Below, in pieces: positions 1 to 64,000 of a stretch of DNA of 64,000 nucleotides. The DNA is from an uncultured archaeon (GTDB lineage: Archaea > Thermoproteota > Nitrososphaeria_A > Caldarchaeales > Wolframiiraptoraceae). Within the stretch, counting starts at the first letter, position 1, and each line of letters begins with the position of its first letter. The DNA lies in assembly GCA_938083505.1 (NCBI GenBank), contig CALKCF010000002.1, positions 96,001-160,000 on the forward strand, in the 5' to 3' direction. The notes under the pieces were generated by a model, which did not search any database, was not told the DNA's origin, and saw only the letters and a list, made by a program, of their open reading frames with translations. Made by a program: the position numbers and the translations under genes.

Positions 1-660
1 CCACAGCTTGAAATGACAATGTTCTACGTGCAAAATGTGCCATTAGCTCCTGTCACGCTAGCGGATGCCCATGGGAATTCGGCTATACTTTATCCTGTGG
101 ATGCTCCGATGGCTGAAAAGATGGCTAGGGGGATAACCGTAGCTTTTGGTATGCAAGCCGGTATAGCATGTCATCCTATGGCAGGCTGGCAAATGAAGAA
201 GGCAGTAATAAGCGGAACCTATACGATGGCTGAAAAGGTGGGCAGGGCTATTAGGGAGTCGAGGGACAAGGGCAAAGACCCTGTCAAGGCTGTAGTAGAA
301 GTCACAAACGGTTTTGAAATTGCAAGGGGGAAGGTCACCAAGAAAGAGGTTGAAACCAAAGGAGGCTTCGATTACGGAAAAGTCTACGTGGGTGACATAC
401 GCGTAGATTACAAAAATGAAAACATGATAGCTTGGAGGAGGGGAAACCCGGTAGCCATATCGCCAGACCTGATATGCTGGATGACGACAGACGGCCGGCC
501 CCTAACCAACGCAGACATAAAAGAGGGGTTAGAGGTTGCTGTGATAGGAATAAAGGCCTATGAAAAGTGGAGGACGCCGGAGGGGCTTGCTGTATTCCGT
601 CCTGTCCTTGCTGAGCTAGGCTATAGTGGAGAATACATACCCATAGAAAAACTCCTTTAA
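1..660 (+). CDS. DUF917 family protein (S-methyl thiohydantoin desulfurase-like), 5' truncated by window edge
   Basis: C-terminal half of DUF917: PVTLADAHGN, GGFDYG, YKNENMIAW, PDLICW, W-R-T-P-E-G-L tail; frame open to window start. Confidence 0.8.
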   Translation, partial: PQLEMTMFYVQNVPLAPVTLADAHGNSAILYPVDAPMAEKMARGITVAFGMQAGIACHPMAGWQMKKAVISGTYTMAEKVGRAIRESRDKGKDPVKAVVEVTNGFEIARGKVTKKEVETKGGFDYGKVYVGDIRVDYKNENMIAWRRGNPVAISPDLICWMTTDGRPLTNADIKEGLEVAVIGIKAYEKWRTPEGLAVFRPVLAELGYSGEYIPIEKLL

Positions 661-700
661 ACATAAAAATCTTAAATCAAACTTTTTTATTTATAAGTGC

Positions 701-1450
701 ATGCGGAAAGTAAGAGTGTTAGTAGTTCTTCCTATATTGAAAAATCCTGTGCTGGAGGAAGTTACGCGAAGGGAGATTGAGCAGATCCAAGACGGAACCC
801 TTGAGGTAGACTTGGTTAGCTTAGAACAAGGACCAGCCTCGATTGAATCAGAATTTGACGATAGAATAGCATCGCCTTGGGTGTTGGAGAAGGTTAAGGA
901 GGCCGAGGCCAACGGTTTTGACGCCGTGTTCTTGGACTGTATGGGAGACATAGCTCTGAATGCTGCAAGGGAAATCGTAAGAATACCAGTGATTGGTCCG
1001 TGCCAAGCCACGATGGCAATAGCGTCGATGCTTGGCGATAGATTCTCAATAATCACCATCCTAGAAAACGTGGTGCCGCTTTTCTGGCGAAAAGCTAGGG
1101 AATATGGTTTCATACAAAACCTCGCCTCAGTAAGGTCTGTGGAGGTGCCCGTGCTTGAGTTGGATACGAAGAGGGAGTTGGTAAAAAAGAGGCTTGCCGA
1201 GGAGTCTATGAATGCGGTAAAGGAAGATGGTGCAGAGGTTATAATTCTAGGATGCACCGGCATGGTAGGGATGGCGAGAGACGTCCAGGAGATTGTCGGC
1301 GTTCCTGTTATAGACCCAGTACCAGTATCGATAAAGCTCGCAAAACTCATGGCAGAGCTTAGACTTATTCACAGTAGCAAAGCTTATCCAAAGCCGCCAA
1401 CAAAGTTGAGGAAGTTTCCGGGAGCTTCAGAGCAGTTATTCAAAGTTTGA
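701..1450 (+). CDS. Asp/Glu/hydantoin racemase family protein (AllR/HyuE-like)
   Basis: GPASIE, catalytic Cys pair in DCMGD and ILGCTG, PVIDP motif. Confidence 0.9.
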   Translation: MRKVRVLVVLPILKNPVLEEVTRREIEQIQDGTLEVDLVSLEQGPASIESEFDDRIASPWVLEKVKEAEANGFDAVFLDCMGDIALNAAREIVRIPVIGPCQATMAIASMLGDRFSIITILENVVPLFWRKAREYGFIQNLASVRSVEVPVLELDTKRELVKKRLAEESMNAVKEDGAEVIILGCTGMVGMARDVQEIVGVPVIDPVPVSIKLAKLMAELRLIHSSKAYPKPPTKLRKFPGASEQLFKV

Positions 1451-1460
1451 TTCCTTAACT

Positions 1461-2189
1461 TTACTTCAACCACCCTTCATCAGCAGGCGGCGGCTCGTAT
1501 CCGTATAGCTTGCTGTGACTCGTGCCGAACTTTCTGTAAAGGTCCGCCAACATCTCAGCATATTTCCATGCAACCACCACCGGGTCCAGAACTGGGACTT
1601 TTAGCCGTAGAGTAAGTTCCTTCATGAAGCCTGACTCCGCCGTGCATCCTAGAATTATAACCTCTGCACCATCTTCCTTCACTGCCTTCTCGGCCTGCTC
1701 GATTATTGCCTCCTTTAGTTTTTCCGGCTCTTTCATCATCCTTCTCACACTAAAACCCACTTCTCTAAAGGACGCAAGTTTCTTCTCTAAACCGTAAAGC
1801 CAGACGTTTCCCTCCATCTTTGGTATCCACTTCCGCCTCCCTACTATAATGGAGAACTTATGTCCGAGGGTGGAGGCAACGTGCAAACAGGCCTCGGCCG
1901 GTGCAACGACGGGTATAGAAACTATCTCTCTGGCCTCCCTCAAGCTCGGGTCGTAAAAACATCCTATAACCGCTGCATCGAAACCATCCGACTCGGCCTT
2001 TCTTATAACTCTAAGGAGTTCATCTGCCACGAGGTGCTCATAATAGTGGTATTCCAGATGGTCCGGCCCCTTTTCGAGGTGAGTAACGAAAGGTTCAACA
2101 TCAGGCCTCTTAATATCTTTGAGTATTCTGAGCATATGTTCATCAAATGAGGGCGTTCCTACAGGATTAATCCATAAAATCTTTAGCAT
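1461..2189 (-). CDS. Asp/Glu/hydantoin racemase family protein (paralogue)
   Basis: ILWINP start, GCFYDP and ILGCTA catalytic Cys, PVLDP. Confidence 0.9.
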   Translation of the reverse strand: MLKILWINPVGTPSFDEHMLRILKDIKRPDVEPFVTHLEKGPDHLEYHYYEHLVADELLRVIRKAESDGFDAAVIGCFYDPSLREAREIVSIPVVAPAEACLHVASTLGHKFSIIVGRRKWIPKMEGNVWLYGLEKKLASFREVGFSVRRMMKEPEKLKEAIIEQAEKAVKEDGAEVIILGCTAESGFMKELTLRLKVPVLDPVVVAWKYAEMLADLYRKFGTSHSKLYGYEPPPADEGWLK

Positions 2190-2231
2190 AAAAAAAGTTT
2201 TTGTAAAAATTTATTTAAATTTTTTGGAACG

Positions 2232-3866
2232 TTACTTTGATGATTTACTGAACTCTTCTTCTCTCAAAAGCCTTCTATGAACTTTGCCCGCAGATGTCAA
2301 AGGCAACTCTCTCCTGAACTCTACTTCCCTCACCAACTTGTATGGCTCCAGCCTCTCTTTTAAGAAATTAATGAGTTCCTCTGCCGTAAGTTGAGCTCCG
2401 TCTTTCAAGACGACGAATGCCTTTGGTAGCTCACCCGCAATCGGATCAGGCTTACCAACGACCGCACAAAGCTTCACGGCTGGGTGCTCATATATGGCAT
2501 CCTCGACCTCCCTCGGGTATACTGAGTAGCCTTTGTACTTGATGACGTCTTTCTTTCTATCGACGATGTAAAAGTATCCATCTTCATCCATTTTTGCCAC
2601 ATCGCCTGTGTACAGCCAGCCGTCTCTCAGCACCTCCTTAGTCTCTTCGGGTCTCTTCCAATAACCCAACATGACCTGCGGCCCCTTTATGACGAGCTCA
2701 CCTATCTCTCCAGGAGGTAACGTCTTACTTCCGCTCTCAAGGTCGACTATCTTCGCATCCACATCGGGCCAAGGTAAACCGATGGAGCCTATCTTGACAG
2801 ACTTCGTGGTAGGATCAACAGGGTTTGTATGTGTTCCTGGCGAGCATTCAGTTAATCCATAACCTTCCACGAGTACGCCCCCAGTAATTTGGACGAATTT
2901 TTTCTGAACCTCAGGCGGAAGGGGCGATCCCCCGGATATGCAGCATCTTACTGACCTGAGATTATATGACTGCGTTTCTGGTGATGAGACTATGAGTGCG
3001 TACATCGTGGGAACGCCGCAAAAAACTGTTATGCCGTACCTCTGAATTGTTTCCAAAACAACTTTTACGTCGAATTTTTGAAGTAGGACAATGGTTCCAG
3101 CAGTATAAATTGGTGCGTTCATCGAAGTCGTCATCCCGAATATATGAGATAGTGGCAACACCGTTAGGAATACCTCTTCGGCAAGTTTGCACTTTATCCA
3201 GGTTGAGAACGCGATGGTGTTTGAGACCATGTTGAAGTGTGTTAACATGGCTCCCTTAGGTGTACCCGTTGTCCCTCCAGTATACTGGAGGCAAGCTAGG
3301 TCATCCTTTGGGTTTATCTTAACCTTTGGTGATTCTGGAGGATACTTTGCAAGCGTGGCGCCGAGGTCATAAAAATTCCCCTCCGGCAACCGGGATGGCC
3401 TGCTAAGCTCTTCACCCGTCACGAAGACCCTCTTGACAGTTGTTGATGGTGCAACCTTAAGGAAGGTAGGAAGCAAGTGCTCGTAAACAACCAACGTCTC
3501 AGCCTCCGAGTCGTTGAGCTGGAAAAGCAACGTATTTTCACGTGCCAGTGAGCTTATCGTTGTTACTACACAGCCAGCCTTGAGCACGCCGTAGTACGCT
3601 ATCAGAAACTGCGGTATGTTTGGCAGGAAAAGGGCGACTCTATCACCTTTGGCTGCGCCCATACTGACCAACGCGTTCGCAAAGCAGGACGTCAGCTTGT
3701 CTAGCTCACGGTACGTTAACTTGTACCCGCTCTCACCGGATATGACCGCGACACTTTCTGGAAAAGTCGCCGCAGAACGTTCTAGCAGACCATGGAGTGG
3801 TATCTCTGGGTACGCTATGGACCTAGGCACACCCTCAGGATAGAACTTATACCAAGGCCGCTCCAT
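2232..3866 (-). CDS. fadD: Long-chain-fatty-acid--CoA ligase (AMP-forming)
   Basis: YTGGTTGTPKG AMP-binding loop, EGYGLTE, GWLYTGD, IVDRKKD, terminal GK. Confidence 0.9.
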   Translation of the reverse strand: MERPWYKFYPEGVPRSIAYPEIPLHGLLERSAATFPESVAVISGESGYKLTYRELDKLTSCFANALVSMGAAKGDRVALFLPNIPQFLIAYYGVLKAGCVVTTISSLARENTLLFQLNDSEAETLVVYEHLLPTFLKVAPSTTVKRVFVTGEELSRPSRLPEGNFYDLGATLAKYPPESPKVKINPKDDLACLQYTGGTTGTPKGAMLTHFNMVSNTIAFSTWIKCKLAEEVFLTVLPLSHIFGMTTSMNAPIYTAGTIVLLQKFDVKVVLETIQRYGITVFCGVPTMYALIVSSPETQSYNLRSVRCCISGGSPLPPEVQKKFVQITGGVLVEGYGLTECSPGTHTNPVDPTTKSVKIGSIGLPWPDVDAKIVDLESGSKTLPPGEIGELVIKGPQVMLGYWKRPEETKEVLRDGWLYTGDVAKMDEDGYFYIVDRKKDVIKYKGYSVYPREVEDAIYEHPAVKLCAVVGKPDPIAGELPKAFVVLKDGAQLTAEELINFLKERLEPYKLVREVEFRRELPLTSAGKVHRRLLREEEFSKSSK

Positions 3867-4017
3867 TTTTCTTTCTAAGAAAAAGTACCAGAGCGATATA
3901 TATATTAAGACGTCCTATTCATCACCCGACGGAATTAGTTCAGCGCAATTGGGAAAAATTTCAACGTGTTGAACTAATGACTCTATACACTTCATTTAGG
4001 TTTTGTCGAGTTCTAGT

Positions 4018-4125
4018 TAGTACTTGATGCTGAGATGCAACAGAACGACGAGTGCCGCAACTGTGAACAGGTCAGGCATTAGAGCAAAGGGCCAAGACTG
4101 AACGGTCTAAACCCGAAGGTCCACA
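4018..4125 (-). pseudogene. Probable remnant of the C-terminus of a sugar/nucleoside ABC permease
   Basis: Minus frame reads VDLRV*TVQSWPFALMPDLFTVAALVVL, resembling the L-M-x-P-Y-x-x-T-x-x-A-L end of BPD_transp_2 permeases, with an internal stop. Confidence 0.3.
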
Positions 4126-4308
4126 TTATCATGAGGTTGGAGGTAAGGGCGTATAGGAATAGGATTATCGAAAATATTATCAGTCCAATTGTGAACTCGG
4201 ACCTATTTTTCTGTATATGTCAACGTATACTAACAACAAGAATATTAGAAGAGCGTAACTTTGACGAAGAGGGGGATAAACGCATCTCCGAATTTTTTAT
4301 TTTTATGC

Positions 4309-4316
4309 TTATATAA
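4309..4316 (+). promoter_or_regulatory. TATA box for the candidate C/D sRNA
   Basis: TTATATAA about 25 nt upstream of the predicted sRNA 5' end at 4338. Confidence 0.55.
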
Positions 4317-4337
4317 CCCTATCCATCGGTGATTGTG

Positions 4338-4396
4338 TGGGATGATGAGCAACGTCCGAGTTGATTATTTATGATACTCGACGGGCAGGCTGACCA
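4338..4396 (+). ncRNA. Candidate C/D box sRNA
   Basis: Terminal stem TGG/CCA, box C ATGATGA (4342-4348), 12-nt guide, D' TTGA (4361-4364), C'-like ATGATA (4371-4376), second guide, box D CTGA (4390-4393); intergenic with a correctly spaced TATA. Confidence 0.7.
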
Positions 4397-4438
4397 AGAT
4401 GTTTCTATAATGCCGAGTATGTCAAGAATGGGCTGGGA

Positions 4439-4542
4439 GCGGGGGTTGCCAAGCCTGGTCAACGGCGCAGGGCTCAGATTCTTTATAATGATGGGAGACC
4501 CTGTCCCGTAGGGGTTCGTGGGTTCAAATCCCACCCCCCGCA
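4439..4542 (+). tRNA. tRNA-Leu (CAG) with 19-nt anticodon-loop intron (about 4479-4497)
   Basis: Acceptor GCGGGGG/CCCCCGC-A, anticodon stem CAGGG/CCCTG, long variable arm, GGTTCAAATCC T-arm; BHB central helix CTCA/TGGG. Confidence 0.9.
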
Positions 4543-5058
4543 TAAATTTACTAATAAATTATGAATATTTGAGATGCTGTTTATTTTTATGGTGTTAGTT
4601 TGTGAAGTCAAATTAGGATAAGACGTGCACCAATTAAGGATCATACCATTTACGTTTATTTGCCTTTTTGTTTGAAATTGTTTTGTATCTTTCTTCAATG
4701 TTCTTCTTGTGAGGCTTTGCGAGTTTTAGGCTAACGTTGCTTACTGCATACTTACGTGCAGTCTACTCCACCTGGCCAGCATTATCTAGAAGATTGAGCA
4801 TCATCAAAATTTTATTCCCATAGTATCTCTATAAGCTTACCCTCCATACTAATACCAAAGAGGGAATTGAGGGCATTGATATCAGGTAGATACATAAACA
4901 TGCCTATTTGGATATTACCGCATTGGGAGATAAAAAGCGATCAAAGCTTACTTTCCATCAAAAATTTCATGAGATTGCACGTAAAAAATTTAGAGAATGA
5001 TTTTGGAGATAGGTTCAACGTTTATAAGCGTGACTGCAACACATATTTTGGTGAGGTT

Positions 5059-6168
5059 ATGCCCGTAATGGGTAGGGGTTTCTTAGCTGTAGTGTTAGTA
5101 GTGATACTTTTTTTAGTAGGAATGAATTTTTACACATATGTTATCTTCAGTCAAGAGAATCTGGAACTCAAGAATAAGCTGATGCTGAGGATAGGCGAAT
5201 ATAATAATCTTGAACAAGCCCATAACTCTCTTCAAGGTATGTATAACGAGTTGAGGCAGAATTACGAGCGGCTGGCCGAGCTTAACAAGAACCTCACGCT
5301 CCAGGTTTCCGAGGCTGAGGAGAAATATCAGAAGCTCATCAATAGTTACCACGAAGTCTTGGAGGCTAATAGAGAGCTAGCCAGGGCATTGGAGTTTATC
5401 GCGAACAAGCTAATCGTACCATGCAACTACACCTTGGCTGGTGGGCCTACATGCATTGAAAACAACACCTTCACGTTAATGAGTTTCTATGAGTTCATTA
5501 ACAGATCGATATATGCTTACGACAAAGAGATGAAGGAATACGTCTATAGTGTGACGGATGGATGGGATGGAAGTGAGGAGGATTTTCGTTCAGACCTCTA
5601 CAAGATATATGAGGCTTGGCGTAAGGACTTCAACTATATGCTTCCATCGCCAGCACAAAAGAACTTGACTTTCATCGTTGTTGGGACTTGGTGGTATCCG
5701 CCAACTAAGATGGGAGACCACTTCCTCAAGGAGGTGAAAAACTACGATGTAATGAACACGACAGTAGTGGGTGCGCCGATAAGCTTCAGATATAAGAAAG
5801 GTGTCTGCTGGGATTACGCGACCGTACTAGTTGCCCTCTACTACGCATACTACGACATCGCGGGGAGGAGTCTTCCCACCGGCTACCTTTCCATCGGCCT
5901 CTTGGACATGGACGGCCACCACGGGTGCACACTTATAAAAGAAAGCGGCGACAGAGTAGCGATAATAGACTGGGAAGTGATAACGAAGGAGGATAACAAA
6001 ATCGTCTTCATACCATTTGAGGAGGCGAAGAAACTCCATGAAGAGTATTGGAACTCTAGAATAAGCTACGATGCCGTTCAGAGGAGGACCGTCACGTCAC
6101 CATTCGTGATAAATAACTTCACATCGAACGAAGAATTCCATAAATGGTTGATCGAAGAGTTCAACTAA
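5059..6168 (+). CDS. Membrane-anchored coiled-coil protein with C-terminal transglutaminase-like (Cys-His-Asp) domain
   Basis: GGTGAGG RBS before ATG 5059 (ORF-track start 4867 looks too far upstream); N-terminal TM helix; heptad coiled coil; GVCWDYA ... GHHG ... IIDW triad. Confidence 0.7.
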   Translation: MPVMGRGFLAVVLVVILFLVGMNFYTYVIFSQENLELKNKLMLRIGEYNNLEQAHNSLQGMYNELRQNYERLAELNKNLTLQVSEAEEKYQKLINSYHEVLEANRELARALEFIANKLIVPCNYTLAGGPTCIENNTFTLMSFYEFINRSIYAYDKEMKEYVYSVTDGWDGSEEDFRSDLYKIYEAWRKDFNYMLPSPAQKNLTFIVVGTWWYPPTKMGDHFLKEVKNYDVMNTTVVGAPISFRYKKGVCWDYATVLVALYYAYYDIAGRSLPTGYLSIGLLDMDGHHGCTLIKESGDRVAIIDWEVITKEDNKIVFIPFEEAKKLHEEYWNSRISYDAVQRRTVTSPFVINNFTSNEEFHKWLIEEFN

Positions 6169-6228
6169 TCCTGTATCAATGAAATATCAAAAATAATTTC
6201 CAAAGAAACAAGGTATTTTAAAATTATT

Positions 6229-6657
6229 TTACTTTAGCTTTTCCAAAGGAACATAAACATCCAGCTCGAATTCCGATAAGTGAACCTTCCCAGAGTCGGT
6301 CACGACCATGTGGTAAGTTGACTTTGGAGGCAGTTTTCTCTTTTTTAGGCCAGCCTCCCTCACGATGTCCTTACAAACGGGCAATCCGAGCGGACCTGGC
6401 TCTACAACTATCAGCGGCGAGTCGTAGTCGAAGAGCGACACAGGAACTTTGCTGCATCCGAACCCTTTTAGTATATTGTAGCGGTGGTGTCCATCTAAGA
6501 TCACCATGGTCTTATAGTCTACTGCTAAAGACTTCCTAAGGTAGCCGTCGCGAAGTATCTCTGCTTTCAGTTCCTCTAAATGTATAAGGTCTATCTCCTC
6601 ATGTTCAATGAGCGAATCTATCTTTACAATCTTCACATCTATGGGTCGTAGTATCAT
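6229..6657 (-). CDS. ParB/Srx N-terminal domain protein (SerK/SbnI-like small form)
   Basis: HEE motif, VILDGHHR, LPPKSTYH. Confidence 0.8.
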   Translation of the reverse strand: MILRPIDVKIVKIDSLIEHEEIDLIHLEELKAEILRDGYLRKSLAVDYKTMVILDGHHRYNILKGFGCSKVPVSLFDYDSPLIVVEPGPLGLPVCKDIVREAGLKKRKLPPKSTYHMVVTDSGKVHLSEFELDVYVPLEKLK

Positions 6658-6738
6658 TACCTACAGGGCAAAATGCCGCTTATATTAATCTGTTTCTCTA
6701 AGAAATGTATTTGAGATACTTTATGCTTAAAAACCCAA

Positions 6739-6771
6739 ACTGCTTGTGCTTGTGATACATAGCCAAGCAGT
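6739..6771 (+). promoter_or_regulatory. Inverted repeat/hairpin upstream of queT (riboswitch or operator candidate)
   Basis: ACTGCTTG...CAAGCAGT 8-bp stem extended by GCT/AGC, ending 17 nt before the TTG start. Confidence 0.45.
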
Positions 6772-6788
6772 CGGTATGAACGGGGTGG

Positions 6789-7340
6789 TTGTACGGTTTG
6801 AAGAGTAAGACTAGATCTCTGGCCGTTTCGTCCGTCCTGGCATCTCTTTATGCAGTCTTGGTTGTGACACTTGCACCCTTCAGTTTCCTACCTTTTCAGG
6901 TAAGGGTTGCCGATGCCCTTCTCCCACTTTCTATAATGTTTGGACCTCCAGCAGCCTACGGCTTATCCATAGGATGTGCGGTTGCCAATTACATAGGTGG
7001 TCTGATACTTTTTGGCGGCGCATTTGTAATAGACGTAACCGGCGGTGCTGTAGCTAACTTTCTCGCCTGTTACCTTGCATGGCTTATAGGAGGGCATGGT
7101 GGTGTAAAGAGAAGATTTCTCGCGACACTTGTCCAAACAATAATCGTCACGCTAATAGTGGGGGGTTATCTATGGGTTCTAGTCGGCATGCCTAGCGCCT
7201 ACAACATCGTCGGTTTTGAGTTGCCCGGTCTGCTAGCAGTTATCTTAGGCGTGGCTATAGGTTCGGTAATAGCGATAAATGTCATGGGATTTGCGCTGGA
7301 GGAGGCGGTTAGAAGGGTGCTATACATAACAGATAAGTAG
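6789..7340 (+). CDS. queT: QueT family (COG4708) 7-deazaguanine precursor transporter
   Basis: ASLYAVL..LAPFSFLPFQVRVADAL..L, GLSIGCAVAN, D..GG motifs; five to six TM helices. Confidence 0.85.
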   Translation: MYGLKSKTRSLAVSSVLASLYAVLVVTLAPFSFLPFQVRVADALLPLSIMFGPPAAYGLSIGCAVANYIGGLILFGGAFVIDVTGGAVANFLACYLAWLIGGHGGVKRRFLATLVQTIIVTLIVGGYLWVLVGMPSAYNIVGFELPGLLAVILGVAIGSVIAINVMGFALEEAVRRVLYITDK

Positions 7341-7364
7341 GAACGGGGCCTTTGGGGATTTAGT

Positions 7365-8192
7365 ATGAGCGGTAATGTGACCGTTGCTTTTCAAGGCGAG
7401 CTTGGTGCTTATAGTCATATAGCTGCCTTAAAGTTCTTCGGCTCAATAAACGCTCTACCCCAGAAGACAATATCAGACGTCTTCGAGGTCGTTGAAGCAT
7501 CCAAGGCTACATATGGAGTAGTACCATTCGAAAATTCGCTTGAGGGTAGCGTGAACGAGACATATGATATGCTTCTCGAGACTAACCTTAACGTTATGGG
7601 TGAGGTGAAGCTAAGGATAGTTCATTGCTTGATAGCTAACTTAGACATCGAAATATCCGATATAAAACGCGTTTACTCACACCCTCAAGCACTTGCGCAG
7701 TGCAAGTCTTACATTAGAGCCATGGGCTGGGAAACTGTTCCATGCTACGATACGGCTGGAAGCGTAAAGATGCTGAAAGAGTTAAAAATCAATGACGCTG
7801 CAGCAATCGCAAGCGAGCTGGCCGCTGAGATATACGGAATGAAGGTCCTCCAAAAAGGTATAGAAGATTTTGCTGCGAACTACACGAGGTTCTTAGTTAT
7901 TGGTAGGGACAGCGTTCCAAGAACCGGTAAAGACAAAACCTCGATAATCTTCACAACAAAGCACATACCGGGTGCGCTCTACGTGGCTCTCGAGGAGTTT
8001 GCAAGGAGGAGCATCAACCTTACAATGCTTGTATCAAGACCGAAGAAAAAGACACCTTGGGAGTACAATTTCTATGTAGACTTCGAGGGGCATGTTTCGG
8101 ACGAAGTTGTGAGGCATTGTCTGGAAGCGTTAAAGGACAAAACGGTATTCCTAAAAGTCTTGGGCTCCTACCCGGCAGCAACTGATGTATGA
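7365..8192 (+). CDS. pheA: Prephenate dehydratase with ACT domain
   Basis: AFQGELGAYSH, VPFENSLEGSV, SHPQALAQC, NYTRF, C-terminal ACT ending LGSYP. Confidence 0.95.
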   Translation: MSGNVTVAFQGELGAYSHIAALKFFGSINALPQKTISDVFEVVEASKATYGVVPFENSLEGSVNETYDMLLETNLNVMGEVKLRIVHCLIANLDIEISDIKRVYSHPQALAQCKSYIRAMGWETVPCYDTAGSVKMLKELKINDAAAIASELAAEIYGMKVLQKGIEDFAANYTRFLVIGRDSVPRTGKDKTSIIFTTKHIPGALYVALEEFARRSINLTMLVSRPKKKTPWEYNFYVDFEGHVSDEVVRHCLEALKDKTVFLKVLGSYPAATDV

Positions 8193-8237
8193 ACACCAGT
8201 TAATCTTTTTAAGCAAAGCCAAATGTTCAGGTTATCG

Positions 8238-8723
8238 ATGATCAAGGTCATCGTCCTTTCAGACTCCCACACATATAGCTTGGATCTATTCCCGAGAAAA
8301 ATTTTAGAGGAGCTCGATACTGCTGATTGGATAATCCATGCTGGAGACTTCACGGAGATAGACCTCGTCAATGAATTAAAAGCTCGCGGGAATTTTAAAG
8401 GTGTTCGTGGCAACATGGACTCACTAGAGGTGAAGACTCTGCTTCCGGAGACCGAGCTACTAGAAGTTGGTGGCTTTCTCATAGGCATATGCCATCCTGC
8501 CGAGGGCGGGCCGCCGCTAAGAATCCAAGATAGGATTAGAGCTAAGTTCGGCAGGGTCGACGTCATAGTTTATGGCCATACCCACGAGTCAAAAAACGAA
8601 GTTCGGGATAAAATCTTATATCTAAACCCAGGCAGCGCGACTGGTGCTTGGCCCGCCACTTACGCATCTTATGGCATAGTAGAGATAAAGGATAATATTA
8701 GGGTCAGGATAGTACACATATAA
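8238..8723 (+). CDS. YfcE/MJ0936-type metallophosphoesterase
   Basis: SDSH, HAGD, GNMD, GHTH, NPGS motifs. Confidence 0.9.
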   Translation: MIKVIVLSDSHTYSLDLFPRKILEELDTADWIIHAGDFTEIDLVNELKARGNFKGVRGNMDSLEVKTLLPETELLEVGGFLIGICHPAEGGPPLRIQDRIRAKFGRVDVIVYGHTHESKNEVRDKILYLNPGSATGAWPATYASYGIVEIKDNIRVRIVHI

Positions 8724-8759
8724 ATATTTTTGAGTAGCTACGGTAATCCTGTTTTTGGA

Positions 8760-9218
8760 ATGGTTGTTTGGTACTTTGCTTACGGTGCTAACCTAAACAA
8801 AGATCTGATGAAGAAAAGGGTTGGCGGATGGAGGGATTGCAAGAGGGGCGTATTGGAAGGTTACAAGTTGAGCTTTGATGTTTTCTCAAAAAGCTGGGGA
8901 GGTGGTGTGGCGGACATAAGGGAAGAAAGCGGCTCCAAAGTTTACGGCGCAGTTTATCTACTTGATGAGGAGCAATTAAAGGTGCTTGATAGGTACGAAG
9001 GTGTTCCGAGCATTTACCTCAGAAGAAAAGTAATCGTGAAGACAGATGATGGTGAAGTTAAAGCCGTGACTTATGTCGCCGCTAACCCGAAACAGTACGT
9101 TAGACCCTCAGCAGAGTACCTAGCGATGATGCAAAAGGGCTTAAGACAGCATGGTTATGGTGACGAAGTTCTAAGAGAGGTTAGGAGGTTAGCTGAGGGG
9201 TTAGGATTAAAGATTTAA
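8760..9218 (+). CDS. Gamma-glutamylcyclotransferase family protein
   Basis: YFAYGANL, LDRYEG, PSAEYL. Confidence 0.9.
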   Translation: MVVWYFAYGANLNKDLMKKRVGGWRDCKRGVLEGYKLSFDVFSKSWGGGVADIREESGSKVYGAVYLLDEEQLKVLDRYEGVPSIYLRRKVIVKTDDGEVKAVTYVAANPKQYVRPSAEYLAMMQKGLRQHGYGDEVLREVRRLAEGLGLKI

Positions 9219-9242
9219 TATAAACTTCATCATACCTCAACA

Positions 9243-9797
9243 GTGTTGAAGATAGCAGTTGACCTTGATGGCGTTTTAGCTGATAGCATATCTATGTGGT
9301 TGGCGATATGGAATGCATCTAAAGGTAGCTCGCTTACACTTAAGGACGTTAAATGTTGGGATTTTTGGAAGGAACTCGGAATTACTTCGAGCGAGTTTCA
9401 TAGAATATTCTACAAAGCATGGAAAAATTGGCAACTAATACAACCAACGGAGTTGGATCTTATCTCTAAGGTCACAATGTTGGAAGAGTTGGGTAGAGTC
9501 GATATAGTGACCTCAAGGCCAAAGAACACCAGGGCATATGTATTAAAGTGGTTGGAAAAGCATGGGCTCGGCAACAAGAGCGTGGTGTTCGTTAAGAGCA
9601 ATAAATCAGAGCTCGACTATGAGGTTTACATAGATGACTCTCCGGTCAACGCCGAGGAGATAGCGTCCGCAGGAAAGTACGTAGCCTTATATGACAGACC
9701 GTGGAATAGACATATGATAGATACTTATAGGATAAAGCGTGTCATGAACTTGGAGGAAGCCTACCTATTCATAAAAACGCATGTTTTAGGACGTTAA
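9243..9797 (+). CDS. HAD-superfamily 5'(3')-deoxyribonucleotidase-like protein
   Basis: DLDGVL motif I, VTSR, YIDDSP, PWN. Confidence 0.85.
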   Translation: MLKIAVDLDGVLADSISMWLAIWNASKGSSLTLKDVKCWDFWKELGITSSEFHRIFYKAWKNWQLIQPTELDLISKVTMLEELGRVDIVTSRPKNTRAYVLKWLEKHGLGNKSVVFVKSNKSELDYEVYIDDSPVNAEEIASAGKYVALYDRPWNRHMIDTYRIKRVMNLEEAYLFIKTHVLGR

Positions 9798-9816
9798 GAT
9801 GTTTTTGTTTGAAATT

Positions 9817-11229
9817 TTATGAGCCCCACTCTGTGTGGAAAGTTCCAGACTTGTCGACCCTCTCGTATCCATGCGCACCGAAGCGGTCCCTTAAAGCCTG
9901 TATGAGATTTGCTGGCAGACGTTCGCGTCTAAAACAATCGAAGTAGTCTAAGGCAGAAGATATTGCAGGGCAGGGGATGCCGGTAAGCTTTGCCGTACTT
10001 ACGAATGACCTCCATTCCGCTTGTCTATCACATAACTCCTTTGCGTATGTAGTGTCAAGTAGAAGATTCACAAGCTCAGGTCTTCTGGAGTAAACGTCCA
10101 TTATCATGTTAAGCAACCTCGCCCTTATGATACATCCGCCTCTCCATACTTTGGCCACTTCCCACAACTTTGGGACATAGCCAAACTCCTTTGATGCCAC
10201 AGATATTAGGGACATTCCTTGAGCGAAGGCTACGAGCATTGTGCAGTGCAACGACGACCTTGCTGCACTTATAATAGACGATTTGTCTACATTAGGTTTT
10301 ACATCCATCATACATTTTATGATCTTCGATGCCGTAACCCTTTCTTCTTTCAACGCAGACATGTTTCTCGCAGAGACCGCGGCGTCAATCGTGGGCACAG
10401 GTACGCCTAAGTCCATTGCCGTCTGTGACGTCCACTTACCAGTTCCCTTCTGGCCTGCTTTATCCAATATTAGCTCGACAAGCGGTTTCTTAGTCTCATA
10501 ATCAATCTTACTCAAAACCTCAGAAGCTATCTCTAAAAGGAAGGAGTTTAGCTCTCCGGCGTTCCAATCGGCAAATATCTCAGAAATAGTTAGAGCATCT
10601 AACCCGAGCAACGTCGTAAAGGCATCATAGACCTCTGCTATGGCTTGCATTATTGCATACTCAATACCGTTGTGCACCATCTTCACGAAGTGACCGGCAC
10701 CACCAGGCCCCATGTAACCATAGCACGCATCATCCCCAACCTTTGCGGCAATCTTTACGAATACGGGCCTCATGATTTCCTCAGCCTCAGACGGGCCACC
10801 AGCCATTATACAAGGCCCCTTCAGCGCACCCTCCTCGCCACCGCTTATTCCAACACCCATGAAATGTATACCATGCTCTCCCAGCTTCTTCATTCTTCTT
10901 TCGGTATCTTTGAAGTACGAGTTACCACCATCTACTACTACGTCCCCCGGCTCAAGCCATACCATTAGCTGGCTAAGAAACTCATCAACAGCCTCACCAG
11001 CTTTAACCATCAATATTATCCTGCGGGGCTTCTCAAGAGATTTAACAAAGTCTTCTATAGAAAAGTATGCAAATATGTTTTTCCCCTTTGCTCTCTGTTC
11101 CATGAATGTTTTGGTCCTATCTGCAGACCTGTTATAAACGGATACCACGAACCCTTTATGTTCGATGTTGAGGGCAAGGTTTGCACCCATGGTTGCAAGT
11201 CCTATGAGCCCTACGTCTGACTCTCGCAT
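9817..11229 (-). CDS. gnd: 6-phosphogluconate dehydrogenase, decarboxylating, long NADP-type
   Basis: GLATMG Rossmann, YNRS, DGGNS, GISGGEEGA, KMVHNGIEY, GQKGTGKW, WRGGCIIR, RDRFGAH. Confidence 0.96.
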   Translation of the reverse strand: MRESDVGLIGLATMGANLALNIEHKGFVVSVYNRSADRTKTFMEQRAKGKNIFAYFSIEDFVKSLEKPRRIILMVKAGEAVDEFLSQLMVWLEPGDVVVDGGNSYFKDTERRMKKLGEHGIHFMGVGISGGEEGALKGPCIMAGGPSEAEEIMRPVFVKIAAKVGDDACYGYMGPGGAGHFVKMVHNGIEYAIMQAIAEVYDAFTTLLGLDALTISEIFADWNAGELNSFLLEIASEVLSKIDYETKKPLVELILDKAGQKGTGKWTSQTAMDLGVPVPTIDAAVSARNMSALKEERVTASKIIKCMMDVKPNVDKSSIISAARSSLHCTMLVAFAQGMSLISVASKEFGYVPKLWEVAKVWRGGCIIRARLLNMIMDVYSRRPELVNLLLDTTYAKELCDRQAEWRSFVSTAKLTGIPCPAISSALDYFDCFRRERLPANLIQALRDRFGAHGYERVDKSGTFHTEWGS

Positions 11230-11325
11230 AAATATATTTTTTTATCAAAGTAACAAAAAAGCTTATCGTATAATATATCAGTGGGGTTAACATAAAACTA
11301 TAATTCTGACCTTTCCACATGAATT

Positions 11326-12492
11326 TTGAGAAACATGGGTCAAACTGTTAGTAGCTTAGGTTACATCAACCAGATATTCCAAAATGTGGAGCTCGTTGAC
11401 GTGCCGCAACAGGAGAATTTCTATTACAGTCTTATGAAAAGCGGGGTGATAATTCCATCGGCTGAAGGAAGGTCTAAAGGCGCGCTAAGCATAGTGTGCA
11501 GCGAGATGGCCAAGATGAGGAAGGGAAAGATAATCGTGGACAGGAGCGACCTTGGCTTTCCAGGTAGGAGCATTTCTGAGGCGGCACCAATCCTGAAACA
11601 CAGATATGGTTATGTAAGCTTGCTAATAAACAGCGGCAGCGGTAAATCACTCATGCCCCTTATAGATGCTCAGAGTATGGCCCTTCATATAGAAAAGACG
11701 GGAGATGTCAAAAACTTTAGCATAGATGTCATGACTTCGGATGCCAACTCACCAATAGGGAAGCTCGGTGAAAAATATGGGAACGTCCTCATAATTAAAG
11801 GACGAGGGGAGAACAAGCGAACGGAGGGTGAAGCAAGGGAATTCCAATCCCATGGCATACTGGAGGACGTATTCATTCTGGGCAGCATGGTAATGCTTTA
11901 TGCAATGGCGGAGGCCATGAATGACGATAAGCCGGCTGAGAAGATACAGGATTATGTAAGCCCACTTTCGGTGGAGATATGTAAGATGGTGGACGACGTT
12001 ATAAAATCAAAATTCTTTGAATTTTTGGTGAATAATCTAGAAGAGAGGAAGGCCTGCTTCTTTGCTGGTCTCGGTAGCGGTCAGGAAGTTGCCAGAATGA
12101 CTGCAGTAAGGGTTGGACATGTAAAAAGAGCGATAGGTGACCACGTATACGTTGCGGGCGAGTCAAGCACACCAGCTCCAAGGGCTGGCGACATTTTGAT
12201 AGTTATTTCTCAAAGTGGTGAGACTGAGATAGTCCTAAGCTGGTGTAAGAACTTCAAAAGGCTGGGCGGCAAGATTGCCGCAATAATTGGGACGCCTGGT
12301 TCAACGCTACAATCGATTGCCGACGAATCTTATGTAATAAAGAGTGAAAGGGTTCCTGGCAAACCAAGCGACTTTTACGTCAAGGCTGCGTTCGCGCTTA
12401 GCCCTCTGCCCATATACTTGGTCAGTCGTATTGAGGAGCGTGGCCTGAAGTTACCAGAATACATACTAAAATGGTACCATTCAGTAATGTGA
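11326..12492 (+). CDS. Tandem SIS-domain sugar-phosphate isomerase (HxlB/PHI-like repeats)
   Basis: Repeat 1: SAEGRSKG..NSGSGKS..TSDANSPIG. Repeat 2: AGLGSG..GESSTP..GDILIVISQSGET..STLQSIAD. Confidence 0.75.
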   Translation: MRNMGQTVSSLGYINQIFQNVELVDVPQQENFYYSLMKSGVIIPSAEGRSKGALSIVCSEMAKMRKGKIIVDRSDLGFPGRSISEAAPILKHRYGYVSLLINSGSGKSLMPLIDAQSMALHIEKTGDVKNFSIDVMTSDANSPIGKLGEKYGNVLIIKGRGENKRTEGEAREFQSHGILEDVFILGSMVMLYAMAEAMNDDKPAEKIQDYVSPLSVEICKMVDDVIKSKFFEFLVNNLEERKACFFAGLGSGQEVARMTAVRVGHVKRAIGDHVYVAGESSTPAPRAGDILIVISQSGETEIVLSWCKNFKRLGGKIAAIIGTPGSTLQSIADESYVIKSERVPGKPSDFYVKAAFALSPLPIYLVSRIEERGLKLPEYILKWYHSVM

Positions 12493-12493
12493 G

Positions 12494-13528
12494 CTACTCC
12501 GCAACTTTTCTTATGGGTTTATCTAACATTTCATGGAACTCTCTCATCCAAGGCAATATATCCCTTCCAAGAATGCTAATGAACTTCTCCTCGTCCGGGC
12601 TGGCGCTGTGTATGTACACTATATCGAGCCTCAGCTTAAGGAATTCTGCAAGCTCCTTGAATATATCGTCCGGGTCCGTTGTTATGAGCCAAGTTCTTTT
12701 GATTTTTTCTATCTCCTCTGGACTGACATTTGCCTCCAACTCTCTAGGGTCGTAGAGCTTTTCTCGTTTTTCCCTCGGTATCGCTGTTGATGCCCAGAAA
12801 AGTGCAGAGTTTAACGCTCTATCGTAATCCACGTCGTATGAAACTTTGAATTCCATAGACTTTACGAGTGTTGACGGATCCCTTCCGGCCTCTATCGCAG
12901 CCTTCTCCATGGCACGAACTATCTCGTAATATTTCTCAAGACCCCTAGGATTTATCAGCATACCGTCGCAAAGCCTTCCGGCGATCTTCGCGACCCTTGG
13001 ACATGCCGACGCTACGTATATCGGTATCTTCATCTTTGGCTTTGTATAGAGCTTTGCGTTCCTCAGTCTGTAGTACTTTCCCTCAAAATTTACGAAATCA
13101 CCTTTCCAGAGCTCCAGTATTATCTTGATAGCTTCTTCAAGCCTATCAACCTTCTCCTCAAAGCCTGGCCATTCAAACCCCAGAGGTTTCTCGTTCATCG
13201 CATGACCTGTACCAACAGTCAGGAACACCCTACCAGGATACATATAGTCTAACGTTGCAAAAGCCTGGGCAACGATTGCCGGATGATACCTGAACATCGG
13301 TGTGGTTACAGCAGTGCCTACTTGAACCCTCTTTGTTCTTTCTGCCACCGCTGCAAGCCAAACCCACGGAAAACCTGACTGTCCGCCAGTGTCACGCCAT
13401 GGATGGAAGTGATCGCTCGTAGCTATTATATCAAAACCCGCGACCTCTGCTCTGACTGCAAAGTCCAGCAGACGTGTCGGATCATATTGTTCCTGTGCCG
13501 CCCAATAGCCTAACCTGAGTGTCCTCAT
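12494..13528 (-). CDS. F420-dependent sugar-6-phosphate dehydrogenase-like LLM oxidoreductase (Fgd family)
   Basis: GY..QEQY, SDHFHPW, TPMFRYHPAIVAQAFATL..YPGR, EFKVSYD, FWA...DP, W...DPD as in Fgd. Confidence 0.8.
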   Translation of the reverse strand: MRTLRLGYWAAQEQYDPTRLLDFAVRAEVAGFDIIATSDHFHPWRDTGGQSGFPWVWLAAVAERTKRVQVGTAVTTPMFRYHPAIVAQAFATLDYMYPGRVFLTVGTGHAMNEKPLGFEWPGFEEKVDRLEEAIKIILELWKGDFVNFEGKYYRLRNAKLYTKPKMKIPIYVASACPRVAKIAGRLCDGMLINPRGLEKYYEIVRAMEKAAIEAGRDPSTLVKSMEFKVSYDVDYDRALNSALFWASTAIPREKREKLYDPRELEANVSPEEIEKIKRTWLITTDPDDIFKELAEFLKLRLDIVYIHSASPDEEKFISILGRDILPWMREFHEMLDKPIRKVAE

Positions 13529-13632
13529 ACCTGCCTTACTATGAGCGAGTCAGACCTATTTAGTCTTGCTTATAAACTTGGCCAAATAATTAATATGCCG
13601 CTAAAAATGAGCTACTTGAATCAGGTGGGTCT

Positions 13633-14289
13633 ATGTTCGTGTTACTTTCGCATAAACTCAGCACCGCAACGCCTGTATATGCCAGGGGCCCAAGCCTTAC
13701 ACTGAAGCCCTTGAAGCAAATAAGCAAGGGCGACAGCAGTAACAGCTACCTAATAGAAATACCAAACCATTTGGGAACACATGTGGATGCGCCTCGGCAT
13801 TTCGATCCTTCTGGGCGCTCTATAGCGGATTACGGGATAGAAAGTCTAACATTTAAAAAACCGCTATTGCTTAACATACCGAAGCAAGATTCGGAGCTGA
13901 TTATGGCCGAAGATTTGGAAAGGCATGAGGACAAAATTATAGAGGCAGACATACTTCTAATAAAGACCGGTTTCCAGAGGTTTAGGTCATCTGACCCCCA
14001 AAGGTACAGCATGCACAACCCAGGCCTTTCCTCCAATGCTGCCAGCTACGTAGTTAAGAACTTTCCAAACCTTAGGGCCCTAGGTTTGGACACGATTTCC
14101 TTATCTTCTGTTGACCATAGAGAGGATGGTAGGCTTTCGCATAAGATATTGTTGAGCGGTCGGGATTTCTTTATTATAGAGGACATGGACCTTTCGAAGC
14201 TTACTGAAAGTCCAAAGATGGTGATGGTCGTACCACTCTTTATCGAAGGTATCGATAGCGCTCCTTGCGTCGTAATTGCCGAGGTTTAA
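13633..14289 (+). CDS. Cyclase family metal-dependent hydrolase (KynB-like)
   Basis: HLGTHVDAPRHF signature, GLDT.S, SHK.LL, IIED, DSAP. Confidence 0.9.
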   Translation: MFVLLSHKLSTATPVYARGPSLTLKPLKQISKGDSSNSYLIEIPNHLGTHVDAPRHFDPSGRSIADYGIESLTFKKPLLLNIPKQDSELIMAEDLERHEDKIIEADILLIKTGFQRFRSSDPQRYSMHNPGLSSNAASYVVKNFPNLRALGLDTISLSSVDHREDGRLSHKILLSGRDFFIIEDMDLSKLTESPKMVMVVPLFIEGIDSAPCVVIAEV

Positions 14290-14343
14290 CTAAGGGTTAC
14301 CCTTCTTGAATTTTTTCGGAAAAATTTTACACGTTAATGAAGC

Positions 14344-14374
14344 CGTAAACCTATAATTTTACGAAAAACGTAAA
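14344..14374. promoter_or_regulatory. Putative transcription-factor site (three CGTAAA half-sites) upstream of TATA
   Basis: CGTAAA 14344, TTTACG 14358, CGTAAA 14369; TTAAATA box follows at about 14383. Confidence 0.35.
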
Positions 14375-14423
14375 CATTATGCTTAAATACGTATAATGGT
14401 AACGATAAACATACGAATAGGCC

Positions 14424-15821
14424 ATGAGACCGGTCATCCTCGACTCAACGTTACGCGAGGGGCAACTTTATAGGATATTTAGTCGTGAAGTCAACAAACA
14501 GATAGCCGTTCAGCTGGCAGAGATAAACATTCCAAGGATAGAGCTAACGGTCGATTATCCACCTAGGACCACATATGAGGATGTTGCATGCATCGTAGAT
14601 GCATTGGGTTCTTACGACGTGGAGATCGTGATGCACGGCAGGGCTTACCAGAGGGATATAGAGGCAATGAGCAAGTACGACATAGATGGTTGTGCCCTTT
14701 ACCTTGCACCGACGGACATTCATAGAGAGTACAAGCTTGGCGGCATATCTTATGAGGATGCTGTACGGAGGATGGAAGAATCGATAGAATTGGCAAAATC
14801 ATTTGGCTTCAAGTACATAAGAGCAACAGTTGAGGATGCAAGTAGGTTTTACTTAGAAGGCCAAGCCGGTATGGAAAAACTTTTAAAACTTATTGACTTA
14901 TTGGGTGATGTTGGTGCAAGTTTAGTAAGCGTACCGGATACAGCCGGCATGTTATCTCCGACTCAAGCCAAAGACTTCGTGTCAAAGATAAAGAAAAAAT
15001 GCAAGACCCCAATATCGTGTCATTTCCACAACGACTATGGTTATGCTTCAGCGAACACGGTCGAGGCAGTAGCCGAAGGTGCTGATGAGGCGCATGTATG
15101 TATACTTGGAATCGGTGATAGAAATGGAATAGCGGATCTTTACGAAGTCATTGCAGGGTTAGAAGATCTATACAACATAAACACAGGTGTGAGGCGCGAG
15201 GCTATTTCTAAGCTCTATGAAAAATTTTCAAAGCTTACAGGCATAAGACCCTACTTTTCCCATCCACTTTCGAAAGAAGCCAGAACTGTCAGGGCAGGTG
15301 TGCATCAATCCATGGTCATTAAGATGCCGAAGGGTTATGTCCCTGAAAAGAAGCTGATATATGACTTTAACGGAAGTCTTATATTTGAAGCTACTCCTTA
15401 CTTGAGTCATAAAATTGTTGAAAGGCTACTGTCGAAGTATGGAGTTAAGGACGATGAGGTGAGAAAGATTACAGAGATTCTCGCCTACAGCGCAAGTAGC
15501 AAAGGAAGAAAGCTCCTACCGTCAGAAGTTAGGGAGATCCTATTGAACGCTGGCATATCAGTCAGCATGGAAGAAATCTCGAACATGTTCGGAACCGAGA
15601 GCGCCTACATCCTGATAAGGCTGAAGCCCCAGTTCCCGGCATCAAAGATAATAAGCGAGCTTATAACATGGGATGATGTAGAAAGTATCGACGAAGTTTA
15701 TGGCGATGTGGATATGATAATAAAGGCGAAAGTGTTGTCAGGTGATGATAACGTGGTGTCCCGTCTTAAGAAGACTTTTTCCGGGGTTGTCGAAGACGTT
15801 AGGGTACTAATCACCGACTAA
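14424..15821 (+). CDS. Homocitrate synthase/LeuA-family (DRE-TIM) enzyme with C-terminal RAM (Lrp/AsnC ligand-binding) domain
   Basis: DSTLREG, HGRA..RDIE, DTAG, HFHND.G, AGVH; C-terminal EVYGDVDMII RAM motif. Confidence 0.8.
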   Translation: MRPVILDSTLREGQLYRIFSREVNKQIAVQLAEINIPRIELTVDYPPRTTYEDVACIVDALGSYDVEIVMHGRAYQRDIEAMSKYDIDGCALYLAPTDIHREYKLGGISYEDAVRRMEESIELAKSFGFKYIRATVEDASRFYLEGQAGMEKLLKLIDLLGDVGASLVSVPDTAGMLSPTQAKDFVSKIKKKCKTPISCHFHNDYGYASANTVEAVAEGADEAHVCILGIGDRNGIADLYEVIAGLEDLYNINTGVRREAISKLYEKFSKLTGIRPYFSHPLSKEARTVRAGVHQSMVIKMPKGYVPEKKLIYDFNGSLIFEATPYLSHKIVERLLSKYGVKDDEVRKITEILAYSASSKGRKLLPSEVREILLNAGISVSMEEISNMFGTESAYILIRLKPQFPASKIISELITWDDVESIDEVYGDVDMIIKAKVLSGDDNVVSRLKKTFSGVVEDVRVLITD

Positions 15822-16626
15822 CGAGTCCCCCGATGTATTCTTTGATAACTTCCGCAGTAGTTAAACCTCTGAAGACCTTGACTATGTTTCCGTCTTCATC
15901 CATTAATACTAGGTGCGGATACCCAGTTGCTCCAAAAGCATTAAGAAGCCTATATTCAGGGTCCATTCCTGTCTGCCAAGAGACGCCGTGTGCCTCGTTA
16001 AACGAAACGACATCTTCAACCGTCACTCTAATGTCTGCGCATACAGATAACACGTTGATTATATCACCATAATTTTCCACGATCTTCTTTAATTCATAGG
16101 CCTGCATGCTACAGTATTTACACCAAGGCGACATCAATTCTAACAGTAAGGGCTTACCCTTAAAATTCGATAGAGTTATAACCTCACCGTTTAAGAGCTC
16201 AAACTCCACGTGAAGGTATTGTCGTTCATTTGGATGTATGATAAGTCCTAACTCACCACCGATGTACGCCGTCGCGACCACACTTACAATACCGGTGAGC
16301 GAAACAATTAACGATATACTCACAATCTGCTTTAGTTTGGTTTGAAAAGCCTCTTTTTTAGAGACATAAAACAATAGGAGTAAAATACCTAGAGCTAGCG
16401 TTGGAGCTAAAAAACTTAGGTTAACCTCTAGCCCTCCAAGTTTCGCATAGTATCCTAAAAGGTTAACAAGTACAGGACTGCAAAGACAGTCAAGGCCAGA
16501 CTCTTTCGCTGCAAGGTTCGGAACACCCACTATTGCCGCCAATATGCCGGACACAGACCATAGAACAAACACCACAAACAGCCCTAAGATTAACTTAACT
16601 AAAAACTGACTCTTTACATTCTTCAT
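15811..16626 (-). CDS. Membrane-bound TlpA/thioredoxin-like oxidoreductase
   Basis: About three TM helices then LSNFKGKP..SPWCKYC and GYPHL cis-Pro motif; ATG 16626 chosen to avoid overlap with aglB. Confidence 0.8.
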   Translation of the reverse strand: MKNVKSQFLVKLILGLFVVFVLWSVSGILAAIVGVPNLAAKESGLDCLCSPVLVNLLGYYAKLGGLEVNLSFLAPTLALGILLLLFYVSKKEAFQTKLKQIVSISLIVSLTGIVSVVATAYIGGELGLIIHPNERQYLHVEFELLNGEVITLSNFKGKPLLLELMSPWCKYCSMQAYELKKIVENYGDIINVLSVCADIRVTVEDVVSFNEAHGVSWQTGMDPEYRLLNAFGATGYPHLVLMDEDGNIVKVFRGLTTAEVIKEYIGGLVSR

Positions 16627-16699
16627 AAAAGCCTCCCCCTTCTTTAATGCCAACCCAAAAATATATAAGATCTCTAGTTCAGTAATTAAGATTTTTCCA

Positions 16700-18796
16700 T
16701 CAATCTGTAAGCTCGTAAATGTATACGTATGCATAACTCCTATATGGAGGGCTGGACGAATAGATGAGCTTGAAACCACTTACGTTAGGCTCCTCGTAAT
16801 AATGTGTAACAGCACCACTTTCTGTGCGTGGTTTGTAAGGTATAAGTTGACCGAGTAATGTTTCCTTCCAAAACCTATCCGTAGCGCCCACGGTTAGTGG
16901 TTTTGTTGGGTCATAGTAGTCTCTTTCGCTGAAGCGCTCTATACCGAGCTTTTGTGCTTCTTGATTTGCTATTCTTAGCATCCAGACCCATTTTCCCTCG
17001 TCACCGTAACCAAGCAACCTTGGTAAATATGTGCCAGCATATGACACAACTTCGTGCGTTACGAATATTAAAACATGAGTTACACCATATTGCCTCAGTA
17101 TCTGAGCAGCCTTTTCAGGCGGCGACATGAATGCAAGTGCCAAAACCCCAATCTGCGTACTATTCGTTGTTGAGTTATCGGCAAGCGTGGTCTTGTTTCC
17201 CATTACGGTAATCCAATAACCATAGTCCCACCATGCAGCAACGACTGCGTTGTCTGGAAGATTGTCTCTCATCCATGAGAGTGCGTTTATCCAGTCAGGT
17301 ATGTTTGCCGCAACCGGTAACGTGCTTTGTATCACCGTAGGAGGAACGTATGCCTGGTCTATTGGTGATAATCTCGGTAAGCTTCTACCAATAAGAAAAG
17401 AGGGTGCTAACGGAGCTGTCAACATCAACACAACAAGCAGGGGCGTCACAATCGCGTATTCTATCGGAACTCTTTCTCCTTTTCTCATTTTAACTCTGCT
17501 TGTTATTACGTTCCCAAACGAGTCAAATATTCTACCGATAGCGTATCCAGAAGTTATTGCAATGAACGGTGCAGCTAGCGCAGATAACCTAACCATAGAT
17601 GCCGCGAAGTATACACTAAAGATGGTAAGAACAGATATGAATATTGCTTCATCGGTTCCTTTCTTTAATAGATAATAAATTCCCACAGGAACGAATACCA
17701 AGAAGAACCCTAAATCCATGAACATCGTTGTCCACGTACCTAACTGGTTCTCCGCAACAGATACTAGAATAGGTAATTCGCCTCTCATACCCGGCAGTAC
17801 TGTTGAAAGGAACTTAGTAGCCGGAAGTGCGGCCAAGATACCGAGCGATACCAACAGAACTATTGTCGTAATCCTGGGCACGAAACTCCTTAGGAATTTA
17901 TTGCCGAAGTTGCTCGAGAGTTCGAAGACTACGAGTAGAAAAAGGACCACCAGCCCACTTATTATAGTTATGTCATTTAAGTAACCTACACCACCTAACT
18001 TAGGGACGGATGTTGCTATCGTCGATGCTAAACCAAATGTTATCGAGTAAGACACTAGAAGTTCTCTTCTATACCGCCCTATGAATGAAAGCAACAACGT
18101 TATTATGTGTATAAACATGAACGGGAATTTATGAGCACCCCAGCATGTCGCAACGTATCCTAAGAAGAGGCCAGATAGGACAGAAAATATAATCACATGT
18201 TTGAGGCTCTTCCCCTTTTTGATGGCATAAACATACATGAGAAAACTTATCAGCATAAATGGTATGGAAATGCTCTCGTCATCGAACCAGCCTGCATGTG
18301 TCCTGCTTATGTTTGCATTGCTTATCGCTAAGGCGAACGCTGCCAATAGACCGGTTGATTTCCCACCAACCTCTTTACCTAGGAAATAAACTACGAGTAC
18401 AGCTACCACAGACATTATCGCAGGGAAGATGACGGCCAGTTCCAAAAGGTCGACATGTATACCTATTGATGATAAGGAGAGATAGATGAACGCCAGCAAG
18501 AAAGGAAGTCCTGGGTAGAAAGTCTTACTTACAAACTGTCCATAAGGATACCAACGTTCCGTATCTATCCAAGAGAAATACTCAACAAAGCCTGACCATC
18601 CTCTTTCGACGATAAATTCTGCTTGGCGGAACTGCATCCATGGATCAAACTCTGACAAAAGAGTACCCCACCTGATCGGCAGCATCCTGATAGTGAATGC
18701 AATTACCAAAATAGACATCATAGCTGCGATCTCTAGGACGATAGGTTTAAACGTGAGAAATGAACGGATACTGCTTTTAATTTCCATAAACTTCAC
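16700..18796 (-). CDS. aglB: Oligosaccharyltransferase STT3/AglB
   Basis: EFDPW, WYPYG..YPG, AGWFDDE, SVAEN, WWDYG, DNST; many TM helices; ATG at 18787 is the more likely start. Confidence 0.96.
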   Translation of the reverse strand: MKFMEIKSSIRSFLTFKPIVLEIAAMMSILVIAFTIRMLPIRWGTLLSEFDPWMQFRQAEFIVERGWSGFVEYFSWIDTERWYPYGQFVSKTFYPGLPFLLAFIYLSLSSIGIHVDLLELAVIFPAIMSVVAVLVVYFLGKEVGGKSTGLLAAFALAISNANISRTHAGWFDDESISIPFMLISFLMYVYAIKKGKSLKHVIIFSVLSGLFLGYVATCWGAHKFPFMFIHIITLLLSFIGRYRRELLVSYSITFGLASTIATSVPKLGGVGYLNDITIISGLVVLFLLVVFELSSNFGNKFLRSFVPRITTIVLLVSLGILAALPATKFLSTVLPGMRGELPILVSVAENQLGTWTTMFMDLGFFLVFVPVGIYYLLKKGTDEAIFISVLTIFSVYFAASMVRLSALAAPFIAITSGYAIGRIFDSFGNVITSRVKMRKGERVPIEYAIVTPLLVVLMLTAPLAPSFLIGRSLPRLSPIDQAYVPPTVIQSTLPVAANIPDWINALSWMRDNLPDNAVVAAWWDYGYWITVMGNKTTLADNSTTNSTQIGVLALAFMSPPEKAAQILRQYGVTHVLIFVTHEVVSYAGTYLPRLLGYGDEGKWVWMLRIANQEAQKLGIERFSERDYYDPTKPLTVGATDRFWKETLLGQLIPYKPRTESGAVTHYYEEPNVSGFKLIYSSSPPYRSYAYVYIYELTD

Positions 18797-18801
18797 TCAC
18801 C

Positions 18802-18957
18802 TTACTTTAAAATCCTAATGTTTTGGACGGACGGTTTAAGAATCTTCCCACATTTAGGACAGACGCCGGAATACTCCCGAACTACCTCATCAGGTGTCTT
18901 TAATTCATTACCTTCGTACAGCACGTAACCGCAGTGTCCGCAAGTTATTATCAACAA
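18802..18957 (-). CDS. Small zinc-ribbon protein (51 aa), absent from ORF track
   Basis: TTG start after GGTGG RBS; MLIITCGHCGYVLYEGNELKTPDEVVREYSGVCPKCGKILKPSVQNIRILK with two CxxC; stop abuts the aglB RBS. Confidence 0.8.
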   Translation of the reverse strand: MLIITCGHCGYVLYEGNELKTPDEVVREYSGVCPKCGKILKPSVQNIRILK

Positions 18958-19089
18958 GCCGACCACCGAGTTAATCATCAAAAATGTTTGTTAACGAGTT
19001 TTATATAGCTTTAGGAATCTTTAAAAACAACTGTAAATTAATTAATATAAACAAATTTCGATCATGTGACACTAAAACGGTGTTAGCGA

Positions 19090-19497
19090 ATGAAAAGAAA
19101 GTTGGAGGAACTTTACAACCGTTTTGTCGAATCATTTAATAAGTTCATTTCAGCAAGAGAGTTCAAGGTAGGTCTTCCATTAGCTGTTGCTTTGCTTGTA
19201 ATAATTCTTATGGGCGGGCTTCTATACTGTATCTCGAACCCGACCGTAGGCCCAGTGATATTCATAGAAGGTGTAGCCCGTGTTTTTATTCCTGACTATA
19301 TGATGCAAACTTCGGGTGAACTATTCGTCATGTTTACATACTACCTCATGGCCTTAATCGGCGTCATGCTTTACATCATGGCAGGAAGAGAGAGCTCTTT
19401 AGGTAGGAAGACAAAATACATGTATATCTTTAGTTTCATACTTTTGCTGATAGCATTCGTCGGTATACTATTAGCTCTACAGGCAAAAATTGGATAA
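19090..19497 (+). CDS. OST3/OST6 membrane-domain (DC2/OSTC-like) protein
   Basis: Three TM helices with GG..Y...P..G, F......Q...E and terminal K pattern as in DC2/OST3 family; divergent from aglB. Confidence 0.7.
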   Translation: MKRKLEELYNRFVESFNKFISAREFKVGLPLAVALLVIILMGGLLYCISNPTVGPVIFIEGVARVFIPDYMMQTSGELFVMFTYYLMALIGVMLYIMAGRESSLGRKTKYMYIFSFILLLIAFVGILLALQAKIG

Positions 19498-20169
19498 TCA
19501 GCCTACGGCCTCTATGCCCACATTCGTTATCTTAAACCTTTGCTCAAAAGGCGGCCCGCCCTTTTCAACCTTTAGGACCTTGATACCCATGGGAGAGTTC
19601 TCAAGTCTAAATATGACGTCGGACCAATATCTGACTATCCTAGACGCCACAGGTTTTATGCCCAAACCAGGTACTTCGTGAGTTTGTCCTACTATGATTA
19701 TTGGTATACCGTTCGTGAGGGCGACTTCTTTGAGTGAGGCCGTCTGAAACGTCAACCTTTTGAATATGGGCGCATCCTCCTTCACTTCTCCCTTCATTGC
19801 TATCCTGTGTAGGTATGTGTAATCATCAAGCACTATTAACCTCGTACTAGGTGATGTGCCTTCCAGTAAGCTTATAATCGTTGCTTCCTGCTCATCAAAA
19901 TCCTTAACGGGTGTGAGCATAAGCTTGGAAGCATCTACCCTGTTTGTAGAAAGTACTTGTAAGAGTCTTTTAACATGTATTCTTTCTCCACAATCTACCC
20001 ATACGACCTTACCACCAAGTTTGATGGTGTTTGCAGCTGCTAAAAGTGCGAGGCTCGTTTTGCCACTTTTCTCCTCACCATAGATAAAGTGAAGCACACC
20101 ACCTACGTAGCCACCTATGGCTAGGTCGAGTTTTGGCAGGCCAGTAGGGATGCGCATCATTCTCTGCAA
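19498..20169 (-). CDS. radB: RadB-like RecA/Rad51 paralogue
   Basis: IPTG..KLD..IGG, Walker A GEEKSGKT, LIVLDD Walker B, RYWSDVIFRL; no N-terminal HhH domain. Confidence 0.8.
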   Translation of the reverse strand: MQRMMRIPTGLPKLDLAIGGYVGGVLHFIYGEEKSGKTSLALLAAANTIKLGGKVVWVDCGERIHVKRLLQVLSTNRVDASKLMLTPVKDFDEQEATIISLLEGTSPSTRLIVLDDYTYLHRIAMKGEVKEDAPIFKRLTFQTASLKEVALTNGIPIIIVGQTHEVPGLGIKPVASRIVRYWSDVIFRLENSPMGIKVLKVEKGGPPFEQRFKITNVGIEAVG

Positions 20170-20292
20170 ATAATCATCACTAAACTCGCATTAAACATTT
20201 AACGCAGGTTTTGCAATATAAAGAACATTAGCTTCAATAAACTATTTAATTTATGATTTAGGGTTTTTGAAGATATCTAGAGGTGCCGTTAG

Positions 20293-21057
20293 ATGGTAAG
20301 TTTAGCCGAGGTCGTTAACAGTTTACCTGAGACAAAAAAGCTTTACCTCGATGACTCTTACAAAAGGGAAGCGGAATCTCGTGTGCTACGTTGGATAAGG
20401 GAAACGGGAAGAAAGGGTTACATTGTCGTTAGTGAGACAATAATGCACCCAAAATCCGGAGCTCAACCATCCGATCATGGCATTTTGGAAACTGTCGGTA
20501 CAACTTTCATGGTAAGCAAGGTCATGGAATACGGTGGCGTCATTGTACACTATGGTGAGGTATGCGGTAGCGATTTCAAGGAAGGTATGGATGTGAGAAT
20601 GCGCCTTGACTGGGAAAGGAGGTACAAGATAATGAGAACACATACCGCTGGCCATATACTGGATTATGCAATCGTAGCAGTCTGCGGAAGATCTTTTCAG
20701 TCCCAGTCGGCGATGCATGATGTGGGATACGGTTTCCAAGAATATCTCGGTGAGTATTCTGGTGATTTAAGAGAAAGGATAGAAGAAGTTGCTAACGTAG
20801 TCGTAGCGTCAAACAAGCCAGTCTTCGCGGAGTACGTGAATGTTTATGAGCTAAATAAGAAAGTTTTCGGTGCGCCTAACTTGGGCCGACTACCCCGTCT
20901 GGATGTTTATAGAATAGTAGTGATAGAAGGTATAAACGCAATACCATGCAGCGGAACCCATGTAAAGAGTACGTCTGAGGTTGGGCGTATAAATATTGAG
21001 TTAATTGAGCGGGTAGGTAATGGTTTCAGGATAAGTTACAAAGTTTTAGAGGGCTAA
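20293..21057 (+). CDS. alaX: Alanyl-tRNA editing protein AlaX (AlaX-M type)
   Basis: LYLDDSY, HP..GAQPSD.G, HTAGH and CSGTH zinc motifs. Confidence 0.9.
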   Translation: MVSLAEVVNSLPETKKLYLDDSYKREAESRVLRWIRETGRKGYIVVSETIMHPKSGAQPSDHGILETVGTTFMVSKVMEYGGVIVHYGEVCGSDFKEGMDVRMRLDWERRYKIMRTHTAGHILDYAIVAVCGRSFQSQSAMHDVGYGFQEYLGEYSGDLRERIEEVANVVVASNKPVFAEYVNVYELNKKVFGAPNLGRLPRLDVYRIVVIEGINAIPCSGTHVKSTSEVGRINIELIERVGNGFRISYKVLEG

Positions 21058-21854
21058 AATTCTCCGGATAGGTTATATTTTCTTACAAACCAGTCGCCGA
21101 TGTTCGGTGAAAGTGCGTTCAGCATAAGGAAAATTTTAACATTTTATCAGATTTGGGTATTATGACTTCGATCTTATCCTTTTCTACGGCATCGAGTATT
21201 GCAGCCGCCACTTGCTCTGGTGGAATAGGTCTTGTTACTTTTTCTATTGGGTAGCCTCAATTTCTCTATCAAAGATGTCTCGACGTATCCAGGGTAGACA
21301 TCCACAACACGTACACCTGTTCTGAATAACTCTTGTCTGAGAAGCTCTGTAAAGCCTATCAGAGCAAACTTGCTACATACGTAGCCAGGGGAGTGCTTCA
21401 AAGCCTTCTTACCTTCGACCGATGATACGTTTACTATAACACCCCCTGCCCCTCTTCAGCATTTCCTTCAAAGCCCTTAATGTGCAGTAAACGAGTCCGA
21501 AGAAATTTATCCTCATAACCTCTTCTATGTCCGTCGGGTCTGCCTTGGTCACTCCCCTTACGTCAGATACCCCAACGCTGTTTACGAGTATGTCCAAAGT
21601 TCCGAATGTTTGAGCAACCCAATCGATAAGCCTTTCAGTCTGTTGTCTGACACTCATATCCAAGGAAACGGGTATGCCTCAAATCCTTCGGAAATGAGAG
21701 CTTTCGCTATGGATTTAAGCTTATCAGCAGAACGTGCGGAAAGTATAGTCTTCGCTCCTTCCCTTGCAAAGGCTTCTGCTGTAGCCCTTCCTATTCCACT
21801 AGATACACCAACAACAAGGACGACGTGATTTTTAAGTCGTTCGCCCTTTGTCAT
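21054..21854 (-). pseudogene. Short-chain dehydrogenase/reductase pseudogene (multiple frameshifts)
   Basis: Consecutive fragments in different frames: GVSSGIG, LDILVNSVG..INFFG, YVCSK..PGYVET. Confidence 0.85.
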
Positions 21855-21957
21855 AATATGTATTACTATGGTGCTGTGTTTTTGAGCTTTGTCCTTGATA
21901 GTTCATACATTACTCGGATGATAAGTTCTTTGATGAGGTAGTCCTTGTTGAGTATAG

Positions 21958-22073
21958 CGCCGGGGCTGGGATTTGAACCCAGGCGACCCTCGTCGGGTCA
22001 GCGGCTTTCTTGACCAGCTTGTCCTCTTACAAGATCTCGAGGCCGCCCCTATACCTGGCTAAGGGACCCCGGC
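21958..22073 (-). tRNA. tRNA-Ser (CGA) with about 29-nt intron (about 22007-22035)
   Basis: Acceptor GCCGGGG/CCCCGGC-G, anticodon stem GCGGC/GCCGC, CT-CGA, long variable arm GACCC/GGGTC, TTCAAAT T-loop. Confidence 0.88.
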
Positions 22074-22179
22074 CCAAGAACTATACCGTTCCTTAATAAT
22101 ATTAATATTTTAGGTTAGTTTTTACATTATGTTATACATTAAATGTTAAAAGCTCAACACAATAATTAATTAATTCGTA

Positions 22180-22932
22180 TTACATCAGGTCGCCGCACTC
22201 GCACAAGGCTTCATGAATTAGAGCGTATAGGTCACTCATACCTTCACCTGTTTTAACCGAAGTCTTAACTATCCTAACAGTTTTAGATAATTCCTCAACC
22301 AATTCGATAAATTTCGATGTCAGATCTACTATCAGCCCCCTTTCTTCGGACATTAGCTTTTCTTTTAGATTACGTAAATCTATTGAGAATTCTTCAACTT
22401 TGCGAACTTCAGGTAGATCAGCTTTATTTATCACAGAGATTACTGGAATTCCCAATCTGAACCTAGTTATTATTGGCAGTAAGAACGACGTGACTAAACC
22501 GCTTAGATCGGAAGCCAAAGCAGGGTCAATTATGTACACAGAGACCGTCGGAGCGTGTTTGGATATCTCTTCGATAAATCTTGGACCCATAGGTCTAAAC
22601 AAAAAGAGCTCTATCTGTCCAGGAGTATCTATAAGCTTAAAGTCCGATTCTAGATTATAGATTTTTCTAGATACTTCAGAGATGTTCTCTTCTATTATCT
22701 CGGCTGCTCTAATCATCGCTCCATTAGGTCCTAACCCATACTTCATCAATCTATCAACGGTTATTATCTCCCTTACATCGTATGAGGGGTTGTACGGTAT
22801 CCTATGAACTCCGGGGTCTAAATTGACATAAGACACGTCTGTACCTAGCTCATGCTCTAACCACTTGCCAAAAACATATGTCAAACTAGTCTTTCCACAA
22901 CCAGCCGTGCCAATAAAAACTATATTTAACAT
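22180..22932 (-). CDS. GPN-loop GTPase
   Basis: GTAGCGKT, NLDPG, GLGPNG, DTPGQIE, NKAD. Confidence 0.93.
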   Translation of the reverse strand: MLNIVFIGTAGCGKTSLTYVFGKWLEHELGTDVSYVNLDPGVHRIPYNPSYDVREIITVDRLMKYGLGPNGAMIRAAEIIEENISEVSRKIYNLESDFKLIDTPGQIELFLFRPMGPRFIEEISKHAPTVSVYIIDPALASDLSGLVTSFLLPIITRFRLGIPVISVINKADLPEVRKVEEFSIDLRNLKEKLMSEERGLIVDLTSKFIELVEELSKTVRIVKTSVKTGEGMSDLYALIHEALCECGDLM

Positions 22933-23001
22933 CGTTACGGAAATAGGAAATAATTTGTAAACTTATAAACCTTAGAACCTGACGATATCTAATCACAATT
23001 C

Positions 23002-23337
23002 CTATTTTGGTAACCATTCACTTAATAGTTTACGATACCATCTGTCCTCCTCGTATATTTCTTCGTACTTTCCACTCTCTGAAGCTATCTTTGCGGCTAA
23101 TAGATGATAACACATAGGCTTCTCATGACTTAATACTCTAAAATAGAAATCGTCGCATGTGCAGTATCCTGCTTTGAGTAAAATGAGATAATCTTGTGTT
23201 CTACCCACAACAACCCATCTCGTCCTACCACTCGGTTTGAAGACGTACCGCTTCACGAGACCCTTCTCTACGGCCTCGAGTGCTTCCTCATACATTAACC
23301 CATATTTCTCCTTCAACGAACTTAACTCATCCTTCAT
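23002..23337 (-). CDS. SWIM zinc-finger protein (SWS1/ZSWIM7-like)
   Basis: PSGR..W.V.G, YCTCDDF..VL, CYHLLA (CxC-x-CxH). Confidence 0.85.
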   Translation of the reverse strand: MKDELSSLKEKYGLMYEEALEAVEKGLVKRYVFKPSGRTRWVVVGRTQDYLILLKAGYCTCDDFYFRVLSHEKPMCYHLLAAKIASESGKYEEIYEEDRWYRKLLSEWLPK

Positions 23338-24140
23338 GCAAACTCCCTTAAATCTGAAACCTTGCCCAGATGTGTGCCATCAAGCATGTAAACTTCAGCT
23401 TTAGAGAGGTCAAATAAGCCTGATTTCATTAGTGGTCCCAACAGTTCATGTCCCTCTGATATGGTGTTCACAGCAACGCCCGAAAGAAAATCGTTGAAGG
23501 ACGGCATCACTAAAAGACTCAGGCGTCCCCTCGGAGCCTTCGAGCCATGTTTACGTCTTAACCTTCTCACGAATGAAGATCTGTCAGTTTCTAGATTTAA
23601 CCAAACTCTCTTTCTGATTGTGAAGCCGAGTTCCGCACGTAGTCTGACGACAGGGTGTATGTGTCCCATCACAAGCATATCGGCGTTGGAGAGGAGCATA
23701 TATGGCCACGTATGGCCGTGGAATAAGCCGACCTTATGTTCTCCAACTTCTATCATGAAACCTCTCGAAGGTGCATAGATAACGGAGTCGCCGAGTATCT
23801 TGCTTATACTAGCATCATGATTTCCTGGAACCAGTACGACCTCATCAACCATCCTCCGAACGTCTTCAACCATGCTAGACAAATACCTCCACTCGGTCTT
23901 AGAGATCCCGGGAACCTTATGTTTAAGGTCGCCTAAGATTATTAACTTTTTAGCTTTAGTTTTCTCTATTAATTGCTTAATTTCTTCTATTAGTCTCCAG
24001 CTTTGAGAAGGAACTCTAAAGCCAATCTCATGAAGTTCTTCCTCGAAACCTACATGAACGTCTGATATTATGAGAGTCTTAACTGGTCGTTCAACCATTA
24101 GGACAGGTGCTTCTGGTATCTTAAATAAGATCGGCCTCAA
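23334..24140 (-). CDS. ICC-like metallophosphoesterase (COG1407)
   Basis: SDVHVG, GDLKH, GNHD, HGH, GHIHP, MPSFN. Confidence 0.88.
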   Translation of the reverse strand: MRPILFKIPEAPVLMVERPVKTLIISDVHVGFEEELHEIGFRVPSQSWRLIEEIKQLIEKTKAKKLIILGDLKHKVPGISKTEWRYLSSMVEDVRRMVDEVVLVPGNHDASISKILGDSVIYAPSRGFMIEVGEHKVGLFHGHTWPYMLLSNADMLVMGHIHPVVRLRAELGFTIRKRVWLNLETDRSSFVRRLRRKHGSKAPRGRLSLLVMPSFNDFLSGVAVNTISEGHELLGPLMKSGLFDLSKAEVYMLDGTHLGKVSDLREFA

Positions 24141-24184
24141 TCATACTTCTGGTTGAGAGTCCAAAATTTATAGTTAAGCCTAAT

Positions 24185-25309
24185 TTACCGCTTAGTAAGC
24201 TCTGCTAACCTTTCAGGTAAGAATTCCTTCACGATAAACTCTAGACCGTACCTAGAAAAGGCCTCAAGTTCTGCTTTTCTTCCAATTTTCGAGAATACAG
24301 CTAACTCCCTCTTCCAAGGATCGGTCTGGTATCTTGGGTCTCTTTTTAGTTCTTCCAATCGTTTCGCGTCCTGTTCGGTAAATTTCATGGAAGGTAGCTT
24401 ATATTTGATTATGTCAGATGCGTATAAACCAGCCCACACAGCATCAGGGATGTTCAGTTCGCGCAGATGTGCTGATATAGCCGAGCCATGTATTAAGACA
24501 GATGCTATGTGAACACCGAACGGGTCTGCATCTGCAAATATGTAAACAGGGAGATTAAGCTCCTCATTCAACCTCCTGATCAGCTTCCTTGCGTTTCTTG
24601 GAGATTGTCCAGCCGTATGGATAAGGAGGGCCTTATATTTCTTGTCAGCCCCTTCCTCAACAAACCTTGCGAAGACTGCACCCTTCTCTATAACGAAGAG
24701 AACTTCGGCACCACACTTGATGAATTCGGCAGTTGTGAGAGCTGGACCTATGGCGAAACCATCTGGGTGTGATGAAAGATCAACCCTTTTGCCTCTGAAT
24801 CCTGGCACTGTGTACTCTATCACTAAGTCACCATATATAGAGGCCCTTTCTTCTGGAAATATGTTAAGGTCCTCCCTAGGATGTCCTAGCAAACTTTCTA
24901 ACTCGACTATTGCCTCGTCACTTTCATCCTGATCCTCAAAATCTATGCCCTCGCCTATAGCAACATAGTACGTATCTCTAAGGGTGGAGGTCTTGCCAGC
25001 CTTTATCAACTTCTTAGCAAAGCTGCTGATCCAGATTACCTGGGCGAATGGTCTAAGATGTTTAACGTTCTTCGTTGTCCTTAAAATGTATTTGTCTCCT
25101 AGGACATATTGTCTTAAGTTGGGATCATATATTATGTTGCTCGTTGCTCTCAACGGAAGCTGTATTTCTGGGAAAACACCGTTCTCGAGATTGTTCACTA
25201 TCTTCTCGCCTAATCGTGTCAAGGATTGTAATACGCTCTCCTTAATTTTATCGATCTTGTAGTAATGTCTCGTACGTTCATTGTCTTGCCCGCCCTCCAT
25301 AATCATCAC
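24185..25309 (-). CDS. top6A: DNA topoisomerase VI subunit A (Spo11 family)
   Basis: TLRDTYY catalytic Tyr, Q.ESD, IEKGA Toprim Glu, DADPFG, KAELEA. Confidence 0.93.
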   Translation of the reverse strand: MMIMEGGQDNERTRHYYKIDKIKESVLQSLTRLGEKIVNNLENGVFPEIQLPLRATSNIIYDPNLRQYVLGDKYILRTTKNVKHLRPFAQVIWISSFAKKLIKAGKTSTLRDTYYVAIGEGIDFEDQDESDEAIVELESLLGHPREDLNIFPEERASIYGDLVIEYTVPGFRGKRVDLSSHPDGFAIGPALTTAEFIKCGAEVLFVIEKGAVFARFVEEGADKKYKALLIHTAGQSPRNARKLIRRLNEELNLPVYIFADADPFGVHIASVLIHGSAISAHLRELNIPDAVWAGLYASDIIKYKLPSMKFTEQDAKRLEELKRDPRYQTDPWKRELAVFSKIGRKAELEAFSRYGLEFIVKEFLPERLAELTKR

Positions 25310-25417
25310 CTGTCCACCTTTCTTCGCTTCCTTTATTTATAGCTTAGATATATAAAGCATATATGCAACTAAGATTTATCTTAAAGTAACATCTTACTTG
25401 CTGACGGGCGTGCGAAG

Positions 25418-25792
25418 TTGGATGCTAAACTAGAAGTCAAAGCACCTCTGAACCCGACTGAGGATGAGGAAAAAGTTGTGAAAAGTATCCTAAGCATATT
25501 TAAAGTCAAGGTGAACGTAATGCAAGGTGAGGCAATAGGTTGTTCTGAAAATATATCCTCACTCGAAAAGTTAAAACGTATGATAAGGCAAAAAAGAATA
25601 AGGTTTACTGCCAGGGCCATTATGAAAAGCGGTATAAAAGGCAACATCGTGGAATTCTATCTACATAAACAAGCAGCGTACGCTGGTAAAGTGTCGTTTT
25701 CAAATGTTGAGGGTGAATCGCCGCTCGGTCCTATTAAAGTTATAATAAAAACAGATGATCCGGACAAACTGATAGAATGGCTCACTGAATGA
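25418..25792 (+). CDS. UPF0201 RNA-binding domain protein
   Basis: PTEDEEKV, IR.TAR, LHKQAAYAG, ESPLGPI. Confidence 0.9.
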   Translation: MDAKLEVKAPLNPTEDEEKVVKSILSIFKVKVNVMQGEAIGCSENISSLEKLKRMIRQKRIRFTARAIMKSGIKGNIVEFYLHKQAAYAGKVSFSNVEGESPLGPIKVIIKTDDPDKLIEWLTE

Positions 25793-25810
25793 TAACAGGA
25801 TGTAAAAAGC

Positions 25811-26563
25811 ATGATACCGTGTGTATCAACACTCTTCGTTCACGAATCGCCGTTCGGCAGGATTCTAGAATGGTTAAAACGTTTGAGAGCTAGAGCATGG
25901 GAGATAATAGACGAAAAACCCAATGAGTTAGACATAAAAAAAGTTGAAAGTTACAAGGGTGCGTTATCTAACGAGTTAACATTGATAAACGTTCACGGTC
26001 CCTATAACCCACTAACATTCGGGCATTTTTGGTTTAAAAGACTTGAAGCTACGATTTTGTTGGCTGGGCTGTTACACTCTAAATATGTTGTGCTTCATAT
26101 TCCAAAGCGCGAAGATTTTGAAGTCATGCTTGAAAATTTAGAAAAACTGGCCCATACCGCCTCAAAATTTGAAATAAATCTGCTCGTTGAAAACTGCACA
26201 TCAAATGAGAGCGCATACCTAAATACTTTTGAAGATTTCGTCATACTCTTCGATACAACATCTACAAAAAATCTAGGCCTATGCCTAGATGTAGGCCACG
26301 CTTACATTGAAAGGGAGTTAGATGATTTTTTGAGTAAACTTTATGAAAGGTTCATGAACGTTCATTTACATGATAACGACGGATTACATGACTTACACAT
26401 GCCGTTAGACACTGGGAAGATTCCGTGGCGGAAAATTCTAGAAACATTGGCTAGAAAAGGATACGAGGGGTTTATTACGTTAGAGTGTAAGAGCAAAATA
26501 GAAGACAGCCTAAATAAATTAAACGAAACTACACTCAGGTTTAGTAGTCTTCGAACGTTTTAG
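25811..26563 (+). CDS. Sugar-phosphate isomerase/epimerase (AP endonuclease 2 TIM-barrel family)
   Basis: VHGP, VEN, LDVGHA, VHLHDN.G..DLH, ITLE. Confidence 0.85.
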   Translation: MIPCVSTLFVHESPFGRILEWLKRLRARAWEIIDEKPNELDIKKVESYKGALSNELTLINVHGPYNPLTFGHFWFKRLEATILLAGLLHSKYVVLHIPKREDFEVMLENLEKLAHTASKFEINLLVENCTSNESAYLNTFEDFVILFDTTSTKNLGLCLDVGHAYIERELDDFLSKLYERFMNVHLHDNDGLHDLHMPLDTGKIPWRKILETLARKGYEGFITLECKSKIEDSLNKLNETTLRFSSLRTF

Positions 26564-26588
26564 TGGAGTAGAGATTTTAGTTTTTATA

Positions 26589-27503
26589 ATGGAATTTTGG
26601 TGTAGAATAACTATCATGCCTGGATTACTTCTTTCGTTACTGTCGGCCGTGACCTTTGGGCTGAACTCGGTCGTAATGAGAAGGGGGCTTATAATTGGTG
26701 ACGTTTATCCAAGCGTATGGATCAGCTTATTATTCGCAACACCCTACACAGCCATCATCTCGTTTTTTACCGGTGAGATATTGGCTCTAACTAATTTGAG
26801 TACCACGGCAATAATCTATTTCGTTTTAGCAGGCATATCGAACTTCCTTATCGTAAGGTATTTAGTATATATGGCCATAAAGTTAGCTGGTGCTACTGTA
26901 ACCCTTCCGATAGTTTCGGGTAACACGTTGATAACTGTTTTTCTTGGAATAATTTTACTTAGAGAAGAGATTTCATCTAGGTCGATAGTTGCAGCAATTC
27001 TCGTTGTAATCGGCATTGCACTCATTACAAATAGAAAAGCCTATGCAGAAAGCGATCACGGATATTTCACAAACTTCAAGCGAGGTGCAGCTTATGCCAT
27101 TCTCGCAATGTTGAGTCTCAGTATATCGTCGATCACAGTTAGGTTAGGTGCGCTCGAGACGGGCTTACCATCACTAGGTCTGCTGATCTCGAATTTTTTC
27201 GCTCTGATAACATGTTCTATCTTCCTAGCGTTTCCAAACTATAAAAAAGAAGTTTTTAGTACCAACATGAAAGCCAGACATTATTTTCTTTTAGGTGCAT
27301 TCTTGGTAACGAACGGTCAGCTGACACGCTATGTTGCGCTTGCACATTCACCGGTCAGCATTGCATCACCGATTATTAATAGCTATCCTTTATTTACTTT
27401 AATATTATCTTACATATTTAATAGAAAGATCGAGGTTTTCGATTGGAAAGTCATCGTAGGTACACTTCTAGCAATGACGGCACTAATTTTACTCTTCACC
27501 TAG
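26589..27503 (+). CDS. DMT/EamA family transporter
   Basis: Two EamA repeats, about 10 TM helices, LLREEI motif. Confidence 0.88.
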   Translation: MEFWCRITIMPGLLLSLLSAVTFGLNSVVMRRGLIIGDVYPSVWISLLFATPYTAIISFFTGEILALTNLSTTAIIYFVLAGISNFLIVRYLVYMAIKLAGATVTLPIVSGNTLITVFLGIILLREEISSRSIVAAILVVIGIALITNRKAYAESDHGYFTNFKRGAAYAILAMLSLSISSITVRLGALETGLPSLGLLISNFFALITCSIFLAFPNYKKEVFSTNMKARHYFLLGAFLVTNGQLTRYVALAHSPVSIASPIINSYPLFTLILSYIFNRKIEVFDWKVIVGTLLAMTALILLFT

Positions 27504-28418
27504 GGGATATGGTACATCATACTGCATAAGGTCTTCAGAGAGGTATGTTTGTGGAAATATACTCCTTGCCTCTGACAAAAGTCGCTCAGGGTCGTTATCG
27601 TAGCGGGGGCTTATGTGAAATAAATACAACCTCTTTACAGCAGCTGCGGCGGCAGTCTCTGCTGCTTCTTTTGCAGTGGAGTGACCTTCCATCTTGGCCC
27701 TTTCCAAAAGTTCATGAGAGAATGTTGCATCGTGTATCAGTACATCGGCATTTATGCTGAACTCTACAATCCTATCGGTAGGTCTTGTGTCTCCTGTGTA
27801 AACTACGATCCTCCCCTTCCTTGGAGGGCCGACTGCTTCTTCCGGTGTTATCTTACTACCTTTGTAAACTACGGTGCACCCTCTTTGTAATTTACCCCAT
27901 AGGGGACCTCTTGGTAGACCTATGCTCTCTAGGTATTCTACGCGCATCTTACCTGGTCTTTCCTTTTCTTGAAGTTTGTACGCTAACGAATAGACGCTAT
28001 GCACTGTTTTTATGGCCTCCACTTTATATTCTTGTGAGGTGTACACAATACCTTCATCTACTTCGAATATCTTTAGAGGGAAACTGGTTGCACCACATGT
28101 AGTAACAAGTAAGGCTTTAACAACTTCCTTCGTGCCAACAGGACCGTAAATTTCAATTGAGTCGTTTCTACCTAACATAGACATCGTGTACAACAGACCC
28201 GGCAAGCCTAATACATGGTCTCCGTGAAGATGAGTTAAGAAGATCTTAAAATTCCTTTTGAAACCCAACCCAGCCAGCATTGCTTGCCTTTGTGTTGATT
28301 CCCCGCAATCAAACAAAAGCGTACTACCTGCGTATTTGATCGCAATGGCTGGAAGGCCACGTCTCCTGCTTGGCATGCCACCCCCAGTGCCCAAGAAAAT
28401 TATCCTCATGACCGTCAA
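27489..28418 (-). CDS. rnz: Ribonuclease Z
   Basis: FLGTGGGMP, DCGE, THLHGDH, GP-rich exosite, GDTRP, HDATF, HISPRY. Confidence 0.96.
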   Translation of the reverse strand: MTVMRIIFLGTGGGMPSRRRGLPAIAIKYAGSTLLFDCGESTQRQAMLAGLGFKRNFKIFLTHLHGDHVLGLPGLLYTMSMLGRNDSIEIYGPVGTKEVVKALLVTTCGATSFPLKIFEVDEGIVYTSQEYKVEAIKTVHSVYSLAYKLQEKERPGKMRVEYLESIGLPRGPLWGKLQRGCTVVYKGSKITPEEAVGPPRKGRIVVYTGDTRPTDRIVEFSINADVLIHDATFSHELLERAKMEGHSTAKEAAETAAAAAVKRLYLFHISPRYDNDPERLLSEARSIFPQTYLSEDLMQYDVPYPLGEE

Positions 28419-28472
28419 TCAGCATTCCTACCGAAGATCGTCCTGATATCTTGGTTTTTAATTATTGTTACT

Positions 28473-29528
28473 TTATCGCATCCTAAAAACTATTATGTTT
28501 CTCGTCAGACTCCCATGTACTTTTATCGCATAGGTTTCTAAGACGTCTAGACCATATACTTCTCCTAAGGGGATCATATCAATGTTTGAGGGTGAGGCCA
28601 TGCATACGCTACCACCCTTTACGAGCAGATCCACTAATTTCGATAGAAAATCTTCTAGCAAGCTAGTTAGCGATCCGGTTGGTATCGTCGTAGACCTGCC
28701 ATAAGGAGGGTCCGTCACGATCGAGTCAAAAACTCTCCTGAATGGCGCAACCCTCGCATCACCGTTTATTATATCGGGACCGCCGGGCGCGTAATGCTCT
28801 AAGTTTAGCCTCGCACCCTTACATATCCAATGCTTTATCTCCAATCCTACTGCCTCATATCCTAACAACCATGCCTCATTAAGTATTGAGGCAGAGCCGG
28901 CAAATGGGTCAAGTATTCTACCACCGGGCTTAACCCTAGCTAGGTTAACCATGCACCTAGCAATCTTAGGCTGAAGAGCAGAAGGTAACGTAAAGGGCCT
29001 CCTACCTGCTTTCCTGTCGTAGAACTCCTTCTTTTTCTTCTTTGCGACCGATAACCCGAAGAAGAGCTTATACGGTGTTGCCAGAACCACGAACTTTTTG
29101 TTAGGATTCTCTAAATTTACTGACACATGTTTCCCGCAATTTAAGAGAATTTTCCCTAACTCTATTTCAATTTTTTTTGTGTCGTGTTCTGCACCCCAAC
29201 ACCTTACGCACCTTATTTCGAACGTTTCTCCGTCGTCCAATAACTCGTGTAAAGGTATAGATTTTACGTATTCTATCAGCCCACACATATCCGTAGACTT
29301 CGCTATAAGCAATGCTGCTTCCTTAACGTAAGCAGAACGCTCAACGGTCATGACTGCACAATCTTTTGTGGTCTCAGTTACCCCAACACCCTTACATTCT
29401 AAAACAACATTTGAAGAACTATCAAATGTAGAGAGAATAGCCCTCAGTTCACCAAAGGACAGTTCAGGGTACTCGCCAGATAGTTGAAAGAAATATTGTG
29501 TTTTTTCTTTCATAATTTTCGTAAGCAC
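28473..29528 (-). CDS. trm11: tRNA (guanine-10-N2) methyltransferase (THUMP + MTase)
   Basis: LSGE, THUMP domain, RPF..P, DPFAG, TDPPYG, VHGSLTR. Confidence 0.85.
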   Translation of the reverse strand: MLTKIMKEKTQYFFQLSGEYPELSFGELRAILSTFDSSSNVVLECKGVGVTETTKDCAVMTVERSAYVKEAALLIAKSTDMCGLIEYVKSIPLHELLDDGETFEIRCVRCWGAEHDTKKIEIELGKILLNCGKHVSVNLENPNKKFVVLATPYKLFFGLSVAKKKKKEFYDRKAGRRPFTLPSALQPKIARCMVNLARVKPGGRILDPFAGSASILNEAWLLGYEAVGLEIKHWICKGARLNLEHYAPGGPDIINGDARVAPFRRVFDSIVTDPPYGRSTTIPTGSLTSLLEDFLSKLVDLLVKGGSVCMASPSNIDMIPLGEVYGLDVLETYAIKVHGSLTRNIIVFRMR

Positions 29529-30385
29529 TCCGCTAACAGACCTGCTATAGACACGAAAGCGTACTTATTAGGGACGGCATCTGTAGCTATGATAACATCA
29601 GCACCCGATGATAGGATCTTCTTATCAGCATCGTCTACCATTATTGCATGAATACAACCGACAAGTATTCTTCTAGCCCCAGCAGACTTTAGGGTACTGA
29701 CTGATTTAACCATCGTGCCGCCTGTGCTTATCATATCATCAATCACCACAACGTCTCTATCTTTAACATCTATACCTTCCAACTCAATCTCGACAGTTCC
29801 TGTGTTGACGTTCCTCTTTGTCCTAATCACACCGTAATCAGCATTCAAAACCTTTGCAGCCGTTGCACTCATATACTCTCCCTTCTTTCCAGGCGCCAAG
29901 ATCATGGGGTTCTTCAGGTTCATTTGTAGGATATAAGAGGCAAGTGTACCAACAGCATCCAAGTTCTCGATAGGTATCGGCGATCTATCGATAATCCATG
30001 GCGCATGTATATTTACTGTTAATATTTTGTCCACACCAGATTGCTTAAGTATTTTTAATACAACGTCTATGCTTACCACTTCACCTTCTTTAAATCGCCT
30101 ATCCTGCTTAGCATATGCCAAATAAGGTATAACTACTACGACACTTTTGGCGCCTAGATCTTTTGCACCACTTGACAGAAGGCAAAGTTGAAGTATGTGC
30201 TTGTCCTGAGGTGGATGAGTACTCTGGAATATCACCACATTCTCATTTTCAACACTATCGACGTACCGAAAGTAAGATTCACCATCCGGGAATATCCTAT
30301 GTTCCAATTCCGTTAATCTAAGACCCAGTATGCTAGACACCTTATTCGTAAGTTCTACGGACGCTGGACCTGGGACCAGTTTCAT
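29510..30385 (-). CDS. prs: Ribose-phosphate pyrophosphokinase
   Basis: FPDGE, PYLAYAKQDR, VVIDDMISTGGT. Confidence 0.95.
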   Translation of the reverse strand: MKLVPGPASVELTNKVSSILGLRLTELEHRIFPDGESYFRYVDSVENENVVIFQSTHPPQDKHILQLCLLSSGAKDLGAKSVVVVIPYLAYAKQDRRFKEGEVVSIDVVLKILKQSGVDKILTVNIHAPWIIDRSPIPIENLDAVGTLASYILQMNLKNPMILAPGKKGEYMSATAAKVLNADYGVIRTKRNVNTGTVEIELEGIDVKDRDVVVIDDMISTGGTMVKSVSTLKSAGARRILVGCIHAIMVDDADKKILSSGADVIIATDAVPNKYAFVSIAGLLAECLRKL

Positions 30386-30494
30386 GTTTGACCAAAATTA
30401 GTCATTCAAGGTAAACTATAAACTTCATGAGGGGACTGAGCAATAGGTCGGATAAGATTGCAAAAACTCTAAAAAGGCAGGCTTCGTTCATAAA

Positions 30495-31710
30495 TATGAT
30501 GAAGGTTAAGCTGATAAAAGACCCGGTGTGGGGGTATATAGAGCTTGATGAATATGATAGGCGAATCGTTGATACCGTAGCTTTCCAAAGATTAAGAAGA
30601 ATAATGCAACTCCCCCTAGTTTACCTTGTATACCCTTGCGCGAGACATACCCGGTTTGATCATTCGTTAGGCTGCTTTTACCTCGCTGGAGAGTATACCA
30701 AGCACTTAGAGTTAGACGAGTATTGGACAAGAGTTTTGAAATATGCTGCGTTACTTCATGACATAGGCCACACACCTTACTCCCACCTTTTAGAAGCTTT
30801 ACTGATTGAAAAGGGCATGAATCATGAAGTGATGGGTGTAAAAATTTTAAATGAAGATCCTGAGCTTGCTTCCGCGATAGAGGCTTCAGGTATTAGAATT
30901 AAAGACGTCATAGATATTCTTGAAAAACGCAAAGCAGAGTCTGCTATAATATCCGGACCGACAGATGTCGATAAACTTGATTTCCTCATAAGGGACTCGT
31001 ACTTTAGCGGAGCCACCTATGGAATAGTTGATGCTAAAAGAATAATCATGATGACAAAAATCATAGATGGTAAGACCATGATAAGCATCCGTGGGTTAGG
31101 CGTAGTAGAAGAGTTAGCGCTGGCGCGCTTTCAATCTTTCATGAATATTTATTTCCACCATGCGGCCAGGGCTGCTCAGTCGTTGTTCTTAAGGGGAGTT
31201 AAACTAATCGAGCATCTTTTGGATTTCTCTTCCATGTCAGTTGAGGAATACATTTCACAGGATGACTATACAGTATGGTGCATGATGAAGGTTAACGAGA
31301 AATCCAGGGAGATAATAAAAAGAATAGAGAGCCGAATACTGCCAAAGCGAGCTTTTGAAAATAGAATATCGCACGAGAAGATTTCGTTATCTATTTTGAG
31401 TAAACCGCATATAAAAAGGAACATTGAGGAAGAGATAGCGTCGATGGCGGGGATAAATGTTGAACATGTATGGGTAGATACGCCGTATGTTCCACCATTA
31501 CCACTTTCAGACTCCCAAGAGGTTAGGTTTTACGAAGAAAGTGCTGAAGGTATAAGAGAAGTAAGTGTAGACTCTTTCCTACTTAGGTCTGTAAGCGAAG
31601 TGTACAACATAATTAGGGTTTACACAGAAAGCGAATATAGGGAAAAAGTGTATAAAGCTGCTAAGGAATATTTTGAGACCTTCCCAAAGGCCACGAAGGT
31701 AAGCTTTTGA
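30495..31710 (+). CDS. HD-domain phosphohydrolase (COG1078, dNTP triphosphohydrolase-like)
   Basis: IKDPVWG, FQRLRRI.QL, HTRFDHSLG, LLHDIGH, DVDKLD..RD, YFH. Confidence 0.9.
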
Positions 31711-31842
31711 TACAGTGGCCCTTTCTTACTACCATGGTTTCAGTGAAGGTATTGTCAAAAAAGTTAAAGCTTATATTAGATCTCTCAGTTTGTATTTATA
31801 AAGAGTCTGGTGATGGTTAATAATTAACTCTAAAAATGAAAA

Positions 31843-33012
31843 GTGGGGCGACAATTTTTGAGTATAGGAATAACATCTGTCAAGTATGTAATAGAGGCCA
31901 AAATAGAAGTTGACGGAGTTGTCGACAAAAACGATATAATCGGTGCTATATTCGGGCAGACAGAAGGTATATTCAGCTCGGAGTTGGATTTCAGGGAACT
32001 CCAGAAGACTGGTAGAATAGGAAGGATAGAGATAACCTCAACATCTCAAGGTAACAAGACCTTAGGGAAAATCTTTATTCCTACAAACCTTGACAGGTTC
32101 ACCACAGCCCTCGTAGCGGCGATGTTAGAAAGTATCGATAGAGTAGGCCCTTACCATGCAAAAGTCACCTTAGAGAAGATTGAGGATACAAGGGCTGAAA
32201 AGAGGAAGAAAATAATCGAAAGGGCAAGGGCCATACTTTATGAGTGGGAAAAACAGAAGATTCCAGAGGATGATGAGGTACTCAAAGAACTTGAGGAAGC
32301 AGTAATCAGAAGTAAAGTCGTAGAATTCGGACCAGAAAGACTTCCTGCTGGACCTGAAGTTGAATCGAGTAGTGAATTGATAATAGTCGAGGGCAGGGCC
32401 GATGTGATAAATCTCTTACGCCATGGTTACAAGAACGTGATAGCTGTTGATGGCGTAAAAGTGCCGAAATCGGTATCTGAGTTAACAAGAAGGAAGAAAA
32501 CTGTCATAGCATTTCTTGATGGTGATAGAGGTGGTGATTTAATACTCAGGGAGTTATTACAAAACTCTAAGATAGATTTTGTTACAAGAGCGCCCTATGG
32601 TAGAGAAGTTGAGGAGTTAACGGGTAAAGAGATCTCGGAGGCGCTACAACGAGCAGTAACGATAGAGGAAGTCATTAAAAACATTAAACATTGGGCTCCA
32701 GAAAAATCTTCTCAAATACCTGAAGAACTTGTGCAGTTCGTAAAGGAGGTTGACGGAAATCTCATGGCAGTAATACTGGATGAGTCTTTTCAAATTCTGG
32801 CAAAGATACCGGTGAGCGAGCTAGCCCAGAAGATAGCTGAATACAGAAATATGAAGTATCTTGTATTCGATGGTGTAGTGACTCAGAGGCTTGTAGACGT
32901 TGTATCGACGCTTGATCACGACGTGTACTTAATAGGTATGAGAATAGGTGAAATTTCAAAAAAGTCGCAGAACGTTCACATAATATCAGCTGACCAACTC
33001 GTCAATAATTGA
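31843..33012 (+). CDS. dnaG: Archaeal DnaG (Toprim, exosome-associated)
   Basis: GVVDK.DIIGAIFGQTEG, ELQKTGRIGRI, VEGRADV, DGDRGG, FDGVVTQRL. Confidence 0.95.
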   Translation: MGRQFLSIGITSVKYVIEAKIEVDGVVDKNDIIGAIFGQTEGIFSSELDFRELQKTGRIGRIEITSTSQGNKTLGKIFIPTNLDRFTTALVAAMLESIDRVGPYHAKVTLEKIEDTRAEKRKKIIERARAILYEWEKQKIPEDDEVLKELEEAVIRSKVVEFGPERLPAGPEVESSSELIIVEGRADVINLLRHGYKNVIAVDGVKVPKSVSELTRRKKTVIAFLDGDRGGDLILRELLQNSKIDFVTRAPYGREVEELTGKEISEALQRAVTIEEVIKNIKHWAPEKSSQIPEELVQFVKEVDGNLMAVILDESFQILAKIPVSELAQKIAEYRNMKYLVFDGVVTQRLVDVVSTLDHDVYLIGMRIGEISKKSQNVHIISADQLVNN

Positions 33013-34084
33013 GTTTCGTCGGATACTTCAATATACCTACAATGCTTCCGAGTGCCTTTATTTTATCACCCGCTTCTGTACCAGGAAGCACTATATACAT
33101 CTCGATGCGTCTTTCATCTACCAAATCCATAATTTGCTGGAATCTTTCGTCATGTATGTTAGCCCAAATAAAATCTTCAGTAACTATGATGTCTTTAATA
33201 GCTGCTAATTCTATCGCCTTGTAAACTTCTTCAAATCCTATAGCTACATTCATCCAATTTTTTGACATAAACTTTATGAAGTTTTCGACGATATCCGCAT
33301 CTTTTACTAGTTTAACGGATCCGCCAACATCACTAAGAAGTTTGTTCCTTAGCGCTTCCTGTAATCCTGCCAAGGACCCGTCCGAAACGTGACTGACCTT
33401 TTTAATTGCTTTGAAGACCTTTTCTCTCTCCTTTCTCAAGAATTTGAGAAAGTTTTCTATGGCTATCTCATTTCCCAGAACAATAATCGTCGGATTTTCC
33501 ATCTCGATTTTTCTTTCAAGTGTTTCGGTAATTTCTGTATAAATATTTTCTATGCTTTTTACGTGCTCACCTGGCCTGTCTTTGCTTTGTGAAATGAACC
33601 TGCCTTTATGCACTACTTCTATACCCGAATTGCTTAAAGACGCTATTGTGAATCGTTCGTCATCTAATAACACACAAAGCAACTTTTTGGTTTTGACCAA
33701 TTTCCGATAGTGTTCTGCAAAACTTTCTAACCTAGAGAAGTCCTTCTCAGCTCTTATGCCCAGCTCGGATCCGACGTTCACGCTCAGCGAATGGTATTTT
33801 CCGATCAAATCAAGCTCGGCACTGGTATATACTATCCTACCGAGTAGGTGGAGCCTTTTCATGAGAGGGTCTAAAGACTTCCTTTCAAGCTCTACACCTA
33901 TTGTAACTCTGACCCTTTCGCTGTCAACTTTCCCATCCGCCCTTTGCTTCTTAATCTCCCTGCTAGTATCCGAGTAAACAACATCGCCCGTGGATATTAT
34001 CCTATATAAGTTAAGTAAGTCGAGTGTTGTCTCAGGTATTAATTTTACAAATTTTTTGTTAGGATTGATTGAGATTATTTCCAA
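33002..34084 (-). CDS. pelA: Pelota (aPelota/Dom34) ribosome rescue factor
   Basis: PET..DL..LY..I..GD, R..K, GKYHSL, G.IVGILKY; eRF1 three-domain size. Confidence 0.85.
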   Translation of the reverse strand: MEIISINPNKKFVKLIPETTLDLLNLYRIISTGDVVYSDTSREIKKQRADGKVDSERVRVTIGVELERKSLDPLMKRLHLLGRIVYTSAELDLIGKYHSLSVNVGSELGIRAEKDFSRLESFAEHYRKLVKTKKLLCVLLDDERFTIASLSNSGIEVVHKGRFISQSKDRPGEHVKSIENIYTEITETLERKIEMENPTIIVLGNEIAIENFLKFLRKEREKVFKAIKKVSHVSDGSLAGLQEALRNKLLSDVGGSVKLVKDADIVENFIKFMSKNWMNVAIGFEEVYKAIELAAIKDIIVTEDFIWANIHDERFQQIMDLVDERRIEMYIVLPGTEAGDKIKALGSIVGILKYPTKLNY

Positions 34085-34130
34085 TTAACTTACCCCCTAG
34101 CTGTATAATGCAAATAGGTATGCGACCCTA

Positions 34131-34829
34131 TTATCCATATTCTTTTAGCCTTCTCCTAAGCTGCGGAGATGTATCTATTAACTTTTTCAGAACGCTTTCA
34201 AAGGATTCTTCGGGTTGTAGTAAAATTAACCTATAAACGCCGGTCCTACCTATTTCTTTTCGCCTTTTAAGAACATATACTCTTTTTCTGAGCACGTTGG
34301 GGTCTACGGAGAGCACTTTTGCTGCCTCTTCTATACTACGTTCGACTGCGAACTCGTAATGGCCTTCTTCAGTTGGTATAATAAGCATCAACTCTTTGTT
34401 TATGCCCGGTTTTCTTACATCACTCATCAACTCATTAAGGCTTGCTTTTCCCGCAAGCGAATAGAACATTTCTTCCTCACTTCTCATCGGAATGAGGGGG
34501 AAAGAAACGGACGTTAACTCATCAACGTAGACATATCCCTTCACAACATACGATGGTGTAGCTTGCACAATTTCTCTTGAGATTATGTCGTAATTAGCAT
34601 TTATCAGCGCCAGTTCGATATAATGTGATGGTATAACAGTCGGTATGAAAACGTCAACGTCGCTACTTGGTTTGACATCGCCCCTTACTATACTACCATA
34701 AGTTATGGAGAACAGATTACGCCTCCATAGGGCTTCCATGATCTTGATGGCTTTTCTCCGGAGGTTTTTTAATAACATCCAACGTTCATCGTCATAAGTA
34801 ACATACCTTACAGGGAAGTGATGTGTCAA
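34131..34829 (-). CDS. Minimal nucleotidyltransferase-domain protein (COG2413)
   Basis: YGSIVRGDV..SDVD, VQATP, VSFPL, PGINK.L, GRTGVY. Confidence 0.85.
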   Translation of the reverse strand: MTHHFPVRYVTYDDERWMLLKNLRRKAIKIMEALWRRNLFSITYGSIVRGDVKPSSDVDVFIPTVIPSHYIELALINANYDIISREIVQATPSYVVKGYVYVDELTSVSFPLIPMRSEEEMFYSLAGKASLNELMSDVRKPGINKELMLIIPTEEGHYEFAVERSIEEAAKVLSVDPNVLRKRVYVLKRRKEIGRTGVYRLILLQPEESFESVLKKLIDTSPQLRRRLKEYG

Positions 34830-34847
34830 CTTTATCTGTTATGAAGA

Positions 34848-34900
34848 AGTTCATGATTCTAATTAATATTATGGGCAGCCTTATCGAGTTCATGATTCTA
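34848..34900. repeat. 14-bp direct repeat AGTTCATGATTCTA (two copies) in a divergent promoter region
   Basis: Exact copies at 34848-34861 and 34887-34900, each containing palindrome TCATGA. Confidence 0.75.
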
Positions 34901-34926
34901 CTTGTAAAAATAACATTTTTTAACTA

Positions 34927-36855
34927 GTGATTATAGATAGCAAAAAGAAAATGTTAAAAGGTTCTTTGCTTAGTAACGAAAAAGGTAAACGTGTCATACT
35001 TTCTGGGAACGAAGCTATAGTTAGGGGTGCCATAGAGGCTGGTGTCAGATTTGCGACGTCTTATCCTGGAAATCCATGCACAGAGATACTCGACACCTTA
35101 CTATTAGTGTCCAAAGAGCTCGGCATATATGCTGAGTGGTCTATTAATGAGATGGTAGCTTTGGAGGCAGCCTCTGCTGCATCAATTGCCGGCCTTAGGT
35201 CTTTTGTAGCGATGAAACACGTTGGGTTGAACTGGGCCCTTGACCCCCTGATGTGTATAAATCTCAGCGGTATCGAGGCGGGCATGCTCGTTGTTGTCGG
35301 TGACGATCCGCAGAGTAGAGCTTCACAAAACGAAGAAGACATAAGATTTTTAGCATCGATGAGTGAGCTTCCCATGCTGGAGCCCTCAGGTCCGGCAGAA
35401 GCAAAAGACATGTTCGTATGGGGTATCGAAGTTTCAGAACGCATTAAGCTTCCAGTGCTTTTACGCTCTGCACAAAGAGTTTCACATGGTCTAGAGGACG
35501 TCGTTTTAGGAGAAATAATTCAGCCCAACGTTAAAGTCGAATTTAAAAAAAATGAGAAGTACATAGTTGCAGGTGCTGGTGGAAGGTCGGTAAGACTCCA
35601 TGAAGGTTTACATAAAAAGCAGGAATTGATTGAATCTATCATTGAACGATCACCATTTAATAAAGTAATAAAGCATGGTAGAGAAAAATGGGGAATTATC
35701 TCTGCTGGAATAGGTTACGGTATTGCGGTTGAGGCTTTGAAATATTACAACATGGAAGATAAATTTGCGACGTTTAAGCTGGCTGCACCCCATCCACTAC
35801 CAAAGAAACTCCTCAGAGATTTCTGCAGTGATCTTGAGGCGGTTATTGTAGTAGAAGATGTAGAACCGTACTTACAGCATAATATAAGGGCTGTCTTGGC
35901 CGAAGAGGGAATAAATTGTAAAGTGTATGGACGCGGTAGCTTTAATCCAAAACTTGTAGGTGAGGTTACATTTAATGAGGTAGTAAGCTTAATTGAGAAG
36001 GTAGGTGGAGAAAAACTATTTTCTCCAGCATCGAGTAGGAGTCATGTTGCTAGATTTAGGCAAATGCTGATTTCCAGACCACTTACCATGTGTAGCGGTT
36101 GCCCCCATAGAGCCACTTTCTATGCGATGAGGAAAGTTGTGAACAAAATGCTCAAAGATAAAGCGATCTTCTGCGGCGACATAGGCTGCTATAGCTTTGC
36201 GTCACAACCTCCATTCCAATTAATAGATCTAAAATTATCAATGGGCGCAAGTATGGGTTTAGCCTGTGGTTTTGCAAAGTCAAAGGTTGATAGTAAGGTG
36301 TTTGCAATAATTGGTGACTCTACATTCTTCCATGCAGGCATACCCGGTTTGGTAAACGCAGTGTACAACGACGCTAGGTTTGTCGCAGTTATACTGGATA
36401 ACCTTGTGGTAGGCATGACTGGCCAGCAACCATCGCCCAGCATGGGCGTAAGCGCAAACGGCGCAAATACTACGTCCATACTGCCGGAGAATATTGCACA
36501 GGCTATCGGTGTAAAGTTCGTAAAAACTTTCAATCCCTTAGACTTGAAAGAGGCTGAAAGAGCTTTTGAAGAGGCGATTAACTACCAGGGGCCCGGGCCT
36601 GCCATGCTCGTCTCGCGCGCCCCATGTGCAGTATATGTAACTAGGAAAGCTAGGACGAGGGGTGAACGACTACTCAAATACACAATCCTAGAGGATAAGT
36701 GTACCGGTTGTGGTATATGTACACAACAATTTGGATGTCCTGCCATTATAATAGGCGAAAACAATAAGGCTAAGATAGATGGTGATGATTGTACGGGCTG
36801 TGGAGTTTGTGCCCAGATTTGTCCATATCGGGCGATCGTTAAGGAGGGGTCCTGA
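34927..36855 (+). CDS. iorA: Indolepyruvate ferredoxin oxidoreductase alpha subunit
   Basis: GNEAIVRGA, MKHVGLN, C.GCPHR, GDIGCY, GDSTFFH, MTGQQP, C-terminal 2x[4Fe-4S]; ATG at 34951 possible start. Confidence 0.95.
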   Translation: MIIDSKKKMLKGSLLSNEKGKRVILSGNEAIVRGAIEAGVRFATSYPGNPCTEILDTLLLVSKELGIYAEWSINEMVALEAASAASIAGLRSFVAMKHVGLNWALDPLMCINLSGIEAGMLVVVGDDPQSRASQNEEDIRFLASMSELPMLEPSGPAEAKDMFVWGIEVSERIKLPVLLRSAQRVSHGLEDVVLGEIIQPNVKVEFKKNEKYIVAGAGGRSVRLHEGLHKKQELIESIIERSPFNKVIKHGREKWGIISAGIGYGIAVEALKYYNMEDKFATFKLAAPHPLPKKLLRDFCSDLEAVIVVEDVEPYLQHNIRAVLAEEGINCKVYGRGSFNPKLVGEVTFNEVVSLIEKVGGEKLFSPASSRSHVARFRQMLISRPLTMCSGCPHRATFYAMRKVVNKMLKDKAIFCGDIGCYSFASQPPFQLIDLKLSMGASMGLACGFAKSKVDSKVFAIIGDSTFFHAGIPGLVNAVYNDARFVAVILDNLVVGMTGQQPSPSMGVSANGANTTSILPENIAQAIGVKFVKTFNPLDLKEAERAFEEAINYQGPGPAMLVSRAPCAVYVTRKARTRGERLLKYTILEDKCTGCGICTQQFGCPAIIIGENNKAKIDGDDCTGCGVCAQICPYRAIVKEGS

Positions 36856-37472
36856 TGGATAAAGTTTGGAATATCATAATCGCGGGCGTAGGTGGCCAGG
36901 GTATAGTAACCGTTGCCAGAATTCTAGCGGAGTCAGCGTTAGCTTCAGGCTATAAAGTCAAAACCACAGACATTGTAGGTGGTGCGCAAAGGGGCGGCGC
37001 GGTACTTAGTCATGTGAGATTCGGTGATTATGTGTACTCATCAATAATTCCGGATGGTCTTGCAGATATAGTGGTTGGGATTGAGCCGCTGGAGGCCTTA
37101 AGGACGTCACTTCAATACCTTAAGCAAGATGGCATAGTCGTATTCAATGATAGGCCAGTTTATCCTTTAACCGTCCAACTTAAACAGCAGAAATATCCTC
37201 CGCTAGTAGACATAAAGTCAGCACTTCTTACTATCACGAATAAAGTATTTGTGGTAAATGCATCAGAGATAGCCAGTTCGGTGGGCTCAAGACTGGCTAC
37301 GGGCAGCGTGCTACTCGGATTTATGAGTGCTGTTTCTGACATTCCGATACCAAAACATAATTTCTATGCAACGATAGAAGGTATGTTTGCAGAAAAAGTT
37401 GCAAAAATTAACATCCGGGCATTTGAGGCCGGCTTCTCCAAAGGGCTTGAGGTAAGCGGCCAGTTAAAGTAA
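36855..37472 (+). CDS. iorB: Indolepyruvate ferredoxin oxidoreductase beta subunit
   Basis: GVGGQG, G.AQRGG.V.SHVR, EPLEALR, N..AFE.G. Confidence 0.93.
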   Translation: MDKVWNIIIAGVGGQGIVTVARILAESALASGYKVKTTDIVGGAQRGGAVLSHVRFGDYVYSSIIPDGLADIVVGIEPLEALRTSLQYLKQDGIVVFNDRPVYPLTVQLKQQKYPPLVDIKSALLTITNKVFVVNASEIASSVGSRLATGSVLLGFMSAVSDIPIPKHNFYATIEGMFAEKVAKINIRAFEAGFSKGLEVSGQLK

Positions 37473-37480
37473 CCAGAATT

Positions 37481-38425
37481 TTATTGGACAGGGATTTCTT
37501 CTACACCAAGATGTTTGAGTATCTCGCATGTCCTACAAATCTTTCTACTTGTAGGAACGCCACATACTTTACATTTTTGGATCAATATATTAGAAGGTTT
37601 TATCAACCTTTCAAACGATGTTAAAGCTGTGTAAAGTGTTCCAGGATGGTTCTCTTCATATTCAGTTAAAAAGTTTCTAATTATATTACGCATTGATGTC
37701 CTCGCATATGGGCAAACGTGAGATTGAAACGGTATGCCGTGGAGATATGCGTACATCACAACCTCATCCTCCGGTGTGAGCTTGAAGGGAGCGACCCTCG
37801 GAACAAGCCCCTCGATTTCTGTTCTTATACCGAATGGTTGCTTGTCTACATCACCCCTAAATACGTTCATGAGATACGTCTGGACAACATCGTCCAAGGT
37901 GTGGGCCGTCGTTATCACAGTTGCACCAACACGTCTGGCCATGATATCTAGAGCTCTTCTTCTGAGTATGCCACAAACCGTGCAGGGCTTAATGCCTGCC
38001 CTATCTACGATACCATCTTTCACTACATCGTCTAAGGTGAAACCAAAAAGCTCTTTAAAGCTTATCTTTATGTGCTCAATACCGTTCATTCTTGAAATGA
38101 AGTCTTCTGCGTTTTTTATTGCTTCATCCCTGTAAATGCTTATGCCCTCATCAACTGTTATTGCAACCATGCTTGACTTTGGAAATTTGGCCTCAATTTT
38201 TGTCAGAACTCTCAGTAATGTCAGGCTGTCCTTTCCTCCTGAGACTGCTACCGCTATTCTATCGTCGTATTTTAGCATATTATGCTTGGCTATGGTCTTT
38301 GCGACCCTTTTTTCGAAAGTCTTCGTAAAGCATCTTGAACACAACCTCTCGCCAGAATACGCCCTAAAATATACGACTTTGCCTTTATTGCATATATTGC
38401 ATAAGCCTTCTCGTAACTCGTTCAG
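37481..38425 (-). CDS. tRNA 2-thiolation enzyme NcsA/TtuA (TIGR00269), probable CTG start
   Basis: SGGKDS PP-loop, C..CG..RR, AH.LDD, CPY, C-terminal CxxC..CxxC; N-terminal CNIC..CSRC zinc finger extends upstream of the ORF-track start (38344). Confidence 0.88.
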   Translation of the reverse strand: MNELREGLCNICNKGKVVYFRAYSGERLCSRCFTKTFEKRVAKTIAKHNMLKYDDRIAVAVSGGKDSLTLLRVLTKIEAKFPKSSMVAITVDEGISIYRDEAIKNAEDFISRMNGIEHIKISFKELFGFTLDDVVKDGIVDRAGIKPCTVCGILRRRALDIMARRVGATVITTAHTLDDVVQTYLMNVFRGDVDKQPFGIRTEIEGLVPRVAPFKLTPEDEVVMYAYLHGIPFQSHVCPYARTSMRNIIRNFLTEYEENHPGTLYTALTSFERLIKPSNILIQKCKVCGVPTSRKICRTCEILKHLGVEEIPVQ

Positions 38426-38666
38426 GGTCCCACACCGCGTATTATCGATACCTACTTATAAAATTCTTCTTATGCACCATTTAACCTTTTGCAGTATATG
38501 TACTTAACTGTACTGTCAGTCAAGTAGTCATACATGACAGCACTGGTTAAAGATCTTATAATTTCTTTCTTTAACTTGTATTTTTGTGCCCATGAGTTTA
38601 TCTTGAAACTCACAAAGGTCTAGCCTAACCTTTATATTGTGTTTTTATAAAGGGTCCTGGTGACGT

Positions 38667-39956
38667 ATGTCAAGGGAAATAAGACTTTCGACTGTTAGGG
38701 GCATGGATGACCTTCTACCAGAAGAAATGATAGTTAAGAGGACGATTGAAGACGCTGTGAGAAGAATTTTCAATAAATATGGTTACCAAGAGATAGAGAC
38801 ACCAACCGTTGAACATTATGAAATCTTCGAGGTAAAGTCGGGTGAGGAGATAAGGGAAAGAATGTTTATCTTCGTAGACAGATCTGGTAGAAAGTTGGTT
38901 CTCAGGCCAGAGATGACGGTACCGGCGGCTAGACTCGTGGCCACGAAACTCAAGAGCGCGCCGCTGCCCATTAGGTTGGGATACATAGCAGACTGCTACC
39001 GTTATGATGAACCTCAATGGGGAAGAAAGAGGAGGTTTTATCATGGTGGTTTTGAATTGTTCGGTAGCTCCAGCCCTGCGGCTGACGCTGAGATAATCCA
39101 AGTAAGTAGGGATGTGTTTAATACTATTGGTCTAAAAGAGCACTTTTTTAAAGTCGGCCACGCTGGAACGCTCAGATCTTTAATGGAAGCTGCAGGTATA
39201 GCTGAGGTTGAACAAGATCTCATACTTTCTTTGCTTGATAGGAAAAGGGTTGACGAAGCTCTTTCACTTATGGAGGAATGTGAAGAGAAAAAGGTTATTG
39301 AGAAATTGGTAAACATTTCTGGTAATGTCGAAGAGGTTTTGAAAAAGGGTTATGATTTGATGTCCTCATGGGATAAAGCCATCAAAGCATTGGATAATTT
39401 ATCCGAAATAATAGATCTTGCACGTAGCGCGGGCGTTGACTCAAAGATCATCTTAGACCTCGGTTTTGCTAGGGGCTTGGCCTATTATACGGGCTTCATT
39501 TTTGAACAATACATACCGGGCATAGAAATAGCATTTAACGGTGGAGGGAGATATGACAAACTTACGGAGATGCTTGGTGGGAAATCTTTGCCTGCAGTAG
39601 GTTGTGCTGTAGGCATTACTAGAATACAACAGTATCTCATAGAAAAAGTTGGAGTGCAAAACTTCAATACTTCTAATACCACTGCTCTCCTTGTGAATGT
39701 TGGAGAGGGGAGCCTACACTATGCAGTAAAAGCGGCAGCAGTTATACGAGATATAGGCATGTCACTAGAGTTAGATGTTACAGGGAAAAGGATACCAGCT
39801 GCCATAGAGTATTGTGAAAAGAAGGGCATAAGATGGTTAGTCATAGTCGGCGAACGAGAAGCTCAGCAAAATACCGTTACCATTAAAGATTTACAGACAA
39901 GGACGCAGATAGAGGTCAAGCTTGATGACCGAAGCGCACTCTTAAATGCTTTTTAG
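38667..39956 (+). CDS. hisS: Histidyl-tRNA synthetase
   Basis: RGMDDL, LRPEMT, RYDEPQ.GR.R.F, RGLAYYTG..FE, GGGRYD, anticodon-binding domain. Confidence 0.96.
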   Translation: MSREIRLSTVRGMDDLLPEEMIVKRTIEDAVRRIFNKYGYQEIETPTVEHYEIFEVKSGEEIRERMFIFVDRSGRKLVLRPEMTVPAARLVATKLKSAPLPIRLGYIADCYRYDEPQWGRKRRFYHGGFELFGSSSPAADAEIIQVSRDVFNTIGLKEHFFKVGHAGTLRSLMEAAGIAEVEQDLILSLLDRKRVDEALSLMEECEEKKVIEKLVNISGNVEEVLKKGYDLMSSWDKAIKALDNLSEIIDLARSAGVDSKIILDLGFARGLAYYTGFIFEQYIPGIEIAFNGGGRYDKLTEMLGGKSLPAVGCAVGITRIQQYLIEKVGVQNFNTSNTTALLVNVGEGSLHYAVKAAAVIRDIGMSLELDVTGKRIPAAIEYCEKKGIRWLVIVGEREAQQNTVTIKDLQTRTQIEVKLDDRSALLNAF

Positions 39957-39977
39957 TAATCAGTAGGGGCATCTTGC

Positions 39978-40826
39978 TTGCCCTCGCTAGGATTGATCAT
40001 AGAAGCAACACTTGTCATGATCATCCTTCTGTTAATCTCAGTTAAGGCAGGCTTTGTTGACCCAGGTGGTTTGATTTCGTCTTTTGTAATTGGTTATGTG
40101 ATATATGTACTCGGCGATAGACTCTTCTTTGTTCCATTGCTGATATTCTACATTGTAGCTGGTTTAATGACAAAATTATGCTACGAAGAGAAAAAACTCA
40201 AAGGTGCTGCAGAAGAGAAGTTCGGCGCTAGGGGGTGGAAGAATGTGCTTGCAAACGGTAGCGTAGCTTTGATTATTGTTTGTATAGCCACCTACACCAA
40301 TAACATGCAAAGACCTGAATTCTTGGCAGCGTATCTAGGTGCTATCTCGACAGCCTATGCTGATACGCTTGCTACAGAGATAGGATTGCTATATCCGCGG
40401 GAACCAAGGTTGATAACAAACATGAAACCCGTACCCGCTGGAATGCCTGGAGGAGTTTCACCCTACGGAACTGCCGCGCAGCTCCTCAGCGCATTTACAA
40501 TAGTTCCGGCAATCATGCTATTTTTACCGACTAAAGGCGGATTGACGGTATTTTTTAACTTGTTAGCAATCGTGCTCATATCCAGCCTTTTGGGTTCTAC
40601 TTTTGACAGTTTTATAGGAGCGACTGTGCAAGCAGTATACAGATGCAAAATATGTGGTAAGACAACTGAGAGAAGAGTTCATTGCAACACTGAAGCACAA
40701 CTCTTAAAGGGGATTAGATACATTGATAATAACCTGGTAAACTTGATAACGACGATCATAGGTGCCGTGATTGCATATATGCTTGTATATTCTGGCTTAA
40801 TATCATTTGAAAACTATATAGATTGA
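39978..40826 (+). CDS. DUF92/TMEM19 family membrane protein
   Basis: R...NVLANG, ADTLATEIG, GGVS..GT, DS.IGATVQ, C..C..HC, IDNN.VN. Confidence 0.92.
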   Translation: MPSLGLIIEATLVMIILLLISVKAGFVDPGGLISSFVIGYVIYVLGDRLFFVPLLIFYIVAGLMTKLCYEEKKLKGAAEEKFGARGWKNVLANGSVALIIVCIATYTNNMQRPEFLAAYLGAISTAYADTLATEIGLLYPREPRLITNMKPVPAGMPGGVSPYGTAAQLLSAFTIVPAIMLFLPTKGGLTVFFNLLAIVLISSLLGSTFDSFIGATVQAVYRCKICGKTTERRVHCNTEAQLLKGIRYIDNNLVNLITTIIGAVIAYMLVYSGLISFENYID

Positions 40827-40838
40827 ATTAAAAAGGGT

Positions 40839-41237
40839 TTACTTTAACGGCACATACATGCTGGACCTTGTAGCACCGACACCAGCCCTTCCGTGTATGA
40901 CGCGTTTATTTGTTATCGCAAATTCGCCTAACCTATGACCAATCATCTCGGGGACTATCTCAACCGGTACGAATTCCTTTCCGTTATGCACATGTATTGT
41001 TAAGCCGATCATTTCGGGCAATATTATCATGTCCCTTGCATGTGTTTTTATCGATTTTTGAATTCCAAGCTTCCTATATTTTCTAATTTTAGCAAGAAGT
41101 TTCAGCTGTGCCTGAGTTAGCCCCCTTCTTCTTAAGCTTCTCCTCTGCCTGCTCGGAAGTAATTTAATGAACTGATCCATGCTCATAGACTTGAGCTGTT
41201 CCAGTGTATAACCCCTGTAGAGGAATTCCCTTACCAT
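40839..41237 (-). CDS. rps19: 30S ribosomal protein S19 (uS19)
   Basis: [41 protein letters not shown]. Confidence 0.98.
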
Positions 41238-41280
41238 TTAAGATCAAAAAGAATGTACCATAGTAGCCTTTATTAAGGGT

Positions 41281-42006
41281 TTAGGTCTTCTTTTTCCTTC
41301 CGGTTCTCTTAGCGGCTATAAGACCGACTTTTCTTCCAGGCGGCGCATTCCTAGAAACCGTTTCAGGTCTGCCTATACGTTTATGACTACCACCACCGAA
41401 TGGATGGAAAGCCGGTGCCATCGCGACACCTCTAACCCTCGGGTATGGTCTTCTCTTAGCCTTCATCCAGTGGTACCTCTTGCCAGCTTTCAAGAATGGT
41501 TTGTCCGGTCTTCCACTTCCCGCTACTACGCCTATCACTGCGAAAGACTTAGAACTCAACTCCACGATTTTCTTTGATGGCAACCTAACTAATGTTTTGT
41601 CACCCATTTGTGCCATAACAGTCGCATAAGCACCTGAAGAGCGGGCTAGTTTGCCTCCATCTCCAGGCCTAAGCTCAATTGAAGATATTACAGTCCCTTC
41701 CGGTAATTTACTAAGCGGAAGGATGTTTCCAGGTTGGATAGGCGCCTCAGAACCTATGTAAACCTTTTGTCCTTCGCTCATACCTTCCACTGCCGCCATA
41801 ACGAAGCTTTCACCATTTTGGAGCTCCACCTCAGCTACGGGAGCTCCACGACCTGGGTCATGATGGAACCTTCTCACTATGCCCACAAGCGTCTTCCCTG
41901 TCTCTACAAGGTTTGTTGGAAAACCTACCTGAAACTTTCTCTTAAGTGAGGCTGCAAAGCTTGGCGAACCTCTGCCGAGCCTCTGAGCCCTTATGTTTCT
42001 TCCCAT
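41281..42006 (-). CDS. rpl2: 50S ribosomal protein L2 (uL2)
   Basis: MGR.IRAQR.GRG, HDPGRGAP, GDGGKLARSSG, VRGVAM...HPFGGG. Confidence 0.98.
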   Translation of the reverse strand: MGRNIRAQRLGRGSPSFAASLKRKFQVGFPTNLVETGKTLVGIVRRFHHDPGRGAPVAEVELQNGESFVMAAVEGMSEGQKVYIGSEAPIQPGNILPLSKLPEGTVISSIELRPGDGGKLARSSGAYATVMAQMGDKTLVRLPSKKIVELSSKSFAVIGVVAGSGRPDKPFLKAGKRYHWMKAKRRPYPRVRGVAMAPAFHPFGGGSHKRIGRPETVSRNAPPGRKVGLIAAKRTGRKKKT

Positions 42007-42077
42007 ACTAATACCACCTAGCTCCTAAGTGACTATCAAAGATCGTTTAAGAGCTACCTTAAGAGCTTTTGATAAGG

Positions 42078-42338
42078 TTAGAATATTCCGAGCTTAACCG
42101 CAAGCTCAGATGCACTATACTCCGGTTTCAGCTTTACGAATGCCTTCTTTTCACCGAGCGGTGTTATCAGCGTGTTAACCGTTTCTACCTTAACTTCATA
42201 AAGCTTCTCTACAGCATCCTTTATTTGCTTCTTTGTGGCTTTTATGTCGACTATGAAGGTTATTTTGTTCTCTTTTTCTACGAGTGAGACAGTATCCTGG
42301 GTTATGACAACCCTTTTTATCACCTTTTGTGGGTCCAT
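42078..42338 (-). CDS. rpl23: 50S ribosomal protein L23 (uL23)
   Basis: [40 protein letters not shown]. Confidence 0.96.
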
Positions 42339-42421
42339 GGTAAAAAGCATGATAAAGCCGCTCTATTTTTAGTTTTTTGAAAAAATAAAAAAAGAAGGGA
42401 ATATTTGTGGGCATCGGTAGG

Positions 42422-43010
42422 TTATCCTAGGTTCATTAACGGATCTATCGAAGGTGGGAGGATACGCTCGACAGTCAGCATCGCACCGACTGCGGGCTTT
42501 ATCTCTATGATGAACTTATTGTTCGTTCCAATCCTAACGTCCTCTAGACCGCCATAAAGTGCGTCTAGCTTGAATAGTTATTTGCCACGTTTCACCATAC
42601 TCTAGCAAAACGTCACGATCGCCCCTTACTTCACTGACTAACAAGTTGGTGCCATTGACTAACCGTGCAAGATGAATATGTGGGTCCCATATAACTTACT
42701 GTGAGTGTTTTGTCGCTCATCTCTATAGGTTCTTTTCCAGGACCGGTTTTATGTAATATTGTTAGTTATATATTAGATACGTACCGACTGTTGCCCGATT
42801 CTTAGGATCTTGCTATGACTCCGCCGCTCAACTCTATCGCAGATGTAACCTCGCTAAGACCTGCCCTTATGACTTCTGAACTCTTCTGGATCGTTGTAAA
42901 GCCGAGGTTCAGCACAGCAAATGCAAAGGCAGCGGCAACAACTACAAAGGCTATCAGTATAATGGCAGTCTCCGAGCCCGTTAAACCCCTGTTTCGCACA
43001 CGGTTTTTTT
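42422..43010 (-). pseudogene. flaB: Archaellin pseudogene
   Basis: Class III signal peptide RG|[18 protein letters not shown]; premature stop at 42802 and frameshifts; C-terminal FIIEIKPAVGA.LTVERILP remnant. Confidence 0.9.
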
Positions 43011-43066
43011 GTATTGAAATATTTTCACGTTCATCATTATTAATAATACAAAAATCAGACTTGAGG

Positions 43067-44010
43067 TGAACAGGTTAATGACACAAAAAACAAAAGCCCC
43101 GGATTCGGGGAAGTTTTAGAGTGGCGTGCTTTACTTTATATAAGCAGAATACTAGCAAAGCTGTTCGGTAACCTGACATGTAACACAATATTCTTCAAAC
43201 TTGGGGTTGCTGAAGGGTGCAGAATCACCGATTTACTCTTACAAAAACTCAACTTGCCTACCACTGAAGACGGATTAGACCTCCACATGGTTTTCAAAGA
43301 GTTATCAAAATTTCTAATTGAGAACAATTATGTTGAAAGATTTTGATTTTTTGAGTCCGAGGTCCTAGGCGGTAACTTTAAGGAATACCATGTACGTGTT
43401 AGTAACAACACCGTCTTATCTACACTTGAAAAAGAATCAAGACACTAGAGGAGGAAGTCCAAAAAACGAAGGAACCTCTAGAAAATACTTTGATGGATGT
43501 TAGAGGTTTGATAAATGAGTTAGAAAATCCGTTTGAGTACGTCACAAAACTCATTAGCACGTTTCCCATAAAGGAGTTAAAGTCTGCTAATGAGATTAAT
43601 AAAACTGTCTCAAGTTGAACGCACCATAGAAGGGACAACACAGTCATACATGCCAGCTGGACGTTGTTCTTTAGGTTAGGTTTAACAAAATTTCTTAACG
43701 TTTTAGCACTTACAAGTCTAATGGTGAAACTCATAGGATATGATCGACTGTTAAGCATGCTCAGCTCTACGTTGTGGAGGTCATTAATACCATCTGATAC
43801 GATAGTTCAAATAATAGAATTTCTGGAGATTATCAAGAAGTTCGAGAATAAAGTACAAAACCCGAATTCTTAAAAACACTAACAATTGAGGATTGTTTGA
43901 TATCCATATATCTTCTAAACAAGTTAGTGGGAGGGGGCACTGATCTACTTTTCATTCTTTTGCTACTTATCATTAACAGACTTCAATCCGATAACACATT
44001 GAATAGAAAG
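43067..44010 (+). pseudogene. Degraded archaellum accessory genes (includes FlaC-like coiled-coil fragment)
   Basis: Fragment LEKRIKTLEEEVQKTKEPLENTLMDVRGLINELENPF (about 43435-43535); multiple stops; lies between flaB and flaG. Confidence 0.5.
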
Positions 44011-44015
44011 TGGTG

Positions 44016-44517
44016 ATGCGGCGTAGTTTCGACATCGTTCATCAGCGAGGCGATAATAATGATTGCCGCGATCGTAGCCACTTCTGTGTTTGCAACCACA
44101 TTCATATCTGGCATATATACGGTATCCGATGCAAATAAATTTGCGATTAGCCGTGTGGAGCATGAACTTAAGACCGAAGTTAAAATTATCTTTGCCACCC
44201 CAGTTAGCGACAAGGTAATTAAAGTTTAGTTAAAGAATGTCGACCAATCTGCCATATCTTCAGAACTAATAGGATTATCAGACATATTCTTCGGCCCCAA
44301 AGTATCTTTTCAGCACATACCTTACGGAGGTGCGAATCTGCCAAGATGATATTATGAAATCATAAATGACGCTGATGACGATGGTAAATGGGACCCTACT
44401 GAAACAATTGAGGTAACGATAGGGTGGCCATCCAATCTGCAAAGCGAAGATTACTTCCTTAGGTTCGCTACCTACACAGGTCAGTACGCGGACTTCATGT
44501 TCTCTATAGTGAGGTGA
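44016..44517 (+). pseudogene. flaG: Archaellum protein FlaG (ArlG) pseudogene
   Basis: SEAIIMIAAIVA TM, V*LKNV, DIFFGP, WDPTET; in-frame stops at 44227 and 44347. Confidence 0.8.
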
Positions 44518-44522
44518 TCATA

Positions 44523-45083
44523 TTGGGCAGTTTTGGTATGTTAATTACGGCATGCATTTTGATGATAATCATTTTGCTGATTTTTGGTCAGTGGACATAT
44601 ATGATACAAACTAGAGATTAAAATATACAACGAGGGGTTGGAAGTCTTAGACACAGAATATCATTAGAAAGGACGGACATAAGAATATTTGATATAACAC
44701 CTCAAAGCAATACGACAATTTATGTTAAAGTTAAGAATATAGGTTCATATTCTATACCTGTTACTCAATTTGACAGAATGGAAATTTTTGTCATTGGTAC
44801 ATTAGTGAACCACGCATCCCTGACTATCATAAGAGTGCCGTTTGATCGGCTGTCAATTGGAGAAGAAGAATGGCGGGTGATGGTAGTCTCAACTAATGGT
44901 GTTATGGGTGAGGTGCTGAATCCAATAGAGCCAACCCATGCTTCAAGCGGCAGATGGGACCCATTAGAAGAGTTGGTTATCATAATCACTCTAAGTGATA
45001 AACATACGCTCAATTTGACGTAGCCAGTTAGCATAATACTTGTAGCACCAAACGGCGCATCTATAGCAGAGGTAGGAGTTTAA
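44523..45083 (+). pseudogene. flaF: Archaellum protein FlaF (ArlF) pseudogene
   Basis: N-terminal TM, ERTDIRI, VKNIGS, WDPLE, LVAPNG; stops and frameshifts. Confidence 0.7.
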
Positions 45084-45085
45084 AG

Positions 45086-45815
45086 TTGAGTAAGAAGTTT
45101 GTAAAAAGTGCATCCAAAAAAGAATTCACATCGTCCAACATAGAGCTGGATAGAAGAATGGGACTAATAAAGGTACCATCCATTATCCTCATAAGAAGGG
45201 CCTAATGATTCCGGCAAGAGCGTATTATCCCAGCAGTATGTTTACGGAGCTTTACAAAGCGGATTTAGAGTTTACCACGTCGCAACAGAAAGTGGTTATA
45301 GACAATTGATTAAAAATATGGAAAATCTCTTGTTTGACGTTAAGTATTATTTCCTTAACGGTGACTTGAAAGTAGCTGAGCTTCATGTAAAAGAGCTAGA
45401 ATGGAAAAGAGATTTGGCGAAAAATTTTTGGATTTTGATTATAAACCTTATTAAAAATAATCTAACGTTCGACGTCTTTGTTATAGATTCACTTACCTAC
45501 ATAGCCACATATGCATCAGAAGAGGACATACTAAGCTTTTTCACAGACGTGAGGAATCTGATTGAGGAAGAAAACAGGACTCTTATAATAACAGTCCATA
45601 CGCATGCATTCACCCAAGAAATGATGTTAAGGATCCGCTCTATTTGTGATGTACATTTTTTGCTTTCAATAAAAGAAATAGGTGACAGAATGGTTAGAAT
45701 ATTGCAAACACCAAAAATTAAGGGTGCAATAAAATTTACATCAGTTATCCTGAGCTTTGATGTGGATACAGCCTTCGGTATTAAGGTGTTACCGTTCTCC
45801 CAAGCGAGGGCATGA
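45086..45815 (+). pseudogene. flaH: Archaellum ATPase FlaH (ArlH) pseudogene
   Basis: NIELDRRMG, frameshift near 45195 just before GPNDSGKS Walker A, VIDSLT, RIRSICD, F.V...FGIKVLP. Confidence 0.88.
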
Positions 45816-45821
45816 ATATTG

Positions 45822-46325
45822 ATGGTCCATGAGCAGAAAGAAAAACAACTGAACAAAAGTCTCGCAGAAGCCGTTAAAGTAAACCCTCATCTAGCGAAAT
45901 ACTTAGCAAGTCTGCGTAACAAAGGGCTCGATCAGCCGGCGTATTACGTGTAACTTTCAAGAGATATGAGATACTTAGAGAACGTAAACATTACTTATCC
46001 AGTTGGAGACTCGATATTCATTCATGTTTACGAGCGAGCTAAAGGTGATAGATTATATTACCAAGTAATCGAGCCGACTGTGCCGAAAGAACTTAGTGGA
46101 TTGTTGAAAGAGATCGATAAAGCCCTAGCGGCATTAATAGGCAATGAGGAAGTTTGGGACAGTGAGTCTGAAAAAGAAAGGATCCTGTTATCAAAGATTA
46201 AATCCCTAGTGGTTATAGATTAAAGTCTTCCAACATGGAACTACAAGGTCTTGAAAAAATCTGGCATTCCAGTCAAGATAAGGATGAGTGAGGAAACCTT
46301 ATCAGCCCTAAAATACCAGCTGATT
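45822..46325 (+). pseudogene. flaI: Archaellum ATPase FlaI (ArlI), N-terminal remnant only
   Basis: NPHLAKYL, NITYPVGDSIFIHV, Y.VIEP; stops at 45951 and 46221; ATPase domain missing. Confidence 0.85.
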
Positions 46326-47500
46326 CTTCACGCGGAGTTTGATAGGTATATGGATAGGCTCAAAAGGTTTTCCGAGACCTATTCTGCACTTTTGACTTCC
46401 TTTGCATTTTTATCTGTTTCAATGTTATTAACCTCAATGATATACGGCGGTGTAAGACCTGAACAAATTCTAATAACTTCTGCTGTCATGATGTTAGTAA
46501 CACTAGCCTGCATCATTTTCTTACTATACAGAAATTCGATAAAATTTCCAGCTCTACACTCTTTAAAAGAGAGACCGAACAATATGGCAAGAATCGAGAA
46601 ATTAATACTACCTACACTTATCGGGAGTATTTTAATAACAACCATAATCGGCGTAGTTCCGGTTTATTTCGCTTTACCTGATCCCATATCTTTACTATAT
46701 TCCTGTTCCTCTTCCTTTCTTTGTTGGATCTATTGCTCCCATTTTCGTTGGACTATTAGGTAAAAGAGCAGTGTCTCGAGTAAAAGAAATGGATGTGACT
46801 TTCTTATCCTTCATTAAAGCTCTTGCAGATTCATTATCAGTAACTAGTTCCCTAAAGCTAGCACTAAAGCCAGTATTACTGAACGATTATGGCAAGCTTA
46901 CAGAACTCATAAAGAAAATGATGAATAGGCTTAAGGCCGGATTTGATGCTGGCGTATGTTTATACCTTTTTGGTGTTGAAAGTGGCAGCAAGATCATCGC
47001 TTCATGCTCTTCTGTATTAGGCGAGTGTATAAAGTCCGGCGCTAAGGCGAGCGTCTATGGTAAGGTATTGGGCGATTATATAAACTCTGTCCTAATAAGA
47101 AGAAACAAGCGCGCCCAAGTCGCTGGTAACCTAAAGTGGATCATTATACCCCTACAGGCAACATTGAGCAGCGTTCTAGCACTCATTAAAGCCCTAACTT
47201 GAATCTTTAGGAAACTTATGCAAATGGTCTCTCACCATACGTTTCTATAATACAGGTTCCACTTGAACTTACGGTAAACATATACTTCTTCTCAGTAATA
47301 CTTGCCGTTACTATCAGTAGTAGCCTCACAATATACTTCGTTGAGGGAGAGTCGCGCTTTACGCTACTTACGTACATTGGTCTGCTTATGATAATCTCAG
47401 CAGCATCGTTCTTGATGGTATAGTTCTCCGTCGGGTCACTTTTCCGTACGATGTTTAATATAGAAGAGTTGAGCAATCTTGTAAGATGGGTTAGATGCAG
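46326..47500 (+). pseudogene. flaJ: Archaellum membrane protein FlaJ (ArlJ), N-terminally deleted pseudogene
   Basis: ETYSALLTS, FIKAL..SL, DYGKL, F..ESGS, R.KR.Q; several stops and frameshifts. Confidence 0.8.
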
Positions 47501-48132
47501 GATTTATCTGATATCGAGTTGATGTTTGCACTTTTTGTTTTTTAGTAATATTTTACATTACATTATGTGTAGTCTTATTATATGTAAAGATCAGGACACC
47601 TAAGGCATTGTCCAACACCCCAAGACACGTTCTGGCAGGATATACATCCAGCCAAGCCGAGCATGTCAGATATGACGAATCTCATTACCATAATACTCTT
47701 AAAAATGAGGGCAGGGCCATAGTGCAGACAATACAAACATCGTATCAGCAAAAGCTGTTTTAAACTCTGAGCCTTCTTTACAGTCACAGCAACCTCAATT
47801 AACTAAGAGCGAAAGTGTCATTAACCTTAACGAAGGTTCAGATGAAGTTGAAAAGTTCATGGAATTAATAGAAAGTTCGGTGAAGAATTTACAAATAAGT
47901 AAAGGAGTCAGAGGTGCGTCAGACGAAGGTGTAGACGTCACAAGCCAAGATCAGGTTAAAATCTTATTAGATAATTATGGTAGATCAGATCACCAAGGCA
48001 TCTCCGAAGACTTTGTTAAGAACCTAAAATATCTAAAAGATGCGATCGATGAACTTAAGAGACGCACAACCAATGACACTATTTCTTAAACATAATAATT
48101 TAAATAGAAGAGCATTAAATTAATTTATTGAA

Positions 48133-49506
48133 ATGGTAACACTAACCACATCAGGCTCTGTTTTGAGTTACACCCCAAGTTTTGAACTTTTAAATAGGTG
48201 GGTAATCGAAAAGCAAATTTGTTGTTATTGTGGCACATGTGCAGGTGTATGCCCCAGGATAGTATTGAATGGAAAAGTTCCAAGACTCATAGATTACTGT
48301 TCCGAGTGTGGAAATTGTTATAAATACTGTCCCCAGACCTACACACCTGTTAATGAATTTGAGAGAAAAATATTCCCTGGCACAAATAAGGAAGAATATT
48401 TAGGATACTACGAAAAATGCATATTTGCACAAAGTACCGATAAAAGCATACTTTCCGTAGCGCAAAACGGAGGTTTAGTGAGTGCATTATTAATTCATGC
48501 ATTGGAGACCGGGCTAATAGATGGCGCCATTCTGACAATAACTGACAAAAATTGGATGCCTAAGCCCATGCTTGCTAGAACCCCTGAAGAAATAAAGAGG
48601 GCGGCTGGCTCAAAATATGTTATGTCCCCAAATATGTTGATTTATCGCGAAGTAATTAATGATCCGACGATTAAAAAGGTCGCTGTCGTAGGACTTCCAT
48701 GCCAAATTAGGGCTGCAAGGAAGTTACAAATGGAGCCTATAATCCCTGTTGAGAATGGAAAGATCGAGTTTATAATCGGATTATTCTGCCACAGGAATTT
48801 TTCCTATGAGGGTCTATTGGAGACGGTTAAAAAGATTCTAAACATCGATCTCTACGAGGTAAAGAAGTTCGATATACGGAAGGGAAAGTTCACGATCCTC
48901 ACCCAGGAGGGTAAACAAGTAGAGTTACCTGTAAAAGAGCTCAGCAAACATTCTTGGTCGTCGTGCGCTTCCTGTACTGACTTCACGGGAAGGTTGGCGG
49001 ATATATCTGTCGGCAATGTTGGCATCATAGACGTCGATTGGAGCTTGGCTATAGTCAGGTCTAAGAAAGCCATGGAGCTCCTAGATAGTGCAGTGAAAGC
49101 TGGAAAGCTGAGAATAGCCGAGGGTAAAGATGCTATAGAAGTAATATTAAAAGAGGCACAAAAGAAGGCAGAGAGGCGGGAAAAGGTTAGTGAGCTACTG
49201 TACCAATACTTCTCTGAGCTTGGCATACCTTCAGACGAGGTGCGTGCATACTTTACTCTGCTGACACTAGGAGGTGCCAGTTCTGAAGAGCTCTCAAAAG
49301 CACTCAACATTGGTGGGGCAGAATTAGATGCAATTCTTGCGAGGCTCTGTGAAAAAGGATGGACAGTTAAGCATGAAGACCGTTATATACCTACTAGACC
49401 GTCTCTCGTTCTACGAATTGAAGTGACAAAGTTCCACAATTTAATCAAGAAGGTTTTAGAGAAAGAGTCTGAGTTGGAGGGCATATACGCAAGGAAGTTT
49501 GGCTAG
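48133..49506 (+). CDS. F420-interacting FrhB/FpoF-like flavoprotein with N-terminal 2x[4Fe-4S] and C-terminal TrmB-type winged helix
   Basis: CCYCGTCAGVCP and CSECGNCYKYCP, AQNGGLV, AAGSKY, VGLPCQ, IGLFC, C..CTDF..ADISVG; tail LGIPSDEVRAYFTLL.LG.AS..ELS. Confidence 0.85.
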   Translation: MVTLTTSGSVLSYTPSFELLNRWVIEKQICCYCGTCAGVCPRIVLNGKVPRLIDYCSECGNCYKYCPQTYTPVNEFERKIFPGTNKEEYLGYYEKCIFAQSTDKSILSVAQNGGLVSALLIHALETGLIDGAILTITDKNWMPKPMLARTPEEIKRAAGSKYVMSPNMLIYREVINDPTIKKVAVVGLPCQIRAARKLQMEPIIPVENGKIEFIIGLFCHRNFSYEGLLETVKKILNIDLYEVKKFDIRKGKFTILTQEGKQVELPVKELSKHSWSSCASCTDFTGRLADISVGNVGIIDVDWSLAIVRSKKAMELLDSAVKAGKLRIAEGKDAIEVILKEAQKKAERREKVSELLYQYFSELGIPSDEVRAYFTLLTLGGASSEELSKALNIGGAELDAILARLCEKGWTVKHEDRYIPTRPSLVLRIEVTKFHNLIKKVLEKESELEGIYARKFG

Positions 49507-49684
49507 TCGCATCTACGCTATTTTTCATTGTTGAACGTCGCTTGCTCACATTATCAACTATTCCGTAATTGGTAGAGAATATAGAATATACTACGACATA
49601 ATAAGGTTCACGCGCAGACTCTTCCATCAGCATCCTTAATGATATTAATAACTACCTCAACCCGGCCCCGGGTTCAAAAAATCT

Positions 49685-49791
49685 TGGCGCCCTTCGGCGG
49701 GTGGGGTTTTCAACCCTCCCATGGCCGGGATTTGAACCCGGGTCCGGCGGGCGACAGCCGCCGATACTAGACCGGACTATACTACCAGGGC
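49685..49791 (-). tRNA. tRNA-Asp (GTC) with encoded CCA and a 29-nt BHB intron at 68/69 (49693-49721)
   Basis: GCCCTGG 5' acceptor, GGCGG-CT-GTC-GC-CCGCC anticodon arm, CCGGG-TTCAAAT-CCCGG; removing the intron restores CCAGGGC-G-CCA. Confidence 0.92.
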
Positions 49792-49895
49792 TCCATCTGA
49801 ATATGGTAAAAAGAACCTCTATAAAGCAATTCTTAAAGTTTTCTAGAAAATTAAGGTAGCAAGGATTTTATCCCAGCATAAAAGGTTTTGGCTAC

Positions 49896-50432
49896 ATGGA
49901 GCCAAGGGAGCTTTTAGGTATAATAAAGGGAAGGAGATCTGTGAGAAGGTTCTTGGAGAAGAGGATTCCTGACGAGTGTCTGAAGCTCATAATGGAGGCG
50001 GGCATATGGGCTCCAAGCGGGAGCAACATACAGCCATGGCAGTTCATTCTCGTAAGAGACCCCATATTGATAAAGAAGATAAAGCTCATATCTCCAGGCC
50101 TATTTGGTAACCCTGATGCACTGATCGTAGCGTGTGTGGACAAGAATAGGTACGAGAAGGCTGGTAAGATAGGCTACACGCTGTCGCTCATGGACATATC
50201 CATGGCAACCCAGAACATGATGCTAATGGCGTACAGCCTCGGCATAGGGTCATGTCCGATAGCATCTTTCAACAAGCTAGCCGTGAGTGAAATTCTCGAG
50301 CTCCCGGATAGCTTTGAACCTGTCTTGATGATCAGTTTAGGGTATCCTGAAGAGTGGCCTCGTCCTCCAGAAAGGAGGCCTCTTAGTGAGGTGGTTTATG
50401 TAGATGGTTATGGAAAGCATTATAGAGGATGA
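49896..50432 (+). CDS. Nitroreductase family protein
   Basis: RRSVRRF, APSGSNIQPW, QNMML.A..LGIGSC, LGYP. Confidence 0.92.
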   Translation: MEPRELLGIIKGRRSVRRFLEKRIPDECLKLIMEAGIWAPSGSNIQPWQFILVRDPILIKKIKLISPGLFGNPDALIVACVDKNRYEKAGKIGYTLSLMDISMATQNMMLMAYSLGIGSCPIASFNKLAVSEILELPDSFEPVLMISLGYPEEWPRPPERRPLSEVVYVDGYGKHYRG

Positions 50433-50709
50433 GCACTTCAAGCTCCTAACTTTTCTCATAGTTAGTGCAAGAGGTTGTGTTGATGAACCTTCGCTCTATG
50501 GACCGCTCAGGCTAATAGATGCTGCAGAGAGGTTAATAGGCCTGATGGACAAAATGGGAAAAGCTGACAAAAGGTTAATAGAAATAATGGAAACCATACG
50601 TGAAAGAAAGTTCAGCGTCATGAGTAATGAGGCGGAGTTTATCAAGTTGTTGGACGAACTTGTCTTAAGAATTTCAAGAATAATTAAAGAAACACAACTT
50701 ACAAGGTGA
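50404..50709 (+). CDS. DUF6092 family protein
   Basis: SARGCVDEP.LYGPLRLIDAA.RL motif; overlaps the nitroreductase end. Confidence 0.75.
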   Translation: MVMESIIEDEHFKLLTFLIVSARGCVDEPSLYGPLRLIDAAERLIGLMDKMGKADKRLIEIMETIRERKFSVMSNEAEFIKLLDELVLRISRIIKETQLTR

Positions 50710-50844
50710 TCTCATCCCTACTAATCTCGAAAAACCTATCGTAGCATTTGCTCAGGGTTGAAAGTTCTTTTTAAAAACCTCTAATCTTTGTGAACTAACC
50801 TTCAGCGGACTTAAAAGGGTATCAGACATAAAAATGAAATTATA

Positions 50845-50919
50845 TAGCGGGGGATGGATTTGAACCATCGATCTCCGGGTTATGAGCCCGGCGGGTTATC
50901 CTGGCTACCCTACCCCGCT
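50845..50919 (-). tRNA. Initiator tRNA-Met (CAT)
   Basis: A1-U72 pair, three G-C pairs in anticodon stem (CCGGG-CT-CAT-AA-CCCGG), TTCAAAT T-loop; no intron. Confidence 0.95.
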
Positions 50920-50993
50920 TCGGCACTAAGAATAACTTCGCCTAAATAAATACGTTAACGCACTAACTTTATATTTAATAATAAATAATATTT

Positions 50994-51016
50994 ATTAATG
51001 TAAAAAAGACATTAAT
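50994..51016. promoter_or_regulatory. Perfect 8-bp inverted repeat ATTAATGT-n7-ACATTAAT just upstream of aor
   Basis: Directly read; ends 7 nt before the ATG in an AT-rich promoter region. Confidence 0.4.
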
Positions 51017-51023
51017 TAAAATC

Positions 51024-52871
51024 ATGGTGTTGGGTTACAACAAGCTTCTGTATTTAGACTTGAACTCGGGTAAAGTTGAGGAGAAGGATGTTGACGAGGA
51101 GCTGGCATATGGTTTCATAGGTGGCCGTGGATGGGCAGCTTACATTGTGTTTAAGGAGCTTGATAACATAATTGACGGTCTTCATCCTTCTAACGTGCTT
51201 GTTGTTGCAACCGGACCGTTAACCGCCATACCATTTCAAAGTGGTGGAAAGGCAACGTTCGCAAGTATAAGCCCACAGACTGGCATATACGGCGATAGCA
51301 ACGTAGGCGGCTTCTTTGGTTATAGGATGAGGAGGGCTGGAGTAGATGCATTAGTGATTAAAGGCGCATCTCCACACCCCGTCTACTTACTTGTGGCCGA
51401 TGGCAAGGTAGAGATTCATGATGCGGAGAAGCTTTGGGGCCTTAACTCGCAGGAGACCGATGTAAAGTTAGTGAATGAATACGGTGATTGTTCCGTCGCC
51501 TCAATAGGCACAGCTGGCGAGAAGTTGGTGAAGTTCGCTTGTATTAACGTAGACTGGTCGAGGAAAAGAATGCGGCATGCTCAAGCAGGAAGGACAGGGG
51601 TAGGCGCTGTCATGGGTTCGAAGAGGTTGAAGGCGATAGTTGCGATGGGTGACAAAGAGGTTAAGGTTGCAGATGAAGAGAGGTTGAGGGAGGCTGCAAA
51701 GAAGCTTCAGAAAATGGTGATGGAGAGTCCAAATTACGAAGCCTGGAGAAAGTATGGAACACTGGCTACGATCGAATGGTCGAACAAGGCAGAATGTCTG
51801 CCGACGTATAATTTCCAAAAAACGGTTTTTGAGTACGCGGATAATATAGGCGGCGACGCCATGGATAGGGTGAGAGTATCTACGAGGAGTTGCTCCAACT
51901 GCATAATTCCATGCGAGCATGTTGTTCCGTTTAAGTTGAACGGAAAAGGTGAAGTTGGCATCGAATATGAGACGGCAGCAATGTTGGGTTCAAACCTCGG
52001 GCTGAAGAGTATTGAAGAAGTTGCAAAAGCAAACTACCTGTGCGATTATTACGGACTGGACACTATCAGCACAGGCTCGGTGCTTGCATTCGTCATAGAG
52101 TGCTACAAGAGGGGGTTGATCACGGAGAAGGAGTTAGGCCTTGTGCCGGATTGGGGCGATATAAATGCCATATGCAAGATGATAATAATGATCGCAAATA
52201 GGGAGGGCTTTGGTGATGTAATGGCAGAAGGCGTAAAGGCTCTAGCTGAGCGTATAGGCAAGGGCTCGGAAACTTTCGCCATGCACGTGAAGGGTTTAGA
52301 GATCAGTGCTTATGATCACAGAGCCGCGACCGCCATGGCCCTAAGTTACGCAACTTGTGACATAGGTGCGCATCATAACAGGTCTTGGGCGATAACCTAT
52401 GACCTCGAGGTTGGTAGGGACAAGTACACAGAGGACAAGGTCAAGAAAGTCATCTACCTTCAGCACATAAGACCGTTATTTGACATTTTAGGAGTTTGTA
52501 GGTTTTACTGGGTGGAGCTTGGTATCGACCCTAATGTTTATGCGGATGCGTACTCTGCAGTTACCGGAAAGGAATTTACACTAGACGACCTCTTGTTTAG
52601 GTCGGAAAGGGTTTGGAATTTAACTAGGGCCATTGCAGTCATTCGCAAAGGTATAAGCATGAAGGACGACTTATTGCCGGAAAGGGACTTCTCGGATCCC
52701 GTTCCAGAAGGGCGTACGAAGGGTGCAAAGCTGGATAAGGGTAAGTTCATAGAGATGCTGAAGATGTATTACACTCTCAGGGGCTGGGATGAACTCGGCA
52801 GACCGACCTATGAGAAACTCATGAAGATCGGTTTGGAAGAAGTTGCCAAAAAGCTTTACGGAAAATCTTAA
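51024..52871 (+). CDS. aor: Tungsten-containing aldehyde ferredoxin oxidoreductase
   Basis: GGRG.A, ATGPLT, SP.TG, GR.G.GAVMGSK.LKAI, C..C.IPC, EYET, D..GLDTISTG, HVKGLE..AYD.R, YY..RGW. Confidence 0.95.
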   Translation: MVLGYNKLLYLDLNSGKVEEKDVDEELAYGFIGGRGWAAYIVFKELDNIIDGLHPSNVLVVATGPLTAIPFQSGGKATFASISPQTGIYGDSNVGGFFGYRMRRAGVDALVIKGASPHPVYLLVADGKVEIHDAEKLWGLNSQETDVKLVNEYGDCSVASIGTAGEKLVKFACINVDWSRKRMRHAQAGRTGVGAVMGSKRLKAIVAMGDKEVKVADEERLREAAKKLQKMVMESPNYEAWRKYGTLATIEWSNKAECLPTYNFQKTVFEYADNIGGDAMDRVRVSTRSCSNCIIPCEHVVPFKLNGKGEVGIEYETAAMLGSNLGLKSIEEVAKANYLCDYYGLDTISTGSVLAFVIECYKRGLITEKELGLVPDWGDINAICKMIIMIANREGFGDVMAEGVKALAERIGKGSETFAMHVKGLEISAYDHRAATAMALSYATCDIGAHHNRSWAITYDLEVGRDKYTEDKVKKVIYLQHIRPLFDILGVCRFYWVELGIDPNVYADAYSAVTGKEFTLDDLLFRSERVWNLTRAIAVIRKGISMKDDLLPERDFSDPVPEGRTKGAKLDKGKFIEMLKMYYTLRGWDELGRPTYEKLMKIGLEEVAKKLYGKS

Positions 52872-52971
52872 AACAGAGGAAAGTCTTTTACGAATGCTAG
52901 TAAGCACATCCTTAAATTCATGTCAACGTACAATAACTATTTGTGCCAACGTTGATGCTGAGGGGAAGAGT

Positions 52972-53361
52972 ATGAGTAAACCGACTGATATGGGCTCTCT
53001 GAAAGTCGGACACAACGTCATAATAGATGGTGAACCTTGTAGGATAGTCGAACTGGAGAAGAGTAAGCCGGGTAAGCACGGTTCGGCTAAAGTCAGACTG
53101 GTCGCCATTGGGATCTTTGATGGTGTTAAAAGGAGCATAGTAGGACCTGCAGATAGCAAAGTTGAGGTTCCAATAATAGAAAAGAGGTCCGGTCAAGTTG
53201 TGTCGATAGGCGACGTGGTCAGCGTCATGGACTCCGAAAGTCTCCAAATAGTCGAGGTGCCGCTACCGCAAGACGAGTCTTTGAGGAACAAGATAGAGCC
53301 AGGCGTTACTGTCGAGTACTGGACAATCATGAACAGACACTTATTAGTGGGTGTTAAGTAG
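52972..53361 (+). CDS. eif5a: Translation factor aIF5A
   Basis: SKPGKHGSAK hypusine loop; ATG 52972 is preferred over the ORF-track start, which overlaps aor. Confidence 0.97.
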   Translation: MSKPTDMGSLKVGHNVIIDGEPCRIVELEKSKPGKHGSAKVRLVAIGIFDGVKRSIVGPADSKVEVPIIEKRSGQVVSIGDVVSVMDSESLQIVEVPLPQDESLRNKIEPGVTVEYWTIMNRHLLVGVK

Positions 53362-53948
53362 CCCGTTTAATAATCTTATATAGCCCTGGCCCTATCACTT
53401 ATGCCTGGAATTATTCAGGTAATTTAACTGACTATATCCAATTAGAGCATTAGTCGCCTATAACTCACAGAAGCAACGTGTAGAAGAACATAAAGAGGGG
53501 CAGAGAGTTCGTCGAAACGTTAGAGTGGCAACTCCACAGTATACAAGACGCTGAGACAACTCATGAAAAAGATGATTGAAAGACCCACATAGAAAAGATG
53601 GACGAGAAGGTTAGGAAGGTAGCAAATATATAGATGAAACCTATTGATAGGATGCATGACCTTTACTAAACTAACTACAGGCTGGAGTTAAAAAATTAAT
53701 ATGTAGCTCCATATGCATTACAGCATAATGCCTACTATGCAAAGATACTGGATTGTTGTGAGGTACCTCAAAATTGGTAGATCGTCTTAGCTTTTGGGAG
53801 GGCCTAGTAGAAAAGTTAACAATAGTCAGAAAGTGAGAGAAAATCCAATATTATGAGACCAGTGGAAGGTGCAGTTAGATATGACATCATACGTACAAAG
53901 TTTAAGCGGACAAGCCGCTTTGACCTAAGGAAGTTAAGGAGAATAGAG

Positions 53949-54200
53949 TTATCTGGCCTTACAGATAAGCATCCTCCTGTGAAATTCCGTCATCTTTAAG
54001 GTCCATTCTTTTGCCAGCTCGATTGCATAGCCCTGTAGCTTCCTATTTATTCCATGCTTTTCCCATTCCCTTCTCTTCTCCTCTATTTTTCTCCCTGAAC
54101 TCCTCGTCCAGCTGTTCGGTGCTGAACACCTGGGTTTTGACACCCCTGGACTCAAGGAATCTGCGCACCAGGGGTCTTTTTGACAGAGCCCTCAGTACCG
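53949..54200 (-). pseudogene. Frameshifted fragment of an unknown helical protein
   Basis: LRALSKRPLVRRFLESRGVKTQVFSTEQLDEEFRE(shift in A-run near 54088)KIEEKRREWEKHGINRKLQGYAIELAKEW reads as one protein. Confidence 0.35.
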
Positions 54201-54237
54201 GGTACTCTTCAGAACCATTATTATAATCTTCTGAGGA

Positions 54238-55303
54238 ATGTTTGTGCTGAGCGATCGCGTTATAGCCAGTATTAGTAATTTTCTTCCGGGCTTCAGAAAA
54301 TATTTAGCGACGGATGAGTGTAAGGAGTTTCTGAAGGAGAGGAGGGAAAGAGAACATGAGTTCAGGAATCTGCTGGGCAAGGACACTATCGAGCAACTTT
54401 CAGAGCCAGACTTCAAGCGTATAATTTCTTCGCTATGGGCTTATAAGATATGGACTAAAAAAGATTACGTTGTCGATATGGTCTTGAAAAGTATCGACTT
54501 CAACACTCTGAGATCGGAGCTTAAGAACCTGCTTTATGGTGATATCCCTCTGGCTAAACGCTATGATAGGTTTTTCGAGGCCGTCAGGGGTATTGGTCCC
54601 TGCAGGCGTTACGGAGATCCTCGCTTTCGTTGACCCATCACAGTATGGTATCTGGAATGATAAGAGTAGAAAAGCCCTCGATATTCTGGGACTGGGAGAG
54701 ATGGTGCCAACCAAAAAGTATAAGATAAGCGGCTCGGAATATGAGAAATTCCTTGAAGCATTGAAATACATCTCCAAGATCGTTGAGCCAAATAAAACAG
54801 AGACAGACTTACTTTACGTGCACCTATTTCTGTACTTCATAACCACTAAAAATGTGGGAGAGTATGGAGTCGCTACTGAAGAAGATTATTATTTTGACCA
54901 TGATGAGATTGTTGAGAAGCTTGTTGAGTTAGGTAGCGGGCTGGGCTTCGAAGCCAGCAGTGAGGTACCGATAGCCAGAGGAGCCAGAGTGGACGTTCTC
55001 TGGCAGGCTAAAATAGCTAACCTCGGGGTCGTTAGTTATGTCTTCGAAGTTCAAAGAGGTGGGAGTATAGATTCTCTCATACTTAACCTACAAAAGGCCA
55101 AAAATAATCCCACAGTCCAGAAACTTATTGTGGTGGCCAACGCAAAGGACTTGAGGAAAGTGAGGGACGAAGTTGAGTCTCTGGGTGAAGAGTTTAGGAA
55201 ATCGATAGTGTACATTGAGGTTAAAGATGTGTTAAGAACCTCAGAGCTACTGGGCGAGCTAAACATGATAATAAGCAAGCTCGAATTGGTGAAAAGTTTC
55301 TAG
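54238..55303 (+). pseudogene. HhH-like domain plus PD-(D/E)xK nuclease (restriction-like), split by a +1 frameshift at 54598-54600
   Basis: Removing one C from GGTCCCTGCA restores GIGPAGVTEIL...P..YGIWN; C-terminal E...RVDVLW...VFEVQ nuclease core. Confidence 0.75.
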
Positions 55304-55439
55304 AACAACATTGCATTTTAAAAAGAGCAAAGGAAAAAAGAAGATTAACGATTTGCAGGCCTATATTTTCTTAACTCGACCTGAACCTCTAAAATTTTAT
55401 ATAATTTTTACAGACAAGGTACATCGGTGGGTTTTATTG

Positions 55440-57041
55440 ATGGATAAGAAGGATTTGTTAAACCTGCTGATGCTGATAGCCGCATCATATGCTTTGACGT
55501 TTCTAATACCTCCAATGGACTTTCCGCTGTCTGATGACTATGTATACTACAGCGAAGTTAAGACATTCCTTAAAAATGGTGAGATAAAGATGTATCCATC
55601 CACGATGGCAACGTCTGTTGTTCAAATAATCGTAGGCAGTGCATCATCATCTATACTTGGTCTAACTCATAGAACGTTGATGTTAACGACAATGCTCATA
55701 AGCATCGTTCCAATAATCTTCACGTACCTTTGGTTAAGATTATGGGCTGATAGGTTTGCATCTTTCCTTGGATCCATTGTTATGCTTTTAAATCCTGTGT
55801 ACTATTATCATAGTCACACATTCATGACGGATGTGTATTCTATGTCATTCATGGTGCCGTCGCTCTATTTCCTTTATACTGGTATTGTTAAGGGAAGCGA
55901 TAGACGCATGGTGATCGGGGTTATAGTGTCCTTGCTAGGCTTTTGGGTCAGACAGTATGCCATACTCACAGTTGGCGGCCCGATACTATTCTATGTTTAT
56001 AGATTGTTGAAGTATAAGAAAAACGATTTTACTCTTAGGCGCATCTTTATTCTGGTGACGATCCCGGTAATTAACGTCTTAATATGGTGGGTGTTATTCC
56101 CGACACTTCATGACTTGGAACATGCATGTGTGTACGTCATCGGCATAGGTGGATGGGTTCCTAAGAATTTGCTTCAGTTCATACTTTTCTCAGGCTTTTT
56201 TGTCTTCCCAATGGGGTTTGTGTATTTATTAGGCGTAAAAAGGCTTGTAGAGGAATTTAATGGTTTGAACAAGTACTTCAAAATCCTTTTGGTTATGCTT
56301 TTTGTTACACTAATTGTATTTATGGTTTTAAGGACCCTCTACGGTCTCGGGAACAAATTTGTTCCAGCTATGCCCTTTGAGTATGCGACCGCAAACCCTA
56401 GAAGTGTTGGACCGGTACCCATATCGGGTTACAAGGATTATTTGTTTCCGTTGGAGCTCTGGTGGACTATCTCTGCGCTTTCTGTCGTGACTGCCTTCGG
56501 GACGCTTGTAGCTGGACTAAAAAGGCTTAATGAGGGGAGGTTTATACTGCTGTTTGCATTCATAGTGTCCTCAATGGTTCCCCAGACTTTTTACGGAAAC
56601 TTCTTTGATAGATACTACATGTTAATGATTCCGTTGATGTTTCCAGTAATCTTTAGTTTTGTTCAGAATCGACGAATTCTAATACTGTGTCTTACTGTTA
56701 CGGCCTTCATCATAGGCCTATGGTCGTATTACGGTGTGCATGATCACTTCTCGTGGAACTCTGCAAGGTGGGAAGGCATTAACTATCTTCTGAGCAACGG
56801 GGTTTCTGAACAAGAGATAGATGGCGGATTGGAGTACAATTCAAGGTTCTTCCAAGGATGCCAAAACATAAACGTAACGCCCGTGAGATGGTACGGATGG
56901 GGATACAGTATAAGCGATAGCTACATAATTTCCTTGAACAGCATATTGGATGGTTACGAGGTACTTAAGGAGATACCTTATTATAACGTCTTTGGCACCG
57001 AAGTCGGAAAGATTTATGTCTTAAAGAAGTCTGTTTCTTAA
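55440..57041 (+). CDS. GT-C fold glycosyltransferase (PMT/ArnT-like)
   Basis: DFPLSDD.VY loop after TM1, NP.YY..SHTFMTDV, VRQ, FDRY; more than ten TM helices. Confidence 0.82.
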   Translation: MDKKDLLNLLMLIAASYALTFLIPPMDFPLSDDYVYYSEVKTFLKNGEIKMYPSTMATSVVQIIVGSASSSILGLTHRTLMLTTMLISIVPIIFTYLWLRLWADRFASFLGSIVMLLNPVYYYHSHTFMTDVYSMSFMVPSLYFLYTGIVKGSDRRMVIGVIVSLLGFWVRQYAILTVGGPILFYVYRLLKYKKNDFTLRRIFILVTIPVINVLIWWVLFPTLHDLEHACVYVIGIGGWVPKNLLQFILFSGFFVFPMGFVYLLGVKRLVEEFNGLNKYFKILLVMLFVTLIVFMVLRTLYGLGNKFVPAMPFEYATANPRSVGPVPISGYKDYLFPLELWWTISALSVVTAFGTLVAGLKRLNEGRFILLFAFIVSSMVPQTFYGNFFDRYYMLMIPLMFPVIFSFVQNRRILILCLTVTAFIIGLWSYYGVHDHFSWNSARWEGINYLLSNGVSEQEIDGGLEYNSRFFQGCQNINVTPVRWYGWGYSISDSYIISLNSILDGYEVLKEIPYYNVFGTEVGKIYVLKKSVS

Positions 57042-57299
57042 CCTTCAGAACGTTATGTACGATAGCTATTATAAAGGCCGTGTAAGGTGTGAGTTACGCT
57101 CCTCAACACGATGCCGGAACTCCTGATGCATCTTTTTTACTTTTGGTTACGTTCCAATGGACTCGCCACAGAGCGGTTCATGTTCGTTGTTAAAAATGCT
57201 TTGATGCTGTTGGCGTACCTATACTTAAAATCTCCGTTTTCTAAGGTTTCATCATGAAAAGTTTCTGGGCATCACTTTATATGCTTTACCTCTTTGATT

Positions 57300-57742
57300 A
57301 TCCTTCGAGACATACCACCGGAGTACGTTTCGACCCTTTTGTCCTTGAACGGTGTCAAGCTCTACAAGCTCAAGTAGCTCAATGGCTCGCCTTTTAGCAA
57401 CATCTTTAGATATACCATAAAGGTCTGCGCATAACATTATGTTCTCATGGCCGGTCAGGTCTTCGTCTGCTGTGCACTCTTGCGGCATGACACCTATGAC
57501 TCTTCTGACTATACTCACCTGCCTGATGATATCGTAGCCGAGTATTGAAGCTCTACTCTCCGTTGGCTTCAAAACAGTTATCAACATATTCATGGTAGTC
57601 GTTTTACCTGACCGTTAGTCCAAGAAAGTCGAAGATTTCTCCTTCTTCCACGCTAAAGCTCATGTAGTCTACGGCCACGAAACCTTTGTTAAAGACCTTT
57701 GTCAACCCTTCGACCTCTATAACCTTTTGACTATTCTTACAC
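57300..57742 (-). pseudogene. ABC-2 (DrrA-like) ATPase, N-terminal half, inverted
   Basis: IEVEGLTK.F, AVD..SF.VEEGEIF, damaged Walker A, VMPQ..TADEDLTG.EN; ends just after TYSGGM. Confidence 0.85.
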
Positions 57743-57750
57743 CCTCCCCC

Positions 57751-57980
57751 TTAACTTCTTATCTATTTCATCTAACTTCTGGGCAGCACCATTCAAAACG
57801 TCTAGCGCCTCTTTCATAGCTGACTCTGAGAATTTCTCCTCCAAACTCATGCGAAGGTTGAATATAGCCCTGAAGAACCTCTAGTGGTAAGTGTGTAATA
57901 CTTTATTCCGCTTTCCTGTGCAGGTACCTCTTCGATGTACCTGTTGTCCTGCAGCCATGCAAGCAGAGGATAGAGCGATC
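57751..57980 (-). pseudogene. PadR family regulator, C-terminal remnant
   Basis: SLYPLLAWLQDNRYIEEV....GIKYYTLTTRG; N-terminus missing. Confidence 0.75.
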
Positions 57981-57981
57981 A

Positions 57982-58133
57982 GGGTTACACAGTAACCGAA
58001 GCTATCGCTCACAAAACCTACGTTGAACAAGGTTTATCTGGAATATACTGGAAGATCTATGCGGGATGTTGAAGAATCTAGGGAAGCATTCATATCGCAT
58101 AGGATAGCTTTGAGGAGGGCTAGGTCAAGATGA
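57982..58133 (+). pseudogene. ABC-2 ATPase C-terminal remnant
   Basis: LSLTKPTLNKVYLEYTGRSMRD; stop overlaps the permease ATG (ATGA). Confidence 0.7.
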
Positions 58134-59042
58134 GCGAGTACCATCCTAGTGTGCTTCGTAGGTTATTGGCACTAACCATCCGTGAGCTGAAGAAGTGGAT
58201 AAAGGAGCCCATAATACTTTTTGTGTCCATACTGCAACCGGTAATATGGATGGTGCTTCTCGGAAAGGCAAGGCCATGAACCTCAACGCGATTTTTTCGA
58301 TGGATAGCTTGAGCAACATAAACATACCTGACATAAAAATACCTGAGTACGGCATAGTCATTCCGGATTCGCTGATCAGGCAAAAGATGTTGGAGACGTT
58401 TGATAATGTAGGCACTAATATAATGCAAAACGTTTTCGGAGTTACAGATTACTTCAGCTACATGTCCGTGGGCATGATATCCATGATAGTCATGTTTACA
58501 ATAATGTTCAGCGGTATGTCGATAGTTTAGGATAGACGCCTAGGTTTTTGGATAAAGTCTTAAGCACACCTGTTCCGAGGTCGGCAATAATCTTTTCAAA
58601 AGTCCTTAATGCTGCTCTGAGGTTAATATTCCAAGCAACAATAATATTAGCGCTGGCAATAATCTTTGGTCTGAAAATTAGCGCGACGTTCAGTTCGCTG
58701 AACCTTATGGGAATCTACGCGTCTATATTCCTTCTATCTGTGGAGGCTTTCTTCGTTGTTTTTGGCATTAGCGTTGAGATCGACGCGTCATGAGATGCGA
58801 TGGCAGTCGTGAACCTGATAAGCATGCCACTAATGTTCGCGAGCAACGTATTTTTTTCTATATCCATGATGCCTAAGTGGTTGCAGAGCATAGCAAACGT
58901 GAACCCCGTTAGCTACCTGACAGATGCGATAGAACAACTAACGGTATTGCCGCTCAACACATCAGCACTAGTTATGGATTTCGTGTATTTAGGTATGTTC
59001 GCGGCAGCATTATCTGCGAAACGCTTTCGTGGAAATACTTAA
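58130..59042 (+). pseudogene. ABC-2 type permease (DrrB-like) pseudogene
   Basis: RELKKW..P....LQPVIW, DYFSYM.VGM, LSTPV.R..I...K, PLMFASN..F....MPKWLQ....NP.SY; AAGGC duplication near 58266, stop at 58528 and further shifts. Confidence 0.88.
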
Positions 59043-59053
59043 CGAAGTAACGA

Positions 59054-59731
59054 CTACACCTTACTCACGTAATCTAGGCTGAGTATTTCGTAAACGCCTC
59101 CACTGCCGAACCACTTCTTGATCGCTTCCTTCACCCTAAGCTTTTTCTTAAATAGCGGACAGTCTAGGACAAAGGTTTCGCCCTCACCACCTTCGAAGCA
59201 TATGTTTATTCCAAATCTTTCGCTTAATCGACATAGCTCCTCTATAGCAGCCAGGTCTAACTTCCTACCTAGCCAACTTTTATCAAGACCCTCGGCTGAG
59301 ACAGACGTCACTATAATCTCAAAACCTAAAGCACATTGTTCTCGAAGTAGCCTTTCTGGTTCCATTCCCCAGAGCGGCATGATGCACTTAAGACCAAGTT
59401 CGTTGCAAATCTTCTCGATTCTACTTTTTTGGTAACGGCTTGCGATAACACCCGAAACCAGACCATCTATACCACTCAATCCCTCAAGCGCATTCTTCAG
59501 GTCCTCTACCTCTTCCTCCTTGATTCCCATACTAGGCACCATTACTTGTTTTATACCAACAACATCTGCCTGGTGTCGTGTCATCTCGACGTTTATCCTG
59601 TGAAACATCCAAGAATCCGGATTGTGCGTTATGACAGTCACCAAATATTCTACGGAGTTACCTTCGAGTAGTGTCTTATATATAGCATATGTGCTGTCCT
59701 TTCCTCCGCTAAAAAGGGCTGCAACCCTCAA
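59054..59731 (-). CDS. dph6: Diphthine--ammonia ligase (TIGR00289 PP-loop ATPase)
   Basis: FSGGKDS, S.MFH, IASRYQK.R, PLW, EGGEGETFVLDCPLF. Confidence 0.9.
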   Translation of the reverse strand: MRVAALFSGGKDSTYAIYKTLLEGNSVEYLVTVITHNPDSWMFHRINVEMTRHQADVVGIKQVMVPSMGIKEEEVEDLKNALEGLSGIDGLVSGVIASRYQKSRIEKICNELGLKCIMPLWGMEPERLLREQCALGFEIIVTSVSAEGLDKSWLGRKLDLAAIEELCRLSERFGINICFEGGEGETFVLDCPLFKKKLRVKEAIKKWFGSGGVYEILSLDYVSKV

Positions 59732-59868
59732 AGCCTATTTTTCTCCATTCGACTAAGCAGATTTCAGGAATATTAACCTATACTTACCGGCGATATTCTC
59801 CAAAATTATGTCATTTTCAGTTACCTCTATAATTTAATTCTAGGCACTTCTTTCCATATGATGAGGAA

Positions 59869-61044
59869 TTGATGAGGATATTCAAGGATGAGGGGAAGCT
59901 GTCGCTGGAATACGTTCCGCCTGTCCTTCCGCATAGGGAAGGAGAATTACGCCTTCTAAAAGCCTTCTTCAGCGGTCTCCTAAAATCCAAACAATGTATC
60001 TCAGTTAAGACCATAATATCTGGCTCCGCAGGTACGGGTAAAACCGCCATAGCGAAGCTTTTTGGCAGACAGATGGAGGCCGAAGCTAAGAGCAAACAAA
60101 TGAACCTCAGATACATTCACGTAAACTGTCGTGTGAACAGAACACTCTTCATGATACTTAAGAGAGTTGTGGAGCATCTAAAGATACCACTACCTTCAAG
60201 GGGATATTCAACTGAGGAGCTGATGCATGGTTTCCTAGACTATCTTGCAGAGAGCGATCTCTACATTATTCTAGCACTTGACGATTTAGAGGTTCTGATA
60301 AAGGAGGAAGGATTAGACCCGTTCTACTTTTTAATGAAGGTTGGTGAAGATAGGGACGATAGGATGTCCAGACTTTCTTTCCTATTCATAGTAAGGAATC
60401 CAGAGATATTGAACATATTGGAGAGTGGTGTAAGGGTCGGAATGCTTAATAATATGGTGCACCTTTCAGAGTATAACGCTATTCAACTTTACGATATACT
60501 GAGCTATAGGGCCTCTGAAGCCTTCTTCGATAACGTCATCTTAGAAGAATCAATAAGGTTAATAGCAGATCTGGCCAGTGAAAGGGGCGATGCTAGGTAT
60601 GCCATCGAGACCCTTTGGAGGAGTGGGAAGTACGCCGAGGCCGAGGGGAGCAATGTCGTAACACCCGAACATGTAAGAAAAGCCGCGGCCAGCATATACC
60701 CTGCTATAAAGAAGGAAAACTTGACGTACCTTTCATTACATGAAAAGTTAATACTCTTAGCCATAACTAGGGCCCTAGCCTCGAACGATAAGGCATACAC
60801 CACCTCTTCCGAGCTGAACGAACTCTACAGGCTTGTGTGTGAAGAATATAAGGTCCAGCCTAAGGCATACACACGCTTCTGGGAATACCTCCAAAAGCTC
60901 GAGGATCAAGGCATAATAAGGATAAAGGTGTCCAGCGAAGGGGTAAGGGGGCGCAGGTCGTACATAACATTGCCTGAGATACCAGTTTCAATACTTCAAC
61001 ATGAGCTAACAAGGTTGCTAGAGAGCGGGAGCAGAGAGCTTTGA
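59869..61044 (+). CDS. cdc6: Orc1/Cdc6 replication initiator
   Basis: L..EYVP..LPHRE, G.AGTGKT, VNCR, LDDL, GDARYAI, C-terminal winged helix with RGR wing. Confidence 0.95.
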   Translation: MMRIFKDEGKLSLEYVPPVLPHREGELRLLKAFFSGLLKSKQCISVKTIISGSAGTGKTAIAKLFGRQMEAEAKSKQMNLRYIHVNCRVNRTLFMILKRVVEHLKIPLPSRGYSTEELMHGFLDYLAESDLYIILALDDLEVLIKEEGLDPFYFLMKVGEDRDDRMSRLSFLFIVRNPEILNILESGVRVGMLNNMVHLSEYNAIQLYDILSYRASEAFFDNVILEESIRLIADLASERGDARYAIETLWRSGKYAEAEGSNVVTPEHVRKAAASIYPAIKKENLTYLSLHEKLILLAITRALASNDKAYTTSSELNELYRLVCEEYKVQPKAYTRFWEYLQKLEDQGIIRIKVSSEGVRGRRSYITLPEIPVSILQHELTRLLESGSREL

Positions 61045-61313
61045 GTAGTTGCGTGAAAAGATTGACGATCATCTCAAAAGGAAGGAGGAAGGTGTTGGAG
61101 GTTCTGGCGAAGTTTGGTGAGGTGAATATATCGAAGATAATAAGGCACACATCGCTTAACCATAAAGTTGTGAATGCCTACCTGAAAGAGATGGAATCGT
61201 TAGGTTTAGTGAAGGAAAGGAAGTTCGGTAGGGTTAGGATGTTCAGGCTTTCTGATCCCAGGATAATCACGCAGATTTTCCAGAACGCTTTCGAGCCGAA
61301 GACGTTCTCTTAG
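61041..61313 (+). CDS. Small ArsR-like winged-helix protein coupled to cdc6
   Basis: SKGR.KVL..L, NIS.I...T.LNH..V...L..M...GLV.E..FGRVR.F; TTGA overlap with the cdc6 stop. Confidence 0.8.
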   Translation: MSSCVKRLTIISKGRRKVLEVLAKFGEVNISKIIRHTSLNHKVVNAYLKEMESLGLVKERKFGRVRMFRLSDPRIITQIFQNAFEPKTFS

Positions 61314-62607
61314 GCTTTGTTGCTTTAACCTCTACCTCTTCAATCTCCTCTGGCTTACCTGATAAGTAAGATAACTCGGATCCTGATAGTTCGAAAAATC
61401 TTGCAAGAGCTTTTGCAACATTACCATCTTTCTTGGATATGAAGCTCAGGAAAGGAAGCATCTCGATGTTTGCCTTATATGAAGACATGCGACATTTTGA
61501 GGCTATCTTGCTAGCTATACCGTTCCTTAGTTCCCTTTCATGTTTCGTGGCCTGAAGCATCTTAATTCTTTGTGGGAATGAGAATTTGACAAAACCTTTC
61601 GATGTTTTCTTCTTGGAGATTGCAATACCACCGGTCATTATGGGCACTGCATATCTAAGCAGATTCCATCTTTGCATTTTCTTTATTTTTGTGAAGTATA
61701 GGTCGGCCCTTGCAAGGAAGTCCATAGCACGCTCAAGATCCTCGGGGTCTGTCAGCTGTTGCGGAACATTGTCTAAGACCCAGTCGAAAAAGGTATCAAT
61801 ATCCACATCTATGTTTTCTGTTGATGCCCATGCTTCTTTGATAGTTTTTGCATGAAATACTTGAACCAATGCCGAGAATATCTCCTTGACCCTATCTCTA
61901 TAACCTAACGCTACCAACGTAGAGCCGTTTATTTTTGGCCCTACCATCGCTAATGCTTGAAGGTCGTTTATCGCGGACCTTACATCGCCGTTTGACCTTT
62001 CTGCTATTGCCTTCAGCACACCGTCGCTACATTCCAATTTCTCTAGTATACATATCTTTCTCAAATGGGAGATTATGAGTTGCTTATGTACATGTTTGAA
62101 TTCTATCATTTCACACATTTCCCTTATTGTGGCTAACCTCTGGTCCCACGGGTCGTTTGCAACGAGTACAATAGGCACCTTAGTTTTCTCTATCGCCTCT
62201 TTTATGGCTGGTATCCCTCCAGTATCCTCATGACCTGCTATACCATCTACTTCGTCAACCAAAATTATTCTCTTCCTCATACCGTCGAGTGTTGCAAACT
62301 CGCATGCAGAGCCTACGATCATCCTAACCTTCTCAGCAGTTCTCCAGTCGCTAGCATTTACCTCAACTAGGTCGTATCCTTTTTCCGTGGCGTATGCTAT
62401 AACCAACGATGTCTTACCTACACCAGCGGGCCCATATAGGAACGCTGCCTTCTTTGATGGTTTTCCCTTTTCCCAAGACGTCATCCAATTAAGGAATGCT
62501 TCTATTGCTTCTTTGTTACCGATCACTTCTGAGACTCTTTTCGGCCTGTACTTCTCTACCCAAATAGTAGGGCGTTCCTTATCCGCTGTTATTGCCATCA
62601 CTAACAA
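61267..62607 (-). CDS. rfcL: Replication factor C large subunit
   Basis: WVEKYRP, GPAGVGKT, EVNASD.R, DEVDG, AND, GDVRSAINDLQ. Confidence 0.95.
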   Translation of the reverse strand: MLVMAITADKERPTIWVEKYRPKRVSEVIGNKEAIEAFLNWMTSWEKGKPSKKAAFLYGPAGVGKTSLVIAYATEKGYDLVEVNASDWRTAEKVRMIVGSACEFATLDGMRKRIILVDEVDGIAGHEDTGGIPAIKEAIEKTKVPIVLVANDPWDQRLATIREMCEMIEFKHVHKQLIISHLRKICILEKLECSDGVLKAIAERSNGDVRSAINDLQALAMVGPKINGSTLVALGYRDRVKEIFSALVQVFHAKTIKEAWASTENIDVDIDTFFDWVLDNVPQQLTDPEDLERAMDFLARADLYFTKIKKMQRWNLLRYAVPIMTGGIAISKKKTSKGFVKFSFPQRIKMLQATKHERELRNGIASKIASKCRMSSYKANIEMLPFLSFISKKDGNVAKALARFFELSGSELSYLSGKPEEIEEVEVKATKPKRTSSARKRSGKSA

Positions 62608-62717
62608 ATTTTATTCCAAGCTAATATAAGTTTCACTGAGCCTAATAACTCGCAGACCTATACAAGTTGTTTGTAAATGAATTTTCAGACATTGGTCAAG
62701 TGGTTAAATCCCATCAC

Positions 62718-63722
62718 TTATTTTTTGGTAATTGTGGCTAATTTGGCAAGGAAACTCATAATCTGTACTTCTTCTGATGCACCTTCTGCTATTCTGTAGT
62801 CAATCTCGCCCAAGACATCGAGTAGCTCGACCTTTGATTCCTCCGGAATGTTTAGCGCAAAAATCTCCCTGTAAATTGCCGAGATGAGGTCCCTACCGGC
62901 TATTCCTTGCAAATATAGAATAGCCCTGAGCGCGTCCCTTGCTTCTATAAACTTACCAGACATCGCGTATTCTAGTATCCTCCTGACGTCGCCTCTACTC
63001 ACATACCCTATGACAGTATAAACAGCCTTCTCATCCACAGTCTTTCCGAGTGTAGAAGCTGCCTGTAGGATATTTATGCATTTTCTCATATCTCCTTGTG
63101 CGAAGTCGTATATTGCATCGATGGCCTCATCATCTATCTCCAAACCTTCTGCCTTTGCTATCTTCTTTAAATGGGATGCTACATCGGCCTTGGTTAGGGG
63201 TTTAAACCTAAAGATTGCGCACCTTGACTGTATTGGCTCGATTATCCTGTTGCTGTAGTTGGCTACGAGTATGAACCTACATGTCAAGGAGAATTGCTCC
63301 ATCACACGTCTGAAGGCATGCTGAGCATCGTCAGTGAGCTGGTCACTTTCATCCAAGAGAAGTATTCTGAAGCCAACATTACTGAACGGAATAGACCTCG
63401 CGTACATCTTAACCTTTTCACGGATGGTTGCTATACCGCGCTCGTCGGACGCATTGATTTCCACGAATAGTCCGTCTTTTATATAACCATCGCCATACAG
63501 ATCTCTTGCAAATGCATGCGCTGTCGCGGTCTTTCCCGTACCAGGTGGTCCAGTGAATAGCATATGCGGGACTGCCTTTGTCTTGAGAATGTTTTTTAGA
63601 CTAGAAACTACTTCATGCTGGTTCACTATCTCATCGAGTGCCGCGGGTCTATACTTCTCAATCCAGGGCAGCATACTTACCGCAGACAACTCACGGTCAG
63701 CTTGAGTAACATCCTTAGGCAT
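62718..63722 (-). CDS. rfcS: Replication factor C small subunit (no intein)
   Basis: WIEKYRP, GPPGTGKT, NASDERGI, LDESD, IQSRC, GDMRK.IN. Confidence 0.97.
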   Translation of the reverse strand: MPKDVTQADRELSAVSMLPWIEKYRPAALDEIVNQHEVVSSLKNILKTKAVPHMLFTGPPGTGKTATAHAFARDLYGDGYIKDGLFVEINASDERGIATIREKVKMYARSIPFSNVGFRILLLDESDQLTDDAQHAFRRVMEQFSLTCRFILVANYSNRIIEPIQSRCAIFRFKPLTKADVASHLKKIAKAEGLEIDDEAIDAIYDFAQGDMRKCINILQAASTLGKTVDEKAVYTVIGYVSRGDVRRILEYAMSGKFIEARDALRAILYLQGIAGRDLISAIYREIFALNIPEESKVELLDVLGEIDYRIAEGASEEVQIMSFLAKLATITKK

Positions 63723-63814
63723 AATAAAGATTACTTCGGAACTCTGTAGAAATTTACTTCTATACTGTTCGAGCTCACATTTTTATATCCCATTTATATT
63801 GATAACTTTAAGAT

Positions 63815-64000
63815 ATGGTGATGGGAAAGAACTTATCTTGCATTTGTGGTGCACCTATCGATATCTCGTCACTTATCATAGAAAAAATTGGAGAAGAAAA
63901 TTACAAAATAATATGTCCATCATCAAGATGTCCTTTACGTGAGTTAGGATTCGTAAAAGTAATTCACCACTCGAATCCAAAGTTTGAGGTCAAGTTTTCA
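63815..64000 (+). CDS. Hypothetical zinc-binding protein, 3' truncated by window edge
   Basis: MVMGKNLSCICGAP...ICPSSRCPLRELG, open to window end; CxC and CPxxxC. Confidence 0.6.
   Translation, partial: MVMGKNLSCICGAPIDISSLIIEKIGEENYKIICPSSRCPLRELGFVKVIHHSNPKFEVKFS

Follow-up and report, generated by a model that had tools for sequence, protein, structure and literature searches.

Pentose synthesis without RuMP or transketolase is patchily known in archaea other than haloarchaea. In the haloarchaeal oxidative pentose phosphate pathway, Haloferax volcanii employs the glucose-6-phosphate dehydrogenase (G6PDH) Azf, an NAD-dependent short-chain dehydrogenase, together with a 6-phosphogluconate dehydrogenase (6PGDH). 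The locus described here likewise appears to provide an archaeal oxidative route to ribulose-5-phosphate with a non-Zwf first enzyme, but this enzyme is of the LLM/F420 type rather than Azf, and its Gnd is of the long NADP type. The closest description is that of Beam et al. (ISME J 2016, PMC4681859), a study of Aigarchaeota and thermophilic Thaumarchaeota that cites Spang et al. 2012. In the portion of the paper considered here, an oxidative pentose phosphate pathway is attributed to a related Aigarchaeon, with an F420-using G6PDH, a 6PGDH and a missing gluconolactonase, and F420 is listed as synthesised. That account shares both the pathway idea and the taxonomic order with the cluster described here. 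It is made at the annotation level, however, and the same portion contains no cyclase or tandem-SIS partners, altered active site, absence of FO synthase, or replacement of HPS and transketolase. The "missing gluconolactonase" has been remarked on in genome papers since at least 2012–2016. A 2021 review of F420 lists Fgd for "Thaumarchaeota?", and our literature searches found nothing on an F420-dependent oxidative pentose phosphate pathway in Bathyarchaeota and nothing on PDB entry 9HAV. The pathway idea is already in print, and what we add is the co-occurrence of the genes, a candidate for the lactonase and a sole-route pattern.

The window, which is the whole 64,000-nucleotide stretch of DNA that was analysed, belongs to a 98.5%-complete genome of a hot-spring/vent archaeon, Candidatus Terraquivivens. 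The four genes that the earlier note had read from the sequence are all present at the positions given there, with alternating strands, and are arranged as follows:

9817–11229, minus strand: gnd, long-type NADP-dependent decarboxylating 6-phosphogluconate dehydrogenase, 470 aa (NF006765, TIGR00873)
11230–11334, no strand: divergent gnd/SIS intergenic region; AT-rich TATA-like blocks kept within the genus
11335–12492, plus strand: tandem-SIS gene, sugar-phosphate isomerase-like, 385 aa (fold model and PHI-like C-terminal half)
12494–13528, minus strand: LLM gene, Fgd-like LLM oxidoreductase of the TIGR03557 family, 344 aa
13529–13632, no strand: divergent intergenic region common to the LLM and cyclase genes
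13633–14289, plus strand: cyclase gene, PF04199 metal-dependent hydrolase and candidate 6-phosphogluconolactonase, 218 aa

The open reading frame of the SIS gene (11326–12492, plus strand) opens at a TTG codon at 11326, but the true start is likely the ATG at 11335, which gives a protein of 385 aa as in its homologues. By-eye alignment of five Terraquivivens loci revealed two conserved blocks in the gnd/SIS intergenic region, AAAAAGCTTATCG and ATAAAACTATAATTCT, and these TATA-like blocks may be putative promoters. In the same five loci, inspection by eye of the gnd/SIS and LLM/cyclase intergenic regions revealed separate AT-rich TATA-like blocks but no motif common to the two. The sequencing runs listed with the stretch comprise one DNA run, from which the stretch itself may derive, and no RNA run.

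We propose that the four genes, which are co-inherited, probably act together as a module that carries out the oxidative branch of the pentose phosphate pathway. In this scheme, for which we infer every substrate, the cofactor and the lactonase activity, the LLM protein would oxidise a hexose-6-phosphate, most likely glucose-6-phosphate (G6P), at C1 and pass the hydride to F420, yielding 6-phosphogluconolactone. The metal hydrolase of the cyclase family would open this lactone to 6-phosphogluconate, and the long Gnd would convert the latter to ribulose-5-phosphate by oxidative decarboxylation with formation of NADPH. RpiA, which is encoded away from the cluster, would then yield ribose-5-phosphate. 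The tandem-SIS protein may feed the module as an aldose/ketose isomerase of hexose phosphates, by converting F6P to G6P or by a related isomerisation. More tentatively, these assignments can be combined into one detailed reading, in which the cyclase is the missing archaeal 6-phosphogluconolactonase, the phosphate pocket of the LLM protein was gained independently of actinobacterial Fgd, the tandem-SIS protein is a new, dedicated hexose-phosphate isomerase, FO is scavenged and the module is the sole pentose source. This combination is possible, although we would somewhat doubt that all of its parts hold together. The cluster offers three clonable candidates, namely the LLM protein, the cyclase and the tandem-SIS protein.

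The assignment of Gnd as a long NADP-type 6PGDH, already made in the earlier note, follows from its scores for NF006765 (634 bits; cut-off 413) and TIGR00873 (617 bits; cut-off 427), both over the equivalog cut-offs. Its Pfam domains are full length (NAD_binding_2, residues 5–164; 6PGD, residues 179–468). The sequence contains GLATMG...VYNRS, which corresponds to the NADP 2'-phosphate motif of the sheep enzyme.

Orthologues of the LLM protein, the tandem-SIS protein and the cyclase (at least 65%, 56% and 44% identity, respectively) occur in an identical set of 14 of the 26 Caldarchaeales genomes. Long gnd orthologues are found in all 14 of these and in all four Bathyarchaeia genomes that carry LLM and SIS genes. 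The cyclase gene lies directly next to the LLM gene, head-to-head and with a gap of roughly 100–170 bp, in every Caldarchaeales genome that has the pair (14/14), and the head-to-head arrangement is also seen in metagenome loci L045–L051. The gnd gene adjoins the module in two genera and in loci L045–48 (cyclase, LLM, small ORF, gnd), and the SIS gene does so in two genera and in about 20 Bathyarchaeia loci, being tail-to-tail with LLM in Bathyarchaeia. A Nitrososphaera locus (L037) encodes, in one direction, PGM, an LLM protein (46% identity), RpiA, a cyclase and a short 6PGD, and is an independent parallel of the module. The clustering is therefore conserved and co-inherited, and its recurrence in other lineages indicates that it is not due to chance. 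A phylum-wide sample of 251 genomes yielded LLM orthologues with an identity of 65% or more in Caldarchaeales alone; this sample says little about Bathyarchaeia because the Bathyarchaeia that carry the gene are outside it.

Alternative routes to pentoses show a complementary distribution. Profile searches of this genome found no zwf, pgl or HPS, whereas rpiA is present outside the cluster. Among the 26 Caldarchaeales genomes, strong HPS matches were obtained in 10 and a true transketolase in 6, and transketolase and the module never occur in the same genome. Neither HPS nor transketolase was matched in 10 of the 14 module genomes, including this one. These distributions support a replacement of HPS and transketolase by the module across the relatives, and this genome appears to have no route to pentose phosphates other than the module. 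This gives a clear prediction, with the module as the sole detectable pentose route here and in nine of the relatives searched. The pathway reading of the earlier note thus gains support from co-inheritance and from the missing zwf, pgl and HPS, but it is not new, having been published for Aigarchaeota in 2015/16.

The LLM protein scores 251.4 bits against TIGR03557, the F420 G6P family, over the cut-off of 210.4 bits. Its closest solved relatives are the FGD1 enzymes, and it aligns end-to-end with Mtb FGD1 and Rh-FGD1 at 291–295 bits. Against TIGR03554, the Fgd equivalog, it reaches 310.9 bits and misses the cut-off of 420, compared with 463.8 bits for Microbacterium Fgd; we regard this match as no better than that of archaeal paralogues without the phosphate pocket (262–298 bits). 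The description of the protein as Fgd-like can thus be kept, whereas its membership of the Fgd equivalog family cannot. A quick ML tree of 65 sequences, which took in one named Fgd reference (Microbacterium), recovered the LLM clade as monophyletic (SH-aLRT 100), split from Microbacterium Fgd and Fgd-like representatives (SH-aLRT 99) and situated among LLMs of unknown substrate. In this tree the protein lies outside the Fgd clade, and its active site, described below, is altered.

The roles of the active-site and phosphate-binding residues of Fgd were taken from PMC5352752. Pairwise alignments were used for the active-site signature, because a multiple alignment of the representative sequences proved fragile near position 195, at which Fgd contains an additional residue. 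His40 and Trp44 of FGD1 are retained in the LLM protein, and both are invariant. Five changes relative to FGD1 (E109H, H260E, K198R, K259R and R283T) are fixed in 73 orthologues, so that the catalytic pair Glu109/His260 is an invariant His/Glu. The three positions of the Fgd phosphate pocket are occupied by Arg195, Arg255 and Thr279, so that a basic residue is kept at the first two and missing from the last. Arg195 and Arg255, which align with the phosphate-binding Lys198 and Lys259 of Fgd, are invariant in the clade, and a basic loop near these positions (R252 and K254) is also conserved, whereas adjoining LLM clades lack basic residues at the Lys198 and Lys259 positions. The protein therefore shares with FGD1 the LLM TIM-barrel family, basic residues at these two positions and, in our proposal, the reaction. 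Its substrate or mechanism may nevertheless differ from that of Fgd because Arg283 is replaced by Thr and Glu109/His260 are swapped. It also differs from actinobacterial Fgd in its archaeal host, in which FO synthase was not found, and in its cyclase and tandem-SIS partners, which are not actinobacterial. In the detailed reading set out above, the LLM protein would be a G6PDH with a swapped His/Glu catalytic pair. If it is a G6PDH, it would represent a second, separately evolved and thermophilic F420-dependent sugar-phosphate dehydrogenase, and a thermophilic F420-dependent LLM enzyme would be of interest for F420H2 regeneration in biocatalysis.

The cyclase was correctly placed in its family by the earlier note, as it matches PF04199 with 86.6 bits (gathering cut-off 23.1) and has an intact HxGTHxDxPxH metal motif with the downstream His/Glu ligands. 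H46, H50, D52, H56, H170, E183 and R118 show no variation across 112 homologues. Among solved structures, the cyclase is nearest to metal-dependent hydrolases, kynurenine formamidase (4CO9, 4CZ1) and isatin hydrolase (5NNA), at 34–48 bits. These proteins share the PF04199 fold, the metal site and the His/Glu ligands with the cyclase, but the similarity is low, and the context here is sugar-phosphate metabolism, not tryptophan metabolism. The label "arylformamidase" that some sources give to the cyclase is unsupported, with a TIGR03035 (arylformamidase/kynurenine formamidase) score of 46 bits against a cut-off of 223. No match to the Pgl/DevB-type lactonase (TIGR01198), to which the cyclase family is unrelated, was found in this 98.5%-complete genome. 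The absence of a canonical lactonase remarked on in the earlier note thus holds for the Pgl type, which is the lactonase family that the search covered. The cyclase, which that note had offered as a speculative substitute, turns out to be the gene most tightly linked to LLM, being adjacent to it in 14/14 genomes and linked again in Nitrososphaera. By analogy, the opening of a cyclic amide by isatin hydrolase may be chemically close to the opening of a lactone. We found no precedent in the literature for lactonase activity in PF04199, and a 6-phosphogluconolactonase of this family, if true, would be a new activity for the fold. Distant homologues of the cyclase also occur among genes of sugar metabolism, in agreement with the proposed pathway; one such neighbourhood is described below. 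No cyclase orthologue was found in the Bathyarchaeia that carry LLM, SIS and gnd.

Pfam detects only the C-terminal SIS domain of the tandem-SIS protein. The tandem designation is nevertheless borne out by its AlphaFold model (pLDDT 86), which Foldseek matched over the full length to isomerases and deaminases with two SIS domains (GlmS isomerase domain, GlmD and AgaS-like; TM about 0.5–0.6). Both halves retain a Ser/Gly-rich phosphate loop (NSGSGKS and SQSGETE). The overall two-SIS architecture resembles those of the GlmS isomerase domain (1MOQ) and GlmD (2CB0), but the protein lacks the glutaminase domain of GlmS, and the TM-scores are just 0.5–0.6. The canonical archaeal PGI/PMI (TIGR02128, over cut-off) is encoded 12 kb upstream of the window (G000:C2:84012–84944), and classical PGI (PF00342) was not found in the profile search. 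The tandem-SIS protein is therefore ruled out as the sole PGI, and it is likewise ruled out as a substitute for RpiA because rpiA occurs in 25 of the 26 genomes. The role given to it in the earlier note, as a supplier of G6P or a link to RuMP, can be kept only as a possibility, since PGI/PMI is present and HPS is absent here. PGI/PMI (TIGR02128-related) matches occur in all 26 Caldarchaeales, and a feeder isomerase therefore seems redundant; the strict linkage of SIS with LLM is left unexplained.

This linkage bears on the alternative that survives best, in which the module is the same but its first substrate is a hexose phosphate other than G6P, made or removed by the tandem-SIS protein. Candidates are a PHI-type isomerisation between 3-hexulose-6-phosphate and F6P, and a specificity for mannose/fructose-6-phosphate like that of bacterial FSDs; either would make the route a hybrid and not the oxidative branch of the textbooks. 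It is consistent with the occurrence of SIS alongside LLM in 14/14 genomes despite the universal PGI/PMI, with the active site of the LLM protein, which is unlike Fgd at E109H, H260E and R283T, and with the FSDs of wider sugar-6-phosphate range that are known (PMC12384609). The C-terminal SIS domain is PHI-like, as it carries a GE(S/T)xTP motif and aligns with PHI (MJ1247, 1JEO; AF1796, 1VIM). In the two HPS-bearing Terraquivivens genomes (G001 and G004), canonical PHI was not found and the tandem-SIS protein is the best PHI-like match. However, the protein is twice as long as PHI, its TIGR03127 score of 78.6 bits is below the cut-off of 160 and covers the C-terminal half only, and the HPS partner was not found in this genome. 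HPS is also absent from three of the four module-bearing genera, which would leave a PHI reaction without its partner there. Moreover, every genome with the module also has gnd, which means that the module product must become 6-phosphogluconate, and the Nitrososphaera cluster has PGM and RpiA in place of SIS, which fits plain G6P. Based on these considerations, we regard a different first substrate as unlikely and retain the oxidative branch starting from G6P as the preferred reading.

The supply of F420 was considered through the genes cofC, cofD, cofE, cofG and cofH. The first three are over their cut-offs in the profile search of this genome, as is cofE in 22 of the 26 Caldarchaeales relatives, which indicates that the cells handle F420. 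In contrast, searches of this genome returned neither of the FO synthase genes cofG and cofH, and no cofH was found among the 26 Caldarchaeales. F420 would thus need to be assembled by CofC, CofD and CofE from imported FO, through a putative uptake. Most of the Caldarchaeales searched retain cofE, yet FO synthase was found in none of them, which suggests that the cofactor is cross-fed within hot-spring communities. The missing FO synthase could also mean that the LLM protein is not F420-dependent here, or that it is a reductase in unrelated chemistry whose link to gnd reflects a regulon or a historical accident. The position of its clade among LLMs of unknown substrate would agree with this, as would its score of 250 bits for TIGR03885 (FMN "revert"), which equals the 251 bits for TIGR03557, so that the scores cannot tell F420 use from FMN use. 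We nevertheless consider this explanation quite improbable, because the TIGR03885 score is well under that model's own cut-off of 399, cofC, cofD and cofE are retained, and the co-occurrence, the adjacency and the complementarity with HPS and transketolase would be difficult to account for unless the genes shared a pathway.

It is still less probable, to the point of being very unlikely, that the LLM protein is a glucose (aldose) dehydrogenase and the cyclase a gluconolactonase, with gluconate phosphorylated elsewhere for Gnd: the loss of Arg283 of the Fgd pocket and a distant cyclase homologue in an apparent cluster for non-phosphorylated sugar acids, between a sugar transporter (MFS) and an enolase-superfamily (MR_MLE) dehydratase and near a GMC oxidoreductase, would fit such a route, but Arg195, Arg255 and the basic loop are fixed at the Fgd phosphate positions, the SIS partner has a sugar-phosphate-binding fold, the Nitrososphaera parallel includes PGM, and the gluconate phosphorylation step is unsupported. 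A paralogous cyclase/LLM pair is present in one genome (G023).

The host archaeon has a genome (G000) of 1.15 Mb in 10 contigs with a completeness of 98.5%, and the window spans positions 96001-160000 of its contig C2. The closest public records are metagenome-assembled genomes (MAGs) of Candidatus Terraquivivens, with LLM proteins of 92-97% identity, and this genus is placed in Wolframiiraptoraceae, Caldarchaeales, formerly 'Aigarchaeota' (PMC9246946). The earlier note had located four genes on alternating strands, and the open reading frames (ORFs) lie exactly at these positions:

9817-11229, minus strand: gnd, which scores well above the cut-offs of both equivalog models for the long, NADP-dependent type
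11326/11335-12492, plus strand: tandem-SIS protein, with SIS/PHI matches below cut-off and a two-SIS fold in the AlphaFold model
12494-13528, minus strand: LLM, an Fgd-like oxidoreductase that passes TIGR03557 (251 versus a cut-off of 210) and fails the Fgd equivalog (311 versus 420)
13633-14289, plus strand: cyclase, a member of PF04199 with an intact metal motif

The ORFs form two head-to-head pairs that meet tail to tail in the middle, where a single base separates the stop codons of SIS and LLM. The SIS ORF opens at TTG 11326, and a start at ATG 11335 gives a 385-aa product, matching the length of most homologues. The cyclase is adjoined by an HMGL-like gene (14424-15821) of the isopropylmalate/homocitrate/citramalate synthase type, which scores below all equivalog cut-offs and is syntenic within the genus only.

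Gene order was surveyed by tblastn of the window proteins against 38 loci fetched via LLM. In four Terraquivivens records, a neighbourhood of 8-10 genes is syntenic throughout. LLM and SIS are likewise arranged tail to tail in some 20 loci of Bathyarchaeia (LLM 71%, SIS 60% identity), and also in Pelearchaeum and UBA141. All four genes are present in a different order in Aigarchaeon SKYB10, and metagenome contigs show the orders cyclase, LLM, small ORF, gnd, LarA_C-like or cyclase, LLM, SIS. Orthologues of LLM, SIS and cyclase occur in an identical set of 14 of the 26 Caldarchaeales genomes, and long gnd is found in 16, namely these 14 and two others. In four of four Bathyarchaeia genomes with LLM and SIS, a long gnd is located at a distance of 10-30 kb. 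Gene order, co-occurrence in Caldarchaeales and the Bathyarchaeia genomes together indicate that the clustering exceeds chance. In the window, an AglB/STT3 oligosaccharyltransferase gene (16700-18796) is close to the tandem-SIS gene, and it is so too in another genus, g6 (locus L059:8999-11143), where SIS is apart from the rest of the module; the distances are 2.5-4 kb, and this proximity may be a remnant of an ancestral gene order.

The rival routes to pentoses were searched in the same 26 genomes. Strong HPS matches were observed in 10 of them, including four of Terraquivivens; within this genus, an unfused HPS scores over or near the cut-off in four of seven genomes (G001-G004). HPS was not found in the host genome, where it has been lost or was never present. 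True transketolase occurs in six of the 26 genomes and never together with the module, and 10 module-bearing genomes, including the host, have neither HPS nor transketolase. Genome G011 (93% complete) gave no match for any of the three routes. Searches of the host genome found rpiA, and did not find zwf or pgl. Given that it always contains 6PGDH and takes the place of RuMP and transketolase, the module is best interpreted as the source of ribulose-5-phosphate. The picture is the same in a separate lineage: a Nitrososphaera sp. MAG (L037:6283-11892) holds, all in one direction, PGM/PMM, LLM (46% identity), RpiA, a cyclase of PF04199 and a short 6PGD, together forming an oxidative pentose phosphate cluster of paralogous genes within an ammonia-oxidiser lineage. 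At locus L032, LLM and a short 6PGD are about 1.6 kb apart.

The LLM protein aligns end to end with the solved FGD1 structures (Mtb FGD1 and Rh-FGD1; 291-295 bits); of its other solved relatives, Adf, an F420-dependent alcohol dehydrogenase, scores highest (255 bits). The FGD1 residues compare as follows:

His40 and Trp44, catalytic set: kept in LLM
Glu109, catalytic set: His in LLM
His260, catalytic set: Glu256 in LLM
Lys198, phosphate pocket: Arg195 in LLM
Lys259, phosphate pocket: Arg255 in LLM
Arg283, phosphate pocket: Thr279 in LLM, with Lys277 nearby

The three basic pocket residues reportedly do not vary among active Fgds, and mutagenesis has verified their role (PMC5352752). His109, Arg195, Arg255 and Glu256 are fixed or nearly so in 73 LLM orthologues (at least 59% identity), and the loop near position 255 is basic (Arg252 and Lys254). 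In LLMs of 55% identity or less, Glu109 is regained and Arg195 is lost. In a quick maximum-likelihood tree of 65 sequences, the LLM clade is monophyletic (SH-aLRT 100) and nests among archaeal LLMs that lack the phosphate pocket. The top TIGR03554 scorers, among them a protein of Microbacterium above the Fgd cut-off (464 bits), are separated from it by a split supported at 99. The assignment of LLM as Fgd proper fails every sequence test, i.e., equivalog score, pocket and catalytic residues, and phylogeny. The residue pattern and its conservation make a phosphorylated substrate plausible, but the phosphate pocket may have arisen separately from that of Fgd.

We tentatively consider the cyclase as the 6-phosphogluconolactonase of the module, an assignment that we doubt slightly more than we trust. 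Among the partners of LLM, the cyclase is the most tightly linked, being adjacent to it in all 14 module-bearing Caldarchaeales genomes. The linkage recurs in Nitrososphaera and in a paralogous pair in one genome (G023), where an LLM paralogue (48% identity) adjoins a cyclase paralogue (32% identity). The cyclase retains a complete metal-hydrolase site and an invariant Arg118, ring opening of a cyclic amide is known within PF04199 (isatin hydrolase), and sugar contexts are also seen for distant homologues. Cyclases of 41-46% identity reside within CMP-sugar/glycan biosynthesis clusters (L056, L057 and L058), next to CTP_transf_3, 2-hydroxyacid dehydrogenase, HAD, epimerase and methyltransferase genes, which represent a second context for this PF04199 branch. 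However, we found no precedent in the literature for a PF04199 lactonase, and no cyclase orthologue was found in the four Bathyarchaeia genomes whose module is otherwise complete. An identity as arylformamidase is not supported by the score of the cyclase (46 bits, far below the equivalog cut-off of 223).

SIS and PHI models match only residues ~220-340 of the tandem-SIS protein, below cut-off. Its AlphaFold model, for which 33 homologues were used (pLDDT 86, pTM 0.89), matches two-SIS-domain proteins over the full length with TM scores of 0.5-0.6, namely the GlmS isomerase domain, archaeal GlcN6P deaminase and AgaS-like isomerases. The Ser/Gly-rich loop is kept in both halves, and the C-terminal domain is PHI-like. 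In two HPS-bearing Terraquivivens genomes (G001 and G004), canonical PHI was not found and the tandem-SIS protein is the best PHI-like match; the protein is also kept in genomes without HPS and tracks LLM perfectly. By analogy to PGM and RpiA in the Nitrososphaera cluster, it would be an isomerase at the entry of the module, and less likely at its exit. A role as the only PGI is ruled out by the presence of a PGI/PMI elsewhere in the genome, and replacement of RpiA by the presence of rpiA.

As for the cofactor, cofC, cofD and cofE of the host score over their cut-offs, and cofE is present in 22 of the 26 Caldarchaeales genomes. In contrast, cofG and cofH were not found in the host, and none of the 26 genomes, several of which are nearly closed, has a cofH over the cut-off. 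These archaea thus appear to lack the means of building the FO head group, although they could complete F420 from it, which suggests an order-wide dependence on imported FO. FO is made from an intermediate of the riboflavin pathway. According to Beam et al. (PMC4681859), Calditenuis synthesises F420 but not riboflavin. Taken together, putative FO uptake would be the simplest reading.

The earlier proposal of an F420-type oxidative pentose phosphate branch was right in outline as to function, wrong as to Fgd family membership, and overstated in novelty. Beam et al. had already put forward the pathway, an F420 review lists Fgd for 'Thaumarchaeota?', and K15510 copies have been discussed in Gagatemarchaeaceae. 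As far as we found, the new elements are a candidate lactonase, a tandem-SIS partner that is obligatory, an LLM clade of its own in which the catalytic pair is swapped, a distribution in which the module replaces HPS and transketolase, and the lack of FO synthase across the order. Their value lies in testable enzyme candidates rather than in a new concept.

A thioredoxin-fold ORF of 110-117 aa with weak glutaredoxin/ArsC matches, missing from the cluster in the window, is located between LLM and gnd in two lineages (L061:5909-6262 and L045:9042-9374). Beyond the window (G000:C6:132398-135260, equivalent to L054:8898-11760), the start of cofD is overlapped by a gene of the nitroreductase family (207 aa), reminiscent of the C-terminal domain of FbiB. 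A LarA_C-like gene (415 aa) lies just upstream, and a shorter one follows gnd in other lineages (L045-48 and L061).

Follow-up and report, generated by a model that had tools for sequence, protein, structure and literature searches.

A bulge-helix-bulge intron at position 68/69 of the tRNA-Asp(GUC) gene of Candidatus Terraquivivens and a putative antisense trailer clamp

In a hot-spring archaeon of the genus Candidatus Terraquivivens, the tRNA-Asp(GUC) gene is interrupted five bases short of the end of the mature body. The interrupting sequence is, with high probability, a real intron of the bulge-helix-bulge (BHB) type, located at position 68/69, i.e. within the 3' strand of the acceptor stem. 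The gene lies at 49685-49791 on the minus strand of the window, as the whole 64,000-nt stretch of DNA analysed is called here, in an assembly of 1.15 Mb (10 contigs, 98.5% complete). From a reading of its sequence, it is composed of a 5' exon of 70 nt and a 3' exon of 8 nt, separated by a 29-nt insert (Table 1). The favored reading, which is given a probability of about 0.8, is that of a functional single-copy tRNA-Asp(GUC) gene with a genuine BHB intron at 68/69, whose transcript would be spliced before the T-arm and the acceptor stem form, with the help of a clamp located in the trailer. The sequence makes it very probable that the intron is spliced. Complementarity and modelled folds make it somewhat probable that the trailer acts as a folding clamp.

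Table 1. Features of the tRNA-Asp(GUC) locus, in window coordinates
Feature	Position	Strand	Basis or remark
Candidate archaeal promoter, TATA-like box TTTATA	49820..49825	-	About 31 nt upstream of tRNA position 1; inferred from sequence
5' exon, positions 1-68, 70 nt	49722..49791	-	Aligns with the orthologues of 40 related genomes
Putative clamp target: variable region, T-stem 5' strand and first T-loop bases (GGACCCGGGTTCAAA)	49731..49745	-	Complementarity
Exon bases C61-C66: outer helix (C61, C62) and 5' CGGC strand	49724..49729	-	Must quit the T-stem/acceptor stem
29-nt BHB intron at 68/69	49693..49721	-	Kept in 7/7 genomes of the genus
Intron: third base of bulge 1	49721	-	
Intron: inner hairpin	49699-49720	-	
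Intron: GCCG, 3' strand of the central helix	49695-49698	-	
Intron: first two bases of bulge 2	49693-49694	-	
3' exon GGGCG+CCA (G69-C72, discriminator G73, encoded CCA)	49685..49692	-	Sequence and call on the spliced form
T6 run directly after CCA, possible terminator	49676..49681	-	Last three T shared with the trailer clamp
Putative trailer clamp TTTGAACCCGGGGCC	49664..49678	-	Antisense to G44-A59, 14/15 pairs; intergenic DNA

The 5' exon reads ...CCCGGCCA at its 3' end, and the intron begins with TGGGAGGG and finishes with GCCGAA. Once the insert is removed, ARAGORN recognizes a perfect cloverleaf with a 7-bp acceptor stem, G73 and CCA, and the spliced tRNA is the same in form as its intronless orthologues. 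The junction corresponds to Sprinzl position 68/69 because the tRNA has two extra bases in the D-loop and lacks position 47. Upstream of the gene, the spacing of the TATA-like box fits that of an archaeal TATA box and would leave a leader of a few nucleotides.

The BHB motif is formed around a central helix of 4 bp, in which C63-C66 (CGGC) pair with the GCCG located near the 3' end of the insert. This helix is flanked by two bulges of 3 nt each, C67-A68/U (CA/U) and A-A/G69 (AA/G), the slash marking the cut. The outer helix between C61-C62 and G70-G71 is just 2 bp long, both pairs being invariant, and a GC-rich hairpin lies inside the core. At this site a BHB detector found 4/4 central pairs, at least three inner pairs and two outer pairs. 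Cleavage after the second base of each bulge releases an intron of exactly 29 nt. A cut one base earlier (67/68) gives an identical product here but not in two sister species, in which the 3' bulge is AG/G, and 68/69 is therefore the consistent site. Relaxed-BHB alternatives, namely 5'-side deletions and a U-rich acceptor strand matching CCAUGGG, were rejected: they have no inner helix, are unconserved and leave the tRNA without G73 and CCA. The sequence features expected of a BHB intron are all present, namely two 3-nt bulges 4 bp apart, flanking helices and a canonical tRNA upon removal. The sequence and the ARAGORN call on the spliced form thus agree with the sequence-only reading as to the tRNA-Asp gene, its BHB and where this is cut, the intron length of 29 nt and the repair of the acceptor stem. 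That reading had also given the 3' exon a length of 8 nt, which holds for GGGCG+CCA but probably not for the primary transcript, expected to be longer because a conserved trailer element lies downstream. Strict BHB motifs occur in this genome at a frequency of about 1.5e-4 per position and length (41,974 candidates, both strands, 120 lengths). Given this background, the presence of a BHB at the single place where its removal restores a tRNA is not due to chance.

The fold of the intron was also examined by covariation in 32 distinct sequences with introns of 18-32 nt, a set that was gathered with a pattern fixing the exon sequence and in which related genomes are not independent. Over these 32 sequences the central helix is paired in 127/128 cells, and the first three inner pairs hold in 96/96 cells, alternating between G-C and A-U. 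Pairing reaches 96.9% of cells over the whole alignment, and all five pairs of the inner helix were changed on both sides (49 cells). The observed score was matched by none of 500 shuffles, and slid registers pair in 29-55% of cells. Unaided, RNAalifold recovers the same helix-bulge-helix core with the outer helix one base out of register, a shift that is attributable to the GGG run. The register of the outer helix can slip to a 2-nt bulge.

The intron is located at the same place in 7/7 Terraquivivens genomes, i.e. the present one and six others. Among them it varies by substitutions and by length changes of 1-2 nt in the inner hairpin, and the fold is preserved in all. An uninterrupted 3' end of the CCAGGGCG type is present in 34 genomes belonging to other genera of this family and order. 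One genome per prokaryotic species (GTDB) was scanned with a pattern running from the T-loop through A68, followed by 11-41 nt and GGGCG. Among the 50 loci returned, 33 are tRNA-Asp(GUC) genes with a strict BHB at 68/69 and a further one has a single mismatch, the other 16 being different genes or intronless genes that happen to have GGGCG downstream. The true cases belong to Terraquivivens, Bathyarchaeia, Hadarchaeota (Hadesarchaea) and Nitrososphaerales. A covariance model, R1, was built from the intron alignment and run on sampled genomes, where it identified carriers in 8/41 Hadarchaeota, 7/41 Bathyarchaeia and 3/41 Nitrososphaerales. In an even sample of 151 genomes of Thermoproteota, the phylum of the window, the model detected no carrier outside Terraquivivens. 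Weak R1 matches (25-32 bits) correspond to intronless tRNA-Asp genes, including the single outside match of the Thermoproteota sample (genome G048). The lineage samples indicate that the intron is patchy yet recurrent, always in tRNA-Asp and always at 68/69.

Several of the tRNA-Asp loci collected have peculiarities of their own. In Ca. Terraquivivens ruidianensis (L036, G005, minus strand) the gene carries a second intron, an 18-nt BHB at position 5/6, about 60 nt upstream of the anticodon. Both strands of the acceptor stem are therein interrupted, the removal of both introns gives a perfect tRNA, and the leader holds the 5' acceptor strand (GCCCTGG) a second time. The gene of Ca. Terraquivivens tikiterensis (L037, G006, minus strand) has about 30 extra nucleotides in the D-loop, between two copies of GTATAG and with no strict BHB, and a leader copy of its 5' end, GCCCTGGTGGTAT, lies upstream. 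In the complete 1.5-Mb genome G048, from the same phylum, the tRNA-Asp gene (L119, 1417-1570) is intronless at 68/69 and has an intron near the anticodon. About 25 nt past its CCA, the sequence GCCGAAGGGC equals the 3' end of the 68/69 intron followed by the start of the 3' exon and may be a relic or a chance match.

The position of the intron creates a conflict between two folds. Bases C61-C66 constitute the 3' strand of the T-stem and the first base of the acceptor stem, and they are also required by the BHB. The BHB had been proposed from the sequence to be incompatible with the T-stem, and folding without the trailer bears this out. For a transcript ending at CCA, the minimum free energy structure retains the T-hairpin together with a pseudo-acceptor stem and lacks the BHB, and its z-score is unremarkable. 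Without the trailer, the BHB fold lies above this minimum by about 9 kcal/mol at 37 C and by about 4.5 kcal/mol at 70-85 C.

The sequence downstream of the gene could relieve this conflict. The trailer was scored as the longest gapless complement, G-U pairs allowed, between positions 41-60 and the 40 nt downstream of the gene. A complement of 10-19 nt is reached by 18 of the 35 distinct intron-bearing genes (shuffle p<0.01 for 16 of these), compared with one of 31 intronless tRNA-Asp genes, which attains 10 nt (p<0.01 for none). In about half of the intron-bearing genes the complement is just short or interrupted, and the versions of Hadarchaeum and Nitrososphaerales are interrupted or shifted. 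The differences between trailers are mostly compatible with G-U wobble, and in one Hadarchaeota genome (L103) a compensatory change places U49 opposite A where the others have C49 opposite G. In Terraquivivens the 12-nt core TTTGAACCCGGG is invariant in 7/7 genomes, and the T-run ahead of it is broken in 2/7 (TTCTTTT, TTCTTT). A run of T5-T7 separates the 3' end from the clamp in 5/7 species of the genus and could end transcription ahead of the clamp. When the trailer is included, the best folds contain a trailer/T-arm helix, within which lie the inner hairpin, the 5' bulge and the central helix. The penalty for the strict BHB in Terraquivivens at 37 C then drops to 3-5.6 kcal/mol, compared with about 8.6 kcal/mol otherwise, and in Hadarchaeota it is 0.8-1.7 kcal/mol at 75 C. 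Even with the trailer, the strict BHB is not the minimum free energy structure in Terraquivivens and stands 2-5 kcal/mol above the minimum.

Two other loci concern the trailer. Of the intronless genes just one, from a Hadesarchaea genome (L072), is followed by a 10-nt complement to the T-arm region, and this complement might be a clamp left over after intron loss. In Bathyarchaeota BA2 (L092, minus strand) the DNA 5' of G44 does not resemble the body of a tRNA, and the complement of the trailer extends 19 nt into this DNA. This locus may be the 3' part of a split tRNA-Asp or the carrier of a long intron.

The following maturation pathway can be proposed. Transcription would begin a few bases upstream of G1. 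The trailer would pair with the 5' half of the T-arm, which is left unpaired in the BHB fold, and the resulting helix would both block the T-hairpin and stack as a long helix under the 2-bp outer helix. An (alpha-beta)2 endonuclease would then cleave A68/U and A/G69, after the second base of the bulges, and RtcB would ligate A68 to G69. The completed acceptor stem and the T-arm would out-compete the trailer helix, allowing the cloverleaf to form, after which RNase P and 3' processing enzymes would mature the ends and the trailer would be discarded. In 4/7 Terraquivivens species the encoded CCA is replaced by CTA, and CCA would presumably be added to these tRNAs.

The splicing enzymes of this pathway are encoded in the genome. 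Two endonuclease subunits are present, a catalytic alpha subunit of 189 aa (contig C3:217365-217934) and a beta subunit of 183 aa (contig C2:44923-45474). The closest match of the alpha subunit is chain B of the Aeropyrum pernix heterotetramer (3p1z_B, E 2e-50). In the Crenarchaea-specific loop, Lys44, a residue needed for broad substrate specificity (Hirata et al., PMC3241643), has K45 of this subunit as its aligned counterpart. The host is thus predicted from sequence to encode an endonuclease of the two-subunit (alpha-beta)2 type that possesses the lysine of the specificity loop. The ligase RtcB is also encoded (578 bits).

Non-canonical introns are frequent in this genome. They were identified in the anticodon stems of the Lys, Asn, Ile, Arg and Gly tRNAs, at 9/10 in tRNA-His, in the D-loop of tRNA-Gln and near 59/60 in tRNA-Phe, which indicates that the cell plainly handles such substrates. 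The tRNA-Asp intron is the only one in the 3' strand of an acceptor stem among the solved genes of the genome, a statement limited to these genes because six multi-intron tRNA regions yielded no solution at a depth of two introns. Several ARAGORN intron calls in this genome are wrong. Within the window, the gene at 4439-4542 (plus strand), labelled Ser(cga) by ARAGORN, is a tRNA-Leu(CAG) with a 19-nt canonical intron. A tRNA-like gene at 21957-22073 (minus strand; Rfam, 38.9 bits) gives no solution with up to two BHB introns and probably contains three introns or relaxed motifs. One kilobase upstream of the tRNA-Asp gene and on the same strand, a tRNA(CAT) at 50845-50919 (minus strand) resembles an initiator tRNA, with an A1-U72 end pair and a G-C-rich anticodon stem. 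Elsewhere in the assembly, an identical intron-bearing tRNA-Lys(UUU) is found at two contig ends (G000 C1:10-107 and C3:221443-221540), and the two copies are probably one locus split by assembly.

Alternative explanations were considered for the gene as a whole. The gene could be a disrupted pseudogene or bear an insertion scar, for example an att duplication left by a mobile element, the Asp codons being read by another tRNA that escaped detection. The 3' ends of tRNA genes are common integration sites, and the Rfam tRNA model missed the gene when the window was scanned, although it gave 41 bits in the whole-genome search. However, the sequence-only reading had raised the question of whether this is the only tRNA-Asp, and whole-genome tRNA searches confirmed that it is: no second tRNA with a GUC anticodon exists in the 98.5% complete genome. 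A 'tRNA-Asp(atc)' called by ARAGORN on another contig was rejected, as it resolves into a tRNA-Gln(CUG) with two introns. Moreover, the insert is just 29 nt long, lies within a precise BHB and has been kept with compensatory changes in seven species and three other lineages. Nothing is repeated, the neighbours are metabolic genes and no integrase lies nearby. A pseudogene or scar is accordingly considered very improbable. Still less credible is that the RNA works unspliced, in the 75-nt form with a CCAUGGG 3' strand and an A discriminator that ARAGORN does report for the unspliced sequence. Such a tRNA would suffer from a G1.G72 clash and a C4.U69 mismatch and would be deprived of G73 and CCA, whereas every intronless orthologue ends in CC(A/U/C/G)GGGC-G or an equivalent perfect stem. 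The sequence-only reading had also pointed out that the intron interrupts the 3' segment which integrative elements usually take as attB, and the intron might protect such a site.

Another explanation accepts the intron and questions the trailer. The antisense element would be no splicing helper but the partner of a terminator-like hairpin, the relic of an inverted duplication, or some other signal, such as one blocking premature 3' processing. The T-run ahead of the element in most Terraquivivens species and the modest thermodynamic gain brought by the trailer are both consistent with this explanation. The trailers of Bathyarchaeia, moreover, look homologous past the paired part (L063 and L092 share TCTAATAGG), so that common descent explains part of the association between trailer and intron. 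On the other hand, the element is present in four separate lineages and is specific to intron-bearing genes, its 12-nt core stays invariant in seven species despite the broken T-run, and substitutions keep the pairing. As for the terminator-like version, archaeal termination is not known to need hairpins. A non-helper role is thus regarded as unlikely, and the folding clamp is the preferred role of the trailer. A broader proposal goes beyond the clamp itself. The 68/69 intron and the antisense trailer would make up a co-inherited cassette, in which the trailer would serve as a cis-acting RNA chaperone unfolding the T-arm. This cassette would either be ancient, being shared by Thermoproteota and Hadarchaeota with many losses, or have moved between phyla. 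The odds of this proposal are judged to be even.

If the favored reading is correct, an essential tRNA can accommodate an intron that leaves just five bases of the mature body downstream, at a place where the splicing motif is incompatible with the tRNA fold. A simple and testable solution to this conflict would be a throw-away trailer keeping the precursor in a form that can be cleaved. The order of maturation would be fixed, splicing coming first, followed by refolding and trimming of the ends, and the gene would lend itself to clean in vitro work on site recognition by broad-specificity endonucleases. In the usual description, non-canonical tRNA introns are recent and mobile (PMC4390854), and the recurrence across distant lineages bears on whether they are indeed so or can be old. 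If true, an ancient or phylum-crossing cassette would contradict the description of these introns as recent, lineage-local insertions. Experiments would be best directed at this recurrence and at the trailer linked to the intron. On the practical side, since standard tools miss or mis-call the gene (a truncated acceptor in ARAGORN, and the Rfam model as above), genomes may wrongly appear to have no tRNA-Asp.

The tRNA-Asp intron belongs to a known class, the protein-spliced non-canonical BHB introns, and it is its position, a rare site, that is unusual. Sites of non-canonical archaeal tRNA introns are described as running from 20/21 to 59/60, with 3/4 called 'an extreme case' (PMC4090602). The 'aminoacyl stem' is named among the intron sites, with no positions, in two papers citing Marck and Grosjean 2003 (PMC3241643, PMC3488258). 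The literature searched, which did not extend to the catalogues of Marck and Grosjean 2003 and Sugahara 2008, yielded no text naming position 68/69, an intron in the 3' strand of the acceptor stem or a trailer helper, and the text supplements of tRNAscan-SE 2.0 give no intron positions.

The closest relatives of the tRNA-Asp intron are the non-canonical BHB introns of Thermoproteales, other Crenarchaeota, Thaumarchaeota and Aigarchaeota (PMC4090602). They share with it the two 3-nt bulges 4 bp apart, the association with a broad-specificity (alpha-beta)2 endonuclease and RtcB, and a host rich in introns at odd positions. In both cases the BHB borrows exon bases, and the cloverleaf consequently cannot form first. 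The tRNA-Asp intron differs from them by its position at 68/69 in the 3' acceptor strand and by its recurrence, always in this tRNA and at this site, across several classes and phyla. The 3/4 intron of Thermoproteales, as far as it is described by PMC4090602 after Sugahara 2008, likewise lies inside the acceptor stem near an end of the tRNA, a location which makes one exon very short, but on the opposite strand and at the opposite end. In the split and permuted tRNA genes of Nanoarchaeum, Caldivirga, Desulfurococcales and Thermofilum (PMC4033280, PMC3218864), a helix adjoining the BHB is built from non-tRNA sequence, and this helper is discarded after splicing, as is proposed for the tRNA-Asp trailer. 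In contrast with them, tRNA-Asp is encoded as one continuous transcript, and its 3' trailer would pair with an exon, namely the 5' half of the T-arm, instead of with the leader of a partner. Finally, the rRNA processing stems with flanking inverted repeats (PMC7714728) resemble the proposed tRNA-Asp precursor in that a long helix made by a flank presents a BHB to the same endonuclease. Both strands of this helix are flanks in the rRNA stems, whereas in tRNA-Asp one strand would be part of the mature tRNA and would have to refold into the T-arm.
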